A DNA stretch of 64,000 nt from positions 19,991 through 83,990 of the forward strand of contig JAJPJJ010000086.1 of assembly GCA_021324295.1 (NCBI GenBank), in the 5' to 3' direction. Under the pieces are notes generated by a model. It was not told the DNA's origin. It ran no database searches and was given only the letters and a program-made list of their open reading frames with translations. Below, in pieces: positions 1-64,000 of this stretch (the first letter of the stretch is position 1; each line of letters opens with the position of its first letter). Source of the DNA: Bacillota bacterium. GTDB taxonomy: Bacteria > Sysuimicrobiota > Sysuimicrobiia > Sysuimicrobiales > Segetimicrobiaceae. The translations under genes were made by a program, and so were the position numbers.

Positions 1-261
1 CGGCGTTACCGTGCCGTGACGCGATCGTGACGGCCTCCCGACAGCCGCGTCGCACGATCGGGCCGGGAGCGCGGCGCGCCCCACCGTGGGGAGACGTCGA
101 GCGCAGTCGCGGAGGGAAGGGGACGCCGAGACGGTGGAGAAGCGATGGGACGCGCCCATTTAGGACCCGAGGCCCCGCCAGAGGAGGGCCCGGGGCCCCC
201 ACGAATTCGCATCGCCGGAGCCGATTCGTGGGGTGGGCGAGGCGGCGCGGAGGTCGCGGAG

Positions 262-1002
262 ATGGCAACGGCGGTGAGATCCGACCGGCCGGCCGGAGGC
301 CGCATCCTGGTCGTGGACGATGAACCGCACATCGTCGAGCTCGTGCGGTACAACCTGGCGCGCGAAGGGTTTGAGGTCTCCGTCGCCTACGACGGGCACG
401 AGGCGCTCCGCCAGGCCCGGGAGCAGGCGCCCGACTTGATCGTCCTGGATTTGATGCTCCCCTACGTCGACGGCCTCGAGGTCTGCCGCCACCTGCGACG
501 CGAGTCCGGCGTCCCGATCCTGGTGCTCACCGCCAAGGACAGTGAACAGGACCGGGTGCGAGGGCTCGAGCTCGGCGCGGACGACTACGTGACCAAGCCG
601 TTCAGCCCCCGCGAGCTCGTCGCCCGGATCCGCGCGATCCTGCGGCGCACCGTGCGGGACGGCGGACGGCCGCTCGAGGCGCCCGTGGCGGCCGGCGGGC
701 TCGTGCTCGATCCCGGGACGCACGAGGTGCGCCTGCGCGGGCGGCTGGTCGAGCTCACGGCAAAAGAGTTCGACCTGCTCCGGTTGCTGATGAGCCACCC
801 CAACCAGGTGTTCACCCGCGATTTTCTGCTCGAACACATCTGGGGGTACGAGTATTTCGGAAGCACGCGCACCGTGGACATGCACATCAGCCGACTGCGC
901 GAGAAGATCGAGGACGATCCCAACGCTCCGACGTATATCGTGACGGTGCGCGGGGTCGGCTACAAGTTCAAGAAGGACGCCGGCGCGCCGGGGGCCGCCT
1001 GA
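262..1002 (+). CDS. OmpR/PhoB-family response regulator (receiver + winged-helix output)
   Basis: Translation contains RILVVDDEPHIVELV, DLIVLDLMLPYVDGLEV and a C-terminal trans_reg_C-like segment (LTAKEFDLLRLLMSHPNQVFTRDFLL...VDMHISRLREKI...VRGVGYKF). An internal ATG at 262 follows a GGAGG-like stretch. The upstream part of the 145..1002 ORF is low-complexity. Confidence 0.93.
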   Translation: MATAVRSDRPAGGRILVVDDEPHIVELVRYNLAREGFEVSVAYDGHEALRQAREQAPDLIVLDLMLPYVDGLEVCRHLRRESGVPILVLTAKDSEQDRVRGLELGADDYVTKPFSPRELVARIRAILRRTVRDGGRPLEAPVAAGGLVLDPGTHEVRLRGRLVELTAKEFDLLRLLMSHPNQVFTRDFLLEHIWGYEYFGSTRTVDMHISRLREKIEDDPNAPTYIVTVRGVGYKFKKDAGAPGAA

Positions 1003-1034
1003 CGCGCGGCGCCCGGCGACCCCCGGCGACGGCG

Positions 1035-2951
1035 ATGAGGCGGAACCTGCGGTGGAAGCTCACCGGCAGCTACGTGCTGCTGGTCCTCTTCTGCCTCGCC
1101 GTCGCGGCCGCCTACCTCGTCCCCGCGATCACGCGGTTCTACCTCGCCGCCTACCAGCGGGACATCCTCAACCAGGCACAGGTCGTGGCCCGGATGCTGC
1201 AGCAGTACGAGCAGGAGGGCGCGGACCTCCGCCACCTCGATGAGCTCGCCAACGGTTTCTCGTGGCGGCGCGGGGTCTACATCGGCGTCCGCGACGGCTC
1301 GGGGCGCCCGCTGCCGGGCAGCCGCTGGGAGAGCGCCGCGGAGGAGACCGTGCCGCCGGAGGTCTCGGCCGCGCTGGCGGGACACCCGACGACGGCCGTG
1401 CGCTATGATCCGCCCCGGCGCGAGGACCGCCTCTTTGCCGCGGTACCCCTCCGCTCCGGGGGGGCCGTCGGCGGCGTGGTGCAGGTGAGCGTCCCCCGGG
1501 CCTGGGTCGACCGGGCCCTCCGCCCGGTGTGGATCGCCCTCGGCACGGCGCTCCTGCTCGGGCTGGCCGCGGCGCTCATCCTGGGCTCCTGGCGCGCGCG
1601 CCAGGTCGCGGCCCCGGTCCTCGAGCTGGCGCAGGTCGCCCGCGGCATCTCCGGGGGCGACCTCACCCGCCGCATCCGCGTGCGCGGGGAGGACGAGATC
1701 GGGCAGCTCGGCGGCGCGTTCAACGCGATGGCCGACGAGCTGCGCCGGAAGCTCGCCGCCGTGAGCGAGGAGCGCGGCAAGATCGAGGCGATCATCTCCA
1801 GCATGAACGACGCCGTCGTCGCCGCGGACGCGCGCGGCACGATCCTGCTGCTCAACCGCGCCTCCCGGGATCTCCTCGGCCTGCCGCCCGACGCGTGCGG
1901 GCGTCGCCTCCGCGAGGCGCTGGGCGATCATCCGCTGTGCCGGTGGATCGAGCACGTGTCCTCCCGGGGCGTCGACGTGGAAGAGGAACTGGCCCTCGCG
2001 CCGCCCGAGGAGCGGATCCTCGAGGTGCACGCGACCCCCCTGCGGGGCCCGGGGAGCGAGGCGGTGGGGGCCGTCGCGGTCGTGCGGGACGTCACCGAGC
2101 TGCGGCGGGCCGAGCGGCTGCGCCGGGAGCTGACGGCGAACGTCTCGCACGAGCTGCGGACGCCGCTCACCTCGATCAAGGGGTTCGCGGAGACGCTGCT
2201 GGCCGGGGCGATGGCCGACGCGGAGACCTGTCGGCGGTTTCTCGCCATCATCGACAGCGAGGCGTCCCGTCTCATGAAGCTGGTCGATGACCTCATGGAC
2301 CTCTCGCGGATGGAATCGCGGGCCGTGGCGATGGAGCCGGCCGCGGTGCGCCTGGACGAGCTCGTCGCAGAGGCGCTCGGCCGGATGCGCCCGCAGGCGG
2401 ACCGCCACCGCATCGCGCTCCGGTCCGCCGCGATCCCTCCCGCCGCCGTCTTCGTGGACCGCGACCGCATCCTCCAGGTGCTCACGAACCTGCTCGACAA
2501 CGCGATCAAGTTCACGCCGGAGGGCGGGACCGTCGAAGTCACGGCGGCGCTCGACGCGCACGAGGCGACGATCGCGGTCGCCGACTCGGGCCGCGGGATC
2601 CCGGAGGACGACCTGCCGCGCGTGTTCGACCGCTTCTACCGTGTAGACCGCTCGCGCAGCCGCGAGGCCGGCGGCACGGGACTCGGCCTCGCGATCGCGA
2701 AGCACATCGTCGAAGCTCACGGAGGGCGCATCGCCGCCCGCAGCCGGCCCGGGGCCGGGAGCACGTTCACGTTCACGCTTCCCCGCGCCGGCCGCCTGTC
2801 AGGGCACGCTCCGCCCCGGGACGCCGCGCCGCCCGCCATCCCCCCCGGGCCCGAGGGGTCCCCCGGCCCCGGGGCGCACGCCGCCGCCCGCGACTCTCCC
2901 GGCCGGCCTGCTCCCGCTAGCCCGCCGCGCCCGTCGGGCACCGGCGACTAG
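1035..2951 (+). CDS. Sensor histidine kinase (TM-HAMP-PAS-HisKA-HATPase) with a Pro-rich C-terminal tail
   Basis: N-terminal TM segment, a HAMP-like region (APVLELAQVARGISGGDLTRRI), H-box SHELRTPLTSIKGF, N-box LLDNAIKFTP and G-boxes DSGRGIP and GGTGLGLAIAKHIVEAHGG. It lies 33 nt downstream of the regulator. Confidence 0.93.
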   Translation: MRRNLRWKLTGSYVLLVLFCLAVAAAYLVPAITRFYLAAYQRDILNQAQVVARMLQQYEQEGADLRHLDELANGFSWRRGVYIGVRDGSGRPLPGSRWESAAEETVPPEVSAALAGHPTTAVRYDPPRREDRLFAAVPLRSGGAVGGVVQVSVPRAWVDRALRPVWIALGTALLLGLAAALILGSWRARQVAAPVLELAQVARGISGGDLTRRIRVRGEDEIGQLGGAFNAMADELRRKLAAVSEERGKIEAIISSMNDAVVAADARGTILLLNRASRDLLGLPPDACGRRLREALGDHPLCRWIEHVSSRGVDVEEELALAPPEERILEVHATPLRGPGSEAVGAVAVVRDVTELRRAERLRRELTANVSHELRTPLTSIKGFAETLLAGAMADAETCRRFLAIIDSEASRLMKLVDDLMDLSRMESRAVAMEPAAVRLDELVAEALGRMRPQADRHRIALRSAAIPPAAVFVDRDRILQVLTNLLDNAIKFTPEGGTVEVTAALDAHEATIAVADSGRGIPEDDLPRVFDRFYRVDRSRSREAGGTGLGLAIAKHIVEAHGGRIAARSRPGAGSTFTFTLPRAGRLSGHAPPRDAAPPAIPPGPEGSPGPGAHAAARDSPGRPAPASPPRPSGTGD

Positions 2952-3011
2952 TGCCGCGGCCGGTCCGTCTGTGTGCACCCCCCGTCAGATTCCGGAGATC
3001 ACGCGAGTCGG

Positions 3012-3308
3012 CTAGTCGAAGACGCGGCGGTCTTCGCCGGGCGAGACGTACTCGCGCTGCGCGACTACCTGGTAGACGCCCCGGGGCAACGTGATCGGCT
3101 CGTGCTCGTCGTGTACCACCCGGGACGGCTGCTCTAGCTTGAGGTACAGCTCGGTGTCCTGCCGCCAGATCTGCCCCTGGCCTTCGAGCCGGTGCGCGTG
3201 CCCCGTCCGCTCGCCGTAGGCCAGCACGGGGCTCACCTGCCGCTGCACACCCGCGGGCAACCGCCGCACCTCACGGATGACGATATCGCCCTGCCGGTAG
3301 AGCCTCAC
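3012..3308 (-). CDS. Small conserved-looking hypothetical protein with two His-rich motifs
   Basis: A GTG at 3308 is preceded by GGGAGGG. The 98-aa product is (V/M)RLYRQGDIVIREV...GERTGHAHRLEG...VVHDEHEPITLPRGVYQVVAQREY. The upstream part of the 184-aa track ORF is Arg/Cys-rich junk. Confidence 0.6.
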   Translation of the reverse strand: MRLYRQGDIVIREVRRLPAGVQRQVSPVLAYGERTGHAHRLEGQGQIWRQDTELYLKLEQPSRVVHDEHEPITLPRGVYQVVAQREYVSPGEDRRVFD

Positions 3309-3369
3309 GCTCGTTCCCTCCCCTCGCCGATCGGATCGCCGCCGCGCGCGGCGGCATCGCCTGCCATCG

Positions 3370-3831
3370 TCACGTCTCCACCGCCGGATGCCAGTCGGGC
3401 TCGTCGATCCCGAAGGTCCAGGCGACGGCCTCTCGGGCACGGCGCATCTGCGGGGGAACTCGCAGCAGGGCGGGTTGCCCCGTCGAGCGGTCCACCACGT
3501 AGACGAACGCCAGCCGCGCGCTGCGCGACGCGCGGCCATACACGTGCAGCAGCACTCCCGCCTCATCGCGGTGCACGACGCGCACGGAGCCGCCGTCGTG
3601 CATGAAGCGCGGGCACCCCGGACCGACGCCGTCGGGCTCGAAGAACAGGCGCATCGACGTGCGGCCCTGGGGCAGCTCCAGGGGGACGATGAAGCGATTG
3701 CCCTCCAGCCGCGCGCGCCCCGACGCCACCGTGCCCCCGTCGGCGCGCTCCGGCCGCGCGGCAGTCCACAGCGCGCAGACTAGCACCAACGCCGCGAGCG
3801 CCGCCACCGCCAGGAGCAGAGAGGCCATCAC
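3370..3831 (-). CDS. Membrane-anchored hypothetical protein
   Basis: N-terminal hydrophobic helix MMASLLLAVAALAALVLVCALW followed by a beta-rich soluble part. It is on the same strand as the 3012..3308 ORF and lies 62 nt upstream of it. Confidence 0.55.
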   Translation of the reverse strand: MMASLLLAVAALAALVLVCALWTAARPERADGGTVASGRARLEGNRFIVPLELPQGRTSMRLFFEPDGVGPGCPRFMHDGGSVRVVHRDEAGVLLHVYGRASRSARLAFVYVVDRSTGQPALLRVPPQMRRAREAVAWTFGIDEPDWHPAVET

Positions 3832-3958
3832 AGGATCCTGCCGACACCGGTGGTACGACTACACCAGTATTTTCCCCCGGTCGCCACGGAGCCCGCGCCC
3901 TTCCAGCGGACCCGCCGCGTCTGCCCCCCGGGCCGATGGGAGCTCCGCTCCAGGCGCG

Positions 3959-4672
3959 CTAGAGCTCACCGAGGTAGCTCTTCCGGACCAGGTCGTTCTC
4001 TCGCAGCCGCTCCGCCACGTCCGTCAGGACGACCCGCCCGGTCTCGAGCACGTATCCCCGCCGCGCCACCCCGAGGGCCATCAGCGCGTTCTGCTCCACG
4101 AGCAGGATCGTGACGCCCTGGGCGTTGATCTCCTGGATCGTCCGGAAGATCAGCTCGACGAGCACGGGCGCGAGCCCCATCGAGGGCTCGTCGAGGAGGA
4201 GGATCCGTGGCCGGGACATCAGCGCCCGGCCGATGGCGAGCATCTGCTGCTCCCCGCCGCTCAGCGTGCCGGCGGTCTGGCCCAGGCGCTCCCCCAGCCG
4301 GGGGAAGAGCCGGCACACGCGGTCCAGGTCGTCCTGGATCTCCCGCCGGCCGCCGCGGGCGAAGGCGCCCATCTCGAGGTTCTCCAGGACGGTCATCCGT
4401 GGGAAGATGCGCCGCCCTTCCGGGACGAGACACACGCCGCGCCGGGTGATCTCGTGCGGCGGCAGGCCGGCGATCGGCTTCCCCTCCAGCAGGATCCGGC
4501 CGGGGCGCGGCCGCAGGAACCCGGCGATCGTCTTGAGCGTCGTGCTCTTGCCCGCGCCGTTCGCCCCGATCAGCGTGACGATCTCCCCGGGCTGCACCGT
4601 GATCGACACGCCGTGGAGGGCGTGGATGTGCCCGTAGAACGCGTGCACGCCGTCGACGACGAGGCTCGTCAT
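3959..4672 (-). CDS. livF: Branched-chain amino acid ABC transporter ATP-binding protein (LivF-type)
   Basis: Walker A GANGAGKST, signature LSGGEQQMLAIGRAL and Walker B ILLLDEPSMGL. It is the last gene of a five-gene liv-like operon. Confidence 0.93.
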   Translation of the reverse strand: MTSLVVDGVHAFYGHIHALHGVSITVQPGEIVTLIGANGAGKSTTLKTIAGFLRPRPGRILLEGKPIAGLPPHEITRRGVCLVPEGRRIFPRMTVLENLEMGAFARGGRREIQDDLDRVCRLFPRLGERLGQTAGTLSGGEQQMLAIGRALMSRPRILLLDEPSMGLAPVLVELIFRTIQEINAQGVTILLVEQNALMALGVARRGYVLETGRVVLTDVAERLRENDLVRKSYLGEL

Positions 4673-4678
4673 GGGGGC

Positions 4679-5527
4679 CTAGGCGAGCGCCGCCTTCCCG
4701 AGGTACGCCTCGATCACCCGCGGGTCGCGCCGGATCTCGTCGGGGCTACCCTCGGCGATCTTCTCGCCGTGGTCCAGCACGGTCACCCGATCGGCCACGC
4801 CCATCACGACGCGCATCTGGTGCTCGATCAGCAGCACGGTCAATCGCAGGTCGCGCCGGAGGCGGCGGATGAACTCCATCAGGCGGCGGGCCTCTTCAGG
4901 GTTCATCCCGGCGGCCGGCTCGTCCAGGAGCAGCAAGCGTGGGCGCAGCGCGAGGGCGCGGGCGATCTCGAGCCGCCGTTGATCGCCGTAGGCGAGGTTC
5001 TTGGCCATCTCGTCCTCGCGGCCCCGCAGCCCCACGAACGCCAGAAGCTCGCGCGCATCCCGGTGCGCGGCGCTCTCCTCCGCGGTGACGGCGGGGGAGG
5101 CCAGGACGATCCGCAGGGGGTCCGCGCTCAGATGGGTGTGCATGCCGATGAGCACGTTCTCGAGCGCCGTCATGTTGGCGAAGACCCGGATGCTCTGGAA
5201 CGTGCGGGCGATGCCGAGCCTCGCGATCTCGTGCGCCCGGCGCCCGGTGATGTCCTGGCCGGCGAAGGCGACGGTGCCGGCATCGGGGCGGTAGAGGCCG
5301 GCGATGAGGTTGAAGAACGTGGTCTTGCCGGCCCCGTTGGGCCCGATCAGGCTGACGATCCTCTCCGCGGGGACCGTGAAGTCGACGCGGCTTACCGCGA
5401 CGAGCCCGCCGAACCGCTTCGTGATGCCCCGCGCCTCGAGCAGCGGCGCCCCCGCCGGCACGGAGGCGGCCGGCGGCCCTCCCGCGGGGGTGGGGCCCGT
5501 GCGTGGGTGGGAGGACATCTCCCTCAC
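4679..5527 (-). CDS. livG: Branched-chain amino acid ABC transporter ATP-binding protein (LivG-type)
   Basis: Walker A GPNGAGKTT, YGDQRRLEIARALA and LLLLDEPAAGMN. The start is either GTG 5527 (overlaps the livM stop) or ATG 5518. Confidence 0.92.
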   Translation of the reverse strand: MREMSSHPRTGPTPAGGPPAASVPAGAPLLEARGITKRFGGLVAVSRVDFTVPAERIVSLIGPNGAGKTTFFNLIAGLYRPDAGTVAFAGQDITGRRAHEIARLGIARTFQSIRVFANMTALENVLIGMHTHLSADPLRIVLASPAVTAEESAAHRDARELLAFVGLRGREDEMAKNLAYGDQRRLEIARALALRPRLLLLDEPAAGMNPEEARRLMEFIRRLRRDLRLTVLLIEHQMRVVMGVADRVTVLDHGEKIAEGSPDEIRRDPRVIEAYLGKAALA

Positions 5528-6717
5528 TCCTCCCTCGCGTACTCGCGGGGCGGGGTCCCCTCAGCCGCCGGCGCGCTCCCCGCGACCCCGGCCACCTCGG
5601 TGACGTCGCCCGGCGGGATCTCCTCCGACACCCGCTCCGTGATGATCGCCTTGATCCGCCGCTCGGGGAACAACCCCTCCGGCCGCAGCAGCATGAGGGC
5701 GATGAGGCCGAGGCCGTACAGCAGAAACTTGAGGTTCACGAAGTTGAGCCGGGTGAGGAGCGGGAGATGCAGCGCCGCCCCGAGGCTGTGAGACCACTGG
5801 GTCAGGTCCGTGAGGAACAGCGTCTGGAACTCGTACAGGATCCCGGCGCCGGCGATCACGCCGAAGACGCTCCCCATGCCACCGAGGACGACCATCGCGA
5901 GGATCGTGAACGAGACCGTGAAGTTGAACTGGTCGGGGCTGACGATGCCGAGCTTCGCCACGTAGAGCGCGCCGGCGAACCCGGAGAAGAACGCGCCGAA
6001 CGAGAACGCCAGCAGCTTCGTGGTGGTTAGGTTGATCCCCATCGAGGCGGCCGCGATCTCGTCCTCGCGCACGGCGAGCCACGCCCGGCCGAGCCGGGAG
6101 TCGCGCAGGCGCAGGACCGCCACCACCGAGAGCATGATGATCCCCAGGAGGGTGTAGTAGTACGGCACCGGGTTGAACCCGAAGTGGTACCCGAAGAGCA
6201 CGGGCTGATCGATCCCCACGATCCCGTTCGTCCCGCCGGTGTACTTCTGGAGGTTCAGGAACACCGTCGGCACGATCTCGCCGAACCCCAGCGTGACGAT
6301 CGCCAGGTAGTCGCCTCGGAGGCGCAGCGTCGGCGCGCCCAAAAGCGCCCCGAAGACCCCCGCGATGATCGCGGCGACGAGCAGCATCGGCCAGAACGGC
6401 AGGTGGAGCCCGTAGAACGGCGATGCCGCGAACGCGTAGGTATACGAGCCGATCGCGAAGAACGCCGCGTACCCGAGGTCGAGCAGCCCCGCGAACCCGA
6501 CGACGATGTTCAGCCCGAGGGCGAGCAGCACGTAGACCGCCGCGTCCGCCGCGGCGTTGACGTGCCCGGCGTTGTGATCGACCAGCGGGTAGAGCAGAAA
6601 CAGGAGGAGGACGAGGAGCGGGGACCGGTACGGTGCGATGCGCTGGACGACCCGCCCCCCCAGGCGCGCCCGCGACGGGGCCCCGGCGATGCTCCGCAGG
6701 GCGCGCCAGGCCGCCAT
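5524..6717 (-). CDS. livM: Branched-chain amino acid ABC transporter permease (LivM-type)
   Basis: Polytopic membrane protein with the typical LivM segments GLLDLGYAAFFAIGSY and RLRGDYLAIVTLGFGEI. Confidence 0.92.
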   Translation of the reverse strand: MAAWRALRSIAGAPSRARLGGRVVQRIAPYRSPLLVLLLFLLYPLVDHNAGHVNAAADAAVYVLLALGLNIVVGFAGLLDLGYAAFFAIGSYTYAFAASPFYGLHLPFWPMLLVAAIIAGVFGALLGAPTLRLRGDYLAIVTLGFGEIVPTVFLNLQKYTGGTNGIVGIDQPVLFGYHFGFNPVPYYYTLLGIIMLSVVAVLRLRDSRLGRAWLAVREDEIAAASMGINLTTTKLLAFSFGAFFSGFAGALYVAKLGIVSPDQFNFTVSFTILAMVVLGGMGSVFGVIAGAGILYEFQTLFLTDLTQWSHSLGAALHLPLLTRLNFVNLKFLLYGLGLIALMLLRPEGLFPERRIKAIITERVSEEIPPGDVTEVAGVAGSAPAAEGTPPREYAREE

Positions 6718-6723
6718 CGGCCG

Positions 6724-7641
6724 CTACGTGCGCTCCGGAAGCTGCTGCCCGAGGAGCCCCGTCGGCCGGAAGATCAGCACCAGGATCAACACGGAGAACA
6801 CCGCCACCGTCGCCCACTGAAACCCGACGTACTGGGCGGTCATCACCTCGATGAACCCGATGAGGAACCCCCCGAGCGCCGCACCGGTCGTGTTGCCGAT
6901 GCCGCCGAGCACCGCCGCCGTAAAGGCGATCAGCCCGGCCCGGAACCCGTTGATGAACCAGATGTTGCCGTAGAACAGGCCCGTGATGACCCCGGCGGCC
7001 CCCGCGAGCACCGACCCGACGAAGAACGTGAGCGCGATCGTCTTGTTGATGTCGATGCCCATGATCTCCGCGGCCATCCAGTCCTGGGCGGTCGCCCGCA
7101 TCGCCTTGCCGAGCCTGGTCCGATGGACGAAGAGCTGCAGCGCCGCCATCATCACGAGCGAGGAGCCGATCACGACGAGCTGCATCTGCCCCACGGTGAG
7201 GGGCCCGAGCGAGAAGAACGGGTTCGGCACGATCTGGGGGAACGGCACCGGTGAAGGACCCATCCAGAGCTGGAGGAGGTTCTCGATGCTGAACGAGACG
7301 CCGATCGCGGTCAACAGAGGCGCCAGGCGCTGCTTGCCGCGCAGCGGCCGGTAGGCGAACCGCTCGATCACGATCCCGGTCGCGCCCATGACGAGCATCG
7401 TCACCGCGAACGTGACGGCGAGCGCGAACGCGAGCGCCGCCGCCGCCATGTGACCGCTCGCGCCGAGGAGCACCAACGTCGCCAGCGCCACGAACGAGCC
7501 GGCGGTGTACACGTCGCCGTGGGCGAAGTTGATCAGCTCGATGATCCCGTACACCATCGTGTAGCCGAGGGCGATCACGGCGTAGATCGCCCCCAGCGAT
7601 ACGCCGTTGATGAGCTGCTGGCCGAAGAGCACCCAGTTCAT
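6724..7641 (-). CDS. livH: Branched-chain amino acid ABC transporter permease (LivH-type)
   Basis: N-terminus QQLINGVSLGAIYAVIALGYTMVYGIIELINFAHGD is a classic LivH N-terminus. Confidence 0.93.
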   Translation of the reverse strand: MNWVLFGQQLINGVSLGAIYAVIALGYTMVYGIIELINFAHGDVYTAGSFVALATLVLLGASGHMAAAALAFALAVTFAVTMLVMGATGIVIERFAYRPLRGKQRLAPLLTAIGVSFSIENLLQLWMGPSPVPFPQIVPNPFFSLGPLTVGQMQLVVIGSSLVMMAALQLFVHRTRLGKAMRATAQDWMAAEIMGIDINKTIALTFFVGSVLAGAAGVITGLFYGNIWFINGFRAGLIAFTAAVLGGIGNTTGAALGGFLIGFIEVMTAQYVGFQWATVAVFSVLILVLIFRPTGLLGQQLPERT

Positions 7642-7714
7642 CGGCGCACGGACAGGGGGCGGCCAGGCGGACCGCCTGCCGCCCCCTGTCCCCTCTGGCT
7701 GCCGGGCGTCCCCG

Positions 7715-8941
7715 CTACAGCTCGAAGCTCCGCTGGGTCAGCCACTCCCACTTGTGGTTCTTCACCTGGTAGACGCTGATGACCTTGTTCGTCGTGTCGC
7801 CGTTCTTGTCGAACGAGAACGTCCCGATGATGCTCTTGTAGTTCTTGAGGTTCGCCACCCACGCGCGGACCTTCGCGCGGTCGGGGCCCACGGCGCGGAC
7901 CGCGTCGATGATGATCTTCGCGGCGACGTAGGCGTTCGCGCTGTACGCGCCGGGGTCCTGATTGTACTTGGCCTTATACGCCTTGATGAAGCCCTGCGCC
8001 GCGGGCAGCTTCTCCGCGTTCACGGAGGCCACCGTCCCATACGAGCCCTCCGCCGCATCGCCGGCGACCTTGAGGAACTCGTCCTCGACGATGCCGTCCC
8101 CGCCCTCGTAGGGGATCTTCAGGCCGACATCCGGCATCTGCTTGCGGATCAACCCGCCGCCCGTGGTGGTGACCCCGCCGAAGAAGAGGAGGTCCGGGTT
8201 CTCGGACTTGATCTTGGTCAGGATCGCGTGGAAGTCCTGGGTGCCCTTGGGGATCCCGTCGTGACTGAGCACCGTCCCGCCGCGCTTCTTGAACTGCTTC
8301 TCGAACTCGTCCGCGATGCCCTTACCGTACGTCTCCTGGTCGTCGAGGATCGCGACCTTCCGCGCCCGGAGGTTCTGATAGGCGAAGTCGGCCGCGACCG
8401 GGCCCTGGAGGTCGTCGGTCGGGCAGACCCGGAAGTAGTTGATCTGATCGGGGTGCGCCTTGCGCACGTCCAGCGCGCCGAACTCGGGCTTGGTCAGTCC
8501 CGGGTTCGTCTGCGAGGGGCTGATCTGGACGATGCCGGCCGCGTTCGTGATCGGGATCGTCGCCTTGCCGACGTTGCTGTTGAAGTTGCCGACGATCCCG
8601 ACGACCGCCCGGTCCGCGATCAGCTCCTGGACGTTCTTGGCGCCCTGCGCCGGGTCGTGCACCCCGTTGACCGCGTCGTCCTTCAGCTCCTCCTGGAACG
8701 TGTACGGCCCGCCGGCTTTGTTGGCCTCGTCGATCGCCAGCAGCACGCCGTTGTTGGTCGGCACGCCGTTGGGCGCCTCCCCGCCCGACATCGGGAGGTC
8801 CACGCCGATCTTCACGACCGTGGCCGCGCTGACCGCAGGCACCCCCCCGGTCCCCGGAACCAGCAGCACCAGTCCCAGGACCGCCAGGATGCTCGCGAGG
8901 GCAACTGCTCGTCTCACTGTCGATCCTCCCCCTTTCGTCAT
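7715..8941 (-). CDS. Branched-chain amino acid ABC transporter substrate-binding protein (LivK/LivJ-type)
   Basis: Signal-like N-terminus RRAVALASILAVLGLVLLV followed by a type-I periplasmic binding fold sequence (KIGVDLPMSGG...IVGNFNSNV). The start is ATG 8941 or, better supported by GGGGGAGGA, GTG 8917. The track ORF extends to 9196, but that extension is low-complexity. Confidence 0.9.
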   Translation of the reverse strand: MTKGGGSTVRRAVALASILAVLGLVLLVPGTGGVPAVSAATVVKIGVDLPMSGGEAPNGVPTNNGVLLAIDEANKAGGPYTFQEELKDDAVNGVHDPAQGAKNVQELIADRAVVGIVGNFNSNVGKATIPITNAAGIVQISPSQTNPGLTKPEFGALDVRKAHPDQINYFRVCPTDDLQGPVAADFAYQNLRARKVAILDDQETYGKGIADEFEKQFKKRGGTVLSHDGIPKGTQDFHAILTKIKSENPDLLFFGGVTTTGGGLIRKQMPDVGLKIPYEGGDGIVEDEFLKVAGDAAEGSYGTVASVNAEKLPAAQGFIKAYKAKYNQDPGAYSANAYVAAKIIIDAVRAVGPDRAKVRAWVANLKNYKSIIGTFSFDKNGDTTNKVISVYQVKNHKWEWLTQRSFEL

Positions 8942-9078
8942 CGGTGCCGGTGTTCTACCGTCTCGCGCTTCTCCCGTGCGCGCCTCTCGCCGCCCGGCCG
9001 GGGTCGGACGACCCCCGCCGGGTGGGGCGCCACGCATGGTTACGTTCGTCCCGGGCGCGAGGTTCCCTCCGGCTGCGG

Positions 9079-9900
9079 TCACCGCGCCGCTGGCCCGTCC
9101 CCGTCCCGGACCCGCCGCTCGCGCAGCACACTGGCCAGGACGAAGACCACGTTGGCCGGGCGCTCCGCGAGCCGGCGCATCAGGTACGGGTACCACTCCT
9201 CGCCGAACGGGACGTAGACCCGCACGCGGTAGCCCCGGCGGAGCAGATGGATCTGGAGATCACGCCGGATCCCGTAGAGCATCTGGAACTCGAACCGGTC
9301 CGGGCCGATCCCGTGACGGTCGGCGGTCCGGATCGCATGGGCGATCAGGCGTTCGTCATGGGTGGCGATCGCCGGGTACACGCCGCCCAGGAGCAGCCGC
9401 TCGGCAAGCCGGGCGTAGCTCCGGTCGACGTCGCGCTTGCGCGGAAAGGCGACCGACGCCGGTTCGGCGTAGGCGCCCTTGACGAGACGGACGCGGGCGC
9501 CGAGCTGGATCAGGCGCTCCACGTCCGCCGCGCTGCGGCGGAGGTAGGACTGGATCACGACGCCGACGTTCCGGTAGCCCTCTCCCCACAGGTCCTCGAA
9601 CAGGCGCAGCGTCCGATCGGTGTAGCGGGAGCTCTCCATGTCGATGCGGACGAACGTGTCGCCCGCCCGCTCGAGGATGCGCCGGAGGATCGCCCGGCAG
9701 AGCGCGTCGTCGATGTCGAGGCCGAGCTGCGTCAACTTGAGGGAAAGGTGACTCAGCAGCCGGTGTTCGCGGATCGCGTCCAGGATGCGGATGTACGCCT
9801 GGCCGCTCGCCTCGGCCAGCGCCGCCGATGTGACGCCCTCGCCGAGGAAGTCCAGCGTCGCCGCAAGGCCCGCGGCGTTGAGCCGCCGGACCGCCTCCAC
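9079..9900 (-). CDS. Proline dehydrogenase (start uncertain; conserved N-terminus continues upstream to about 10023)
   Basis: ProDH-family sequence (LDFLGEGV, SLKLTQLG, VRLVKGAY, ATHDE, FQMLYGIR, YVPFGEEWYPYLMRRLAERPAN). The first canonical start is GTG 9900. The same frame stays open upstream and encodes LLRAVFLALSRSSRLRRAAGGAPLLRRAARRFVAGERLGDA. Confidence 0.88.
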   Translation of the reverse strand: MEAVRRLNAAGLAATLDFLGEGVTSAALAEASGQAYIRILDAIREHRLLSHLSLKLTQLGLDIDDALCRAILRRILERAGDTFVRIDMESSRYTDRTLRLFEDLWGEGYRNVGVVIQSYLRRSAADVERLIQLGARVRLVKGAYAEPASVAFPRKRDVDRSYARLAERLLLGGVYPAIATHDERLIAHAIRTADRHGIGPDRFEFQMLYGIRRDLQIHLLRRGYRVRVYVPFGEEWYPYLMRRLAERPANVVFVLASVLRERRVRDGDGPAAR

Positions 9901-10033
9901 GGCGTCCCCGAGGCGCTCCCCGGCGACGAACCGCCGGGCGGCGCGCCGCAGGAGCGGCGCGCCGCCCGCGGCCCGGCGGAGGCGCGACGAGCGTGAGAGC
10001 GCGAGGAAGACCGCCCTCAGCAGCGGGCGTGCC

Positions 10034-11311
10034 TTACGGGTAGATCCCGCGGGTCATCAGCGCGTCGGCGACCCGCCCCACCGCGCGGACGAGCGCGCCC
10101 GTGCGCATGTCCACCTTCTTCTCCTGCGATGCGGCGAGCACGTCGCGGAAGCTACGCACCATGATGCGCTCCAACCGTTCGTTGATCTCTTCTTCGCTCC
10201 AGAAGAACGACTGCAGGTCCTGCACCCACTCGAAGTACGAGACGATCACGCCGCCCGCGTTGGCGAGGATATCCGGCACGATGAACACCTTGCGCTCGCG
10301 GAGAATCTCGTCGGCCTCCGGGGTCACCGGGCCGTTGGCGCCCTCGACGATCATGCGCGCCTGGATCCGCGACGCGTTGTCCTTGGTGATCTGGCCTTCG
10401 AGCGCGCTCGGCACGAGGATCTCACACGGCAGCTCGAGCAGGTCGTCGTTGGTGACGGCGTCGCTCCCGCGGTACCCGACGACGCTGCCGGTCTGCTCCT
10501 TGTGCCGCAGCAGGTCCCGCGGGTCGATGCCCTTCTCGGCGTACACGCCCCCGCTGCTGTCGCTCACCCCGACGATCCGGCACCCCTGCTCGTGCAGGAG
10601 CTGCGCGGCGATGCTCCCGACGTTCCCGAACCCCTGCACCACGACCCGGGCGCCGGCGAGCGACATGCCCAGGTGCCGGGCCGCCTCCCGCGCGACAATC
10701 GTGACGCCCCGCCCGGTCGCCTCGATCCGGCCGGCCGAGCCGCCGATCGCGATCGGCTTGCCGGTCACGACCGCGGGCACCGAGTATCCGTGGTGCATGC
10801 TGTAGGTATCCATGATCCACGCCATGACCTGGGGGGTCGTGCCGACGTCCGGCGCCGGGATGTCGCTCTCCGGGCCGATCAGGATCCCGATCTCGGTCGC
10901 GTACCGCCGGGTCAAGCGCTCCAGCTCCTCGTGCGACAGCTCCTTGGGATTGCACACGACGCCGCCCTTGGCACCGCCGTACGGCAGCCCGACCACCGCG
11001 CACTTCCAGGTCATCAGCATCGCGAGCGCCCGGACCTCGTTCAGCGAGACGTCCGGGTGGTAGCGGATGCCCCCCTTCGTGGGACCGAGCACCGTGCTGT
11101 GATGGATACGATAGCCCGTGAACACCCGCACGGACCCGTCCTCCATCTTCACCGGGAAGTTCACCGTAAGCTCCCGCTTGGGTTGCATGAGGAACTCCCG
11201 CACGCCCCGCTTGAGCGCGAGCAGGTCGGCTGCCACCGAGAACTGCTCGAGGGCGACCTTCCAGGGATCTTCCCGCGGTGCCGTCAAGACCGCCTTGGCT
11301 GCCATCCGCAT
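10034..11311 (-). CDS. gdh: Glutamate dehydrogenase (Glu/Leu/Phe/Val dehydrogenase family)
   Basis: Motifs [20 protein letters not shown] and the Rossmann motif [12 protein letters not shown] 11311 or 11305 follows GGAGGAGG. Confidence 0.93.
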
Positions 11312-12642
11312 CCGCCTCCTCCGCGTGTCGCTCCGGTCTGTGAGCCCCCGACTCCTCGCACCCGTGTCGCATCCAGGCACATCGAGACGCCGGTCCGGGG
11401 GCGCGCCGGCCCGGCGAGGCGTCGCTCGAGGACGTCCAGCGCCCGCCCCAATTGGGCGTCCCGGATCCGGCGGACCTCTGCCGGCGGCTTGCCCTCGAGC
11501 CGCGCGCCGACGGCGACGTCGGGCGCGAGCCCGGTCCGGTGGATGGAGCGGCCGGCCGGCGTCAGGTACTGGTCCGTGGTGATCGCGGCGCCGGCGCCGC
11601 CCGGGAGGGAGAACACGGTCTGGACGATGCCCTTGCCGAAGGTCCGCACGCCCACGAGCGTCGCGAGGCGGTCATCCTGGAGCGCCCCGGCCAGGATCTC
11701 TGACGCGCTGGCCGTGTACTCGTTGACGAGGACCGCGATCGGACGACGGTAGCGGGCGGCGCCCGTCGCATAGGCGCTGGTCCGTACCCCGTTGCGGTCG
11801 ACGGTCGAAACGATCGGCCCGGACGGCACGAACTCGTCCGCCACACCGATGGCCGCATCCACAAGGCCGCCGCCGTTGTCACGGAGGTCCAGGACGAGTC
11901 CGCGGGGGGCCCGCGCGGCGACCTCCCGCAGCGCACGGCGGAACTCGTCTGCGGTCGTCTGGTCGAACATCAGGATCCGCAGGTATCCCACGCGCAGCCG
12001 GTGCAGGCGCGCGCGGGCGGCCGGATCCAGGACCTCTTCCCCTTCCACGCTGGGGGCGTGGACGACCTGCCGCGTCACGGTGACCGCGAGCGGCCGGCCC
12101 GCACGGACGATCCGCAGGCGGACCGCGGTCCCCGGCGCCCCGCGGATCAGGCTGACGGCCCGCTGCAGGGCCATCTCGCGCGTCGGGCGGCCGTCGATCT
12201 CCACGATCCGGTCGCCGGCGGCGAGGCCGGCCCGGGCGGCGGGGGTGCCCGGCATCGGCGAGACGACCACCACCTCGCCGTCCTTGAGCTCGATCATGAT
12301 GCCGATCCCGGAGAACACGCCGGCGCTCGCGTCCTGGAACTCCCGGTACGCCCGCGGCTCCATGAACCGCGTGTACGGATCGCCGAGCGCTTCCAGCATC
12401 CCGCGCGCGGCGCCGTAGAGCAACTGCTGGCTGGTCGTCCGCCGGTCGATGTACCGGGTCTCCACCAGGCGCTGGAGATCCCGCAAGAGCACGAACTGCG
12501 CGGCCGTGGGGTCCGGCCGGGCGGCGGGCGGGGCCGCGCCGCGGACCGCCCCGGCGCGATAGCCCACCAGGAACGTCCCGACGAGGAGGACCGCGGCGCC
12601 CACGGCCGCGAGGACCCGCTGGTGGCGCATGCTCCCTCCCAT
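11284..12642 (-). CDS. Carboxyl-terminal processing protease (peptidase S41) with PDZ domain
   Basis: N-terminal TM segment, a PDZ-like region ([41 protein letters not shown]) and an S41 catalytic region (DLRDNGGGL...[15 protein letters not shown]...GVRTFGKG). The start is ATG 12642 or 12630. Confidence 0.9.
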
Positions 12643-12708
12643 CCTCCCTGGCTCGCGACTACTCCTCGTCGGTCCGCCGACCCATCCGGCGGGGGCGGGC
12701 GCCGGGCG

Positions 12709-13632
12709 CTACACGTGCAGGTAGCGCCGGACGGCGAGCAGGCTCCCGGCGACGCCGAGCACGATCCCCCACACCACCAATTTCCAGGACACGTCCAGCG
12801 CGACCTGCTCGGGCGCCGGCAGCGGCAGGAACGGCAGGGTTCCCTGCGCCCCGTGGACGACGAGCGCGTACGCGGCGAGCACGAGCAGCACCGCCGCGGC
12901 GGCGCCGCAGGCCCCCGTGATCGCCCCCTCCACGATGAACGGCCAGCGGATGAACCACGCCGTCGCGCCCACGAGGCGCATCACCTCGATCTCGGCGCGC
13001 CGGGCAAATACCGTGACCCGGATCGTGCTCGCGATGATGACGAGGGCGACGAGCGCGAGCGCGCCGCCCAGCGCCGCCCCGAAGAGCCGCACGGCCCGGG
13101 TCACCGCCAGCAGGCGCTGGACGGTTTGCGCGCTGTAGCTGACGTCCTCCACCTGGGGCAGATGGGACGCGTCCGCGGCGATCCCGCGCAGGCGGTCGGG
13201 ACGGTCCACGGTGACCACGAACGAGGCCGGGAGCGGGTTCCGGCTGAGCAGGTCGCGCAGCTCGGCGTGACCGCCCAGCGACTGCTGGAACCGCGCGAGC
13301 GCCTCGTCCTTCGAGACGTACTCCAGGCCGGTCACGCCGGGAAGGCGGCCGAGGCGGGCGCGGACGGTCTCCACCGCCGCCGGCGCGAGACCGTCACGCA
13401 GGTAAACCACGACCTGGACCTGCTGCTCGACGTACCGCGCGACGTGGCCGACGGCCCCGGCGACGACGAGCGCGCCGCCCAGCGCGAGCAGGGTCACCAT
13501 CGTGATCACGACCGCGGCCAGGCTCATCAGGCCGTTGCGCGTGAACCCCTGCCACCCCTGCGCGAGGAAGTAGCGCAGGGCGCCGGCCCGTCGGGACCGC
13601 GCGCGCTCCGGCCGGGCGCCCTCACGCGCCAC
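12709..13632 (-). CDS. ftsX: Cell division ABC transporter permease FtsX
   Basis: FtsX topology and sequence (FTRNGLMSLAAVVITMVTLL ... EIEVMRLVGATAWFIRWPFIVEG). It lies directly after ftsE, and its GTG start overlaps the ftsE stop. Confidence 0.92.
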   Translation of the reverse strand: MAREGARPERARSRRAGALRYFLAQGWQGFTRNGLMSLAAVVITMVTLLALGGALVVAGAVGHVARYVEQQVQVVVYLRDGLAPAAVETVRARLGRLPGVTGLEYVSKDEALARFQQSLGGHAELRDLLSRNPLPASFVVTVDRPDRLRGIAADASHLPQVEDVSYSAQTVQRLLAVTRAVRLFGAALGGALALVALVIIASTIRVTVFARRAEIEVMRLVGATAWFIRWPFIVEGAITGACGAAAAVLLVLAAYALVVHGAQGTLPFLPLPAPEQVALDVSWKLVVWGIVLGVAGSLLAVRRYLHV

Positions 13633-14308
13633 CGGCGTACAGCCCCCGCTGCTCGTCGCGCACCACGGCGCCCCCGTCGATCGCGATGACGCGCCGGCGC
13701 AGGATGTCGACGATCGTCTTGTCGTGCGTCGTCACGACGACCGTCGTGCCGGCCCGGTTGATCTGGGAGAGGAGCTGCACGATCTCCCAGGAGGTGTCCG
13801 GATCCAGGTTCCCCGTCGGCTCGTCCGCGAGGAGCAGCGGCGGCCGGTGCACCAGCGCGCGGGCGATGCTGACGCGCTGCTGCTCGCCGGCCGACAGCTC
13901 GCCGGGCAGCGCGTCCGCGCGGGCGGCGAGGCCGACGACGTCCAGCACCTCCCGGACCCGCCCGTCCACCAGCGCGGGCGGGGTGCCCGTGACCTCGAGG
14001 GCGAACGCGACGTTCTCCCGCGCGGTCTTCCTCGGCAGCAGCCGGAAGTCCTGAAACACCACCCCGAGCTGGCGCCGCAGGAACGGCACCTGGCGGATCG
14101 GCATACGGCCCACGTCCTGGCCGCGCACGAGGACGCGGCCGGACGTGGGGGCTTCCTCGCGATAGATGAGCTTGAGCAGGGTGGATTTCCCGGTGCCGGT
14201 CGGTCCCACGACGAACACGAACTCCTGTGGCTCGATGCGCAGCGTCACGTCGCGCAGCGCCACCACGCCCGTCGGGTACGCCTTGGTCACGCGATCGAAC
14301 TCGACCAT
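13622..14308 (-). CDS. ftsE: Cell division ATP-binding protein FtsE
   Basis: MVEFDRVTKAYP..., Walker A GPTGTGKST, signature LSAGEQQRVSIARAL and Walker B LLLADEPTGNLD. The start is ATG at 14308. The remainder of the 532-aa track ORF is Arg/Gly junk. Confidence 0.93.
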   Translation of the reverse strand: MVEFDRVTKAYPTGVVALRDVTLRIEPQEFVFVVGPTGTGKSTLLKLIYREEAPTSGRVLVRGQDVGRMPIRQVPFLRRQLGVVFQDFRLLPRKTARENVAFALEVTGTPPALVDGRVREVLDVVGLAARADALPGELSAGEQQRVSIARALVHRPPLLLADEPTGNLDPDTSWEIVQLLSQINRAGTTVVVTTHDKTIVDILRRRVIAIDGGAVVRDEQRGLYAGGA

Positions 14309-14478
14309 CGGGAACGCCGGCGCGGCCCGCCGCACCTGATCCGCAACGCCGCCCGCCGCGGCCGGCGCTCCGCCGCGCTGCTCCACGCCACCCGCCCCCC
14401 GGTCTCCGCCCGTCTCCAGCGGCATTGTGCCCCGATCGGGCGGCCGGGGCGACCCACCGGGCGGAGCGGCCGTGGGCG

Positions 14479-15249
14479 TCACTCCGTGGGGATGCTGAGG
14501 CTCCACGATCTGATCACCGGTGTCAGCTCGTCGTCGGTCATGTCCAGTCGCAGCGGCGTCACGGAGATTCGCCCCTCCGCGACGGCGCGCGCGTCGGTAC
14601 CGGGGGCGTGCTGCACCTCCTCCGCGGCACCGGTCAGCCAGTAGTAGGCGCGGCCCCGGGGATCGGAGCGCTTCTCCAGGCGGTTCACGTACCGTCGGGC
14701 GCTCTGCCGCGTGACCTCCACGCCGCGCAGCTCCGAGGCCGGGCGGTTCGGGAGGTTGACATTGAGAAACGTGTCGCGCGGCAGCCCTCGCCGCCTGACC
14801 TCCTGCACGAGGCCCGCCGCGAACCTCGCGGCGGGCTGCCAGTGCACGTCCTCGAACCCCGCCACCGAGATCGCCACCGCGGCGATCCCGAAGAGCGTGG
14901 CCTCGACCGCGCCGGAGACGGTGCCGGAGTAGATCAGGTCCATGCCGAGGTTGGCCCCCAGGTTGATGCCGGAGACCACGACGTCGGGAGGGCTCTCGAG
15001 CAGATCCAGCACGCCGAGCACGACGCAGTCCGCGGGCGTCCCGTTGGTCGCCCAGGCCGGCACCCCCGTGTCGCCGAGCCGCACCGGCACGGCGCGCAGG
15101 GGCTTGTGCAGCGTGATCGCGTGGCTGGCGGCGCTGCGCTCGTGCTCCGGCGCGACGACAAACGTCTCGGCGACCTCGCGGATCGCGCTCGCGAGCGCGA
15201 TGAGGCCCGGGGAGGCGCACCCATCGTCGTTGGTCAGCAGCGCGCGCAT
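14479..15249 (-). CDS. surE: 5'/3'-nucleotidase SurE
   Basis: MRALLTNDDGCASPGL...SGINLGANLG...YSGTVSGAVEA is the SurE signature. The start is ATG at 15249. Confidence 0.93.
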   Translation of the reverse strand: MRALLTNDDGCASPGLIALASAIREVAETFVVAPEHERSAASHAITLHKPLRAVPVRLGDTGVPAWATNGTPADCVVLGVLDLLESPPDVVVSGINLGANLGMDLIYSGTVSGAVEATLFGIAAVAISVAGFEDVHWQPAARFAAGLVQEVRRRGLPRDTFLNVNLPNRPASELRGVEVTRQSARRYVNRLEKRSDPRGRAYYWLTGAAEEVQHAPGTDARAVAEGRISVTPLRLDMTDDELTPVIRSWSLSIPTE

Positions 15250-15304
15250 CTCGGCGGGCCCGGGTCGCGCGGTCCTGGCGCGGCCGCCCCCGGGCGGATG
15301 ACGC

Positions 15305-15849
15305 TCACCGCAGCGCCTCCAGGGCGGCCGCAAACGCCGCGTATGCCGGCTCGCCGTACAGCGCGAACAGCACCTCCTCGAGAGCGCTGCCCGCCCGCAG
15401 ATGCGCGGCCGTCTCCTCCAGCATCGCGGCGGCCGCCCGGTCCAGCGGGAAGCCACCGACGCCCGTGCCGAGCGCGGGGAACGCCAGCGAGCGCAGGCGC
15501 AGCGTCTCCGCCACGCGGAGCGCGCTGTGGGTCGCGGCGCGGACGGTCTGCTCGTTGGTCCTCAAGTCCTGCCCCATCGTGACCGCGTGGATGACATAGC
15601 GGGCCGGCAGCCGCCCCGCCCCGGTCGCCACCGCGTCGCCGACCGCGAGGGGGCCTCGGCGCACCGCCTCCGCTTCGATCTCGGCACCGCCCCGCCGCTT
15701 GATCGCGCCCGCGACGCCTCCGCCCATCCACGGTGGTCGTTCGCCGCGTTCACGATCGCGTCCACCGCGAGCGACGTCAGGTCCCCCTGAACGAGCCGGA
15801 CGCGCGCGGGGCCGATCCGGCGCTCGGCCGGCGCGGGACGCTCGCTCAT
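15305..15849 (-). pseudogene. Macro-domain (ADP-ribose-binding/Appr-1''-pase-like) gene split by a single-nucleotide frameshift near 15728-15735
   Basis: One frame (15849 downwards) encodes MSERPAPAERRIGPARVRLVQGDLTSLAVDAIVNAANDHRGW. The next frame (ATG 15727 onwards) encodes MGGGVAGAIKRRGGAEIEAEAV...YVIHAVTMG...SLAFPALGTGVGGFP. Together they form one canonical macro domain if one nucleotide is restored. Confidence 0.8.
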
Positions 15850-15856
15850 CCGGGCA

Positions 15857-17035
15857 TCAATCCTGGTCGCGCCACCAATCCGGGGAGACGTCCTTCTTCT
15901 TGAAGGTCCGGACGACGGGGCGGGTGCCGACCTTCTCGCGGGACACGCGCTTGCGCAACTCCTCGTACTCGTGCAGGTTGGTCAGCACCTTGAGGGTCTC
16001 CCAGATCGCCTCTTCCACCTGGCCTCCATCCTTGAGCAGCAAATCCACGAGCGGCTCGATCACCCGTTTGTCGCGGAGCTTGCCGAGCAGGCGGACCGAG
16101 AGGCGCTTGACGTCCGGATCCTCGTCGCCGAGGGATCGGATCAGGTGCTCGAACGACGCCTCGCCCATGAGCGCGTACAGCGCCCTGAGGGCGAACCGCC
16201 GCACCTTGCCGCTGGGGCTGGCCATCGCCTCCGTGAGCGCGCGGAGCGTGGCCTCGCGGTCGCCCTGCGAGAGCGCCTGGACGAGTTCCGCCGGCAGCCC
16301 GGTCTCGCGGTCTCCGGGCGGGAACGTCAGCGCGCCTCGCTCCTCGAGCCGGCCCAGCGTGCCGACGGCGGTCTCCTGCATGCGCGGGTCGGTGAGGAAG
16401 GTCCCGAGGATCGGCGCCACCACGCGACGGTCCCCGATCCGCCCCAGGATCGTCAAGGCAGTGTACCTGACATAATGATTCTCGTCCCCCAGCACCGCAA
16501 GCAGCGGCTCCACCGTCCGGCTGCCCATCTCCGTCAGGATGCGGAGGACCTGGGCGCCGATGCGCCGGCGCAGGTAGCGGTCCTTGAACGTCTCCATGAG
16601 CGGCGCGACCGCGTCCGGGCCGATCCGCGACAGCGCCTCCGTGGCCGCGGAGACGAGCGACCGCTCGCGCCGCCCGAGCACCTTGATCAGAGCCTCCACG
16701 GCGCCGGCGTCGCGCAGCTCGCCGAGCCCCTTGACCGCCTGCAGGCACACCTGCTCGGAGCGGTCGGCCAGCGCGACCCGCATCGCCTCCATCGCCCGGG
16801 TGCCGCCGATGCGGCGGAGCGCCATCACGGCGCTCTTACGGACGTACTCGTCCTGGTCGCGCAGCGCCTCGGCCAGGGCCGGAACCGCACGCTCGTTCCC
16901 CAGTTTGCCGAGCGCGTGCGCCGCGTCGCTGCGGAGCGTCACGTCCGCGCTCCTGAGCTGGTGCAGGAAGCGCTCGACCTCGTGATCCGATCCGGGGGTC
17001 TCCGGGCGCGCGCCGGAGACCGGCGTCGTGTTCAT
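15857..17035 (-). CDS. HEAT-repeat (PBS-lyase-type) protein
   Basis: Repeated motifs of the form R..A..ALG.LG...AV..L...L.D.D..VR..A..AL..IG throughout. ATG 17035 is preceded by AGGAGGAAC. Confidence 0.85.
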   Translation of the reverse strand: MNTTPVSGARPETPGSDHEVERFLHQLRSADVTLRSDAAHALGKLGNERAVPALAEALRDQDEYVRKSAVMALRRIGGTRAMEAMRVALADRSEQVCLQAVKGLGELRDAGAVEALIKVLGRRERSLVSAATEALSRIGPDAVAPLMETFKDRYLRRRIGAQVLRILTEMGSRTVEPLLAVLGDENHYVRYTALTILGRIGDRRVVAPILGTFLTDPRMQETAVGTLGRLEERGALTFPPGDRETGLPAELVQALSQGDREATLRALTEAMASPSGKVRRFALRALYALMGEASFEHLIRSLGDEDPDVKRLSVRLLGKLRDKRVIEPLVDLLLKDGGQVEEAIWETLKVLTNLHEYEELRKRVSREKVGTRPVVRTFKKKDVSPDWWRDQD

Positions 17036-17088
17036 GGAAGTTCCTCCTGGCCCCAAGGCAGACGTTCGCCGCTTGAGGAACCCTCTCC

Positions 17089-17117
17089 TTGATTATTTAT
17101 ACACCGCCGGCTATACT
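17089..17117 (+). promoter_or_regulatory. Sigma-70-like promoter for the 17157 ORF-hpt operon (in a divergent AT-rich patch)
   Basis: TTGATT (17089-17094), a 17-nt spacer, then TATACT (17112-17117). This is the only AT-rich patch in the divergent gap, about 40 nt upstream of the GGAGGA RBS and GTG 17157. Confidence 0.55.
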
Positions 17118-17156
17118 AAGTCACAAGTTGCGCGATCGGAGGGACCCCGGAGGACG

Positions 17157-17519
17157 GTGAAGGCCTCCAGCACGAGCGGCGCCGGCCCCGTCCGGTTTGC
17201 CCACAGGAGCGAGGCCGAGTTCGCCAGGATCCTGGATTTCTACGGGATCCGCTGGGAATACGAGCCCCGGAGCTTTCCCCTGCGGTGGGACGACCGGGGC
17301 CGCATCACGGAGAGCTTCAACCCCGACTTCTACCTTCCCGACCTGGACCTGTACATCGAGCTCACGACGCTCAAGCAGAGCCTGGTCACCGAGAAGAACC
17401 GCAAGATCCGGCGGCTGCGCGAGCTGTACCCCGACGTGCACCTCAAGATCTTCTACGGCCGGGACTACAGGCAGCTGCTCTTGAAGTACGGCCTCCGGCC
17501 CGCGGCCACCGCGCGGTGA
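17157..17519 (+). CDS. Small PD-(D/E)xK nuclease-like hypothetical protein
   Basis: GTG 17157 follows GGAGGA. The product contains HRSEAEFARILDFYGIRWEYEP...FNPDFYLPDLDLYIELTTLKQ...KNRKIRRL. This spacing is compatible with a D...(D/E)xK restriction-endonuclease-like core. Its stop overlaps the hpt start (GTGA). Confidence 0.6.
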   Translation: MKASSTSGAGPVRFAHRSEAEFARILDFYGIRWEYEPRSFPLRWDDRGRITESFNPDFYLPDLDLYIELTTLKQSLVTEKNRKIRRLRELYPDVHLKIFYGRDYRQLLLKYGLRPAATAR

Positions 17520-18139
17520 CGGGGCGCGATCCGCTGGGCGCGGCAGCCCGCGACATCCGGGAGGTCCTCCTCACCGGGGACGAGATCGCAGCACGCGTCC
17601 GGGACCTGGCCGGGGCGATCACGCGCGACTACGCGGACCGATCCCCGCTGTGCGTCTCCGTGCTCAAGGGCGCGGTGTATTTCCTCACGGACCTCACCAG
17701 GGCGCTCGGGATCCCCGTGCAGATCGACTTCATGGCGATCACGAGCTACGGGAGCGCGCGCGAGCGGAGCGGGGTCGTCCGCCTGCTCAAGGACCTGGAC
17801 GTGGAGATCACCGGCCGGCACGTCCTCCTCGTCGAAGACATCATCGACACCGGCCTCACGGCCGGCTACCTGCTCCGCCTCCTGCAGGCGCGCTCCCCGG
17901 CGAGCCTCCGGATCTGCACCCTGCTGGACCGTCCGTACCGGCGGATCCTCGACACCCTGGAGATCGCCTACAGAGGCTTCGAAATTCCCGACCGGTTCGT
18001 GGTGGGCTACGGCCTGGACTACCGCGAGCACTACCGGCACCTGCCGTTCATCGGGGTGCTGCGCGACGACATCCTCAGCGGGGAGACGCCTCCGGCCGGG
18101 CTCGCCCCCGCGGGCGATGCGCGCGCGTCGCCCGCGTAG
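17516..18139 (+). CDS. hpt: Hypoxanthine phosphoribosyltransferase
   Basis: PRPP-binding motif HVLLVEDIIDTGLT and FVVGYGLDYREHYRHLPFIGVL. The GTG start at 17516 overlaps the upstream stop. Confidence 0.92.
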   Translation: MTGRDPLGAAARDIREVLLTGDEIAARVRDLAGAITRDYADRSPLCVSVLKGAVYFLTDLTRALGIPVQIDFMAITSYGSARERSGVVRLLKDLDVEITGRHVLLVEDIIDTGLTAGYLLRLLQARSPASLRICTLLDRPYRRILDTLEIAYRGFEIPDRFVVGYGLDYREHYRHLPFIGVLRDDILSGETPPAGLAPAGDARASPA

Positions 18140-18266
18140 GCGCAAGTCCCGCTGTCGCACCCTGCATGCCCGGCGCAAGGTCCCGCGGACCCGCCGGGCC
18201 CGGCCCTCGCTTCCTGTCGAGGGACGGATTCGAACGTGCGCTCCAGGCGGAGCCCCGCGCCTTCCA

Positions 18267-19550
18267 TCACCGCCGACGGACGGCGGAGGCAGACCCCGCC
18301 CCCTGCCCCACGCCGGCAGCGGGATGCGATCGATCCGGGTCCTCGGCGTCCGCGAGCCGCCCGGGCCGCACCGCGCCGTCCCCGAACCGCGTGTTGATCG
18401 CGTCCATCACGCGGTCCGCTCGGTCCCGCCGGCCGCCGCCGAAGAGATCGAGTTGCGCCGAGCGGCCCAGCCGCGAGGCGCTCACGCCCAGCAGGCGAAT
18501 GGCGCGGCCGCGCTCCGGGATGCGGCTCCACATCCACTCCGCGGCGCGGTAGAGGTCCTGGCCCGTATCCGTGGGCGCATCCAGCGTCGCGCGCCGGGTG
18601 ACCGTCCGGAAGTCCCCGTAGCGGACCTTGAGCGTGACGGTCTGACCGCGCAGCCCTTGCCCGCGCAGGCCCCGGGCCACCTCCTCGGCGAGCGACGCGA
18701 GGGTCCGCCGGAGGATCTCCGGGTCCCTCGTATCGTGGGCGAACGTCACCTCGCGGCCCACCGACTTTGCCCGCGCGCCGGCCTCGACCGGCCGGTCGTC
18801 GATTCCGCGGCTGAGCGCGGCGAGGTGCTCCGCGGCAAACCCGAGCGAGGCCCGCAGGACCGACGTCGGGGCGCGGCGCAGCGCCCCGATCGTGGTGATG
18901 CCCATCGAACCGAGGCGGCGGCGGGTCTCCTCTCCCACGCCCCAGAGGAACGTGACCGGCAGCGGGTCCAGGACCTCCTGCACCTCCTCGGGCCCGATGC
19001 GGCGCAGCCCATCGGGCTTCGCGAGCTCGCTCGCGAGCTTCGCGAGGAACTTGTTCGGGGCGACGCCGATCGACGCGGGAAGATCGAGCGCGGCGCGGAT
19101 CCGGGCTTTGATGGCCCGCCCGATGGCGAGGCCGGGATCCTCCGCGGCGCCGGGGCCATCGGCGCGTGATGCCTCCTGGCGTGCCCCGCCTCCCGGGACG
19201 GGGCACCCGGTCAGGTCGAGGAACGCCTCGTCGATCGACAGCGGCTCGATCCGCGGCGTGAACGTCTCGAGGATCTCGAAGAGCTGCGCGGACACGGCGC
19301 GATACTTCTCCATGTCCACCGGGAGGAAGATCGCCTGCGGGCACCGGGCCCGGGCCTCGCGCGACGGCATCGCGGAGCGGATCCCGTAGCGCCGCGCCTC
19401 GTAGGATGCCGCCGCGACGACGCCGCGCGCGCTCGGAGGGGCGCCAACCACCACCGGGAAGCCGCGGTAGCGGGGGTGGTCCCGCACCTCGATCGCAGCG
19501 TAGAACGCATCCATGTCGACGTGCGCGATGATCCGGGCGAGCCTCTCCAC
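18267..19550 (-). CDS. dinB: DNA polymerase IV (Y-family)
   Basis: IIAHVDMDAFYAAIEVRDHP...VVVG...GVVAAASYEARRYGIRSAMP and LSIDEAFLDLTG are Y-family polymerase motifs. Confidence 0.93.
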   Translation of the reverse strand: MERLARIIAHVDMDAFYAAIEVRDHPRYRGFPVVVGAPPSARGVVAAASYEARRYGIRSAMPSREARARCPQAIFLPVDMEKYRAVSAQLFEILETFTPRIEPLSIDEAFLDLTGCPVPGGGARQEASRADGPGAAEDPGLAIGRAIKARIRAALDLPASIGVAPNKFLAKLASELAKPDGLRRIGPEEVQEVLDPLPVTFLWGVGEETRRRLGSMGITTIGALRRAPTSVLRASLGFAAEHLAALSRGIDDRPVEAGARAKSVGREVTFAHDTRDPEILRRTLASLAEEVARGLRGQGLRGQTVTLKVRYGDFRTVTRRATLDAPTDTGQDLYRAAEWMWSRIPERGRAIRLLGVSASRLGRSAQLDLFGGGRRDRADRVMDAINTRFGDGAVRPGRLADAEDPDRSHPAAGVGQGAGSASAVRRR

Positions 19551-19681
19551 GGCGCCCCCAGCGCGAACGTCTGTTCGCCCTCATTGTACGCCAGGGCGCC
19601 GCGGGGGTCAACGGCTCTGCTCCGCCCGCTCCGCCCGACCGGCTGGCACGGCCCGGCGAAGCGGTGCCCCGGCAGCTCACC

Positions 19682-21094
19682 CTACGGCTTGATGTTTTGG
19701 TTCAGCCGGAAGAAGTTGGTCGGATCGTACCGCCTCTTGAGCGCGACGAGGCGCTGGTACTTCGCCGCCCCATAGGCGGCCCGCACCCGGTCCTCGCCCT
19801 CGGCCCCCAGGAAGTTCACGTACACCCCGCCGGTCGCAAATGGGCGCATCGCCTCCCAGAACCCCCGCGCCCACGCCACCTGTGCCTCGTCCTCCGCCGG
19901 GTCCGACCAGACCGCGTTGATGTTGAGCGCGTACGGCGCCTCCCGGCCGCTGAACGCGGCGTCGTCCTCTCCGGTGCGTCTCACGGCGCCGCCGAGCTGG
20001 AAGATGATCGTGTACGACTTCCGGGACGGCATATCCCAGGCGCGGGCGACGAGCTGCTCGATCGCCGCGTCGCTGAACCCCGCGAGGTAGTCGGACTTCC
20101 AGTAGTACCGCAGCCCGTGCGGGACCGCGGCATCGAACGTGCCCTGGTGCGCGGTGTAGGCGATGGGGCGGACGAGGTCTGCGAGCGGCGTGCCGAGCCT
20201 GCGCAGCGGCGCGACGGCCCGTTCCCCCTCTTCGACCGGCCCCGCGTAGCAGGCAAAGATCGCGATCACCGGCTGGCCGTGCACGTGCTCGGGCAGGACC
20301 GGGAGCGGCGGGGCGTACCGGAGGAAGAGGATCGTGGTCAGCTCCTCGGGCGCCAGCTCGGCGTACTCGCGGTACCGGCGCAACACCTGCGCCGCCTCCG
20401 CGGCCGGGTAGAGCACGCCGCCCGCCAGCACGGTCGGGCCCACCGGGTGGAGCGCGAACTCGAACGACGTGACGATCCCAAAGTTCCCGCCCCCGCCGCG
20501 CACGCCCCAGAACAGCTCGGGATGCTCGGCCGCGCTCGCGCGGACGAACTGCCCGTCCGCGGTCACGATGTCCACGGAGCGGAGGTTGTCGCAGGTGAGC
20601 CCGTGCTTGCGCATGAGCCAGCCGATCCCGCCGCCGAGCGTGAGGCCGGCGACACCGGTGTGGGTCACGATGCCGCCAGGGGCCGCCAGCCCGAACGCCT
20701 GCGTCTCGCGGTCGAACTCGCCCCACAGGAGCCCGGGCTGCGCATGCGCCCGGCGCCCGGCCGGATCCACACGCATCCCCTTCATCGGCGACAGGTCGAT
20801 CACGAGCCCGGCGTCGCACACCGCGGTGCCGGCGACGTTGTGGCCGCCGCCGCGCACGGCGACGGGGAGCTCGCGCTCGCGGGCGAACCGGACGGCGGCC
20901 AGCACGTCCGCGACGCCCGTGCAGCGGGCGATCAGCGCCGGGCGCCTGTCGATGGCGCCGTTCCAGATCCGCCGCGCGGCCTCGTAGCCCGCCTCCCCGG
21001 GCCAGAGCAGCTCACCGCGGAACGCCGGTCGGAGGCCGGCCGCAAGCTCGCCCGGCGCGATCTCGATGTGCGTCCTCCGAGACATCTCCCTCAC
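19682..21094 (-). CDS. FAD-binding (PCMH-type) oxidoreductase with BBE-like C-terminus
   Basis: VAVRGGGHNVAGTAVCDAGLVIDLS, GVAGLTLGGGIGWL and the C-terminal YVNFL...YGAAKYQRLVALKRRYDPTNFFRLNQNI. GTG 21094 is preceded by AGGAGGGAG. Confidence 0.9.
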   Translation of the reverse strand: MREMSRRTHIEIAPGELAAGLRPAFRGELLWPGEAGYEAARRIWNGAIDRRPALIARCTGVADVLAAVRFARERELPVAVRGGGHNVAGTAVCDAGLVIDLSPMKGMRVDPAGRRAHAQPGLLWGEFDRETQAFGLAAPGGIVTHTGVAGLTLGGGIGWLMRKHGLTCDNLRSVDIVTADGQFVRASAAEHPELFWGVRGGGGNFGIVTSFEFALHPVGPTVLAGGVLYPAAEAAQVLRRYREYAELAPEELTTILFLRYAPPLPVLPEHVHGQPVIAIFACYAGPVEEGERAVAPLRRLGTPLADLVRPIAYTAHQGTFDAAVPHGLRYYWKSDYLAGFSDAAIEQLVARAWDMPSRKSYTIIFQLGGAVRRTGEDDAAFSGREAPYALNINAVWSDPAEDEAQVAWARGFWEAMRPFATGGVYVNFLGAEGEDRVRAAYGAAKYQRLVALKRRYDPTNFFRLNQNIKP

Positions 21095-21106
21095 GGCATC
21101 TCCCTC

Positions 21107-21832
21107 CTACGACGCGCGGCGCGGGCGGCTCGCCGCCGGAAGCGCGCCGCGCGAGGCCGCCCGGACGGCGTCGTGGAACGGGCTCCACTCGAGCCAGCGG
21201 GGGAACGCGCGCACGAGCGCCGGGGCGCCGTCGAGGTGCACCAGCCCCCGGCGCACGGCCTCGCCCAGGTCCATCCGCCCCAGCCACACCTTGTAGAAGG
21301 CGGCCAGGTCGGCGCCGACGATGAGATCCGGGTCGAACCCCGGATCGACCAGGCACAGCGAGACGCCGCTCTCCTCGAGCACCAGCCAGAGGAGCCGGGG
21401 CCGGCGCCCGCCGCGGAACTCGAAGCGCACGACGACGCGCCGGGGCGGCAGCAGCTCCCGCCTGATGCGCCGGCGCATCCGCCACAGCAACAGGACCGGG
21501 TCGAGCTCGTCCGGGCGGGGGTCGCCGAAGGCCCACCGCGACCCCCACCTGCCGATGCTGTCGACGACCTCCTGCAGCTCCCGGCCGGCCGGCGTCAGGT
21601 AGTATCCCGGCTCGCCGCCGCCGCCCGCGCGGCGGTGCTCCACGACCCCGGCGCGCTCGAGACGCCGCAGGCGCTCGGCCAGCAGCGGGCGGGAGATCCC
21701 CGGCAGGCCGCGGTCCAGGTCGTTGAAGCGGTGCGCGCCGGCCAGCAGCTCGCGGATGATGAGGAGCGTCCACCGGTCCGCGAAGATCTCCGCGGCGCGC
21801 GCGACCGGGCAGTATTGCCCGTACGGCTCCAT
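21107..21832 (-). CDS. HxlR-family transcriptional regulator with C-terminal extension
   Basis: MEPYGQYCPVARAAEIFADRWTLLIIRELLAGAHRFNDLDRGLPGISRPLLAERLRRLERAGVV is a typical HxlR wHTH. The start is ATG at 21832. The upstream part of the track ORF is junk. Confidence 0.88.
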   Translation of the reverse strand: MEPYGQYCPVARAAEIFADRWTLLIIRELLAGAHRFNDLDRGLPGISRPLLAERLRRLERAGVVEHRRAGGGGEPGYYLTPAGRELQEVVDSIGRWGSRWAFGDPRPDELDPVLLLWRMRRRIRRELLPPRRVVVRFEFRGGRRPRLLWLVLEESGVSLCLVDPGFDPDLIVGADLAAFYKVWLGRMDLGEAVRRGLVHLDGAPALVRAFPRWLEWSPFHDAVRAASRGALPAASRPRRAS

Positions 21833-22074
21833 GGCCCCATTGTGGCACGGCCGCGCCCGCCTGCCTAGTTCTTTTTTTACACCAACCCGGCGGGGCGTTC
21901 GTCGCGCCGGCAGGATGGCGGGGCCCGGGCACGGCCGCGCCGCTTCTCCCCGCCACCGCCCGAGCGACGCAGGAGCAGCGCCCCCGTACGTGTAAATGCC
22001 GTCCATCCAGGATGCCGCCGGAGCGCACCCGGGGCGCCGGCGGCCGGGATGCAGCCCGGTGAGGAGGAACCGCC

Positions 22075-23757
22075 ATGCGAGCGCAGATGCTGAGGGGTGC
22101 GTTTGTCTTCGCGGTGATCGCCGCGCTGGTCGTCGGGACGGGGCCCGGCCGGACGCAGGCACAGGCCAGCCGCCAGGTGCGGGAGCTCGTCCTCGTGACG
22201 TGGCCGCAGGCCGCCGATCCGCAGCAGTACGAGGCGGCCCGCATCGCGGCCGAGGGGATGCGCAAGCTCGGCCTCAAGGTGACGGTGCGGCCGATGCCGT
22301 GGGAGCAGCTCTCGGACTACGTCTGGTACAACCGGCAGAAGTGGGACATGACGACCTGGCAGATGGTCGGCCGCCCGGAGCGCTCCGACCCGGACGAGAT
22401 CCTGGTCAACCTCTTCTCGTCGAGCACGGCCAAGGACGGGTACAACTTCATCGGGTTCATCGATCCCGCGTACGACGAGGTGGCGCAGGCGCAGCGGTCC
22501 GCCACCGACCCGGAGCGTCGCAGGAAGCTCGTGTACGAGGCCCAGCGGATGCTGGCCGAGAAGCAGCCGTACACGTTCCTCGTGAACCCGAAGTCCCTCT
22601 ACGCCTATAACAACCAGGTGTGGGATCCCAAGACGATCGTGGACCAGAAGGGCATCGGCATCAAGAACTTCTGGACCTTCATCCAGGCGACCCCGAAGGG
22701 CGCGCAGAAGGACATGGTCCTGAACGCGCAGGACCCGGTCCAGGCGATCAACCCCCTGTACATCAGCGGGAAGGTCGACTCCTGGGTCACGGAGCTGATC
22801 TGGGACCGCCTCGTGCGCATCGGACCCGACGGGCTCCCCCGTCCGTGGGCCGCGGCCGCGTACACGTGGGTCAACCCGACCACGCTGGACGTCACGCTCC
22901 GCTCGGGGATGAAGTGGCACGACGGCAGGCCGGTGACCGCCGAGGATGTCATCTTCTCGTTCATGGCGCCGAAGGGCGCCAAGGTCCCGATGTACAAGCC
23001 GTTCGTCGCCAACATCGCGGCCATCAAGGCGCTCAACGCCACCACGCTGCGGTTCACGCTGGATCGGCCACAGGCCGCGTTCCTCACATCGACGCTCGGT
23101 AAGCTGAATTTGGTGCCGCGGCACGTCTGGGAGCCGATGCTCCAGTCCCTCGAGGGGAAGAAGGAGAACGCGGAGTCGCTCCAGGAGAGGACGCCGATCG
23201 GCTCCGGCCCGTTCAAGTTCGTGAGCTGGACGCGCGGCCAGGAGGTCGTGCTGGAGGCCAACCCGCAGCACTGGGCCGCGCCCAGGATGCACCGCTGGAT
23301 CCTGCGCACGGTCGCCAACGTGGAGGCGGCGCTCGGCGGGCTGCGCAACGGGGAGCTCAACTTCCTCTCGGACTACCTCGGCGACCCGCAGGTCCTCGTC
23401 CGTCTGAGCCGCCAGGATCCGCGGATCACGGTCGTCGCCTCGACCGACATCGGCTTCCAGTTCATCGCGTACAACGAGCGCCGCCCGCCGTTCAACGACC
23501 CGGTGTTCCGCAAGGCGCTCAGCATGGCGATCGACCGCACGATGATCCGCCTGGTGGCGTACAAGGGCTACGGCGTGCTGGCCGACTCCCCGGTGAGCAA
23601 GGCGCTCGAGTTCTGGCACGCGCCCGGCCTGCCGCAGCTGCCGTACAGCGTACAGGCGGCGCGCGACCTCCTGAAGAAGGCCGGGTACGACTGGGACAGC
23701 CAGGGCCGCCTGCTCTACCCCGCCAACCAGACCGAGACGCTCGAGGTCGCGCGGTAG
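22075..23757 (+). CDS. ABC transporter substrate-binding protein, family 5 (peptide/nickel type)
   Basis: Signal peptide MRAQMLRGAFVFAVIAALVVG and family-5 SBP length and sequence. It is followed by two permease genes and two ATPase genes. Confidence 0.9.
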   Translation: MRAQMLRGAFVFAVIAALVVGTGPGRTQAQASRQVRELVLVTWPQAADPQQYEAARIAAEGMRKLGLKVTVRPMPWEQLSDYVWYNRQKWDMTTWQMVGRPERSDPDEILVNLFSSSTAKDGYNFIGFIDPAYDEVAQAQRSATDPERRRKLVYEAQRMLAEKQPYTFLVNPKSLYAYNNQVWDPKTIVDQKGIGIKNFWTFIQATPKGAQKDMVLNAQDPVQAINPLYISGKVDSWVTELIWDRLVRIGPDGLPRPWAAAAYTWVNPTTLDVTLRSGMKWHDGRPVTAEDVIFSFMAPKGAKVPMYKPFVANIAAIKALNATTLRFTLDRPQAAFLTSTLGKLNLVPRHVWEPMLQSLEGKKENAESLQERTPIGSGPFKFVSWTRGQEVVLEANPQHWAAPRMHRWILRTVANVEAALGGLRNGELNFLSDYLGDPQVLVRLSRQDPRITVVASTDIGFQFIAYNERRPPFNDPVFRKALSMAIDRTMIRLVAYKGYGVLADSPVSKALEFWHAPGLPQLPYSVQAARDLLKKAGYDWDSQGRLLYPANQTETLEVAR

Positions 23758-23840
23758 GGTCGCCCGGGACGGCGCCCGCGTCCGGCGGCGGCGCCGCCGG
23801 ACGCGGGCCTCCTGCGGCTGCGCCCGAGGGGGCTGGCCGG

Positions 23841-24830
23841 ATGACGCGCGCGTCCTCCCGCTGGATCGCACAGCGCCTGGCCCAGATGCTGCTCGTGCTG
23901 TGGGTCATCGCAACGATCCTGTTCCTGATCTTCCGCCTGATGCCGGGCAACCCGCTCGTGGCGTACATCGATCCCAACTTCACCGCGGAGCAGCAGCGCG
24001 CGCTGGTCCACGAGTTCGGGCTCGCCCTGCCGCTGTGGCAGCAGTACCTGCTCTACCTGAAGGCGTCCGCGACCGGCCACATGGGGCAGTCGTTCTTCTA
24101 CCATGCCCCCGTGGCCCAGCTGGTGTGGGAGACCCTGCCCAACACCCTGATCCTCACGGGGGGCGCGGTGATCGTCGCCTACCTCCTCGGCACCGCCGCC
24201 GGCGCGTTCTTCGCGTGGAGGCGTGGGGCGGCGGCGGAGGGGATCGGCATCCCGCTGGCCCTCGCCGCGCGCGCGGCGCCGGAGTTCTGGGTGGGCATGA
24301 TCCTGCTCGCCGTCTTCTCGTTCTCCCTGCGCTGGTTCCCGTCGTCCGGCACCGCGAGCCCCGGCGTGCAGTACGCCTCGGTGTGGCAGCAGCTGACAAG
24401 CCCGGACTTCCTCCGCCACCTCGCCCTCCCGCTCGCGACCTTCGTGCTGTACCTGCAGGGGCTGCCCCTCCTGCTGATGCGCAGCAGCATGCTCGATGTG
24501 ATGGAGGAGGAGTTCGTCGTGATGGCCCGGATGAAGGGCCTGCCCGAGCGCCGCATCCTCCTGCGCCACGCCGCGCGCAACGCGCTGCTGCCCGTCGCGA
24601 CGGCGTTTGCGCTCGTGATCGGGTACAGCCTGGGGGGCGACGTCGTGATCGAGAACGTCTTCAGCTGGCCCGGCCTCGGACGCCTCCTCGTGAAGGCCGT
24701 CGCATCCAAGGACTACCCGCTGGCGCAGGGCGCGTTCCTCCTCATCGCCGCGGTCGCCATCCTCATGAACCTGCTGGCGGACCTGGCCTACGCCTGGCTC
24801 GACCCGCGGGTCTCCTATGCGAAGCGGTAG
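23841..24830 (+). CDS. ABC transporter permease (DppB/OppB-type)
   Basis: N-terminus RWIAQRLAQMLLVLWVIATILFLIFRLMPGNP and the EAA-loop region MARMKGLPERRILLRHAARNALLP. Confidence 0.92.
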   Translation: MTRASSRWIAQRLAQMLLVLWVIATILFLIFRLMPGNPLVAYIDPNFTAEQQRALVHEFGLALPLWQQYLLYLKASATGHMGQSFFYHAPVAQLVWETLPNTLILTGGAVIVAYLLGTAAGAFFAWRRGAAAEGIGIPLALAARAAPEFWVGMILLAVFSFSLRWFPSSGTASPGVQYASVWQQLTSPDFLRHLALPLATFVLYLQGLPLLLMRSSMLDVMEEEFVVMARMKGLPERRILLRHAARNALLPVATAFALVIGYSLGGDVVIENVFSWPGLGRLLVKAVASKDYPLAQGAFLLIAAVAILMNLLADLAYAWLDPRVSYAKR

Positions 24831-25737
24831 CCTCGAGGCCCTGCCCCGGCCGCGGGCGGCCGGGGCCGCGGCGTGGCGCCGCGCGCTCGGCGCCCTGGGA
24901 AGCGTGCTGCGGCACGATCCCTTCGCCGCCGCCGGCATCTGCATCTACGCGGTGTTCGTCCTGGTGGCGCTGCTCGCGCCCTGGATCGCGCCGTACGACC
25001 CGCAGCAGACGATCGTCCGCGGGGACGACCTCATGGCGAGCCGGCCTCCCGGCCGCGAGTTCCTCCTCGGCACGACCAACGTGGGCCGGGACATCTTCTC
25101 GCAGCTCGTGTACGGCGCGCGGCCGGCGCTCACGGTCGGGTTCGCGGCGGCGTTCTGCGTGACGTTGCTCGGGACCGTGGTCGGCATCGTCGCCGGCTAC
25201 TCGGGGGGGTGGATCGATGCGCTCCTGATGCGCCTCGCCGACGTCGCGTTCGGCATCCCGTTCCTGCCGCTCGTGATCGTCCTCGTGGCCTTCCTGGGCC
25301 CCAGCCTCTGGAACATCGTCCTGACGATGGCCCTCCTGCTGTGGAAGGACACCGCGCGGGTGGTCCGCGCGCAGGTGCTGGTGCTCCGCGAACGGGGCTT
25401 CGTCGAGTCGGCGCGCGTGCTCGGGGCCTCCCCCGTCCGGGTGATGCTCGTGCACATCGCGCCGAACGTCCTGCCGGTGGCCCTCCTCTACGGGTCGCTC
25501 GCGGTCGGCTGGGCGATCCTGACGGAGGCCAGCGTGAGCTTCCTGGGATTCGGGGACGCGACCCAGATCTCGTGGGGCTTCATGCTGCAGGACGCCTACG
25601 TCTCCCAGGCCCTCAGCAGCGGCGCGTACAACTGGTTCGTGCCGCCCGGCATCTGCATCATGCTCGTCGTGATGGCCGGCTACTTCATCAGCCGCGGGTA
25701 CGAGGAGCTGCTGTTCCCGCGCCTGCGGAGGCAGTAG
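24817..25737 (+). CDS. ABC transporter permease (DppC/OppC-type)
   Basis: LGTTNVGRDIFSQLVYGARPAL and ESARVLGASPVRVMLVHIAPNVLP. It overlaps the upstream permease by 14 nt. Confidence 0.92.
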   Translation: MRSGSLEALPRPRAAGAAAWRRALGALGSVLRHDPFAAAGICIYAVFVLVALLAPWIAPYDPQQTIVRGDDLMASRPPGREFLLGTTNVGRDIFSQLVYGARPALTVGFAAAFCVTLLGTVVGIVAGYSGGWIDALLMRLADVAFGIPFLPLVIVLVAFLGPSLWNIVLTMALLLWKDTARVVRAQVLVLRERGFVESARVLGASPVRVMLVHIAPNVLPVALLYGSLAVGWAILTEASVSFLGFGDATQISWGFMLQDAYVSQALSSGAYNWFVPPGICIMLVVMAGYFISRGYEELLFPRLRRQ

Positions 25738-25738
25738 G

Positions 25739-26752
25739 GTGTCGCTGCTGGCCCTGGAGGGCCTCACCGTCGACTACCGCACGCAGCGCGGGATACGGCG
25801 GGCGGTGGACGGGGTGACGTTGGAGGTGCGGCCGGGCGAGATCCTCGGCCTCGTGGGCGAAAGCGGCTGCGGCAAGACGACGCTCGGCCGCGCGGTCATC
25901 CGCGTCCTCCCGCGGAACGCCCGGATCGCGGGCGGTCGCGTGCTGTTCGAGGGTGTGGACCTCGCCGCGCTCAGCGAGCCGCAGATGCGCGCGTACCGCT
26001 GGCGCAAGATCGCGATGGTCCCGCAGGCCTCGATGGACTCCCTCGACCCGGTCTACCGGCTCGGCGACCAGTTCCGGGAGGTGCTCACCGTCACCGGCGG
26101 CCTGGGGCGCGCGGAGGCGGGCGAGCGGACGCTGGCGCTGTGCGACCTCGTGGGGCTGGACCGGCGGCGCCTGGCGAGCTTTCCCCACGAGCTCTCCGGC
26201 GGGATGCGGCAGCGGGCGGCCATCGCGATGGCGCTCGCGCTCCACCCCCGGCTGCTGCTCGCCGACGAGCCGGTGACGGCGCTCGACGTGGTGGTGCAGC
26301 ACCACATCCTGCGGCGGCTGCGGCGCCTCACGGCGGAGCTCGACCTGAGCATCGTGCTCGTGACCCACGACATCTCCGTGATCGCGCAGACGTGCGACCG
26401 CATGGCGGTGATGTACGCCGGGACGATCGCGGAGGTCGGCGCGACGGCGGAGGTGTTCGCGAGCCCCCGCCATCCCTACACGATGGGGCTGCAGAACTCG
26501 TTCCCCAACCTGGTGCGGCCGGAGCAGACGCTGATCCCGATCGAGGGCAGCCCGCCCGACCTGATCGCCCCGCCCCCGGGGTGCCGCTTCGCCCCGCGCT
26601 GCCCGTTCGCCGTGGACCGCTGCCGCGAGGAGGCGCCCGCGCCGCGCGAGATCGAGCGCGGGCGCTGGGCCGCCTGCCATCGCGCGGAGGAGGCCGGCGA
26701 GCTGCGGGCCCAATCCCGGGACGCGCGCCGGTGGCGCGTCGGGGTCCGATGA
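25739..26752 (+). CDS. ABC transporter ATP-binding protein (DppD/OppD-type)
   Basis: Walker A GESGCGKTT, signature LSGGMRQRAAIAMAL and a C-terminal oligopeptide-ATPase motif CRFAPRCPFAVDRC. Confidence 0.92.
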   Translation: MSLLALEGLTVDYRTQRGIRRAVDGVTLEVRPGEILGLVGESGCGKTTLGRAVIRVLPRNARIAGGRVLFEGVDLAALSEPQMRAYRWRKIAMVPQASMDSLDPVYRLGDQFREVLTVTGGLGRAEAGERTLALCDLVGLDRRRLASFPHELSGGMRQRAAIAMALALHPRLLLADEPVTALDVVVQHHILRRLRRLTAELDLSIVLVTHDISVIAQTCDRMAVMYAGTIAEVGATAEVFASPRHPYTMGLQNSFPNLVRPEQTLIPIEGSPPDLIAPPPGCRFAPRCPFAVDRCREEAPAPREIERGRWAACHRAEEAGELRAQSRDARRWRVGVR

Positions 26753-27732
26753 CCGCGGAGCCGCTCGTCCAGGTCGAGGGCCTGCGCAAGTACTTCCCGC
26801 TCCGCCGCTCTCTCTGGAGGCGCCCCGGCGGCGGGGACTACCTGCGCGCCGTGGACGGCGTCTCGTTCGAGATCCCGCGGGGGTCCTCGCTCGGGATCGC
26901 CGGGGAGAGCGGGTGCGGGAAGACCACGCTCGCCCGTCTGCTCGTGCGGCTCCTCACGCCGAGCGCCGGCCGCATCCGGTTCGACGGCGTCGACCTCCAC
27001 GCGCTCGCGGGGCCGCGGCTGCTGGCGTTCCGGCGGCGGGCCCAGATGATGTTCCAGAACCCGTACGAGGCGATCAACCCGCGCTTCACGATCGGGCGGG
27101 CGCTGCTCGAGCCGCTCGTCATCCACCGCATCGGCACGCCCGGCGACCGGATGGACCGGGTGCTGGCGGCGCTGGACCAGGTGCACCTCTCCCCCGCCGA
27201 GGCGTTCGTGGACGCGTTTCCCCACCAGCTCTCGGGAGGGCAGCTCCAGCGCGTCGGCCTGGCCCGCGCGCTGATGGTGGACCCCGTCTTTCTCGTCGCG
27301 GACGAGCCGGTCTCGATGCTCGACGTCTCCATCCGCGCGGGCGTGCTCAACCTCATGAAGGAGATCGCGCGGACGCGCCGCCTCACGACCGTGTACATCT
27401 CGCACGACCTCGCGCTCGTGCGCTACGTCTGCGACGCGACGATGATCATGTACCTCGGGACGGTGGCGGAGATCGGCCCCACGCCGGAGGTGCTCGCGCG
27501 CGCCAAGCACCCGTACACGCAGCTCCTGCTCGCCGCAGCCCCGGTGCCCGATCCCGGGCACCGCGCGCCGGAGATCCCCGAGACGGAGCTCGTCCCGACG
27601 CCCATCGGGCCGGCCCGCGGGTGCCCGTTCGTGGACCGCTGCCCCCACGCGATGGCGGTCTGCCGGGCCGCCGCCCCGCCGCTCGCCGCCGTCGGGCGGG
27701 GCCACTACGCGGCGTGCCATCTGTACGCGTGA
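26749..27732 (+). CDS. ABC transporter ATP-binding protein (DppF/OppF-type)
   Basis: ATG 26749 overlaps the upstream stop. Contains GESGCGKTT, LSGGQLQRVGLARAL and CPFVDRCPHAMAVC. Confidence 0.92.
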   Translation: MTAEPLVQVEGLRKYFPLRRSLWRRPGGGDYLRAVDGVSFEIPRGSSLGIAGESGCGKTTLARLLVRLLTPSAGRIRFDGVDLHALAGPRLLAFRRRAQMMFQNPYEAINPRFTIGRALLEPLVIHRIGTPGDRMDRVLAALDQVHLSPAEAFVDAFPHQLSGGQLQRVGLARALMVDPVFLVADEPVSMLDVSIRAGVLNLMKEIARTRRLTTVYISHDLALVRYVCDATMIMYLGTVAEIGPTPEVLARAKHPYTQLLLAAAPVPDPGHRAPEIPETELVPTPIGPARGCPFVDRCPHAMAVCRAAAPPLAAVGRGHYAACHLYA

Positions 27733-27910
27733 CCGTCGCGCCACCCCGGCGCCCCATCCCGCTCGGGTGGGGCTTGTGGCGGTCGAGGTGCGCGGAGGAA
27801 TTCGCGCGGGGTGGCACGTACACTCCCATACTTCTGCGCGTCCAGGACGCCGTCCCGGGTGGCGGAACGCGCCCCGGGGCGGCCCGGCGGCGGCGAGGAG
27901 GGAAGCGGGC

Positions 27911-29518
27911 ATGAGCCGGAGAGACCTGCGTCTCATCGTGGCGCTCGGCGTCGCGTGCACGCTCGCGCTGACGCTGGGCGCGCTCCCGCGCGGGCAGGCG
28001 GCCGCGCCGACGACGCTCGTGATCGCGGTGGGCATCGACGCGGACACGCTGGATCCCGAGGGGCAGACGACCACCACGGTGGCGAACATGGTGGACTACA
28101 TGTTCGACTCGCTCGTCTGGTACAACGACGAGCGGTCCGGCGTGCAGCCGGGCCAGCCGCAGTACACGAAGGTGGTGAGCCAGCTCGCGACCTCGTGGAC
28201 GGTGAGCAACGACGGGCTGACGTATACCTTCAAGCTGCGGCAGGGCGTCAAGTTCCAGGACGGGACCGACTTCGATGCCCAGGCGGTCAAGTTCAACGTC
28301 GAGCGGTGGCTCGATCCCGCCGTGCGCAACCCCAACCGGTACTACTTCACGGACATCGACCCGAGCCGGATCGAGACGCCGGACCGCTACACGGTGGTCC
28401 TCCACCTCAGGCGCCCGAGCCCAACCCTCCTCGCGCGGATGGCGACCACGGGAGGCGAGATCCTCTCGCCGGCGGCCGTGAAGAAGATCGGCAACGACAA
28501 GATCCCCCTCGGCCCCACCGAGGCCGGCACCGGCCCGTACATGTTCAAGGAGTGGGCGCACGGCGACCACATCACGCTCGTCCGCAACCCCAGCTACTGG
28601 GGCCGCAAGCCGTACTTCGACGTGGTGACCTTCCGCGTCGTGCCCAACGCCGGCACACGCGAGACGATGCTGCGGGCCGGCGACGTGCAGATGGCCTTCG
28701 AGCCGCCCGCCCCTGACGTCCCGGCGCTGAGGCGGGACAAGAGCCTGAAGGTCGTGGAGGGCCCGAGCGACCGCGACATCTTCATCGGCCTGAACAACCA
28801 GTACGGGCCGCTCAAGGACGTGCGGGTGCGGCAGGCGCTCAACTACGCGGTGAACAAGCGGGCGATCATCCAGAGCATCCTCTTCGGCCTGGGCACGGTG
28901 CTGGAGTCGCCGACGACGCCGTTCCTGTTCGGGTACACGAAGGTGCAGCCCGGCGGGTGGCCGTTCAACCCGGTGCAGGCGAAGAAGCTCCTGGCCGAGG
29001 CCGGGTTCCCGCAGGGGTTCAGCGTGAGCTTCCGGACGCCCACCGGCCGGTACATCCAGGACTACCAGTTCGCCCAGGCCGTCGCCGCCCAGCTCGCCAA
29101 CGTCGGCGTCAAGGCGCAGATCCAGACGACCGATTGGCCGACGTACATCAAGTGGGTCACGGCGCCGCTCGAGCAGACGCCGCTGCAGATCTTCGTCCTC
29201 GGATGGGCCGCGCCGTACCTGGACGCCGACGCGGAGCTGTACGGACAGTTCTACTCGGGCCAGTGGCCGACGAAGGGACTCGCGTCCTCTTTCTACAAGA
29301 ACCCGAAGGTGGACGAGCTGCTGCTGGCGGGCCAGACGACGCCGGACCCGAAGAAGCGCCAGGAGATGTACAAGGAGGCCCAGGAGTTGATCTGGAAGGA
29401 CGCGCCGTGGATCTTCCTGTGGAGCCAGAACTTCTACGTCGTGACGTCGAGCCACCTCGAGGGCGTCACCACGACGCCCAACGAGAAGTGGGCCGCGATC
29501 TACGCGACCTGGAAGTAG
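27911..29518 (+). CDS. Second family-5 ABC substrate-binding protein
   Basis: ATG 27911 follows GGAGGG. Signal peptide MSRRDLRLIVALGVACTLALTLG and family-5 SBP sequence (VRNPSYWGRKPYFD, GFSVSFRTPTGRY). Confidence 0.9.
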   Translation: MSRRDLRLIVALGVACTLALTLGALPRGQAAAPTTLVIAVGIDADTLDPEGQTTTTVANMVDYMFDSLVWYNDERSGVQPGQPQYTKVVSQLATSWTVSNDGLTYTFKLRQGVKFQDGTDFDAQAVKFNVERWLDPAVRNPNRYYFTDIDPSRIETPDRYTVVLHLRRPSPTLLARMATTGGEILSPAAVKKIGNDKIPLGPTEAGTGPYMFKEWAHGDHITLVRNPSYWGRKPYFDVVTFRVVPNAGTRETMLRAGDVQMAFEPPAPDVPALRRDKSLKVVEGPSDRDIFIGLNNQYGPLKDVRVRQALNYAVNKRAIIQSILFGLGTVLESPTTPFLFGYTKVQPGGWPFNPVQAKKLLAEAGFPQGFSVSFRTPTGRYIQDYQFAQAVAAQLANVGVKAQIQTTDWPTYIKWVTAPLEQTPLQIFVLGWAAPYLDADAELYGQFYSGQWPTKGLASSFYKNPKVDELLLAGQTTPDPKKRQEMYKEAQELIWKDAPWIFLWSQNFYVVTSSHLEGVTTTPNEKWAAIYATWK

Positions 29519-29554
29519 CGGTCCGTCGCCGATACCGGGCGGCACCCCGACGGG

Positions 29555-30451
29555 CTACAGCACCTTCATCCGCGGATCGAGCGCGTCGCGCAGGCCGTCG
29601 CCGAGCAGGTTGAACGCCATCACCGCGGCGAAGATCGCGAGCCCCGGGAACGTGGCCATGTACCAGGTCGTGAGCAGGTACGTCTGGGCCTCCCCCAGCA
29701 TCGCGCCCCACTCCGGCGTCGGCGGCACCACGCCGAGGCCGAGGAACCCGAGCCCGGCGGCCGTGAGGAGCGCCGTGCCGAGCTGGAGCGTCGACTGCAC
29801 GATGATCGGGGCGGCGGTATTGGGCAGGACGTGGCGCACCATGATGATCCAGTCCGGGAGCCCCGCGGCGCGCGCCGACTCGACGTAGGTCTGCTCCCGC
29901 ACCGACAGGGTGACGCCGCGGACCAGGCGGATGTACACCGGGATCGAGGCGATGCCGACGCTGAGGATCACGTTGGTAAAGCCGACGCCGAGCAGGCTGA
30001 TCAGCACGAGCGCCAGCAGGAAGCCGGGAAAGGCCAGCATCACATCGACGATCCGCAGGATGAGCGCGTCCGGCGCCCCCCGGTAGAACCCCGCGCAGAT
30101 CCCCAGCGGCACCCCGATCGCCGCGCCGAGCGCCACGGCGAAGACGCCGATCAGCAACGAGATCCGCCCGCCGTACACCACCCGGGTGAGGATGTCCCGG
30201 CCGAGCTGGTCCGTCCCGAACGGATGGGCGAGCGACGGCCCGTGCAGCACGGCGCCCAGGTCGGCGGTGTCGGGGTTGTACGGCAGGATGACCCCGGCGA
30301 GCGCCGCCGAGGCGACCATGACGGCGAGGACGGCGAGCCCCGCCATCCCGGTCCTGTTCCGCGCCATCCGGGCGAGGATCGCCAGCGGGTGGCTGAAGCG
30401 GCGCTCCGGCGGGCGCTCAGCCGTACTTGATGCGCGGATCGATGTAGCCAT
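29555..30451 (-). CDS. ABC transporter permease (DppC-type), second set
   Basis: HPFGTDQLGRDILTRVVYGGRISL and ESARAAGLPDWIIMVRHVLPNTAAP. The start is uncertain (30451 or ATG 30367). Confidence 0.88.
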   Translation of the reverse strand: MATSIRASSTAERPPERRFSHPLAILARMARNRTGMAGLAVLAVMVASAALAGVILPYNPDTADLGAVLHGPSLAHPFGTDQLGRDILTRVVYGGRISLLIGVFAVALGAAIGVPLGICAGFYRGAPDALILRIVDVMLAFPGFLLALVLISLLGVGFTNVILSVGIASIPVYIRLVRGVTLSVREQTYVESARAAGLPDWIIMVRHVLPNTAAPIIVQSTLQLGTALLTAAGLGFLGLGVVPPTPEWGAMLGEAQTYLLTTWYMATFPGLAIFAAVMAFNLLGDGLRDALDPRMKVL

Positions 30452-31349
30452 ACAGAAGGTCCATGACGAGGTTGATGACCAGGAAGGTCACGGCGAACAG
30501 GAGCACGACGCCCTGGATCACCGGGTAGTCGCGCGAACTGATCGCGGAGACGAGGAGCCGGCCGATCCCCGGCCACGCGAACGTCGTCTCGGTCAGGACC
30601 GCCCCGCCGATCAGGCTGCCGAACTGCAGCCCGATCACCGTGACGACGGGGATCAGCGCGTTGCGCAGCGCGTGGCGGTACACGACGAGGCGCTCGGCCA
30701 AGCCCTTCGCGCGCGCGGTCCGGACGTAGTCCTGCCGCAGCGTCTCCAGCATGCTGCTCCGCGTCATCCGCTCGATGATCGCCAGGCTGAACGCGGCGAG
30801 TGTGATCGACGGGAGGATGAGGCTCGTGGGCCCGGCGTCCCCGCCGGCCGGCACGAGGTGCAGGCCGACCGCGAAGACGAGCATCAGCATGAGGCCGAGC
30901 CAGAAGACGGGGATGCTCACGCCGGCGAGCGCCAGGACCGTCACGAGGTAGTCGGTGGGGGTGTACTGCCGCGTGCTGACGACGATCCCGGAGACGATCC
31001 CGACGACCCCGGCCAGCACGGTGGCCGTCGCGGCCAGCACCGCCGTCTGGGGCAGGCGGGTCTCGATCTCGTAGGCCACCGGCGCCTGGGTGACCGTGGA
31101 TCTTCCGAGGTTGCCCCGGAGCGCGTTACGGATGAAGATCTCGTACTGGACGACGACCGGCTTCGTCAGCCCGAGCTGGGCCCGGATCCGGTTTACTTCT
31201 TCCTGCGACGCCAGCTCCCCCGCCAGGATGCGCGCCGGGTCACCGGGCAGCATCCGGACCATGAAGAAGACGATGAGGGTGACGCCGAAGAGCGTCGGAA
31301 TCGCCGCGAGCACGCGGCGGACCGCGAACCCGACAAAGCCGCCGGCCAT
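30417..31349 (-). CDS. ABC transporter permease (DppB-type), second set
   Basis: FAVRRVLAAIPTLFGVTLIVFFMVRMLPGDP and TARAKGLAERLVVYRHALRNALIP. Confidence 0.9.
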   Translation of the reverse strand: MAGGFVGFAVRRVLAAIPTLFGVTLIVFFMVRMLPGDPARILAGELASQEEVNRIRAQLGLTKPVVVQYEIFIRNALRGNLGRSTVTQAPVAYEIETRLPQTAVLAATATVLAGVVGIVSGIVVSTRQYTPTDYLVTVLALAGVSIPVFWLGLMLMLVFAVGLHLVPAGGDAGPTSLILPSITLAAFSLAIIERMTRSSMLETLRQDYVRTARAKGLAERLVVYRHALRNALIPVVTVIGLQFGSLIGGAVLTETTFAWPGIGRLLVSAISSRDYPVIQGVVLLFAVTFLVINLVMDLLYGYIDPRIKYG

Positions 31350-31389
31350 GGTCTCGTAGGGGGATGTCCCCTGTCACAATTGGCGCCGA

Positions 31390-32628
31390 TCACTCCGCCT
31401 CCTGCCGCGGCCGGGGGCCGCGCGCGGCTCCGGGATCGCCCCCGCCGGCGCGCTCCGGCACCAAGCCCCGGGTACCCAGCGCCGAGATCGCCAGCATCGC
31501 CGCGGCGACGACGAACACAGGCCGGATGCCGATCGCGGCCGAGAGCATCCCGCCGAGCAGCGGCCCCGCGAGGTTGCCGGCCGTGATCGCGCTGCTCGTC
31601 ACCCCCATCATCCCGCCGAGCCGGGCCGGCGGCGTCAGCCGGGCGACCAGCGCGTACAGCGGGGGCATGAGACCCCCGATGAAGAACCCCAGGACCGCGC
31701 GGAGCGCGAACAGCGAAACCGGGGATCGGACCCACGCCTGCGCCGCGTACGCGGCGCACGCTCCCCACAGCACCAGCGCGAGCACCCTCCCCTCGCCGAT
31801 CCGGTCGGAGCTTCGTCCCCACAGCGGCGCGCCGGCGATCGAGGCGATTCCTGTCACGGAGAACAGCGCGCCGGCGACGGTCGCGACGCGGTCCGGCGGC
31901 ACGCCGAGCGTGCCCACGAAGACCGGAAAGATCGGCTCGATCGCCCAGACCGCAGCCTGACTCGCCACGAGGAGGAGCCCAACGGTGCGCAGCGTCGGCG
32001 ACCCGAGGAAGGAGGTCACGTGCGCGCGCACGCCCGGCCCGGCGCGTGGCACCCGCTCCCCGCCCGGCTCACGCACATACCGGAGGACCACGCCCGCCGC
32101 GAGCCAGCACATCAGGCCGTTGATGACGAAGACCCGGCGGTACCCCACGAGGTCGGCCAGCGCCCCGCCGATCAGCGGCCCGACCACGCCCCCCGCGGTG
32201 AGCGACGTCTGCAGGAAGCCCATCGCCGCGCCCACCCGGTCCCGCGGGATCGACGCCGAGACGAGGGCGTTGGTGGCCGCCACGAACCCGCTCACGCCGC
32301 CCTGGATGGCGCGCAGCGCCAGCAACTGCTCCACGCGCTGCACGAACGCGGAGAGGAAGTTCGTGGAGCCGATCCCGACGAGCGCTCGCATCACCATGCT
32401 CTTCCGGCCGTACCGGTCCCCCACCACGCCCCAGGCCGGCGCCATGAGCGCCTGGGCGAGGAACGGCGCCGCGAAGAGGAGGCCGCTCCACCGCTCCACG
32501 TCCTCGATCCGCCGGACGCCCAGCGTGCCGATGAACAGCGGAATGAACGGGGCGATCAGCGTCAGCCCGACCATCGCGAGAAACTGCGCCGTCCACAGCG
32601 CGTAGAGGTTCTTTTGCCACTGCATCAT
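31390..32628 (-). CDS. MFS transporter
   Basis: About 12 predicted hydrophobic segments and the MFS loop motif GVVGDRYGRK between TM2 and TM3. Confidence 0.88.
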   Translation of the reverse strand: MMQWQKNLYALWTAQFLAMVGLTLIAPFIPLFIGTLGVRRIEDVERWSGLLFAAPFLAQALMAPAWGVVGDRYGRKSMVMRALVGIGSTNFLSAFVQRVEQLLALRAIQGGVSGFVAATNALVSASIPRDRVGAAMGFLQTSLTAGGVVGPLIGGALADLVGYRRVFVINGLMCWLAAGVVLRYVREPGGERVPRAGPGVRAHVTSFLGSPTLRTVGLLLVASQAAVWAIEPIFPVFVGTLGVPPDRVATVAGALFSVTGIASIAGAPLWGRSSDRIGEGRVLALVLWGACAAYAAQAWVRSPVSLFALRAVLGFFIGGLMPPLYALVARLTPPARLGGMMGVTSSAITAGNLAGPLLGGMLSAAIGIRPVFVVAAAMLAISALGTRGLVPERAGGGDPGAARGPRPRQEAE

Positions 32629-32715
32629 CGGGCTGCTCTCCGGTGCCGGCGGCAGGTATCACCGTTCGATCGCGAGAATCCTGGCGACGGTCGATCACGC
32701 CCCGTGGAGGACCGC

Positions 32716-33408
32716 ATGCACACGCCGCTCGCGCCCGACGTGCTGGCCCGCCTGCGGACGTTCAGCACGCCGACCCTGGCCAACGCCGTGGAGACGTTCA
32801 ACGCCCGGCCGCGCACCGCCGGGTTCATGTCGTGCCAGATCCGCTGCCTGTTCCCGGAGCTCGGCCCGATGGTCGGCTACGCGTTCACGGCCACCTGCCG
32901 CGCCACCATCGAGCCGCCGCGGGAGGCCGCCGCCCGCCGCATCGAGATGTGGCGGGCGCTCGAGGAGGTTCCCCCGCCCCGCATCGTCGTCCTGCGGGAC
33001 CTGGACGACCCGCCGGGGATCGGCGCGTACTGGGGAGAGGTCCAGAGCAACATCCACCGCGCGCTGGGATGCGTCGGCACCGTCACCAACGGGTCGGTGA
33101 GGGACCTCGACGAGGTCCGGACCCTTGGATTCCACTTCTTCGCCGCCAGCGTGGCCGTCTCCCACGCCTACGTGCACCCGGTCGACTTCGGCCAGCCCGT
33201 CGAGGTGGGCGGCCTTGTGGTGCGCCCCGGCGACCTGCTCCACGCCGACCAGCACGGGGTGCTCGAGATCCCGCTGGAGATCGCCCCGCGGCTCGAGGAG
33301 GCGGTGGCCGCCGTCGAGCGACACGAGCGGGAGATCATCGCCTATTGCCAGAGCGCCGCATTCACGCGCCAGGGCCTCGAGGACCTGTACCGCCGCCTGC
33401 GCGGCTGA
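32716..33408 (+). CDS. RraA-family protein (RraA / HMG-CHA aldolase-like)
   Basis: ATG at 32716. FSTPTLANAV...GAYWGEVQSNIHRALGCVGTVTNGSVRD...VRPGDLLHADQHGV matches the RraA-like fold family. Confidence 0.8.
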   Translation: MHTPLAPDVLARLRTFSTPTLANAVETFNARPRTAGFMSCQIRCLFPELGPMVGYAFTATCRATIEPPREAAARRIEMWRALEEVPPPRIVVLRDLDDPPGIGAYWGEVQSNIHRALGCVGTVTNGSVRDLDEVRTLGFHFFAASVAVSHAYVHPVDFGQPVEVGGLVVRPGDLLHADQHGVLEIPLEIAPRLEEAVAAVERHEREIIAYCQSAAFTRQGLEDLYRRLRG

Positions 33409-33417
33409 CGCGTCGTC

Positions 33418-35058
33418 ATGCAGGCGAAGACCGCGCTCTTCGAGATGCTCCGGCAGCGGGGCGTCCGCTGCGTCTTCGGCAACCCGGGGACGACGGAGCT
33501 CGGCTTCATGGAGATGTTCGCCGACTACCCCGAGATCGCGTACGTGCTGGCGCTCCAGGACGCCATCCCCGTCGGGATGGCCTACGGGTACGCGCAGGCC
33601 ACGGGAGAGCCGGCCGTCGTCAACCTCCACATCACGCCCGGGGTGGCCAACGGGCTCGGCAACATCTTCAACGCGTATCGCGCCCGGGCGCCGCTCGTCG
33701 TCACGGCGGGCCAGGTCGACCGGCGGATGGTGCTGCAGGACCCGAGCCTGTGGAGCGACCTCGCGCGCGTGGCGGCGCCGTTCACCAAGTGGTCGTACGA
33801 GGTCAAGACGGGTGCGGACGTCCCCGTGGCGCTCGCGCGGGCGTTCGCGCTCGCCAGCGCGCCGCCCGCGGGGCCGGTGTTCCTCTCGCTCCCGATGGAC
33901 TGCCTGGACGAGCCGGTCGACGGGCCCGCCCCGTGGATCACGCTCGCGGGCGGCGCCCGCCCGTCGCCGGGGGCGCTCGACACGGTCGCGCGCGCGCTCG
34001 CGGCGGCGGAGGCGCCCGTGCTGATCGTCGGCGGGGGCGCCGCGACGCCCGAGGCCCGTGCCGCGCTCGTCCGCCTCGCCGAGGCGACGGGCGCGCGCGT
34101 GTACGGGGAGCGTCTGCCCGCCCGCTCGGCGTTCCCCACCGACCACCCCCAGTACCTCGGGATGGTCGGGTTCTCGCTGACCCAGCTCCGCGCGGAGCTG
34201 GGCAGCGCGGATGTCGTGGTGCTCGCGGGCGCGCGGAAGTTCGCGTCGCTCCTCTACACCCCGCCGGTGCGGCTCCCGCCGAGCACGACCGTCATCCACG
34301 TGGATCCCGATCCCTGGGAGATCGGCAAGAACGTGCCGACGACGCTCGGGATCGCCGGCGACGTCGCGGCCGTCTTCACGGAGGTGGCGGAGCGGCTCCC
34401 GGAGCATCTGGACGCGGGCCGCCGGGCGTCTGCCGCCGCGCGGGCGGCGGCGGTACGGGTGGAACGGACCCGGCGCGAGGAGAGGTGGCGGCAGGCGGCG
34501 AGCCTGCCGAAGCCCGGCGACCGGATGACGGCCGCGTGCGTGTACCGGATCCTGGGCGACGTGATGGACGACGACACGACCGTCGTCGACGAGGCCATCA
34601 CCGCGGCGCGGCTGATCGACCGCTACCTGCCCCTGCGCACGGAGCGGTCGTACCTCGGGGTGGCGGCGGGCTCGCTCGGACTCGGCCTGCCGGCGAGCCT
34701 CGGCGCCCAGATGGCGTGGCCGGACCGGCGGGTGATCTGCGCGATCGGGGACGGCTCGTTGATGTACACGGTGCAGGCGCTGTGGACCGCGGCCCGGTAT
34801 CGCATCCCGACGACGGTGCTCGTGCTGGACAACCGCGCGTACCAGATCCTGAAGGACGGCATGGAGACGTACAAGGGCGGCCCGGTGCCGCCCGAGCGCC
34901 TGGTCGGCATGGATCTGGACGCGCCGCCCGTGGATATCCCGAGCGTGTCCCGGGGGTTCGGCGTGCCCGGCCGGCTCGTCACGGACCCGGCGGAGCTGCG
35001 GGCGGCGCTGTCCGAGCGGAGCAGCGAGCCCCGGCTGCTGGACGTGCTGGTGAAGTAG
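33418..35058 (+). CDS. Thiamine-diphosphate-dependent enzyme (benzoylformate decarboxylase / acetolactate synthase-like)
   Basis: N-terminal GVRCVFGNPGTTELGF and the ThDP-binding motif IGDGSLMYTVQALWTAARYRIPTTVLVLDNRAY. Confidence 0.88.
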   Translation: MQAKTALFEMLRQRGVRCVFGNPGTTELGFMEMFADYPEIAYVLALQDAIPVGMAYGYAQATGEPAVVNLHITPGVANGLGNIFNAYRARAPLVVTAGQVDRRMVLQDPSLWSDLARVAAPFTKWSYEVKTGADVPVALARAFALASAPPAGPVFLSLPMDCLDEPVDGPAPWITLAGGARPSPGALDTVARALAAAEAPVLIVGGGAATPEARAALVRLAEATGARVYGERLPARSAFPTDHPQYLGMVGFSLTQLRAELGSADVVVLAGARKFASLLYTPPVRLPPSTTVIHVDPDPWEIGKNVPTTLGIAGDVAAVFTEVAERLPEHLDAGRRASAAARAAAVRVERTRREERWRQAASLPKPGDRMTAACVYRILGDVMDDDTTVVDEAITAARLIDRYLPLRTERSYLGVAAGSLGLGLPASLGAQMAWPDRRVICAIGDGSLMYTVQALWTAARYRIPTTVLVLDNRAYQILKDGMETYKGGPVPPERLVGMDLDAPPVDIPSVSRGFGVPGRLVTDPAELRAALSERSSEPRLLDVLVK

Positions 35059-35085
35059 AGGGGGCGGCCAGCCCCGGCGCCCGCG

Positions 35086-35982
35086 CTACTCCAGCGCGGT
35101 CAGGCCCGGCCGCGGCGCCATCCAGAAGAGCGGGTTGACCGGAATCCCGTTCACGTAGAGGCCCCAGTGCAGGCTCGGCCCGGTCACGAGCCCGGTGGCG
35201 CCGATCCGGCCGATCAGGGCTCCTCTCTCCACGCGATCGCCCTCGCGGACCGCGAACGCTGCGAGATGGAGATACTCGGTCAGCACGCCCTGGCCGTGGT
35301 CGATCACGACGGTGTTGCCGCCGAGCGGCAGCGCCCGCGCGAGCGCGATGGTGCCGGCGTTGGCCGCGGTCACGGGCGCGCCCGCCGGCGCCTGGAAGTC
35401 GACGCCCATGTGCCACCACTCCCGGTGGCCGTTGTAGAGGCCCTGCTCCCCGTACGGCGAGTCCATCGGGCCGGTGGACGGCGCCTCGAACGGTCCGTGC
35501 CACCACGCGACGGCGGTCCGGCGCCCGAGCACCGGTCCGAGCACCTGCCGCTCGATCGCGAGGTTCGCGGGCGTGATCAGCCCGAAGGTCTTCGGCGGCA
35601 GCGTCAGCCGGCGGACCGCAAACCGGGCGGCCCGCAGACGCACCGTGCGGGAGAGGTGTTGCGCCGCGCCGTCCTCGTCGGTCACCGCGACGTGGATCGT
35701 GTGGACGCCGGCGGCGGTGTCGGGATCGGTGCCGACGAGCGCCCGTACCACGCGCCCGACCGGGAACGTGGGCACGGGCGTGCGGTCCCACAGGGCGGAC
35801 GCGCGGGCGCGGTCCGGGATCGAGACGAGGACGGTCAGCGTATCGCCCTGCACGGGCGCCTCCGGCAGGAGACGGATCACGGCCGATGCGGCGGGCGCCG
35901 CCGGCGCGCGCGCCGGCGGCGCCGCGGCGACCACGAGGACGAGCGCCAGTGCCCCCGCCAGCCGGTGCATGGTCGTGCTCAT
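35086..35982 (-). CDS. M23-family metallopeptidase
   Basis: ATG 35982 follows GGAGAGGA. Signal-like MHRLAGALALVLVVAAA and M23 motifs HMGVDFQAPAGAPV and VIDHGQGVLTEYLHL...ATGLVTGPSLHW. Confidence 0.88.
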   Translation of the reverse strand: MSTTMHRLAGALALVLVVAAAPPARAPAAPAASAVIRLLPEAPVQGDTLTVLVSIPDRARASALWDRTPVPTFPVGRVVRALVGTDPDTAAGVHTIHVAVTDEDGAAQHLSRTVRLRAARFAVRRLTLPPKTFGLITPANLAIERQVLGPVLGRRTAVAWWHGPFEAPSTGPMDSPYGEQGLYNGHREWWHMGVDFQAPAGAPVTAANAGTIALARALPLGGNTVVIDHGQGVLTEYLHLAAFAVREGDRVERGALIGRIGATGLVTGPSLHWGLYVNGIPVNPLFWMAPRPGLTALE

Positions 35983-36101
35983 TGTAGATCCTCTCCGCCC
36001 GCCGATCCAGCGAGACCCGGCCGCCCCGGTGTCGGTCCCCCGGCAGGCGCTTCGGCCGCGGACCGCCAATCCTGAGCGTAGAGCCCGCGCCGGAGGTCTG
36101 C

Positions 36102-36986
36102 ATGCCTTACGCGTCCGTCAACGGAGTGCGGCTGTACTACGAGACCACCGGGGAGGGCTTCCCGCTCGTCCTCGTGCACGAGTTCGCGGGCGATAGCCGG
36201 AGTTGGGAGCCCCAAGTGCGGTTCTTCGCCCGGCGGTTCCGGGTGGTCACGTACAACGCCCGCGGCTATCCGCCCTCGGACGTCCCGGAGGATCCCGCGG
36301 CCTACTCCCAGGACGCCGCGGTCGAGGACCTCCTCGGCGTGATGAGGCACCTGGAGCTCGCGCAGGCGCACCTGTGCGGGCTGTCCATGGGAGCGTACGC
36401 GGTGCTGCACGTCGGGCTGCGCCACCCGGAGATGGCGCGGTCGCTCGTGGTGGCGGGGTGCGGCTACGGATCCGACGACCCGGAGCGGTTCCGGCGCGAC
36501 GCGGAGGAGCTCGCCCGGCGGATCGACCGCGAGGGAATGGCCGCCGTCGGCCCGGCGTACGCGCGGGGCCCCACGCGGCTGCCGTTCATGCGCAAGGATC
36601 CGCGCGGTTGGCAGGAGTTCGCGGATGCGCTGGCGCGCCACTCGGGGCCGGGCAGCGCCGGCACGATGCGCGGGGTGCAGGCGCGACGGCCCTCGGTGTA
36701 CTCGCTCGCGGACGCGCTGCAGCGCCTGACCGTCCCGACGCTCATCGTCAACGGCGACGAGGACGAGCCGTGCCTTGCCCCCGGCCTGTTCCTGAAGCGG
36801 CACATCCGCTCCGCCGGCCTGCTCGTCCTGCCGGCCACCGGGCACACGATCAACCTCGAGGAACCGGAGGCGTTCAACCGCGCGGTGCTCGAGTTCGTCA
36901 CGCTCGCGGACGCAGGCCGCTGGCCGCTCCGGGAGCCGCGGCCGGCCGGCGCGTCGGCCCTGCTGCCCGGCCTGGCGCACGGCTGA
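36102..36986 (+). CDS. Alpha/beta-fold hydrolase
   Basis: VNGVRLYYETTGEGFPLVLVHEF, the nucleophile elbow GLSMGAY and a C-terminal GHTINLEEPEAFN. Confidence 0.88.
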   Translation: MPYASVNGVRLYYETTGEGFPLVLVHEFAGDSRSWEPQVRFFARRFRVVTYNARGYPPSDVPEDPAAYSQDAAVEDLLGVMRHLELAQAHLCGLSMGAYAVLHVGLRHPEMARSLVVAGCGYGSDDPERFRRDAEELARRIDREGMAAVGPAYARGPTRLPFMRKDPRGWQEFADALARHSGPGSAGTMRGVQARRPSVYSLADALQRLTVPTLIVNGDEDEPCLAPGLFLKRHIRSAGLLVLPATGHTINLEEPEAFNRAVLEFVTLADAGRWPLREPRPAGASALLPGLAHG

Positions 36987-37130
36987 GCCGCGCGCCAGGC
37001 CGGTGGTGCGGTGGCCGCCCACGGAGGGGTGGGCGAGCGCGACCCCGCTCATCGGCGCGGCGGTCCGGCGATCCGGCGGCCGCGCGGCAGGACATGCGCC
37101 AGTGACTCGGACCGGCGAGGAGGGTCAGCG

Positions 37131-37562
37131 ATGCTCAGGGAGTTCAGGACGTTCGTGATGCGCGGCAACGCCCTCGACCTGGCGATCGGGATCGTGATCG
37201 GCGCGGCGTTCGGGCGGATCGTCTCGTCGCTCGTGAACGACATCATCATGCCGCCGATCGGGCTGCTGCTGCACGGCATCGACTTCACGAACCTGTTTCT
37301 CGTGCTGCGGGGCGGGCCCTACGCCTCCCTCGCCGCCGCGAAAGCCGCGGGCGCGCCGACGGTCAACTACGGGGTGTTCATCAACACCGTGATCGACTTC
37401 ATCATCGTGGCCTTCGTGATCTTCCTGCTGGTTCGGCAGATCAACCGGATGCACCGCGCCCCCGAAGCGGCGCCGACCCGCCCCTGCCCGTATTGCCTCT
37501 CCGCGATCCCGCGGGAGGCGGTCCGCTGCGCGTACTGCACCTCGGAGGTGAAGGCGGCCTGA
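37131..37562 (+). CDS. mscL: Large-conductance mechanosensitive channel MscL with C-terminal CxxC...CxxC tail
   Basis: [44 protein letters not shown] is the canonical MscL N-terminus. The tail is [24 protein letters not shown] 37131 follows GAGGAGGG. Confidence 0.92.
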
Positions 37563-37606
37563 CGGGCGTCGCGGCCAGCGGGTCGCGACAGTCATGCGGT
37601 GACCCG

Positions 37607-37682
37607 TGGTGGCCCCAGGGGAATTCGAATCCCCGTTTCGGCCTTGAGAGGGCCGCGTCCTAGGCCTCTAGACGATGGGGCC
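37607..37682 (-). tRNA. tRNA-Glu (anticodon CUC), CCA encoded
   Basis: Hand-folded cloverleaf of 76 nt. Acceptor GGCCCCA/TGGGGCC, anticodon stem CGGCC/GGCCG with loop CTCTCAA, T-arm GGGGA-TTCGAAT-TCCCC, discriminator A plus CCA. Confidence 0.9.
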
Positions 37683-37702
37683 GGCTCCGGTGGCCACCAG
37701 CG

Positions 37703-37732
37703 AGTATACCAGATGCGCGTGGCCGCCCGCAA
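37703..37732 (-). promoter_or_regulatory. Extended -10 promoter for tRNA-Glu
   Basis: On the minus strand: TTGCGG (37732-37727), an 18-nt spacer, then TGgTATACT (-10 hexamer at 37708-37703). The -10 lies about 20 nt upstream of the mature tRNA 5' end. Confidence 0.5.
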
Positions 37733-38105
37733 ACTTCGCCCTGCGCATCCCGGACAGCCTGCCGGAGGAAGACCCGGGGCTCCCACCTAGCGGCCCGGGC
37801 TCCCATCGGCCGGGACAGCGTGCCCCAGCTCCCCTGCCGTGTGCCCGCGGGCGGCGCCGTGGCCCGCGGGCCCGGGCCCCACCGGACCGGGGCAGGTTTA
37901 CTCCGGCTCCAGGGCCGTTTGCCGGCGGCGCGCCCCTGCAACGGAGTCGCATTCGCCGCAGCCGATGCTCGCCGGGTCCCCGGCCGATCGCATTACCTGA
38001 GCGGTTTGCCGGTGGGCGGGGTGGGCTACCGGGGGAAATCCACGATGGATGTCCTCGGTGCAGGGGCCGGCAGCCGCCGGCGGACTGCGGCGGGAGGAGC
38101 GGCGG

Positions 38106-39224
38106 ATGGACAGGCATCATATCCCTGTCGCGCGGGTCCTCGGAATCCCGATCGGCATCGACTACTCGTGGTTCCTCATCTTCGTGGCGATCACGTGGGC
38201 CCTGGCCGTGACGTACTATCCGGCGGCGCTGCCGGCGCGGCCGGCCGGGGTGTACTGGCTCCTCGGCGCGCTCACAGCGCTGGCCCTCTTTCTGAGCGTG
38301 GTCCTGCACGAGCTGGGCCATTCGGTCGTGGCGCTCCGCAATCGCATCCCGGTCCGCCGCATCACGCTGTTCGTCTTCGGAGGCGTCTCGCAGATCACGG
38401 CCGAGCCGCCGAGCCCGGGCATCGAGCTGCGGGTGGCCCTCGCCGGCCCCGCCGTGAGCTTCGCGCTGGCGCTCGTCTTCCTTGCCCTCCAGCGGCCCGC
38501 GGCCGGCTCCGGGCCGTGGCTCGCGCTCACCCGCTACCTCGCCTACATCAACGCGACGCTCGGCGCGTTCAACCTGATCCCCGGCTTCCCCCTCGACGGC
38601 GGTCGCGTGCTCCGCGCGCTCGTGTGGTCGGCGACACAGAATCTCTCCCGGGCCACGTACACCGCCGGGACGGTGGGCCGCATCGTTGGCTTCCTCTTCA
38701 TCCTCTGGGGCGTGGTGCAGATCTTCACCGGGCATCCGGGCAGCGGGGTGTGGATCGCCTTCATCGGCTGGTTCCTGGAGAGCGCGGCCACCGCGGAGAT
38801 CCAGCGGCAGACCGTGCAGCGGCTCCTGGGAGGCCACACCGTGGCGGAGCTGATGAACCGCCAGTACTGCGCGATCTCGCCCACCACCTCGCTACAAGAG
38901 CTGGTGGACGAGCACATCTTGGGGGGCGGCCGGCGGTGCTTCGTCGTGTCGCACGGCGACCAGCTCGTCGGCCTGGTGACGCTGCACCGAATCAAGGCCG
39001 TACCGCGCGAGCGGTGGCCGCACACGCCCGCCTCCGAGATCATGACGCCCGCCGCGCGGGTGCGGCGGGTCCGGCCGGGTACCAAGGTCTGGCCAGCGAT
39101 GGTCGAGATGGATCGCGACGGCGTGAACCAGCTTCCCGTCGTGGAGGACGGCCGGATGGTCGGGATGCTTACGCGAGAGGACGTCATCAGCTTCCTCAGG
39201 ACGATGCACGAGCTGGAGTCATGA
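38106..39224 (+). CDS. Site-2 protease family (M50) metalloprotease with CBS-domain pair
   Basis: HELGHSVVA (HExxH), a downstream FNLIPGFPLDGGRVL (LDG motif), and a C-terminal CBS-like pair (VAELMNRQYCAISP..., GLVTLHRI, MVGMLTREDVISFL). ATG 38106 follows GGGAGGAG. Confidence 0.88.
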   Translation: MDRHHIPVARVLGIPIGIDYSWFLIFVAITWALAVTYYPAALPARPAGVYWLLGALTALALFLSVVLHELGHSVVALRNRIPVRRITLFVFGGVSQITAEPPSPGIELRVALAGPAVSFALALVFLALQRPAAGSGPWLALTRYLAYINATLGAFNLIPGFPLDGGRVLRALVWSATQNLSRATYTAGTVGRIVGFLFILWGVVQIFTGHPGSGVWIAFIGWFLESAATAEIQRQTVQRLLGGHTVAELMNRQYCAISPTTSLQELVDEHILGGGRRCFVVSHGDQLVGLVTLHRIKAVPRERWPHTPASEIMTPAARVRRVRPGTKVWPAMVEMDRDGVNQLPVVEDGRMVGMLTREDVISFLRTMHELES

Positions 39225-39372
39225 GCCGGCGCGGCCTCAGCGCGCGTGGCCGCCCCGATGGCAAACAGGTGTTCGGCAGGAGACGGGGGCCCAGGACAAA
39301 ATCGCAGTGCCGACGCATCCGCTCGGACGATCGCGTGTAGCCACCCCATACGCCGCAGAGGAGGGCCACCCC

Positions 39373-39810
39373 ATGCGCACGCGCGTGCTCCTCATCGATG
39401 CACAGACCTTGCTGCGGGAAGGCATCAAAGAGGTCTTCCGGACGGACCGGAGCATCGCGATCGTCGGCGAGGCCGGCGACGGGTACGATGGCGTCGCCCA
39501 GACCTCCACCCTGGCGCCAGACGTCGTGGTGATGGACGTGGCCCTGCCCGGAGGAGACGGGATCGCGACGATCAGGGCGATCAGGGCGCGGTGCCCGAGC
39601 ACACAAGTGGTCGTGCTCACCGACGTCGATGACGGCGGGGTGTACTGTAACGCGATCGCCGCCGGCGCAGCGGCCTATGTGCTGAAGACCCTTTCGCCCG
39701 CGGAGCTGGCGAGCACGATCCACACGGTCGCGGGTCGCGGGTGTGCCCCTCTACTTCCCGGCGTCGGGGCACACGTCACGCCCCACGCCTGGCCGCGGTC
39801 CAGCAGCTAG
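39373..39810 (+). CDS. Stand-alone NarL/LuxR-type receiver domain (no output domain; possibly truncated)
   Basis: MRTRVLLIDAQTLLREGI...DVVVMDVALPGGDGIATIRAIRARCPSTQVVVLTDVDD...AGAAAYVLKTLSPAEL. The ORF ends about 25 aa after the receiver with no LuxR HTH. Its last 60 nt overlap the convergent 39751..40620 ORF. Confidence 0.75.
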   Translation: MRTRVLLIDAQTLLREGIKEVFRTDRSIAIVGEAGDGYDGVAQTSTLAPDVVVMDVALPGGDGIATIRAIRARCPSTQVVVLTDVDDGGVYCNAIAAGAAAYVLKTLSPAELASTIHTVAGRGCAPLLPGVGAHVTPHAWPRSSS

Positions 39811-40620
39811 TGCAGCATCTGCGTCCGCGCCGCGCCCGCGGCGCGTGTACGCGAGGATCCTGGCCAGGAACTCCCGGCCGGCACGCGGGCCGCGGAAGCG
39901 GAGCTGTGCCCGGGGAGCCGGCCCGCTGATGACGCCCCCCGTGATCCCCCAGCATCGGCGCGCCATCGCGTTGATGCCGGCCAGGACGGCGGGCGTCCCG
40001 TGGAGCGTCAGCCTACCGCCGGCCGCGGCGCGACCAGCGGGCCAGTCCCCATCGGCATACCCGCGCAGGAACGGGGCCGCGAACCGCTCCGGTAGATCGT
40101 CCAGCAACCCCGGATCGCCTCCGTGTAGATCCGACGGAATGCCCCACGGGATGAGCGCCCGGCAGAGCGCCTGATCCCTGATATACAGCTGCCACCCCAG
40201 CAGGCTGCTGCGGCAGAATTCGTATCGCACGTGCGGCCCCGCGAGGTCGGCCATGAGCCTCTCCACGTAGGCCTGGGACTTCTCGCCGAGCGTGACGACA
40301 AGCGTGGCCGAGGCTCCCTGGCCCCATATGCATCCGGCGGCCGTGAGGAACCCCATCCAGTACACCTGCACGTCGGGGTCGGGCAGGCCCGGCGCGCCTG
40401 CCCGCGCCGCCAGCAGATCGGCAGGGTCGGCGAGACGGGGATCGCGCGCGGCGGCCAGCGTCCGCTCGACGACCTTCGCGGGCAGCTGGTACCGCTCCGC
40501 GATGTCGGCCGTGGTGCTGCCCCGGCGCGCGGCCGACCGGATCTGCAGCGTACGCCGGCGCTGTTCGAGATCCGCGGCGGTCGGGGTGCGGCGAGAGGTG
40601 CTCCTCCCCAGTGCGCCCAT
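39751..40620 (-). CDS. HTH + double LAGLIDADG-like (homing-endonuclease-derived) protein
   Basis: ATG 40620 lies 5 nt after the stop of the upstream small ORF. HTH-like STTADIAERYQLPAKVVERTL. Motif 1 is YWMGFLTAAGCIW (about aa 87-99) and motif 2 is APFLRGYADGDW (about aa 182-193), roughly 95 aa apart as in single-chain LAGLIDADG enzymes. Confidence 0.6.
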   Translation of the reverse strand: MGALGRSTSRRTPTAADLEQRRRTLQIRSAARRGSTTADIAERYQLPAKVVERTLAAARDPRLADPADLLAARAGAPGLPDPDVQVYWMGFLTAAGCIWGQGASATLVVTLGEKSQAYVERLMADLAGPHVRYEFCRSSLLGWQLYIRDQALCRALIPWGIPSDLHGGDPGLLDDLPERFAAPFLRGYADGDWPAGRAAAGGRLTLHGTPAVLAGINAMARRCWGITGGVISGPAPRAQLRFRGPRAGREFLARILAYTRRGRGADADAALAAGPRPGVGRDVCPDAGK

Positions 40621-40625
40621 CGCGA

Positions 40626-40856
40626 CTACAGTCCCGGCCGGGCCGGACAGTCGCGGCCCCGGTCCGTGATGACCGTCGCTCCGGACCCGCTCCCGCGGGG
40701 CCGGGCAACGAGCCCGTAACCGGCGCAGCGCAGGAGGCGGCGTTCCGCCGCGTCGCGCGGCAGACCGGGCGCGGCGGCGAGATCCTGGCTCTCTGCTCCG
40801 ACCGGCCACTCCGGCAGTGCGGCGAGCATGCGATTCCGGTCCTGGTCGAGCGCCAT
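40626..40856 (-). CDS. Small winged-helix-like DNA-binding protein (hypothetical)
   Basis: 76 aa: MALDQDRNRMLAALPEWPVGAESQDLAAAPGLPRDAAERRLLRCAGYGLVARPRGSGSGATVITDRGRD. GGAG lies 8 nt upstream of ATG 40856. Its stop lies 5 nt before the next ORF. Confidence 0.5.
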   Translation of the reverse strand: MALDQDRNRMLAALPEWPVGAESQDLAAAPGLPRDAAERRLLRCAGYGLVARPRGSGSGATVITDRGRDCPARPGL

Positions 40857-41027
40857 CGGTTACGCTCCGGGTGCGACGTGAGGTGCGGCGCCGGGGGCTC
40901 ACCGGAGGGGAGCGGGACGGGCAGGGACGCCGGGGGATCTCTCCGGCGGCGCGATCGCGGCGCCAGCCCGTCTGCCGGGAGGCTGCGTGTAGTGTAGCAT
41001 GGTTTTGCGGCGGCGTCGATGCGCAGC

Positions 41028-41045
41028 GTAACGGCCGTAACGGCC
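41028..41045. repeat. Perfect tandem 9-nt direct repeat GTAACGGCC x2
   Basis: Read directly at 41028-41036 and 41037-41045. It lies about 30 nt upstream of a TGcTACACT extended -10-like element (minus strand, 40999-40991), in the gap upstream of the 40856 ORF. Confidence 0.6.
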
Positions 41046-41140
41046 ACGCGGGCAAAGCCGGACAGGAGCGGCGATTCGGCGGGCGTCGTTCGAGCCGCGT
41101 GGCGCCGCCGGTCAGCTGGCCGACCCCGAGTCGGCAGCCC

Positions 41141-42466
41141 TCATGGGGTGGCGCCCCTGCCGCGTGCGGGAGCGCCGGCCGCCTCCTCCGGGCCCGCGCC
41201 GGCTGCGGATGGGACCACGCCCGGCCGCAGGACCTGGTAGAGGAAGATGGCGCCGAGCGCCCCGAGCCCGAGGTTGTTGATCTCGAAGGCCCCCGCCTTG
41301 ATGTCCGCGCCGCTCGCGGCCAGGATCAGCGGGATCGCCGCCGTCGCCAGGTTGGTGCGGTTCGAGAAGTCCACGCCCGCGTCGACCCAGATCTTGCCCC
41401 CGATCGCCGCGATGAGACCGAACAGGTACAGCTCGATGCCGCCGAGGACGCTCGTCGGCACGCTGTTCACCAGCGCGCCGAACTTTGGGATGAACCCGAG
41501 CAGAATCGCCACGACCGCCGCGAGCACATACACCGGGATCGAGAACACCCTCGTGATGCCCATGACGCCGATGTTCTCGGCGTACGTGGTCTCGCCGGTC
41601 CCGCCGAAGAGGCCGCTGAGCATCGTGCCGATCCCGTCACCCATGAACGCGCGGCCCAGGAAGCCCGTCAGGTCCCGCTTCATCAGGCCGCTGATCGCAT
41701 AGATGTGGCCGGTGTTCTCCGCGATGAGGACGATGGGGATGAACCAGAACAGGCTCACCGCCCGCAGGCTGAACTGCGGGGTGCTGAACTGAGGGTGGCC
41801 GATCCACGGCGCGGCGGCGACCGGGGCCAGGTTGACGTGGCACCCGGCCGCGGCGGCCGCGCAGTGGGGGGTGACGAGCGCCACCAGGTACCCGACGATC
41901 ACGCCGATCAGGACCGGCAGCAGGCGGGCGAACCCGCGCAGGTACACGCTGGCCAGGGCGGCCGCGAGCGTCGTCACGGTCGCGGTGAAGAGGTCCTTGG
42001 CGTAGCTGCCCCACGCCGCATTCGCGAGCGCGAGGCCGATGACGGCCACGACGGTCCCGGTGACGATCGGCGGCATGAAGAAGCGGATCACGCGGGCGCC
42101 GAGCGCGTGCACCGCGACGCCGGCGAGGAAGTACAGCGCCCCGGCGATCACGATGCCCGCGTAGGCCAGCGGCTGGTTGTGCCCCGCGCCTCCCTGGATC
42201 GCCAGCACCGAGCCGATGAACGAGAAGGACGATCCGAGGTAGCTGGGGATCTTGCCGCCCGTCACGCCGATGAAGACGAGCGTCGCGACCCCGCTGAAGA
42301 AGAGGACGGTGTTGACGTTGAAGCCGAGGATCAGGGGCACGAGGACGGTGGCCCCGAACATCGCCATGACGTGCTGGATGCCGAGCAGGACGGTCTGGAC
42401 CCAGGGCAGGCGGTCTTCGGGATAGTACACGACATCGCGTTCGGCCGCAACGCCGATCGTCGCCAT
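41141..42466 (-). CDS. NCS2-family nucleobase permease (uracil/xanthine permease type)
   Basis: LLGIQHVMAMFGATVLVPLILG, GGKIPSYLGSSFSFI, ENTGHIYAISGL and GETTYAENIGVMGITRV are typical NCS2 motifs. Confidence 0.9.
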   Translation of the reverse strand: MATIGVAAERDVVYYPEDRLPWVQTVLLGIQHVMAMFGATVLVPLILGFNVNTVLFFSGVATLVFIGVTGGKIPSYLGSSFSFIGSVLAIQGGAGHNQPLAYAGIVIAGALYFLAGVAVHALGARVIRFFMPPIVTGTVVAVIGLALANAAWGSYAKDLFTATVTTLAAALASVYLRGFARLLPVLIGVIVGYLVALVTPHCAAAAAGCHVNLAPVAAAPWIGHPQFSTPQFSLRAVSLFWFIPIVLIAENTGHIYAISGLMKRDLTGFLGRAFMGDGIGTMLSGLFGGTGETTYAENIGVMGITRVFSIPVYVLAAVVAILLGFIPKFGALVNSVPTSVLGGIELYLFGLIAAIGGKIWVDAGVDFSNRTNLATAAIPLILAASGADIKAGAFEINNLGLGALGAIFLYQVLRPGVVPSAAGAGPEEAAGAPARGRGATP

Positions 42467-42890
42467 CCCCGCTCCCCTCCCGTGTACGGACGTCCTCCGC
42501 CGCGGTCGTGGCTACCGCGCTCGCTCCCGCGGTTCCGCACGCCACCGTTTTAGCGGCTGGGCTACGGCTCGGGCATGCGATTCCACGAGTCGGCCAAGGT
42601 TGGTGCTGATGTTCTTCAGATGATCGAGAGGACCTCCCGTGGCCCGAAGTGCGGCCCGGTTCCGGCCGCAAGCGCGCTCCAGGGCCGGCATACGCAAGAG
42701 GGACGCCGGTAGCGCTTCGACGCTGGACGTGCGCGCCCGGCGGGCGACGATCCGGCCGGTCGGACCCGGATCCTCCGCGAGCGCCTCGCGGCACTACGCG
42801 GGCTCGTGGCGGGCCCCGCCGGTTCGACGGCCCGCAAGGCCCCCACCGCGGCCACAGCCTGCCACCGCGGATCGCACGCTCGGTTCCCGC

Positions 42891-43640
42891 TCAGGGCACG
42901 CGGGGCTCGTGACTGTTCGAGTCGCCGGTCCCGCGTACCGGACGCGCCAACGGTCCCCGGCCGATGCGGGCACGCAGCGTGAGGCCAGCGACGAGGCAGC
43001 CGGCCAGCGGGGGCATCCCCCACACGACCACGCCGGGCGCGGCCGCCGCGCCGTACCCGACCGCGACGAGGGCCGCCGTCATCGGCAACACGCCCAACGC
43101 CGTCGTCCAGACAAACGTCCCCCACCGGACCGGGGCCCGGCCGAGGGCGAAATTGAACAGGGCAAACGGGAACAAGGGGATGAATCGGATCACCAGCGCG
43201 ACCTGCCAGCCTCGCCGGACGAGCGCATCGGCATAGGCCACGAGCCCTTGGACGGGGCCCTGCGCAAGCGTGCGGCCACGGAGCGAGCGGCCGATGCCGA
43301 AGGCGAGCACGGCACTGCTCATCACCCCGGCCCACGAGACGGCCAACCCGCCCCAGAATCCGAAGACTGCTCCGTTGACGATGCCGAAGCTCTCGCCCGG
43401 GATCGGGACAAAGGTGTTGGCGACCATGAGGAGCACCGACACCATCGGCGCCCAGGGACCCCATCGGGCGAGGGGGACGCCGATCTGTTGGAAGGGAATC
43501 CCGCGCGGCAGCGGCGACACGCGGCGGATCTGAGGGTAGGCCACGGCCAGCAGAACGAGCCCGACGGCCGCCCAGACGCACGTCGTCGCGCGGCGCCGCA
43601 GCCGTGCGCGGACGCCGGCCTCGCGCAGGCCCCGCCGCAC
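42891..43640 (-). CDS. TVP38/TMEM64 (DedA-like, SNARE-associated) membrane protein
   Basis: VANTFVPIPGESFGIVNGAVFGFWGG...AFGIGRSL...LVIRFIPLFPFALFNFALGRAPV is the family signature. GTG start at 43640. Confidence 0.85.
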   Translation of the reverse strand: MRRGLREAGVRARLRRRATTCVWAAVGLVLLAVAYPQIRRVSPLPRGIPFQQIGVPLARWGPWAPMVSVLLMVANTFVPIPGESFGIVNGAVFGFWGGLAVSWAGVMSSAVLAFGIGRSLRGRTLAQGPVQGLVAYADALVRRGWQVALVIRFIPLFPFALFNFALGRAPVRWGTFVWTTALGVLPMTAALVAVGYGAAAAPGVVVWGMPPLAGCLVAGLTLRARIGRGPLARPVRGTGDSNSHEPRVP

Positions 43641-43642
43641 GG

Positions 43643-43804
43643 TCAGCCCATCTCCGCGCCCGGGAGCGTGAGGTCCAGGATCGCGGCGCCGTACCCGGCC
43701 TCCCCGCCGAGGTCCCGCCGCGCGCTGTGCCCGCGCGCCTCGAGGCCGCGGCGCGCCCTGTGGCCGAGCGCCTCGTCGTCTCCGACGACCAGGATATGGG
43801 GCAT
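43643..43804 (-). pseudogene. 53-codon N-terminal stub of a response-regulator receiver domain
   Basis: MPHILVVGDDEALGHRARRGLEARGHSARRDLGGEAGYGAAILDLTLPGAEMG then a stop. It ends exactly where the phospho-acceptor Asp loop (DL.LPG.DG) would continue. Confidence 0.5.
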
Positions 43805-44281
43805 CGTGTGCGGCACCGCTTCGTGCCCGGTCCGGATTCCTCCTCCGACCGACCCCTGCATCGCAGGCGCCGGCGGGGCGCCGGTGCGTCCAGTGCGCCC
43901 CGAGCTATCTGACGCCCGCACGATGGTGCTGGCAACCGATGGCTCGGGCACCGCCTCCGCCCTGCGCCCGTGTGGCCGCACGGGTGCTGCGGTCCGGGCC
44001 CTCGGGTCACCGTCCGGTGTCCGAGCGGTCGCAGCAATCGGCGTGACGCTACCGCCCGAGGAATGACAGCGACGGAGGGGGATCGACGGCGAGATCTGTG
44101 TCCGGACGCCGCGCTCCCCGGCGACCATACGCGTCTGGGTCGCGATCTCGTAACGGCCGCGCACACGGCCTGCGGCTGACCGGGCGTGCCAGCCGCGCCG
44201 CGCCGGGGCGCCCGGTACCGGAGTTGGCGGGACTGAAGCTGCGCCCGGCCTTCGCGGCGCGAGACGGGGCCTCGTCCACAC

Positions 44282-44355
44282 TGGCTGGGGGAGGAGGATT
44301 CGAACCCCCGCTAACGGGTCCAGAGCCCGTCGTCCTACCGCTAGACGATCCCCCA
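44282..44355 (-). tRNA. tRNA-Gln (anticodon CUG), CCA encoded
   Basis: Hand-folded cloverleaf of 74 nt. Acceptor TGGGGGA/TCCCCCA, anticodon stem ACGGG/CCCGT with loop CTCTGGA, T-arm GGGGG-TTCGAAT-CCTCC, discriminator G plus CCA. Confidence 0.88.
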
Positions 44356-44367
44356 CCGCGCCATCCC

Positions 44368-44397
44368 ATTATATCGGGGGCCGCAGAAACGTGTCAA
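44368..44397 (-). promoter_or_regulatory. Consensus sigma-70 promoter for tRNA-Gln
   Basis: On the minus strand: perfect TTGACA (44397-44392), an 18-nt spacer, then perfect TATAAT (44373-44368). The -10 ends 12 nt upstream of the tRNA 5' end. Confidence 0.7.
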
Positions 44398-44542
44398 ACG
44401 CGGTGGAACTGATCGCGCGCATCGCGTGCACGCCGCTCCACCGGGTCACGACCCGTGGTGTGGACGCGTCGCCTCTGCTACCATGGAGCTGTATCCCGCG
44501 CCGCCGGCGTCCGCGCGAGCCGGCCGCGGGCAGGAGGACCCG

Positions 44543-44728
44543 ATGGACACGCCCCGGCGCGAGGGCATCGAACGGGCGGCGGTCGCGTGCCCGCGGTGCC
44601 ACGAGGAGATGCACCCGCAGTTTCTCTACGAGGACCGGGAGCCGGATACATGGCTGTGCTTCTCGTGCGGGCACGTGGAGTGGGTCGACCCGGGCCGGGG
44701 CAGCGCCATCCCGGCCGTGGATCAGTAG
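44543..44728 (+). CDS. Small zinc-ribbon protein (hypothetical)
   Basis: ATG 44543 follows GGAGGA. 61 aa with CPRC...(19 aa)...CFSC (MDTPRREGIERAAVACPRCHEEMHPQFLYEDREPDTWLCFSCGHVEWVDP). Confidence 0.5.
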   Translation: MDTPRREGIERAAVACPRCHEEMHPQFLYEDREPDTWLCFSCGHVEWVDPGRGSAIPAVDQ

Positions 44729-45447
44729 TCGCCGCCCAGGAGCTCGGCGAGGCGCGCCGCGTTCGCGACCGCGAATCCCTCCCAGTCGTTGTTGAAGTAG
44801 ACGTAGGCGGTCCGGTCGCCGCAAAGGGCGCGGAGCTGGTCGGCCCACCGCCGGAGCTGCTCCTCGGAGTAGCATCCCCTGTCGACGCCGGAGTGGTGAA
44901 ACCGGACGTACACCCACGGGGCCGTCCGCACGATCCGGCGCGGGATCGTGGGGCTGTCCGCGATGCAGCACGCCACGCGGTGTCGGCGGAGCAGGCGGTA
45001 CACGGGCTCCCGGTGCCACGACGTGTGCCGGAACTCGATCGCGTAGCGATGGCCCTGGGGCAGCGCCCGGAGGAAGGCAGCGAGCCGCTCCTCGTCGCAG
45101 TGAAAGTTCGGCGCGAGCTGGAACAGGATCGGACCGAGCGCCCGCGCCAGCGGGCGGGCGCGGGCGAGGAGGCGCCGCACCGGACCGCGGCCGTCGCGCA
45201 GCCGCTTGATGTGCGTGATGAACCGGCTGGCCTTGACCGCGAAGACGAACCCGGCGGGGGCCGCGGCCCGCCAGGCGGCGAAGGTCGTGGCCTCAGGCAG
45301 CCGGTAGAAGCTGTAGTTGACCTCGACCGTGGGAAAGTGCCGGGCGTAATGGGCGAGCCACTCCTTCTGTGGCAGGCCGCGCGGGTAGAACCGTTCACGC
45401 CAGTGCGGATAGATCCATCCTGACGTCCCGATCAGAAACCGGCCCAT
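44722..45447 (-). CDS. DUF72 (YecE-like) family protein
   Basis: MGRFLIGTSGWIYPHWRERFYP...VEVNYSFYRLP...FAVKASRFITH...FQLAPNF...AIEFRHTSW...YVYFNND is the DUF72 pattern. ATG at 45447. Confidence 0.88.
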   Translation of the reverse strand: MGRFLIGTSGWIYPHWRERFYPRGLPQKEWLAHYARHFPTVEVNYSFYRLPEATTFAAWRAAAPAGFVFAVKASRFITHIKRLRDGRGPVRRLLARARPLARALGPILFQLAPNFHCDEERLAAFLRALPQGHRYAIEFRHTSWHREPVYRLLRRHRVACCIADSPTIPRRIVRTAPWVYVRFHHSGVDRGCYSEEQLRRWADQLRALCGDRTAYVYFNNDWEGFAVANAARLAELLGGDY

Positions 45448-45517
45448 CGCGCGTCCCCTGCCCCGGCGCGGGGCGCCGGGAGACCGTGGGGCGGGGCAGC
45501 CGCGGCGGGCGCGAGAC

Positions 45518-47023
45518 CTATCCCGCCGGCTGGGCGGCGGCCGGCGGCTCCGCGGCCTCGGCGAGCGCGATGGCGCGGGCGAGCCGCCGCAGGACCCGCT
45601 CCTTCCCGAGCACCTCCGCGAGCTCGAAGAGCCCGGGCCCCACCGTCTTCCCGGTGAGCGCGACGCGCAGCGGGTGGATGACCGCCTTGCCCTCGACGCC
45701 CAGCTCCGCCGCGGCCGCCCGCACCGCCGTCTCGATCGTGGGGGCGTCGAACGGGGCCGCCCCCGCGAGGGCCTGACGCAGCCGGCGGAGCAGCGTTGCG
45801 GTCTCGCGCCCGCGGAAGTACCGCCGCATCGCCTGCGGATCGTACGCCACATCGTCCTGGAAGAAGAAGTCGCCGTAGGTCCAGATGTCGCGCGGCAGGC
45901 GGAGTCGCTCCCCCATGATGCCGACGATGCGCTCGACGTAGGCGCGCTGCTCCGGGCTGATCTGGCCGCCGAGCACGCCCTGCTGCCGCAGGTACGCCAC
46001 GACGAGGTCCACGACGCGGTCCGGATCGCGGCCGTACACCCGCTGCATGTACACGCCGTTCATCCACGCCAGCTTCTGCGCGTCGAAGATCGCGCCGCTC
46101 CGGCCCATCTCCTCGATCCGAAACCGCTCGATCAGCTCCGGCACGCTGAAGATCTCCCGGCCGTCCTCCGGGTACCACCCCATCAGCGCGAAGAAGTTGA
46201 CGAGGGCCTCGGGCAGGTACCCTTGCGCCGCGTACTCCCGCACCGCGGTATCCCCGTGGCGCTTGCTGAGCTTCTTGCGGTCCGGTCCCAACAGCGAGGG
46301 AAAATGCGCCACCCGGGGCTGCCCCCATCCAAATGCCTCGTACATCAGGAACTGCCGCGGGGTGTTGGACAGATGCTCCGAGCCGCGGGTGATGTGGGTG
46401 ATGCGCATCCCGTGGTCGTCGACCACATTCGCGAAGTTGTACAGCGGTGTGCCGTCGGACCGCTGGATGATGAAGTCGTCGATGTCCGCGGGGTCGAATG
46501 CCACGCGGCCGAGGACCAAATCCTCGACGACGATCGGCGGGTGCCCCTGCGGCACCCGGAACCGCAGCGTCGGCCGCCGCCCCTCCCGCGCCCGCGCCGC
46601 CCGCTCCTCCACGGAGAGGCCGCGGCACCGTCCGGAGTACCGGTACGGCCGGTGCTCGGCCGCCGCCCGCCGGCGGTCCTCCTCCAGCTCCTCCGGTGTG
46701 CAGTAGCAGGGGTACGCCGCGCCCCGCTCTACGAGCAGGCCGGCGTGCTCCTGGTACAACGGCGCGCGTTCCGTCTGGCGGTAGGGGCCGTAGGGACCGC
46801 CGATGTCCGGTCCCTCGTCCCAGTCCAGCCCGAGCCACCGCAGGTCCTCGAGGAGCGCCTGCTCGTACGCCTCGGTCGACCGGCTCCGGTCGGTGTCCTC
46901 GATCCGCAGAATGAACTGGCCCTTGCCGTGGCGTGCGAGCAGCCAGGTGAAGAACGCCGTCCACGCGCCGCCCACCGTGAGGTAGCCCGTGGGGCTCGGG
47001 GCGAATCGGGTCCGCACGCTCAT
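45518..47023 (-). CDS. gltX: Glutamyl-tRNA synthetase (HIGH motif reads TVGG)
   Basis: RFAPSPTGYLTVGGAWTAFFTW...FILRIEDTDRSRS...GPYRQTER, the KMSKS-type KLSKRHG, and a full-length C-terminal anticodon-binding region. Confidence 0.92.
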   Translation of the reverse strand: MSVRTRFAPSPTGYLTVGGAWTAFFTWLLARHGKGQFILRIEDTDRSRSTEAYEQALLEDLRWLGLDWDEGPDIGGPYGPYRQTERAPLYQEHAGLLVERGAAYPCYCTPEELEEDRRRAAAEHRPYRYSGRCRGLSVEERAARAREGRRPTLRFRVPQGHPPIVVEDLVLGRVAFDPADIDDFIIQRSDGTPLYNFANVVDDHGMRITHITRGSEHLSNTPRQFLMYEAFGWGQPRVAHFPSLLGPDRKKLSKRHGDTAVREYAAQGYLPEALVNFFALMGWYPEDGREIFSVPELIERFRIEEMGRSGAIFDAQKLAWMNGVYMQRVYGRDPDRVVDLVVAYLRQQGVLGGQISPEQRAYVERIVGIMGERLRLPRDIWTYGDFFFQDDVAYDPQAMRRYFRGRETATLLRRLRQALAGAAPFDAPTIETAVRAAAAELGVEGKAVIHPLRVALTGKTVGPGLFELAEVLGKERVLRRLARAIALAEAAEPPAAAQPAG

Positions 47024-47169
47024 GCACCCAGCCTAACACACGCCGCGGCGCGCGCGCAAACCACCGACCGCCGGCGGCCGCCACGGAGCGGTTCAGTACG
47101 CCATCGCGTGGTTTGGGCAGAGGAGAGACGATGGGGGGTGGCGACGGACCGGAACCGCGCCCTGCCGCA

Positions 47170-48099
47170 CTACGTGAAGAGGCTGCTCACCGACTCGTTC
47201 AGGTGGATGTTGCGCATCGCGCGCGCCAGCAGCGGCGCGGCCGAGAGGATTCGCATCTTGGCGAGGCGCTTCTGGGCCGGGGTTGGGACGCTGTTGGTCA
47301 CCGCGACCTCCTGGATGTCGTCCCGGGACAGCGCGGCCACGGCGCCGTCGGCGAGGATCGCGTGCGTGGCGCAGACATAGGCCTCGGAGCGCGCGCCATG
47401 CTGGCGCAGAGCGTCGAGAGCGGAGCACACGGTACCGGCCGTACTGATGATGCGGTCGATGAGGATCGGCACGCGGTCCTCGACGTCGCCGACGACCTGC
47501 ACCGCGCGCTTGATGTCCGGGGAGGGGCGGCGCTGGAATACGACGGCGAGCGGCAGGCGCAGCCGCTCCGCCAGCCGGTAGGCCACTTTCACCGCGCCGT
47601 CATCGGGGGCCACCACGACCGCGCGGGACAGCTCCTTCGCCGCGAGGTACTCCGCGAACAGGGGAAGCGCCCGCAGATGGTCGACGGGGATCGCGAAGAA
47701 CCCCTCGATCTGATCGGCGTCGAGGTCGAGCGCCAGCACGCGGTGCACACCCGCGCTCTGCAGGAGGTCCGCGACGAGGCGGCCGGTAATCGGCTCGCGA
47801 GGCGCGTGTTTCTTGTCCTGCCGCGCGTAGCCATAGTAGGGCATGACCGCGGTAATGCGTCCGGCCGACGCGCGGCGGAGCGCATCGACCATCACCAGCA
47901 GCTCCATCAGGTTCTCGTTGACCGGCGGACAGGTGGGCTGGATCACGAACGCATCGGCGCCGCGCACGCTCTCCTCGAACCGTGTATAGATCTCGCCGTC
48001 CTCGAACCGGCGGATGGTGACGCGACCGAGGGGAAAGCCAAGCTCGGCGGCCACCTCCTCGCCCAACGGTGGGTTGGCGGTGCCGCAGAAGACCTTCAT
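47170..48099 (-). CDS. prs: Ribose-phosphate pyrophosphokinase
   Basis: MKVFCGTANPPLGEEVA...RFEDGEIY...YYGYARQDKK...DLDADQIEGFF and a PRPP-loop region. ATG at 48099. Confidence 0.93.
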   Translation of the reverse strand: MKVFCGTANPPLGEEVAAELGFPLGRVTIRRFEDGEIYTRFEESVRGADAFVIQPTCPPVNENLMELLVMVDALRRASAGRITAVMPYYGYARQDKKHAPREPITGRLVADLLQSAGVHRVLALDLDADQIEGFFAIPVDHLRALPLFAEYLAAKELSRAVVVAPDDGAVKVAYRLAERLRLPLAVVFQRRPSPDIKRAVQVVGDVEDRVPILIDRIISTAGTVCSALDALRQHGARSEAYVCATHAILADGAVAALSRDDIQEVAVTNSVPTPAQKRLAKMRILSAAPLLARAMRNIHLNESVSSLFT

Positions 48100-48157
48100 C
48101 TCCGCGTCGGACCGCAGGCCACCCGGTGCCCGCGCCGGGATCGGCTCCGCCCCGGGC

Positions 48158-48421
48158 CTAGCGGGCCTGGACCAGAAAGCGGATGGCCGTGCGCTCTTCA
48201 CCCTCGATTTCCACCTTGGTGAAGGCGGGAATCGCCACCAGGTCGATGCCGTTCGGGGCGACAAACCCGCGGGTGATCGCGATGGCCTTGACGGCCTGGT
48301 TCACGGCGCCCGCGCCGACCGCCTGGATCTCGACGGAGCCCTTCTCGCGCAGCACGGCCGCGAGCGCACCGGCAACGGCCTTCGGCTTCGAGTCGGCAGA
48401 CACCTTGAGGACCTCCCCCAT
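48158..48421 (-). CDS. spoVS: SpoVS-family protein
   Basis: MGEVLKVSADSKPKAVAGALAAVLREKGSVEIQAVGAGAVNQAVKAIAITRGFVAPNGIDLVAIPAFTKVEIEGEERTAIRFLV is near-canonical SpoVS. ATG at 48421. Confidence 0.92.
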   Translation of the reverse strand: MGEVLKVSADSKPKAVAGALAAVLREKGSVEIQAVGAGAVNQAVKAIAITRGFVAPNGIDLVAIPAFTKVEIEGEERTAIRFLVQAR

Positions 48422-48643
48422 GCGGCCACCGCCCCTTCGCCTGCCGCGTCGACTCAGCGCGTTGTGTACGTCCGACGGCCGTTCGGCCCGGCCCTCTTCC
48501 ACGGTGCGCCGAGGAACTCCTCCCCGCGGCGCCGGCGGCCGTCTCGCACCGCCGGACGCGGGCGCTCGCGACCGCGCGTTGCCACACATAAGAGTACCGC
48601 AGCGGGCGGGCGAAAGGTTCCGCGACGCACGGCGCTACGGCGC

Positions 48644-49399
48644 TCACGAGCGCCGGAGACGCGGGACAGCCGCGCGTGCCCGCTCGAGGTAGATCACCCC
48701 CATAAACTGGGGAATCGCGAGCTGCCGGCGGATCCGGCGCGGCTCGCGGAGGAGGCGGTAGGACCACTCCAGACCGAGGGTCTGCCACAGCCGTGGCGCC
48801 CGGCGGGCCCGCCCCGCCCAGACGTCCAGCGTCCCCCCGACGCCCATCACGACCGGCACGCCGAGGGCGTCGAGACGGCCGGCCAGCCAGCGCTCCTGGC
48901 GCGGGAAGCCGAGCCCGGCGAACAGCAGGTCCGGCGAAGCACGGCGGACGGCTTCGACCACACGGCGGTCCTCCCCCGGGCCGAAGTAGCCGCCCGCGCA
49001 GCCGGTGATGAGGAGGCCCGGATACCGCGCGCGCAGCCGCGCGGATGCCGCTTCGGCGACCCCGGCCGCGCCGCCGAGGAGATAGAGCCGCCAGCCCCGG
49101 CCGGCGGCCTCCCGACAGAGCCGCTCGGCGAGATCGATCCCGGGCACCCGCGCCGGCAGCGGGCGGCCGAGCTGCCGCGAGCCCCACACCACGCCGACGC
49201 CGTCGGCGACCACGAGGGACGCGCGGGCCAGGATCTCCCGCACGTCCGGCGCGCGGCGCGCGAGCATGACCATCTCCACGTTGGCGGTCACGACGAGGTG
49301 CGGGCCCGGCTCGGTCATCATCGCGCTGATGCGCCGCACCGCGCTCTCCAGATCCACCGCGTCGAACCCCGTGCCGAGGATCTCGACCCGCTGGGTCAC
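48644..49399 (-). CDS. tagA: WecB/TagA/CpsF-family glycosyltransferase
   Basis: VEILGTGFDAVDL...HLVVTANVEMVM...VADGVGVVWGSR...LLGGAAGVAE...PDLLFAGLGFPRQERW...VMGVGGTLDV. GTG 49399 overlaps the csaB stop (GTGA). Confidence 0.9.
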   Translation of the reverse strand: MTQRVEILGTGFDAVDLESAVRRISAMMTEPGPHLVVTANVEMVMLARRAPDVREILARASLVVADGVGVVWGSRQLGRPLPARVPGIDLAERLCREAAGRGWRLYLLGGAAGVAEAASARLRARYPGLLITGCAGGYFGPGEDRRVVEAVRRASPDLLFAGLGFPRQERWLAGRLDALGVPVVMGVGGTLDVWAGRARRAPRLWQTLGLEWSYRLLREPRRIRRQLAIPQFMGVIYLERARAAVPRLRRS

Positions 49400-50490
49400 G
49401 GGATCGCGACTCCCAGGAGCTGCGCCGCGAGATCCGGGGCCAGCGCAGCGCGCTGCCGCAGCGCCGGCACCGCGGCACAGAGCGCCGCCCGGAGGGCGGG
49501 ACGATCCGCGATCGCCCGGGCGATCGCGTCGCTGACCTCGCTCGGGCTCGCGCGCATCCCGATCGGCGCGGGCCCGCCGAGGTCGCGCGTGAGCGCTTCC
49601 ACCTTCGGGTCGTACGCGATCGGGACGACCGGCACCCCCTGCGAGATCGCGAAGAGCAACGCGTGCAGCCGCATCCCGACCAGCAGGTCGAGGCTCCCGA
49701 TGAGGGCGAGCATCTCGCCCGGGCGGAGCGGGGCGCGCACCACCGTGGCCAGGGACCCGAGGCGTCGCCCGAGCGCGTCGCACGGCGCCAGATCGGAGGG
49801 GTGCATCGGCAGGAGGACCCACCGGACCCCGAAGCGCTCCCCGGCCAGCCGGGCGCCCGCCAGCGCCGCGGTCAGCAGGCCGTCGCCGCCCGCCCAGGGG
49901 CGCATCGCCATCCCGCACCAGGTCCCTTCTCCCCACCGGACCCGCTCGGCGCGCGCGGCCTCGGACCACTCGGGGCTCAGCAGCAACGACGGGTCGGCGC
50001 TGAGGACCGTGCGGGGCCGGCGGATGCCCCACTCCGCCAGCAATGCCTGCGACGTGCGGTCGCGTACGGCGATGGCATCCACGCGGTCGAGCACGAACGC
50101 GAGGGCGCCGCGGACGCACGCGCGGCGCGGCGGCTCGATGCCCTGCGCGTACACCATCGTCCGCCGGCCGAGCGTCCGAGCGGCCGCAAGGAGCGCGAGG
50201 TAGTACCAGGGGCTCCGCCAGCTCGTGGCGTCCTGAAACAAGCTCCCCCCACCGCTCAGGAACAGGTCGCACCTCGCCAGCTCGCGCACGAGCGCGGCGG
50301 GGTCGCGGCGCGAGAGGGCGCGCACCCCGTGCGCCCGCGCCGTCTCCGCGGGCCGGGCCGAGAGGACCGTGATCTCGATGTCGGGGATGCGGCGCCGGAG
50401 CTCTTGGACGGTGGCCGCCAGCACCGCTTCGTCGCCCAGGTTGTGGAAGCCGTAGTACCCGGAGATGACGACCCGCTTACCGCGCCGCAT
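49396..50490 (-). CDS. csaB: Polysaccharide pyruvyl transferase CsaB
   Basis: RVVISGYYGFHNLGDEAVLAATVQEL...LFLSGGGSLFQDATS...VGMRLHALLFA matches the CsaB family. ATG at 50490. Confidence 0.88.
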   Translation of the reverse strand: MRRGKRVVISGYYGFHNLGDEAVLAATVQELRRRIPDIEITVLSARPAETARAHGVRALSRRDPAALVRELARCDLFLSGGGSLFQDATSWRSPWYYLALLAAARTLGRRTMVYAQGIEPPRRACVRGALAFVLDRVDAIAVRDRTSQALLAEWGIRRPRTVLSADPSLLLSPEWSEAARAERVRWGEGTWCGMAMRPWAGGDGLLTAALAGARLAGERFGVRWVLLPMHPSDLAPCDALGRRLGSLATVVRAPLRPGEMLALIGSLDLLVGMRLHALLFAISQGVPVVPIAYDPKVEALTRDLGGPAPIGMRASPSEVSDAIARAIADRPALRAALCAAVPALRQRAALAPDLAAQLLGVAIP

Positions 50491-52636
50491 CGCCCTCGGG
50501 GGCGCGAGATCGTCCTCGATCCTGCGGGACGACCGGCTCGTGCGCCGGCGCGGGGGGCGCCGCGGTGCGCGAGGACGGCCCCCACCACCGCCGGCTCCCG
50601 CCGAGCAGCGCCACGAGGCCCGCCCCGATGAGCGATCCGATGACGAGCGCGTAGACCGTGCGGAACAGGACGTAGACCAGCGGCGTGTGGATGTGCGAGA
50701 ACGAGTTGACGAGCCCCACCTGGCCGATCGCCCCGACCATCGCGGCCGGGAGCACCCAGCGGCGGGCGCCCAGGGCGGCCAGCGCAAAGGCCAGCACCAT
50801 CGCCGGGTCGCCGATGAGATACTCCTTGGTGCGGGGCCGCGCCACGAGCACGTGCTGCAAGACGACGCGGCTCCGGAGCTCGAGGCCCGAGAGCAGCGGC
50901 AGGCCCGAGTTGCCGGTCCGGCCGAGCGCGAACACCGCCAGCAGCCCGACGACGATGATCGCGATCCCGTACTCCAAGCGCAGCGGCTGCCGCAGCCAGG
51001 CGCGCAGCCTGGGCCAGAGCTCCCCCCGGGGCGCGCTCGCGGCCGCCACGAGCAGGCCCGCGAGCACCACGGGGACGATGTGAGCCAGCTTCACGCCCAG
51101 GAACTCACGCATCTCCATCATGAACTGCCACTGGCTGAGCAGCGCGGCCACCATCAGCCCGCCGAGCGCGGTCACCCCGGAGACGGCCCACAGCCCGCCG
51201 ATGGCCCGGCCGAGGACGCGCGACCCCGGGAGGGTCGCCGGCGGCCGCCCGAGCTCCCCGTCCCGCGATGCGGCCGCCCCGGCCCCCTCCTCGGGGCGCC
51301 GGGCCCCCGGGAACAGGCACAGCATCGATAGCGTGGGGAACGCAAGCGCGGCGAGGAACGCCAGGAGCTGCCGCCACAGCGTCGTATGGTGCGCAGCGAT
51401 CGCGGCGACGGTCGCCAGCAGGCCGGCGCCGACCGCCGCCGCGAGCCAGCGGGGCGGCACGGGCGCGCCCAGCGCCGCGCCGACCTCGCCGCCCGTGATC
51501 GCCGCGACCGCCAGCGTCCCGAGGGCCGCGAGGAGGAAGAGGGCCGCGGGCGTCCCGGCGGCGGGCAGCGGCTCCGCCTTCCCCAGCACGTATCCCGCGC
51601 GCACCAGCTCGCTCGCGATCGAGCCGACGTAGTCGAGGTTGGCCGTCACCGCGTTCTCGCCCGCGCCGGTGGTGAGGAACGGCCGGAGGTAGAGGATGCG
51701 GACGTTCCGCTCGCGCGCGGCCAGCACAAACTTGTCGCGAGCGTCGCGGGGCGTCGAGCCGGCGAGCTCCTCCGGCGTCATGCTGAACACCCGGATGACG
51801 CGCGGCGCCACGAGGCGGGCAAGCTGCTGCTCGCCCTTCTGCCGGCGGCGGGCCGTGAACGCCTCGATCTCGCCGAACGCGAACCCGGCGCGGCGCATCT
51901 CCGCGGCCACGGCGGGCACCAGCCGCTCGTACCCGAGCACCTGGTCACGGTCGAAGATCAAGGTAAAGGGCTCCCGGAGCCGCTCCAAGCCGGCGAAGAA
52001 CGCCTCCAATCCTCCCGGCGCCACCTCTCGAAAGTTGCGCACGCGCAGCTCGGCGGCCAGGTGATGGGCCCGCGCGGCGCGGAGGTCGCCCGGGACCACG
52101 CCGAGCGAGGCCTCGGTGAGGTCCTGCCCTCTCCCGTTGATCCGCAGCACCGGCCCGCTGCCGCTTGTGATCGCGGTGCGGGACGCCCCGACCTGCACCG
52201 ACAGGCCCGTCTGGATCAGGCGCAAGAGCGGGAGCGCGCCGAGCACGTACGTATCGTCCGCGCGGATGCGCCCCGCGCGCGCCAGCTCCGCGAGCGGGCC
52301 GCCGAGCGATCCGGTGCGCTGGGCGTTCAGCACGTCCGCCCCGGTCATGTAGGTAGCGAGGCCGGCGTCCGACAGCCGACGGAGCGTGGCCGCGTACAGC
52401 GTGACGCTCCGAGCGCCACGCCGGTACAGCTCCGCGTAGAGGTCCTCGCGCGCGAGGCCGTTGCGCCGGGCGAGGGTGGCCCAGTCGTCGCCGTCGAGCG
52501 TGATCTCGACGGTCCGATAAGCGCGCTCGAGCGCGAAGCGGTGGGCCAGGATCACGAGCGCGGCGGCGAGCCCGGCGAGGGCGCACACGCTCAGGACAGG
52601 ATAGCGACGGGACAGGTACCGCAGCATCGCCGTCAT
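50477..52636 (-). CDS. Large polytopic membrane protein (DUF5693-like, csaB-associated)
   Basis: N-terminal TM segment plus an approximately 330-aa soluble domain plus about 10 C-terminal TM segments. It lies immediately upstream of csaB-tagA, overlapping csaB by 14 nt. Confidence 0.8.
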   Translation of the reverse strand: MTAMLRYLSRRYPVLSVCALAGLAAALVILAHRFALERAYRTVEITLDGDDWATLARRNGLAREDLYAELYRRGARSVTLYAATLRRLSDAGLATYMTGADVLNAQRTGSLGGPLAELARAGRIRADDTYVLGALPLLRLIQTGLSVQVGASRTAITSGSGPVLRINGRGQDLTEASLGVVPGDLRAARAHHLAAELRVRNFREVAPGGLEAFFAGLERLREPFTLIFDRDQVLGYERLVPAVAAEMRRAGFAFGEIEAFTARRRQKGEQQLARLVAPRVIRVFSMTPEELAGSTPRDARDKFVLAARERNVRILYLRPFLTTGAGENAVTANLDYVGSIASELVRAGYVLGKAEPLPAAGTPAALFLLAALGTLAVAAITGGEVGAALGAPVPPRWLAAAVGAGLLATVAAIAAHHTTLWRQLLAFLAALAFPTLSMLCLFPGARRPEEGAGAAASRDGELGRPPATLPGSRVLGRAIGGLWAVSGVTALGGLMVAALLSQWQFMMEMREFLGVKLAHIVPVVLAGLLVAAASAPRGELWPRLRAWLRQPLRLEYGIAIIVVGLLAVFALGRTGNSGLPLLSGLELRSRVVLQHVLVARPRTKEYLIGDPAMVLAFALAALGARRWVLPAAMVGAIGQVGLVNSFSHIHTPLVYVLFRTVYALVIGSLIGAGLVALLGGSRRWWGPSSRTAAPPAPAHEPVVPQDRGRSRAPEGDAAR

Positions 52637-52693
52637 CCCTCGTCTTTCCCCTGCCCGCGCGCCGGAGGCGCGGGACCGCCGCGGGCGAGGGGT

Positions 52694-53428
52694 CTACCGC
52701 GGACGGACCGAGGCATCCAGCGTCGCCTTCCCGTCGGCCACCCGCAGCCCCACGAGGCGCAGACTGAAGGGCAGCGACCGGACGTCCACCACCGGGTTCA
52801 CCGATCGCATCACCTGCTCAGCCACCGCCGCCGGGAGGGGCACCCCGGCCACCGCGAGCCGGTCGAGCACCAGATCGACGCTCGTGCCATCGCGGACGAC
52901 CAGCCGTCCGTCCCCGGTGGCCCGCACCGGCGCGCCCAGCACGGAGACCGTCGCCCCGACGGAGACGCGTCCCGCCGCAATGGCGACGGAGACGTCGCGC
53001 AGGGATGGCTGGGAGGCGAGCACCTGCCTCAACGCCCCCTCGGACACGGTCGCGCGGGCGACCCCGGACCCGAGGTGCTGGATGACCAGCATGCGGGCGA
53101 GGTAGAGTGCCTCCGGATCGAGCCGGAGGTCGCCGAGCCGCAGATCCAGCGCGTCCACCGCGAGGGTTCCCATCCGGAGATGGCGGGCGGCCACGGTCAG
53201 TGCATCGATGCGGCCGACCCACACCGCCGACGGGGGCCAAGCATCGACGCGCACCCGCACGTCCGAGGTGCCGAGCTCGCCGCCCAGCGACGCGCGCAGC
53301 ACGCCGGAGGCGATCGGCGGCGTCAAGAGGTTCACGCCCAGCGCGGCCGCCAGCAGGCCGGTGGCGATCACCCAGATCCTGCCCGGTCCCGTCCCGCTCG
53401 ACCGGCGCCATCCGGCGGGAGGGGTCAC
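52694..53428 (-). CDS. DUF2993/LmeA-like membrane-anchored protein
   Basis: GTG 53428 overlaps the prfB stop (GTGA). One TM segment ([18 protein letters not shown]) followed by repeated beta-rich segments (VRVRVDAWP..., [26 protein letters not shown]). Confidence 0.7.
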
Positions 53429-54592
53429 GAGGTCGCCGCGGGACCGATCCCGCGGCCCTCCTCCGGCGCGCGGCCGCGCGCGGGCGCCGGCGTCCGGCCG
53501 AGGCGCAGGTAGGCGTCGACGAACGGGTCCAGGGCACCGTCCAGGACGGCCTGGGCGTTGCCGGTCTCCACGCCGGTCCGGTGGTCCTTCACGAGCGTGT
53601 ACGGGTGGAGCACGTAGGATCGGATCTGGTTGCCCCACGCCGCCTCGCGGTGCTCCCCGCGCAGCTCCGAGATCTTCTGGCGCTGCTGCTCGCTCTGCAG
53701 CTCGAACAACCGGGCCTGCAGCAGCTTCATCGCCGTCAGCTTGTTCGCGTACTGGGAGCGCTCGTTCTGGCACTGGACGACGATCCCCGTGGGCAGGTGG
53801 GTGATCCGCACGGCGGTCTCGACCTTGTTGACGTTCTGGCCGCCGGCGCCGCCCGACCGGTACGTATCGATGCGCAGCTCGTCCTCCTTGAGCTGCACCT
53901 CCGTCGGCTCGACCTCGGGGATCACGTCCACGAGCGCAAAGGATGTATGCCGGCGGTGCGCCGCGTCGAACGGCGAGATACGCACCAGCCGATGGACGCC
54001 TCGCTCCCCGCGGAGGTATCCGTACGCGCTCGGCCCGGAGACGATGACGGTCACGCTTTTGAGCCCGGCCTCCTCGCCCGGGGAGAGGTCCACGACCTCG
54101 CTGCGGTATCCATGCGTCTCCGCCCACCGCAGGTACATCCGCAGCAGCATCTCGACCCAGTCCTGGGACTCCGTGCCGCCGGCGCCCGCGTGAATCGACA
54201 GGATGGCGTTTCGCTGGTCGTGCTCTCCGCCGAGTAGCGTGGCCAGCTCGACCCGGTCGAGTTCCTCCCCGACGGTCCGGGCCTCGCGCTCGATCTCGGC
54301 GAGCGCCGCCGCGTCATCGCCCGCGGCGGCCAGCTCTGTGAGCTCCTGGAGATCCGCCACCTCGCGGTTGAGGCGCGCCCACTCCTCGAGCCGGGAGCGA
54401 AGCGCGGCGACCTCCCGGGAGACGCGGCGTGCGGCGTCCGGATCGTCCCAGAAGCCCGGCCGCTGCATCTGCCGCTCGAGATCGACTAGGCGGGCCTGCT
54501 GGCGGGGTAGGTCAAAGGTGCCTCCCGATGCCGTGGAGACGCTCGCGGTGCGTCTCGAGCGTGCGCTTGAGCTCGTCGACCGTCATGGTCAT
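53425..54592 (-). CDS. prfB: Peptide chain release factor 2, requiring programmed +1 ribosomal frameshift at 54512-54517
   Basis: ORF0 is [26 protein letters not shown] followed by TGA. The +1 frame continues [24 protein letters not shown]... and contains SPF-region and GGQ motifs ([25 protein letters not shown]). Confidence 0.93.
54511..54526 (-). promoter_or_regulatory. prfB +1 frameshift site (internal SD-like GGGAGG + CUU UGA C)
   Basis: The minus strand reads GGGAGGcacCTTTGAC. This is the classic RF2 autoregulatory recoding signal. Confidence 0.9.
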
Positions 54593-54663
54593 CGCTTCGT
54601 CCTCGCTACCGGCGCGCGAGCGCGCCACCGAGGCGTCCGCTCCGCGCCGCCCTATTATAGCAT

Positions 54664-56925
54664 TCACCAGGACGAAAGCAAAAACCCGAGCAGCACGCGG
54701 CCCGCGCCGTGTGCGAGCGCCAGCGCGGGGACCTGTGTCCACCGGAGGCGGATCAGGCCGAAGACCGCGCCCGAGAAGAGGGCCCAGACCATCGTCTCAG
54801 GGCCGCGGACAGAGGCCGCGGCCATCCCGAGGAGCGCCGACCACACCAGGGCCGCCGCCCCTCCCTTCCAGCCGGCGGCCGCGGCGAAGACGAGCCCGCG
54901 CAGCCACCACTCCTGGGCGAGCCCAACGATCACGATCTGGACCGCGGTCCCGAGCGCCCAGCCGCCGGGGGGCGGCACGAGCGCCGGGGGGAGCCCGTGT
55001 GCCGCGAACGCGCGCGCCGCGACGGCGGCGAAGGCGGCGACCGCTGCGAGCCCGCCGAGCGCGGCCGGCAGGAACCCGGCCGTCCCGCGCCCGATCTCAC
55101 GCGCCCGGTCGCGGGTGAGGAGGGCCGCTGCGGCCAGCACTGCCAGAGCCGGCAGCGGGAGCGGGGCTCCGCCGATCGCGGGGTCGGGCACCCCCGCGGC
55201 GCGCAGGGCCGCGGCGGCGGCGGCGGCTGCGAGCGGGAGCGTCGACACCACGACGAGCCGGCGGAACGCCGGCGCGCGCGCCTGCGCGGTGCCCCAGTCG
55301 CGCGCAGGCGGGAGCAGCAGGACGCCGCTCAACAGCACGGCCCCCCAGCCGAACACGTCCCCCAGCCGCCCGTACGGCGTCCGGCCGTCCAGCGGCACCA
55401 CCGGGGCGGTCAGCACCCCGCGCGCCCCGAGGGGTAGCGTGGCGATCACCCGGCCGCGCGGATCGATGATCTCGCTCGGGCCGCTGTTCGCCGCGCGGAG
55501 GAGGTAGCGCCCCTGCTCGATCGCGCGGAACGGGGCAATCGCGGCGTGCTGGAGGGGGGCGACGCGGCCGTCGAACCACGCGTCGTTCGTGACCACGGCC
55601 AGCAGGCTCGCCCCGTGCGCGACGGCCTGCCGGGCGATCTCGGGGAACGTGCTCTCGAAGCAGATCGCCATGCCGAGCGCCGCCCGCGGCGTGGGCAGCA
55701 CGGCCGGCCCGTGCCCGGCCCGCTCCCCGAACTCGGCGAACGGCACCAGGCGCATCTTGTCGTACCGTCCGACGAGCAGCCCGTCGGGCGCGAACGAGAA
55801 CGCGGAGTTGGTGCGGCCGCCCTCCAGGCTGCTCGCGATGAGCGCGATGCGACCGTCCCGCGCCCAGGCGCTGAGCAGGCGGCGCGTGGCCGGATCGCCC
55901 GCGATGTCGGTCGGCGAGGCGGTCTCCGGCCACACGACAAGGGCGGCGCCGCGGGACGCCGCCTCGTGCGTGAGCCGGCCGAGCGTGACGAGGTCGCGTG
56001 ACGCGCGCCCGGGGTCCCACGTGACCCTGGCGGCGTAGTCCGGCTGGACGACGGCCGCGATGAACGCCCTGGTGGGAGCGCCCCCCGCGAGCCGGGGACC
56101 AGCGGGCGCGGCGAGCGCGGCGTGGCCCCATGCGGTGGCCGCGGCCATGCAGGCCGCGGCCACCGCACAGCTGGGCAGCGAGGCGCGGCGGAAGCGGATC
56201 AGGTGCGCCAGGGTCGCGTTGACCAGGACGACGAGGAAGCCGACGCCGTACACGCCCGCCACCGAGGCAACCTGGGCCACCACGAGCGCCCGGTGCTGCG
56301 ATTCGCCGAGCAGCGCCCACGGGAACCCGAGGGGTCCCCGGCTGCGGCAGAACTCGACGGCGGTCCACACCATCGCGGCCACGAGCGGGGCGGCCGGCCC
56401 CTCCCGGCCCTGCCGGAGCGCCGCCGCCCCCGCCACCGCCAGGGCCGGGAAGACGCCCACGAGGATGACGGCGAGCGTCCAGATCGCGAGCCCGAACGTG
56501 GCGAGCCACCACAGCACGCCGCCCAGGGCGATGGCGCCCCAGGCGTAGCCGAGCCAGAACGCCTCTCGCGGCGGCCGGCCGTGCGCCGCGAGGAAGAGGG
56601 GCACGAGCGCGACCCATGCCAGGCCGCCAAGGTCGAACGGGGGAAAGGCGGCGATGAACGCTCCCGCGGAGGCGGCGACGGCGGCGATCCGCAGCCAGGT
56701 GGCCCGGGACAGGGATCCCGCGGCGCCCGGGGCGCCGCTGCCGACGTGCCCAGGCGTGGACGCTAGGCCCGCAGCTCTACTCCTCTCGGCCGTGACACTT
56801 CTTGTACTTCTTCCCGCTGCCGCACGGGCAGGGATCGTTGCGGCCGACCTTCGCCACTCGCACCGGCGCCTGCACGCCACCGGCGCCGCGCGCGCCATCC
56901 CCGCGCGCGAGCGACGGCTGGCCAT
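54664..56925 (-). CDS. lnt: Apolipoprotein N-acyltransferase fused to a C-terminal polytopic CPBP-like domain (start uncertain)
   Basis: N-terminal TM bundle and a CN-hydrolase domain with the E/K/C triad context ([32 protein letters not shown]). This is followed by about 230 extra aa with several TM segments, including [13 protein letters not shown] and [10 protein letters not shown]. The only in-frame ATG/GTG codons (56925, 56898, 56880) lie inside the secA 3' end. Confidence 0.85.
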
Positions 56926-59440
56926 CCGCGGCGCTCTGCCGCGTGACGCGGTACGCGGGCCGCTCGGCCGCGCGCAGCGCCGGCGCCGGGACGGCGGGCT
57001 GGACTTCCACGAGGTAGAGGAACTTGACGGTCTCCTCCCGGACGTCGCGCTTGAGCTGCTCGAAGAGGGCGTATCCCTCTTTCTGGTACTCGATGAGCGG
57101 GTTGGCCTGGCCGTAGGCCCGCAGGCCGATGCCCTCGCGCAGCGCGTCCATCGCGTAGAGGTGGTCGATCCACTTCCGGTCGAGCGTCTGTAGGAGGATG
57201 AGCCGCTCGAGCTCGCGCATCGTCTCCGCCCCGAGCGTCCGTTCCTTGCGCTCGTACGCCTCCAGCGCCGCGGTGCGCAGGCGCTCGCTGATCTCCTCCG
57301 CGGAGCCTCCGGCGAGCCGGTCCGCGGTCAGGTCCGCGGGCAGCGGGAAGATCGTCCGCGCCTCCTCGAGCAGCCCGGCGAGATCCCACTCCTCCGGCCG
57401 GACCTCGGTGGAGCAGAACGCGCCGACCATGTCCTCCACCAGCGTCTCGATGAAGTCCAGGATGTTCTCCCGCAGGTTCTCCCCCTCGAGGACCTTGCGG
57501 CGCTCCCCGTAGATCACCTGGCGCTGGACGTTCATCACGTCGTCGTACTCGAGCACGTGCTTCCGGACATCGAAGTGGTACGCCTCGACCTTCTTCTGCG
57601 CGTTCTCGATCTGCCGGGTGACGAGCTGGTGCTCGATCGGCACGTCGTCCTCGATCCCCAGCCGCTCCATGATGCGGGCGATCCGGTCGCCGGCAAACAG
57701 GCGCATCAACTCGTCGTCGAGCGCGACGTAGAACCGGGAGGAGCCGGGGTCGCCCTGGCGCCCCGCGCGGCCCCGGAGCTGGTTGTCGATCCGTCGGGCC
57801 TCGTGCCGCTCGGTGCCGATGATGTGCAGCCCGCCGAGCGAGCGGACCAGCTCCGCGTCCTGCGGATCCGGCGGGTTGCCGCCCAGGATGATGTCCACGC
57901 CCCGGCCGGCCATGTTGGTGGCGATGGTCACGGCGCCGGGCCGGCCGGCCTGCGCGATGATCTCCGCCTCCTTCTCGTGGTACTTGGCGTTCAGCACCTG
58001 GTGCGGAACGCCGCGCCGGCGCAGCAGCGCCGAGAGCGCTTCGCTCTTCTCGATCGACCGCGTGCCCACGAGGACCGGCCGCCGGCGCCTGTACCACTCC
58101 TCGATCTCGGTCGCGACCGCCGCGAACTTGGCCTTCTCGTGCTTGTACACGAGGTCGGGGAGGTCGTCACGGATCATCGGCCGGTGGGTGGGGATCACCA
58201 CGACCGGGAGGTTGTAGATCTGGGTCAGCTCCGCCTCCTCGGTCTTGGCCGTCCCCGTCATCCCGGCGAGCTTCGTGTACATCCGGAAGTAGTTCTGGAA
58301 CGTGATCGTGGCGAGCGTCTGGCTTTCCTTCTCGATCCGCACCCCTTCCTTCGCCTCGATCGCCTGGTGCAGCCCATCGCTGTACCGGCGGCCGAACATC
58401 AGCCGGCCGGTGAACTCGTCGACGATGATCACCTGGCCGTCCTTCACGACGTACTCCACGTCCCGGTGGTACAGCGTGTGCGCCCGGAGCGCCTGCTGCG
58501 CGTGGTGCATGAGCTCGATGTTCCGGGGGTCCGTGAGGTTGTCCACCCCGAGCATGCGCTCGAGGGCGGTGATGCCCTCCTCGGTGAACATCGCGGTCTT
58601 GAGCTTCTCGTCCACGGTGTAGTGCTCGCCGGCGCGCAGCCGCGGGATCAGGCGCGCGAACTGGTAGTACAGCTCGGTGGACTGCTCGACCTGACCGGAG
58701 ATGATGAGCGGCGTGCGGGCCTCGTCGATGAGGATGAAGTCCACCTCGTCGACGATCGCGTAGTGGAGCTCGCGCTGGACCAGGTCTTCCTTCCGGATGA
58801 CCATGTTGTCCCGCAGGTAGTCGAACCCGAACTCGTTGTTCGTGCCGTACGCGATGTCGGCGAGGTACGCCTCGCGCCGCGGCACGGGCCGGAAGTGGTT
58901 CAGGCGATCGTCTCCGTGGGGGGTCGGGTCCTGGTACGATGGATCGTAGATCCCCGCGAACTCATGGGTGATCACGCCCACGCTGAGGCCGAGCAGATGA
59001 TAGACCGGCCCCATCCAGCCGGCGCCCAGCCGCGACAGGTAGTCGTTCGGGGTGACGAGGTGCCCGCCGCGCCCCTCCAGGGCGTTCAGCGCCAGCGGCA
59101 GCGTGGCCACGAGCGTCTTGCCCTCGCCGGTCTTCATCTCGGCGATCTTCCCGCCGAACAGCACGGCCCCGCCGATGAGCTGGACGTCGTGGTGTCGCTG
59201 GCCGAGGGCGCGCTTCGCGGCCTCCCGCACGAGCGCAAACGTCTCGGGCATCAGCGCGTCGAGCGGCTCCCCGTCCTGTGCCCGCCCCCGAAGCTCGTCC
59301 AGCTTGTCCCGCAGCCGCTCCGTGGGAACCGCCTCCAACTCGGGCTCCAGGGCGTTGACCGCGGGCACCAGGCGCTCGCGAAGGTGTTTCACGATCCGCT
59401 CGCTCGGATCGCCGAGGAGGCTCCCAAACAGCTTCAGCAT
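56777..59440 (-). CDS. secA: Preprotein translocase ATPase SecA
   Basis: [18 protein letters not shown]..., Walker [29 protein letters not shown], and the C-terminal zinc tail [18 protein letters not shown]. Confidence 0.95.
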
Positions 59441-59489
59441 CAGGGTCTCCTAGCGACACGGCGGCGTCGGCCGCCGCCGGCCGTCTCAA

Positions 59490-59495
59490 TTATAG
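59490..59495 (-). promoter_or_regulatory. Candidate -10 element (TATAAT) upstream of secA
   Basis: A perfect TATAAT on the minus strand lies about 50 nt upstream of the secA ATG. It is followed by a GGCGG/CCGCC hairpin and a GGAG RBS. No convincing -35 is present. Confidence 0.3.
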
Positions 59496-59640
59496 TCCAA
59501 CGGCGTCCCGGCGGAGCGATTCCCGGCGGACCCCGCCGCATCTATCGCGTATCGCGCGAGGCAGCGCCATCGCGTCGGCTCGGTGGCGGGCACCGTTCCT
59601 GCCACGAGCCTGCCGGCGCGCCGCGGGAGCTCGCGCCCCG

Positions 59641-60585
59641 CTACGGCGCGGGGAGGTGCAGCTTGCGTGCGAACACCTCGAGGGAGTCGTCGTGATCCAC
59701 CCGGACCCGCTCGAGCGCGAACGGGTCGCTGGCCGGCCCGACGAGCCCGGGCACCTCGGTGACGGCGCCGCGATAGTGGAGATCGCCGAGGAGGCGCTCA
59801 AGCGGGGCGGTGTACCGGCCGGCGGGGTAGGCGAAGAACGTCACCGGGCGTCCGGCCCACTGCTCGATCGCCTCCCGGCTGTGGAGCAGCTCGCCGCGCG
59901 CCACCGCAAGCGGAAGCCGGGAGAAGTCCACGTGGTGCTGGCCGTGCGACTCGATCTCCATCCCCGCGCGCGCCATCTCCTGAAGCTGCGCCGCGGTAAG
60001 GTGATCGGGTTTCCCCACCGTGGACGTCACGATGAAGAACGCCGCCACAAACCCGTAGCGCCGGAGCAGCGGGAAGGCGACCGTGTAGTTGTCCTCGTAG
60101 CCATCGTCGAAGGTGAGGACCACCCGGCGCGGCGGCACGGGCACGTGCTCGACGAGCGCCGCCCAGAGGTCATCGAGGGTCAGCGAGCGGTATCCCGCCC
60201 CGTGGAGGGCGCGGAGCTGCGCTTCGAACGCGGACGCCATGACCGTCAGGTGGACGGTGACCGGATCGCGCGCGGAGAGGGAGACATCGATGCGGTGGTA
60301 CATCAGAACGGGCACGCGCCAGCCACCGGCGGAAGCCGCCGTGCCGAGGGCCGGCCCGGCCGGCACGAGCGCCAGGACCCCGGCGACGAGCGCCGCGGCC
60401 AGCCGCCTGGTGGGCCATCGCGCTCGTGCCGCGCCGCGCGACGCCGACGAGGGGACGCGGCGGGCCTGCGCTCCGCGCCCTCCCGGGGCCCCGTTAGGGT
60501 GGGACGCCGTTCCTCGACCGGACGCGCGGGGCACCCCCGCGGCCGATCCGTCTCGCTGCCACCCCCCTCGGACTTCGGCGATCAT
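59641..60585 (-). CDS. Polysaccharide deacetylase (NodB/CE4 family), secreted
   Basis: VPVLMYHRI..., LTFDDGYEDNY, FFIVT and ESHGQHHVDF are NodB-type motifs. The N-terminal region is Arg/Gly-rich before a hydrophobic segment LAAALVAGVLALV. The start (ATG 60585) is tentative. Confidence 0.82.
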   Translation of the reverse strand: MIAEVRGGWQRDGSAAGVPRASGRGTASHPNGAPGGRGAQARRVPSSASRGAARARWPTRRLAAALVAGVLALVPAGPALGTAASAGGWRVPVLMYHRIDVSLSARDPVTVHLTVMASAFEAQLRALHGAGYRSLTLDDLWAALVEHVPVPPRRVVLTFDDGYEDNYTVAFPLLRRYGFVAAFFIVTSTVGKPDHLTAAQLQEMARAGMEIESHGQHHVDFSRLPLAVARGELLHSREAIEQWAGRPVTFFAYPAGRYTAPLERLLGDLHYRGAVTEVPGLVGPASDPFALERVRVDHDDSLEVFARKLHLPAP

Positions 60586-60669
60586 GCACCAGGTTGGTGG
60601 CCGGGGAGAGGGGGCGCGGGGGGCTGGCCTGAGCGCCCGTTGGCCCCGGTCGTGATCACACAGATCAGA

Positions 60670-60767
60670 GGAAGACCTCGATCCCTCGGACCATTCGGCC
60701 CGGCGCCGGCCTCGCCCTCGACCATGGGAGTCGGCGGAAGGTCTCGACCCCTCCGGGCCTTCGGCCC
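60670..60767. repeat. Two imperfect copies (24 of 32 nt by hand alignment) of a GC-rich motif, 66 nt apart, inside a 414-nt gene-free gap
   Basis: Copy A at 60670-60701 is ggaagacctcgatccctcggaccattcggccc. Copy B at 60736-60767 is ggaaggtctcgacccctccgggccttcggccc. Copy B is enclosed by the 7-bp inverted repeat GGAGTCG/CGACTCC (60727-60733 and 60774-60780). Confidence 0.6.
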
Positions 60768-60999
60768 TCCGGTCGACTCCGTGCCTCGAAGGGAAGCGGA
60801 GGACAGACCCCACACCCTCCCGTTCCCGCCACGGCACTGCTGCCAGGCCGCGCTACCGGCTCCCGAGCCAGTCCACCGGGCGGTTGATCGCATTGAGCAC
60901 GGCCCGCACGATGGCCTCGCGGGGGTCGTCCCGCACGAGCGCGGATCCGCTGAGCAGCTCTTCCTGCGGGCCGAGCCACGAAACCAGCGCGAGCGCGAC

Positions 61000-61509
61000 T
61001 TACCGCGCAGCCAGCGGCGTGCAGCTCGCGCCTTCCAGCAGGAACACGCCGTCGGTTCGCAGGTAGGTCTCGACGGCCCGCAGCGTCGCCTGGCCGACCA
61101 GCTCCAGACGGTGCGACGACGCGTTGGGCCCGGAGGCCGCGCCTTCGTAGAGGAGCCCGTCGTGCTCGAGCTGCACCTTGACCTCCGCGGAGGCGCGCAG
61201 CGAGGCGAAGGTGAGGCCCACGAACTTCAGCCGGGCGTGGACCGGGGCAGGCCCGGGCTCCGTCTGCCCGGGGCGCAGGGTGGCCACGCGGACAGACGCG
61301 GGGTCCACGCTCACCCCCAGCTCCGCGGCGAGCGCCGCGACGACGTCCGAGACGATGACCCGCGGCGTGCGCTCCGCGGATCCCAGCACGTGGATCCGCT
61401 CGATCGCGCCGTCGCGCCCGAGATCCACCCGGACGGCCGACACGCCGTGGAGCTTGCGGACGATGTCTTCCGCATCGCGTGCCAGGGACCGCTGCTCAGC
61501 CTGCGCCAT
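61000..61509 (-). CDS. Hypothetical two-domain protein
   Basis: ATG 61509 follows GGGGGAG. The product is MAQAEQRSLARDAEDIVRKLHGVSAVRVDLGRDGAIERIHVLGSAERTPRVIVSDVVAALAAELGVSVDPASVRV... followed by a second beta-alpha unit (AEVKVQLEHDGLLYEGAASGPNASSHRLELVGQATLRAVETYL). Composition is coding-like. Confidence 0.6.
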   Translation of the reverse strand: MAQAEQRSLARDAEDIVRKLHGVSAVRVDLGRDGAIERIHVLGSAERTPRVIVSDVVAALAAELGVSVDPASVRVATLRPGQTEPGPAPVHARLKFVGLTFASLRASAEVKVQLEHDGLLYEGAASGPNASSHRLELVGQATLRAVETYLRTDGVFLLEGASCTPLAAR

Positions 61510-61685
61510 CGTCTCCCCCTGCTTCAATCGCGCCGGGCGCGGACGTACCTGCCACGGATGCCCGCCACCCGGTAACGCCAGGAATCATGTTCACCCCTCC
61601 TGCGCCCGGCTCCTTCGAGCACCGGGCACGTCCGGCGATCCTCCCGCGATGTGCCGGCGGAACCTCGACCCGGCCGGGGATCACA

Positions 61686-62468
61686 CTACAGGCGCCACCG
61701 CCGCCGGAGCTGGGCGAGCCCGCCGCTACGGTCCAGCTCGCGGATCGCGGCCGACACGAACGCTGCGAGGTCGGGCGCATCCGCCCGCGCGACCGCGACA
61801 AGGGGCGTCCCCGGCGAGGCGTCTGCGGTGACGCCGAGGCCCGAGTGGGTGTGGGCGTACCAGAGGAGGACGGCGCGATCTCCGACCGCGGCCTCCGCCC
61901 GGCCGTCGGCCACGGCGGCGAGCGCCTGCTCCGGCAGGTAGAACGGCACGAGCGTCCCTGCCACGGCCGCCGCGTCGCCGACGCCCACGGCCGCGGCGAC
62001 GCGGCGGCCGCGCAGCTCACCCGGAGCGTGGACCGGCGCGCCCGCGCGCCACAGGATCGCCCGCCCCGACACGTAGTAGGGCGCAGACGGCAGCCCGGGC
62101 GCCTGATCGGCGGACAGCGAGCTCAGGATCAGATCCGCGGCGGGCGGGAAGCCGGCGCGGATCACCGCGCGCGGCACGTCCAGGACATCGAGGCGGACGC
62201 CGAGCGCGTGCGCCAGCAGCCCCGCCAGCTCCACCTCGAATCCTCGCGGCACGCCCGCCTCGCGGTACGCCATCGGCGGAAACGAGAGATCGGCTGCGAC
62301 GCGGAGGACGCCTGCGCGCTGAATGGCGGTGATCCCCGGACCCCGCACCGCGGGATGAGGCGCCGGCGGCAGCGGGGGAAGCTGCGCGGCGCCGCCGCAT
62401 GCGGTCGCCACCAGCATCGCGGCGACCGCGCTCACGAATCCTCGGCCACCCTCGGCCATCGCGTGCAT
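61686..62468 (-). CDS. Family-3 (amino-acid type) ABC substrate-binding lipoprotein
   Basis: Lipobox-like AMLVATACGG followed by GVLRVAADLSFPPMAYRE...GFEVELAGLLA...ADLILSSLS. The start is ambiguous (ATG 62468 or 62459, or a nearby GTG). Confidence 0.75.
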   Translation of the reverse strand: MHAMAEGGRGFVSAVAAMLVATACGGAAQLPPLPPAPHPAVRGPGITAIQRAGVLRVAADLSFPPMAYREAGVPRGFEVELAGLLAHALGVRLDVLDVPRAVIRAGFPPAADLILSSLSADQAPGLPSAPYYVSGRAILWRAGAPVHAPGELRGRRVAAAVGVGDAAAVAGTLVPFYLPEQALAAVADGRAEAAVGDRAVLLWYAHTHSGLGVTADASPGTPLVAVARADAPDLAAFVSAAIRELDRSGGLAQLRRRWRL

Positions 62469-62614
62469 CCCGTCTCGCCCGGCGCGCACCGGCACCGTGG
62501 CCCTCTCCGACCCGAGCCGCGCCCGGGCGTGGCTCATTATACGATCGCCCCGGCCCGCTGACAACCGACGTCGCACGAGAGGGACGCGCCCGCAGGCCGC
62601 CGAAGGTGCAGGTC

Positions 62615-63226
62615 ATGAACGCGCGCGCACGGGCGCTGGGCGTGCTGCCGGCAGCGGTGTGCGTGGGGGCGATCGCGGCGCTGCTCGCTGCGCAGCCCGG
62701 GATGCCGGCGCTGCCGTCCTACGCGCTCTACTACTCGTTCGAGATCCCGCTGGCGCTCCCCGCGATCACGCTCGGGGACGAGGGAGCCCGGAAGACCTAC
62801 GCGGGAACGCTCCGTGGCAGCCTGGGAGGCCTCCCCCTCCGCGCGGCGTCCTTCTCGTACGGCACCGGAGCGAGCGCGGGAGCCGGCGGGGGCACGTTTT
62901 CGCTCGCTACCGCCGCGGGCGAGGTGCGCGACGGACGGATCTTGATGACGACGGACGGCGCGCGGACGACGCTGTTGTTCTTCGGCATCTACCTCGGGAC
63001 GCGCCTCGAGTTCTCGATCACCAGCGACTCCCAGCAGGTCGGGGGGACCGGCGTCACCGCGGCCGGGCTCGCCCGCACCGGGTTCGCCTCGCACGATGAC
63101 TACATGGCGGCGGTCCGCCAGGCCGTCGCGTCGCTGCCCGCCGAGACGCGCGACCAGATCATTTCGCAGGCGGACGCAAATCCGCGCCTCGTGCGCGACT
63201 ACCAGCAGCGGCCGTCGAGTCGCTAG
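62615..63226 (+). CDS. Secreted hypothetical protein
   Basis: ATG 62615 follows AAGGTG. Signal-like MNARARALGVLPAAVCVGAIAALLAA followed by a Gly/Ala/Thr-rich beta-type sequence. No family recognised. Confidence 0.5.
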   Translation: MNARARALGVLPAAVCVGAIAALLAAQPGMPALPSYALYYSFEIPLALPAITLGDEGARKTYAGTLRGSLGGLPLRAASFSYGTGASAGAGGGTFSLATAAGEVRDGRILMTTDGARTTLLFFGIYLGTRLEFSITSDSQQVGGTGVTAAGLARTGFASHDDYMAAVRQAVASLPAETRDQIISQADANPRLVRDYQQRPSSR

Positions 63227-63389
63227 TGCTCCGTGTCACACGTCAGGCGACGGATCCCATCGTGGGGCGGGGCCTCCCTCCGCTCCCAGCCGACGCGGCG
63301 TCGGTTTGGAGCGGCGCACGGGCAGAAGTGGCCGCCCCGTCCCCTCCCCGCACCGCCACCGGAGATCGGCAGCGGCGCACTGGCCCGCG

Positions 63390-64000
63390 CTACCGCAGCA
63401 GGAACCCTTCCGGGAGCGGGTCCTCGGGGTCGAGCACGAAGGTATGGAAGCCGGTGACGAACGCCCTCCCGGTGACCTCCGGCACCACGGCCGGGAACGG
63501 TCCCACCCGGGTCTCCTGCACGAGGCGCCCCACGAAGCGCGTGCCCGCCAGGCTCTCGATGACGAACGGCGCCCCGATCGCCAGACGCCCCGCCGCCCAC
63601 AGCGCGGCCATGCGCGCGGACGTGCAGGTGCCGCACGGGGACCGATCCACCTCCCGGTCGGCGAACACCGTGAGGCTGGTCTGATCCACCCCGGCATGGC
63701 GCGGCGGCCACGCCACGACGACCCCATAGAGATCCCGCAACGCCGGCTCCAGCGGGTGCACGATGTCGAGGGCCGTCGCTGTCGCCGCCTTGATCGCATC
63801 GCACGCATCGACTAGGGCGCGCAGTGGCCCCGGCTGTTCACCGAGGCCGGCCCCCGGCCCGTCGATCAACGCGTAGAACGCGCCGCCGTAGGCGACGGTC
63901 ACCGCGACGGGGCCGAGGCCCGGCACATCGACCCTCTGCTCGGCGTAGACGAAGCTGGCGACGTTGCGCAGCGTCACGCCGCGGACGCGACCGCGCTCCA
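63390..64000 (-). CDS. Proline racemase / 4-hydroxyproline epimerase family protein (partial; continues beyond the window)
   Basis: C-terminal half of the family, including DREVDRSPCGTCTSARMAAL (second catalytic Cys region) and FVTGFHTFVLDPEDPL. The frame is open to position 64000. Confidence 0.85.
   Translation of the reverse strand, partial: ERGRVRGVTLRNVASFVYAEQRVDVPGLGPVAVTVAYGGAFYALIDGPGAGLGEQPGPLRALVDACDAIKAATATALDIVHPLEPALRDLYGVVVAWPPRHAGVDQTSLTVFADREVDRSPCGTCTSARMAALWAAGRLAIGAPFVIESLAGTRFVGRLVQETRVGPFPAVVPEVTGRAFVTGFHTFVLDPEDPLPEGFLLR

Follow-up and report, generated by a model that had tools for sequence, protein, structure and literature searches.

The question raised by this locus is whether a chromosomal bacterial gene with the marks of a LAGLIDADG homing endonuclease has been domesticated as a regulator or is a free-standing selfish gene in decay. 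In the window (the whole stretch of 64,000 nucleotides that was analysed), the initial annotation had placed a small winged-helix ORF (here ORF B) ahead of an HTH-fused, double-LAGLIDADG-like protein (ORF A), and had offered both of these explanations. Both ORFs were recovered at the positions given there, together with the claimed 5-nt gap between the ORF B stop and the ATG of ORF A, which lies in a different frame, and with the claimed overlap between ORF A and the 3′ end of a receiver gene, which proved to be 60 nt long and convergent:

39373 to 39810, plus strand: receiver-only response regulator of 145 aa, convergent with ORF A, best matches NarL-type, no output domain.
39751 to 40620, minus strand: ORF A, 289 aa, assigned from the ORF and its translation, codon-position GC, homologues, the AF2 model and Foldseek.
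40626 to 40856, minus strand: ORF B, 76 aa, putative winged-helix protein (ArsR/MarR-like), a degenerate copy.

The reading that we favour, with a probability of roughly 60%, is that ORF A would be a chromosomal, vertically inherited descendant of phage-type HTH plus double-LAGLIDADG proteins, which has lost its catalytic acids and is maintained by selection as a non-cleaving, sequence-specific nucleic-acid binder, in parallel to the domestication of WhiA and independently of it.

The frame of ORF A, whose translation contains STTADIAERYQLPAKVVERTL, shows the GC pattern of a coding sequence (GC3 0.84-0.87, GC2 0.51-0.64), with a signal lower than that of the neighbouring genes (GC3 of at least 0.95), while the same frame extended upstream to a TTG at 41055 looks non-coding by codon-position GC. 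Non-coding codon statistics and a lack of homologues had been named as grounds for dismissing the ORF; instead, a coding-type GC pattern and 61 homologues were found.

The AF2 model of ORF A (pLDDT 82.7, pTM 0.83) comprises an HTH, followed by an abbabba arrangement and by a second, partial repeat. The following parts were distinguished:

40456 to 40578, minus strand: N-terminal three-helix HTH, residues 15-55 (AF2 helices 15-32, 37-43 and 48-55).
40144 to 40377, minus strand: most conserved part of ORF A, based on AF2 elements (H82-95, E96-99, E106-112, H116-126, E132-138, E142-148, H150-159) and per-element conservation.
39850 to 40089, minus strand: LAGLIDADG domain 2, residues 178-257, incomplete (AF2 elements H178-191, E205-208, H210-224, E229-232, E238-242, H245-257).
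39751 to 39832, minus strand: non-homologous C-terminal tail, after about residue 263, unaligned with the homologues.

Per-element conservation reaches 0.76-0.89 in strands b2-b4 of domain 1. In domain 2 the first beta-hairpin is replaced by a variable, low-confidence loop (residues 192-204; loop conservation 0.38, pLDDT of about 60 over residues 191-200). The top 50 Foldseek matches of the model in the PDB are all LAGLIDADG proteins, including I-DmoI, I-Tsp061I, I-SceI and WhiA. The core is matched best by I-Tsp061I (E=3e-5) and I-DmoI (target-normalised TM of 0.60-0.68, rmsd of about 4 Å over about 192 columns). In BFVD, 258-286 columns could be aligned with LAGLIDADG endonucleases of phages, 265-320 aa in length. 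The AlphaFold and Foldseek check proposed in the initial annotation has therefore recovered the N-terminal HTH and the double-LAGLIDADG fold, the latter with a domain 2 that lacks a confident first hairpin, and the similarity is found by structure and profile searches alike. The three endonucleases named above share only 10-16% identity with ORF A and do not carry an N-terminal HTH; unlike ORF A, they are intron-encoded and present D or E at both motif ends.

Neither ORF A nor ORF B drew a match from Pfam, NCBIfam or PADLOC. A tblastn search of ORF A against a phage collection of 50,697 records was equally negative, the sole match among PDB sequences (phmmer and profile) was a designed HTH repeat, and nothing was found in the literature on the ORF A family. 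The homology searches suggested for tracing its spread were more informative: about 60 homologues with 45-64% identity were identified, confined to a narrow set of uncultured, high-GC soil lineages (ANGP1 and “Bacillota” MAGs), and a link to phage endonucleases emerged. Homology to recognised LAGLIDADG families was established along three routes, although Pfam itself gives no direct match. First, ORF A (E=6.4e-8) and 27 of 30 family members match phrog_4645, annotated as “endonuclease”. Second, an ORF A profile search gathered 867 clusters; those further off combine this architecture with motifs that are intact, and score above the thresholds of Pfam LAGLIDADG_3/_1. Third, hhalign aligned A1 with P0120 over residues 31-249 (E=1.8e-12, probability 97.7%), P0120 in turn matching phage intron-encoded endonucleases along 97% of its length.

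The phrog_4645 proteins, exemplified by an “intron-encoded endonuclease” of Staphylococcus Twort-like phages and by A0A1W6JN87 of Lactococcus phage LW81, resemble ORF A in length (about 265-290 aa), in the co-linear order of an HTH and two LAGLIDADG domains, and in their YW.GF...G and F.RGY.DG helices. Within the ORF A family, several members give sub-threshold matches to HTH_23, Sigma70_r4 and HTH_28, and the HTH of ORF A can be aligned with that of the intact-motif relatives. Because intact-motif phage endonucleases share this HTH co-linearly, it was inherited rather than newly fused. The N-terminal position of the HTH thus stands as first described, but the fusion is not special to ORF A, being common to intron-encoded and free-standing LAGLIDADG endonucleases of phages. 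ORF A differs from these relatives in that its catalytic acids are lost or unconstrained, a Trp takes the place of the closing Gly, and a variable loop that of the first hairpin of domain 2. It is also a chromosomal gene of uncultured soil bacteria, kept in synteny and by purifying selection, whereas the phage proteins are found in phage, intron or intein contexts.

WhiA is a domesticated LAGLIDADG scaffold with a C-terminal HTH, and its operon usually contains rapZ and yvcK. WhiA (DUF199) and ORF A have in common a monomeric double-LAGLIDADG scaffold, joined to an HTH, from which the catalytic acids have disappeared, and the WhiA structures 3hyj, 3hyi and 8dy9 match the ORF A model at E values of about 8e-4 to 3e-3. 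The HTH of ORF A, however, is at the opposite, N-terminal end, and its sequence relatives are phage endonucleases rather than WhiA. Neither ORF A nor 30 of its homologues show Pfam or NCBIfam matches to WhiA_N, LAGLIDADG_WhiA or HTH_WhiA, and in place of rapZ and yvcK, ORF A is accompanied by csp, the small basic-protein gene or ORF B, or else by unrelated genes. ORF A is therefore not a member of the WhiA family, in agreement with the independence suggested in the initial annotation. The evolutionary logic is nonetheless the same, WhiA having been described as a tamed homing endonuclease (PMC3384342).

The two LAGLIDADG motifs were compared across the family to assess the description of ORF A as half-degenerate:

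40333 to 40362, minus strand: motif 1, YWMGFLTAAG, residues 87-96, catalytic-equivalent position Ala95.
40042 to 40071, minus strand: motif 2, FLRGYADGDW, residues 184-193, catalytic-equivalent position Asp192.

The segment YWMGFLTAAGCIW corresponds to residues 87-99, and the motif starts are 97 residues apart, close to the 95 or so first estimated. Both motifs are retained in 61 homologues, where a lack of conservation had been put forward as evidence against the assignment. In the intact relatives they read YWLGFIAADG (motif 1) and FLRGYVDGDGGF (motif 2). At the catalytic position of motif 1, Ala is present in 59 of 60 family members and Thr in the remaining one, so that none is acidic. The corresponding position of motif 2 (n=59) is occupied by N in 33 members, D in 14, E in four, G in three, S in two, and Q, T or V in one each, i.e. 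an acidic residue in 18, including the Asp of the window copy. The pattern in the other 41 (N, S, G, Q, T or V) marks this position as unconstrained, unlike a catalytic residue. Asp192 is moreover followed by Trp instead of the usual Gly, and the family carries Trp, Phe or Arg at this closing position. The description as half-degenerate was thus accurate for the window copy, with the acid of motif 1 gone and D-G-D kept in motif 2, but across the family the motif-2 acid is not conserved either, and the acidic residue that closes each LAGLIDADG helix in the superfamily is no longer a conserved feature of these proteins. Loss of the catalytic acids abolished cleavage in the WhiA precedent (PMC3384342), and on these residue patterns ORF A is almost certainly non-nucleolytic.

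The motif-2 Asp is retained in the window copy and in L013, L014, L022 and L024, so that residual nicking by the window protein is conceivable on sequence grounds. ORF A could in that case still be an active homing endonuclease or nickase, working through this acid or through substitutes, with the spot beside csp as its homing site. Free-standing homing-endonuclease genes typically adjoin highly conserved target genes, and csp with its near-invariant leader (see below) would suit such a target. Some genomes harbour two copies of ORF A, and the relatives are bona fide phage endonucleases. We consider this explanation improbable in view of the residues found at both catalytic positions and at the closing Gly, the replacement of half of the domain-2 sheet by a variable loop, and the genomic context. 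No intron or intein context was present at ORF A loci, and Rfam searches of 13 loci detected no group I introns and no structured RNA adjoining ORF A, only tRNAs and one c-di-AMP riboswitch. Synteny is also kept between deeply diverged loci: L011 and L025, which are 63% identical, both have Maf, Ion_trans_2 and MFS genes upstream, and the L017-L020 clade has a common upstream tRNA-Arg. As dS exceeds 1 between syntenic ORF A loci, synteny across saturated dS points to residence rather than to mobility.

Selection was evaluated in close pairs of homologues, for which dN/dS values of 0.06-0.26 were obtained. The window copy is typical of the family, departing at only 1 of 64 conserved positions, and the approximately 60 full-length homologues share 35 invariant and 34 near-invariant columns. 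Low dN/dS, synteny across deep divergence and motif loss together indicate that ORF A is maintained and is not a decaying selfish gene. Of the two explanations first offered, domestication is accordingly favoured over decay. That ORF A has no present function and is what is left of a free-standing homing-endonuclease gene in decay, the pair of ORFs being junk in a rearranged region, would be compatible with the loss of catalytic residues, the GC3 of ORF A below that of its neighbours, its aberrant C-terminus overlapping another gene, and the degeneration of the adjoining ORF B, which has wrecked counterparts in L001, L011 and L025. The dN/dS values, the conserved columns, the typical window copy and the confident AF2 fold prediction all speak against it, and among the explanations considered here it appears the least probable, slightly behind an active enzyme.

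Under the favoured reading, in which ORF A is a maintained non-cleaving binder, DNA would be contacted by the N-terminal HTH and by the strongly conserved beta-sheet of LAGLIDADG domain 1, with domain 2 serving mainly as a packing partner. In LAGLIDADG endonucleases the domain-1 beta-strands contact DNA, and these strands are the most conserved segments of ORF A. It has been proposed that the LAGLIDADG domain of WhiA may have no part in DNA binding (PMC3384342), which leaves the binding mode of ORF A uncertain. ORF A may have been kept for something other than DNA binding by its LAGLIDADG core, e.g. for maturase-like RNA binding, perhaps in connection with csp or small basic RNA-binding neighbours, or as a scaffold between proteins that meets DNA through its HTH alone, which is the role suggested for WhiA. 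LAGLIDADG maturases and WhiA exemplify these two routes (PMC3384342), the neighbours of ORF A, csp and a small basic protein, are small proteins resembling nucleic-acid chaperones, and no operator was found near the gene. We regard this explanation as unlikely given the conservation of the domain-1 strands and the lack of group I introns in the loci searched with Rfam, albeit less so than residual nuclease activity.

The gene neighbourhood offers a candidate target for ORF A as a putative DNA-binding regulator. In nine distinct loci, spread over the tree and including the nearest relatives of the window copy, csp is located 100-170 nt downstream of the ORF A homologue, and in twelve loci a small basic-protein gene adjoins it; csp is thus the usual downstream neighbour and probably the ancestral one. 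The csp promoter and its near-invariant 32-nt leader (GCATCAGCAGGCTGCAAAGTCGGTTGGTAGCA) are the only strongly conserved DNA near the ORF A gene, and they are found also at a csp gene unlinked to ORF A. When shared k-mers in the flanks were examined for an operator, they pointed to nothing beyond the -10 box, the promoter and leader of csp, and the RBS with the start of the small basic-protein gene, and no binding site for ORF A was identified. Tentatively, the ORF A family might represent a second, independent domestication to a bacterial transcription factor, from the phage HTH-LAGLIDADG lineage instead of that of WhiA, which would still recognise the site of its past homing, within the csp leader or close to it, and control a cold-shock/small nucleic-acid-binding module. 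The csp linkage could also have no functional meaning and be the relic of a homing event long ago beside a conserved gene.

WhiA has been reviewed among other examples as the bacterial case of a LAGLIDADG endonuclease turned gene regulator (PMC3384342). A second independent family, if confirmed, would have active relatives, a datable acid loss and a conserved partner in csp, and would provide a natural comparison for nuclease taming. Its members are predicted to be naturally inactive, long-site DNA-binding scaffolds, and at least about 60 “hypothetical proteins” without a Pfam or NCBIfam model would gain a name and a testable hypothesis.

The window locus departs from this ancestral arrangement, in which the ORF A gene would have been located just upstream of csp and usually behind the small basic-protein gene and an extended -10 promoter. 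At the window locus csp is missing, and its leader is absent from the window. A promoter-like element was identified upstream of the ORF pair:

40991 to 41019, minus strand: promoter-like element with -35 TCGACG (41019-41014), a 17-nt spacer and extended -10 TGcTACACT (40999-40991).

The same box, TGCTAYACT, precedes the ORF A unit at 13 further loci, and in its -35/-10 layout the element agrees with L011, L014 and L024; a generic sigma-70 scan did not call the element at 40991-41019. An SD sequence (GGAG, 40868-40865) lies 8 nt before the ATG of ORF B.

At the other end, homologues stop 10-20 residues before the end of ORF A, the tail has a pLDDT below 50 in the AF2 model and a conservation of 0.19 across the family, and the last 60 nt are antisense to the 3′ end of the response-regulator gene, suggesting that 39751-39832 is a probable rearrangement junction, with the junction itself proposed at 39810-39832. 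The regulator gene was confirmed as a receiver without an output domain: Pfam Response_reg matches at E=6.6e-21, and NCBIfam models such as NarL and MctR are covered only at profile positions 7-124 of about 216. An insertion of ORF A into a NarL-type gene was considered and rejected after a search for a GerE remnant, of which there was none in any plus-strand frame of 39650-41250; only profile coverage and junction geometry therefore suggest that the receiver gene is truncated. The window locus would accordingly be a rearranged derivative of the ancestral context, in which csp has been lost, the natural 3′ end of ORF A replaced by the antisense of the probably truncated NarL-type receiver gene, and the upstream expression slot occupied by ORF B, translationally juxtaposed to ORF A.

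The locus had also been described as a tRNA-flanked, decayed-looking region. The tRNAs are present (tRNA-Glu at 37607-37682, tRNA-Gln at 44282-44355), but the surrounding genes are ordinary housekeeping genes and the flanking is not a feature of the family. As a sign of an island the tRNAs were discarded, there being no integrase and the relatives not being located beside the same tRNAs. Repeats at the locus are chance GC-rich matches only, without terminal repeats. A sister or empty site was sought in metagenome contigs with the neighbouring S2P/CBS protease; the best matches were at most 62% identical, and none of them was accompanied by ORF A, ORF B, csp or the response regulator.

ORF B had been called a small winged-helix gene, and its topology fits this: the AF2 model (pLDDT 66) has an H-H-H-beta-beta order, and all Foldseek matches are winged-helix proteins, with weak E values of 6e-3 to 3e-2. 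They comprise NsrR, MarR, ArsR-family proteins and AspA, small ArsR/MarR-like proteins having an H-H-H-beta-wing-beta order. PDB sequence searches (phmmer and profile) returned only spurious Fab matches, and an ORF B homologue gave sub-threshold matches to HTH_IclR, MarR_2, HTH_20 and HTH_5. In a single-sequence search ORF B found only itself, while a three-sequence profile reached its family, with more than 211 homologues that measure 76-79 aa and in some cases bear the name ArsR-family from JGI. Unlike the proteins it resembles, ORF B is only about 77 aa long, without dimerisation helices or an evident metal or ligand site, and scores below Pfam thresholds. A name and a testable hypothesis would likewise be gained for more than 200 putative winged-helix proteins, 77 aa in length.

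The window copy itself does not share the integrity of its family. Its frame is ambiguous (GC1 0.82, GC2 0.67, GC3 0.79), and it breaks with the family at 10 of the 32 conserved positions, against a median of one and a maximum of three in other members; judged on these departures, it looks like a degenerate copy drifting towards a pseudogene. A two-gene cassette is not the usual context of ORF A, as an intact pair of ORF B and ORF A occurs in only one other genome: ORF B is intact beside ORF A in L034/L035, and wrecked remnants of it are found in L001, L011 and L025.

The window has a G+C content of ~72-75%, at which long ORFs occur in all frames, and evidence of coding was therefore required for the two genes considered here:

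39751-40620, minus strand: ORF A, 289 aa, HTH plus degenerate double-LAGLIDADG protein
40626-40856, minus strand: ORF B, 76 aa, winged-helix-like, directly upstream of ORF A

In its own frame ORF A showed the codon-position pattern of a coding gene (GC3 0.84-0.87, GC2 0.51-0.64), weaker by comparison with the neighbouring genes (GC3 at least 0.95), and the same frame 5' of the ATG at 40620 did not look coding by codon-position GC. The codon signal of ORF B, which stops 5 nt ahead of ORF A in a different frame, was ambiguous. A word-indexed search retrieved 60 further proteins with 45-64% identity to ORF A, all named "hypothetical" and most of 255-280 aa, confirming together with the GC3 pattern a coding gene with homologues. 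The sequence strings cited in the initial annotation were all located in the window, which was found again, identical and with the same gene order, on several metagenome contigs.

No Pfam or NCBIfam model matched ORF A, and no PADLOC family covered it; the sole family model matching its core is PHROG phrog_4645 ("endonuclease"; residues 86-192, E=6.4e-8), which also matches 27 of 30 family members. An AlphaFold model made from the family alignment (pLDDT 82.7, pTM 0.83) contains the following elements:

N-terminal three helices: 15-32, 37-43, 48-55
LAGLIDADG domain 1: H82-95, E96-99, E106-112, H116-126, E132-138, E142-148, H150-159
LAGLIDADG domain 2: H178-191, E205-208, H210-224, E229-232, E238-242, H245-257

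The second domain is modelled without a confident first hairpin. The top 50 Foldseek hits among PDB structures were all LAGLIDADG proteins, including I-Tsp061I (E=3e-5), I-DmoI (target-normalised TM 0.60-0.68, rmsd ~4 A, ~192 columns), I-SceI, intein endonucleases, bI3 maturase and WhiA. Among predicted viral structures, the best matches were phage LAGLIDADG endonucleases of 265-320 aa, with 258-286 columns aligned and the N-terminal HTH falling within the alignments. The family alignment has 35 invariant columns, among them Y87, W88 and G90 (motif 1) and G187 and G191 (motif 2). ORF A encodes a genuine and conserved protein, whose model agrees with the HTH plus double-LAGLIDADG fold initially proposed for it.

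An exhaustive profile search placed a tight core of eight clusters (E <=1e-30) inside a halo of 867 clusters. Halo members such as the cluster representatives P0082, P0083, P0090, P0101 and P0120 (~270 aa) can be aligned to the ORF A family from the HTH onward, carry the canonical motifs YWLGFIAADG and FLRGYVDGDGGF, and exceed or come close to the Pfam thresholds for LAGLIDADG_3/_1. P0120 aligned with the family profile over residues 31-249 (hhalign probability 97.7%, E=1.8e-12), and it matched genes labelled "intron-encoded endonuclease" or "mobile intron protein" in Staphylococcus (over 97% of its length), crAss-like, Lactococcus, Bacillus and other phages. Because the HTH is co-linear in these intact-motif, phage-type relatives, the N-terminal HTH, initially described as fused, is on sequence grounds no novel fusion but a legacy of a phage endonuclease architecture that was already established. 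In an intermediate group (P0065, P0070-72) the acids are likewise lost (YWLGYIAA[ST]G and F[VL]RGY[LM]EG[SG]). Distant relatives matched in the representative library include giant proteins with repeated HTH-module arrays (P0099, 931 aa; P0118, 769 aa; P0100; P0146); in P0099 two entire HTH-LAGLIDADG endonuclease units, their motifs intact, lie between the arrays, and P0118 appears by eye to be fused C-terminally to a methyltransferase-like region.

The catalytic residues of LAGLIDADG enzymes are D20 in I-CreI (LAGFVDGDG) and D21 and E117 in I-DmoI (PMC3384342). Mapping by established knowledge of the motif puts the equivalent positions of ORF A at A95 and D192. Of 60 members, 59 have Ala at position 95 and one has Thr, with an acidic residue in none, while position 192 holds N (33), D (14), E (4), G (3), S (2), Q, T or V (1 each) and is followed mostly by Trp, not Gly. 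The description of the motifs as half-degenerate thus fits the window copy, which lost the first acid and kept D192, but the second acid is not conserved across the family, and a position varying so freely does not behave as a catalytic residue. In WhiA, where the acids are lost, DNA cleavage is completely absent (PMC3384342). We strongly infer that ORF A is catalytically inactive; a residual nuclease or nickase activity is improbable, position 95 being never acidic and position 192 too variable.

Loss of catalysis would also be expected of a functionless relic, yet several observations make this very improbable. Close pairs of homologues (L017/L019, L009/L016, L018/L020, L013/L014, L014/L024, L023a/L029; L numbers denote loci with relatives of ORF A and/or ORF B) gave Nei-Gojobori dN/dS values of 0.06-0.26, more distant pairs being saturated, and in a leave-one-out comparison the window copy deviates at one of 64 positions conserved at >=90%, the median of the other members also being one. 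L011 and L025, 63% identical with dS >1, share upstream Maf, Ion_trans_2 and MFS genes and a downstream cold-shock gene (csp). Between the initially proposed alternatives of domestication and a decaying homing endonuclease, these data speak for a gene that is maintained and not decaying. Conservation peaks in LAGLIDADG helix 1 (0.87) and domain-1 strands b2 (0.83), b3 (0.76) and b4 (0.89); domain 2 is less conserved, with 0.38 in its 192-204 loop. LAGLIDADG enzymes recognise DNA through their beta-sheets (established knowledge; PMC3384342), so conservation of the domain-1 sheet would point to a nucleic-acid half-site that is conserved as well, and a maintained role without DNA, or through the HTH only, seems unlikely.

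We therefore favour, with a probability of roughly 0.6, a reading in which ORF A descends from a phage-type HTH-LAGLIDADG endonuclease, binds nucleic acid in a sequence-specific manner and does not cleave it. Such a protein would serve as a regulator or an architectural factor, with an ancestral tie to a module of csp and a small basic protein. ORF A lies outside the WhiA family, as initially supposed, because the domain tests for WhiA fail, but plausibly works like WhiA. Its function rests on inference and its host is uncultured; no description of the family was found in the literature, and its evolutionary case is clean and testable.

The genome scan assigned the relatives to MAGs labelled "Bacillati bacterium ANGP1", "Bacillota bacterium Centralia_MAG" and "uncultured Firmicutes", as well as to further soil MAGs. 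ANGP1 is a candidate phylum of grassland soil whose status is tentative (PMC7305173). A 68-aa csp gene lies 100-170 nt downstream of ORF A on the same strand in nine distinct loci whose farther flanks differ. These loci are scattered over the neighbour-joining tree, and the three relatives closest to the window (L025, L001, L011) are among them, so that csp was probably already linked in the ancestor and later disappeared from the window. The intergenic DNA comprises the csp promoter of the lineage (TTTGC...17...CATACT) and, ahead of the RBS, a near-invariant leader of ~32 nt, GCATCAGCAGGCTGCAAAGTCGGTTGGTAGCA, at these positions:

L001 6820-6956: csp promoter and leader
L011 5802-5906: csp promoter and leader
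L025 5832-5989: csp promoter and leader
L036 ~2440-2602: csp promoter and leader, without adjacent ORF A

Their presence at L036 makes them a property of csp and no proof of an ORF A operator. The leader is a candidate cold-shock leader element; at gathering threshold, Rfam did not call it in the csp-linked loci scanned (L036 not among them), and it was not found in the window.

In 12 loci, a small basic protein of 60-69 aa is encoded directly upstream of, or divergent from, the ORF A homologue, including:

L009 4337-4534 (-), L012 4802-5011 (+), L014 4665-4868 (-)
L021 4780-4980 (+), L022 739-921 (+), L029 4798-5004 (+)

It begins with MARPNYxxxKRAxELKxKAKRxAKLARK (fuller form MARPNY(N/S)xxKRA(R/K)ELKxKAKRxAKLARK), has an acidic, Pro-rich tail and no Pfam match, and is not encoded in the window. 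Upstream of the ORF A unit lies an extended -10 box, TGCTAYACT, that is conserved, and the promoter in the window is laid out as in its relatives (-35 TCGACG at 41019-41014, 17-nt spacer, TGcTACACT at 40999-40991), followed 3' by a GGAGCGT Shine-Dalgarno region like the one ahead of the small basic-protein gene elsewhere. The Shine-Dalgarno region of ORF B (40861-40870, GGAGCGTAA) resembles the GGGAGCGTGA box found ahead of the small basic-protein gene in other loci (upstream regions of L012, L018, L020, L021, L023 and L029). From this likeness, ORF B may occupy the promoter and RBS slot held elsewhere by the small basic-protein gene.

A three-sequence profile retrieved >211 ORF B proteins, nearly all of 76-79 aa and some named ArsR-family by JGI. 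The window copy was modelled with H-H-H-beta-beta topology (pLDDT 66), and its Foldseek matches were all winged-helix proteins (NsrR, MarR, ArsR-type, AspA), with weak E-values. Most family members lie away from ORF A, such as those after rsfS (L031) or near csp and rpoZ (L036). The two-gene cassette initially described holds for the window and for L034/L035, where an intact pair with an 8-nt gap occurs in a genome with an additional csp-linked ORF A paralogue, but in the closest relatives of the window only wrecks of ORF B occupy the position immediately 5' of ORF A:

L001: 45-aa, internally deleted ORF B
L025: frameshifted ORF B
L011: C-terminal fragment of ORF B

The window copy, although open, deviates at 10 of 32 conserved positions (other members: median 1, maximum 3), almost always to Pro, Arg, Gly or Cys, the kind of change that relaxed selection should bring about where the genome is GC-rich. 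Hence the cassette is an eroding association specific to a lineage and not the defining unit.

At the 3' end, homology to the family ends near residue 263 (~39832) and homologues stop 5-15 residues beyond, whereas ORF A continues for 26 residues. The final 20 codons lie antisense to the 3' end of a convergent, receiver-only response regulator (39373-39810, plus strand), the overlap described initially measuring 60 nt. After the receiver domain this gene has ~25 residues and a stop where a NarL-type GerE domain would start; its best matches are NarL/LuxR-type regulators, NarL-type NCBIfam models match it only at positions 7-124 of ~216, and neither a GerE remnant downstream nor an adjacent histidine kinase gene was found. 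A putative rearrangement junction at ~39810-39832 would have removed the regulator's output domain, the natural stop of ORF A and its csp neighbour, with one event possibly both truncating the regulator and altering the 3' end of ORF A; no sister genome covering the junction was found. The region is flanked, as noted initially, by tRNA-Glu (2.1 kb off) and tRNA-Gln (3.4 kb off). In contrast, all four loci of the L017-L020 clade carry tRNA-Arg(ACG) 1.5-3.7 kb upstream of ORF A, a conserved synteny marker:

L017 1308-1383, L018 3443-3518, L019 2230-2305, L020 2048-2123: tRNA-Arg(ACG)

Several genomes contain two ORF A paralogues, typically one linked to csp and the other not:

L023 5001-5705 and 9936-10700: copies 4.2 kb apart, csp between them
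L018 and L021: same MAG, SMAG_U12316
L010 and L034: GCA_035307765.1

A c-di-AMP riboswitch (RF00379, 75 bits) at the edge of L018 (1-115, plus strand), ~4.9 kb ahead of the ORF A homologue on its 5' side, is probably unrelated. Finally, a 70-aa protein without annotation (MWLKVKGEGHLVNLDHVMEIKATLGHGK...) recurs close to ORF A homologues (within ~1 kb) at three loci that differ in other respects (L001 5388-5600 (+), L034 5728-5940 (+) and L022 2094-2291 (+)), the L001 and L034 copies being 77% identical.
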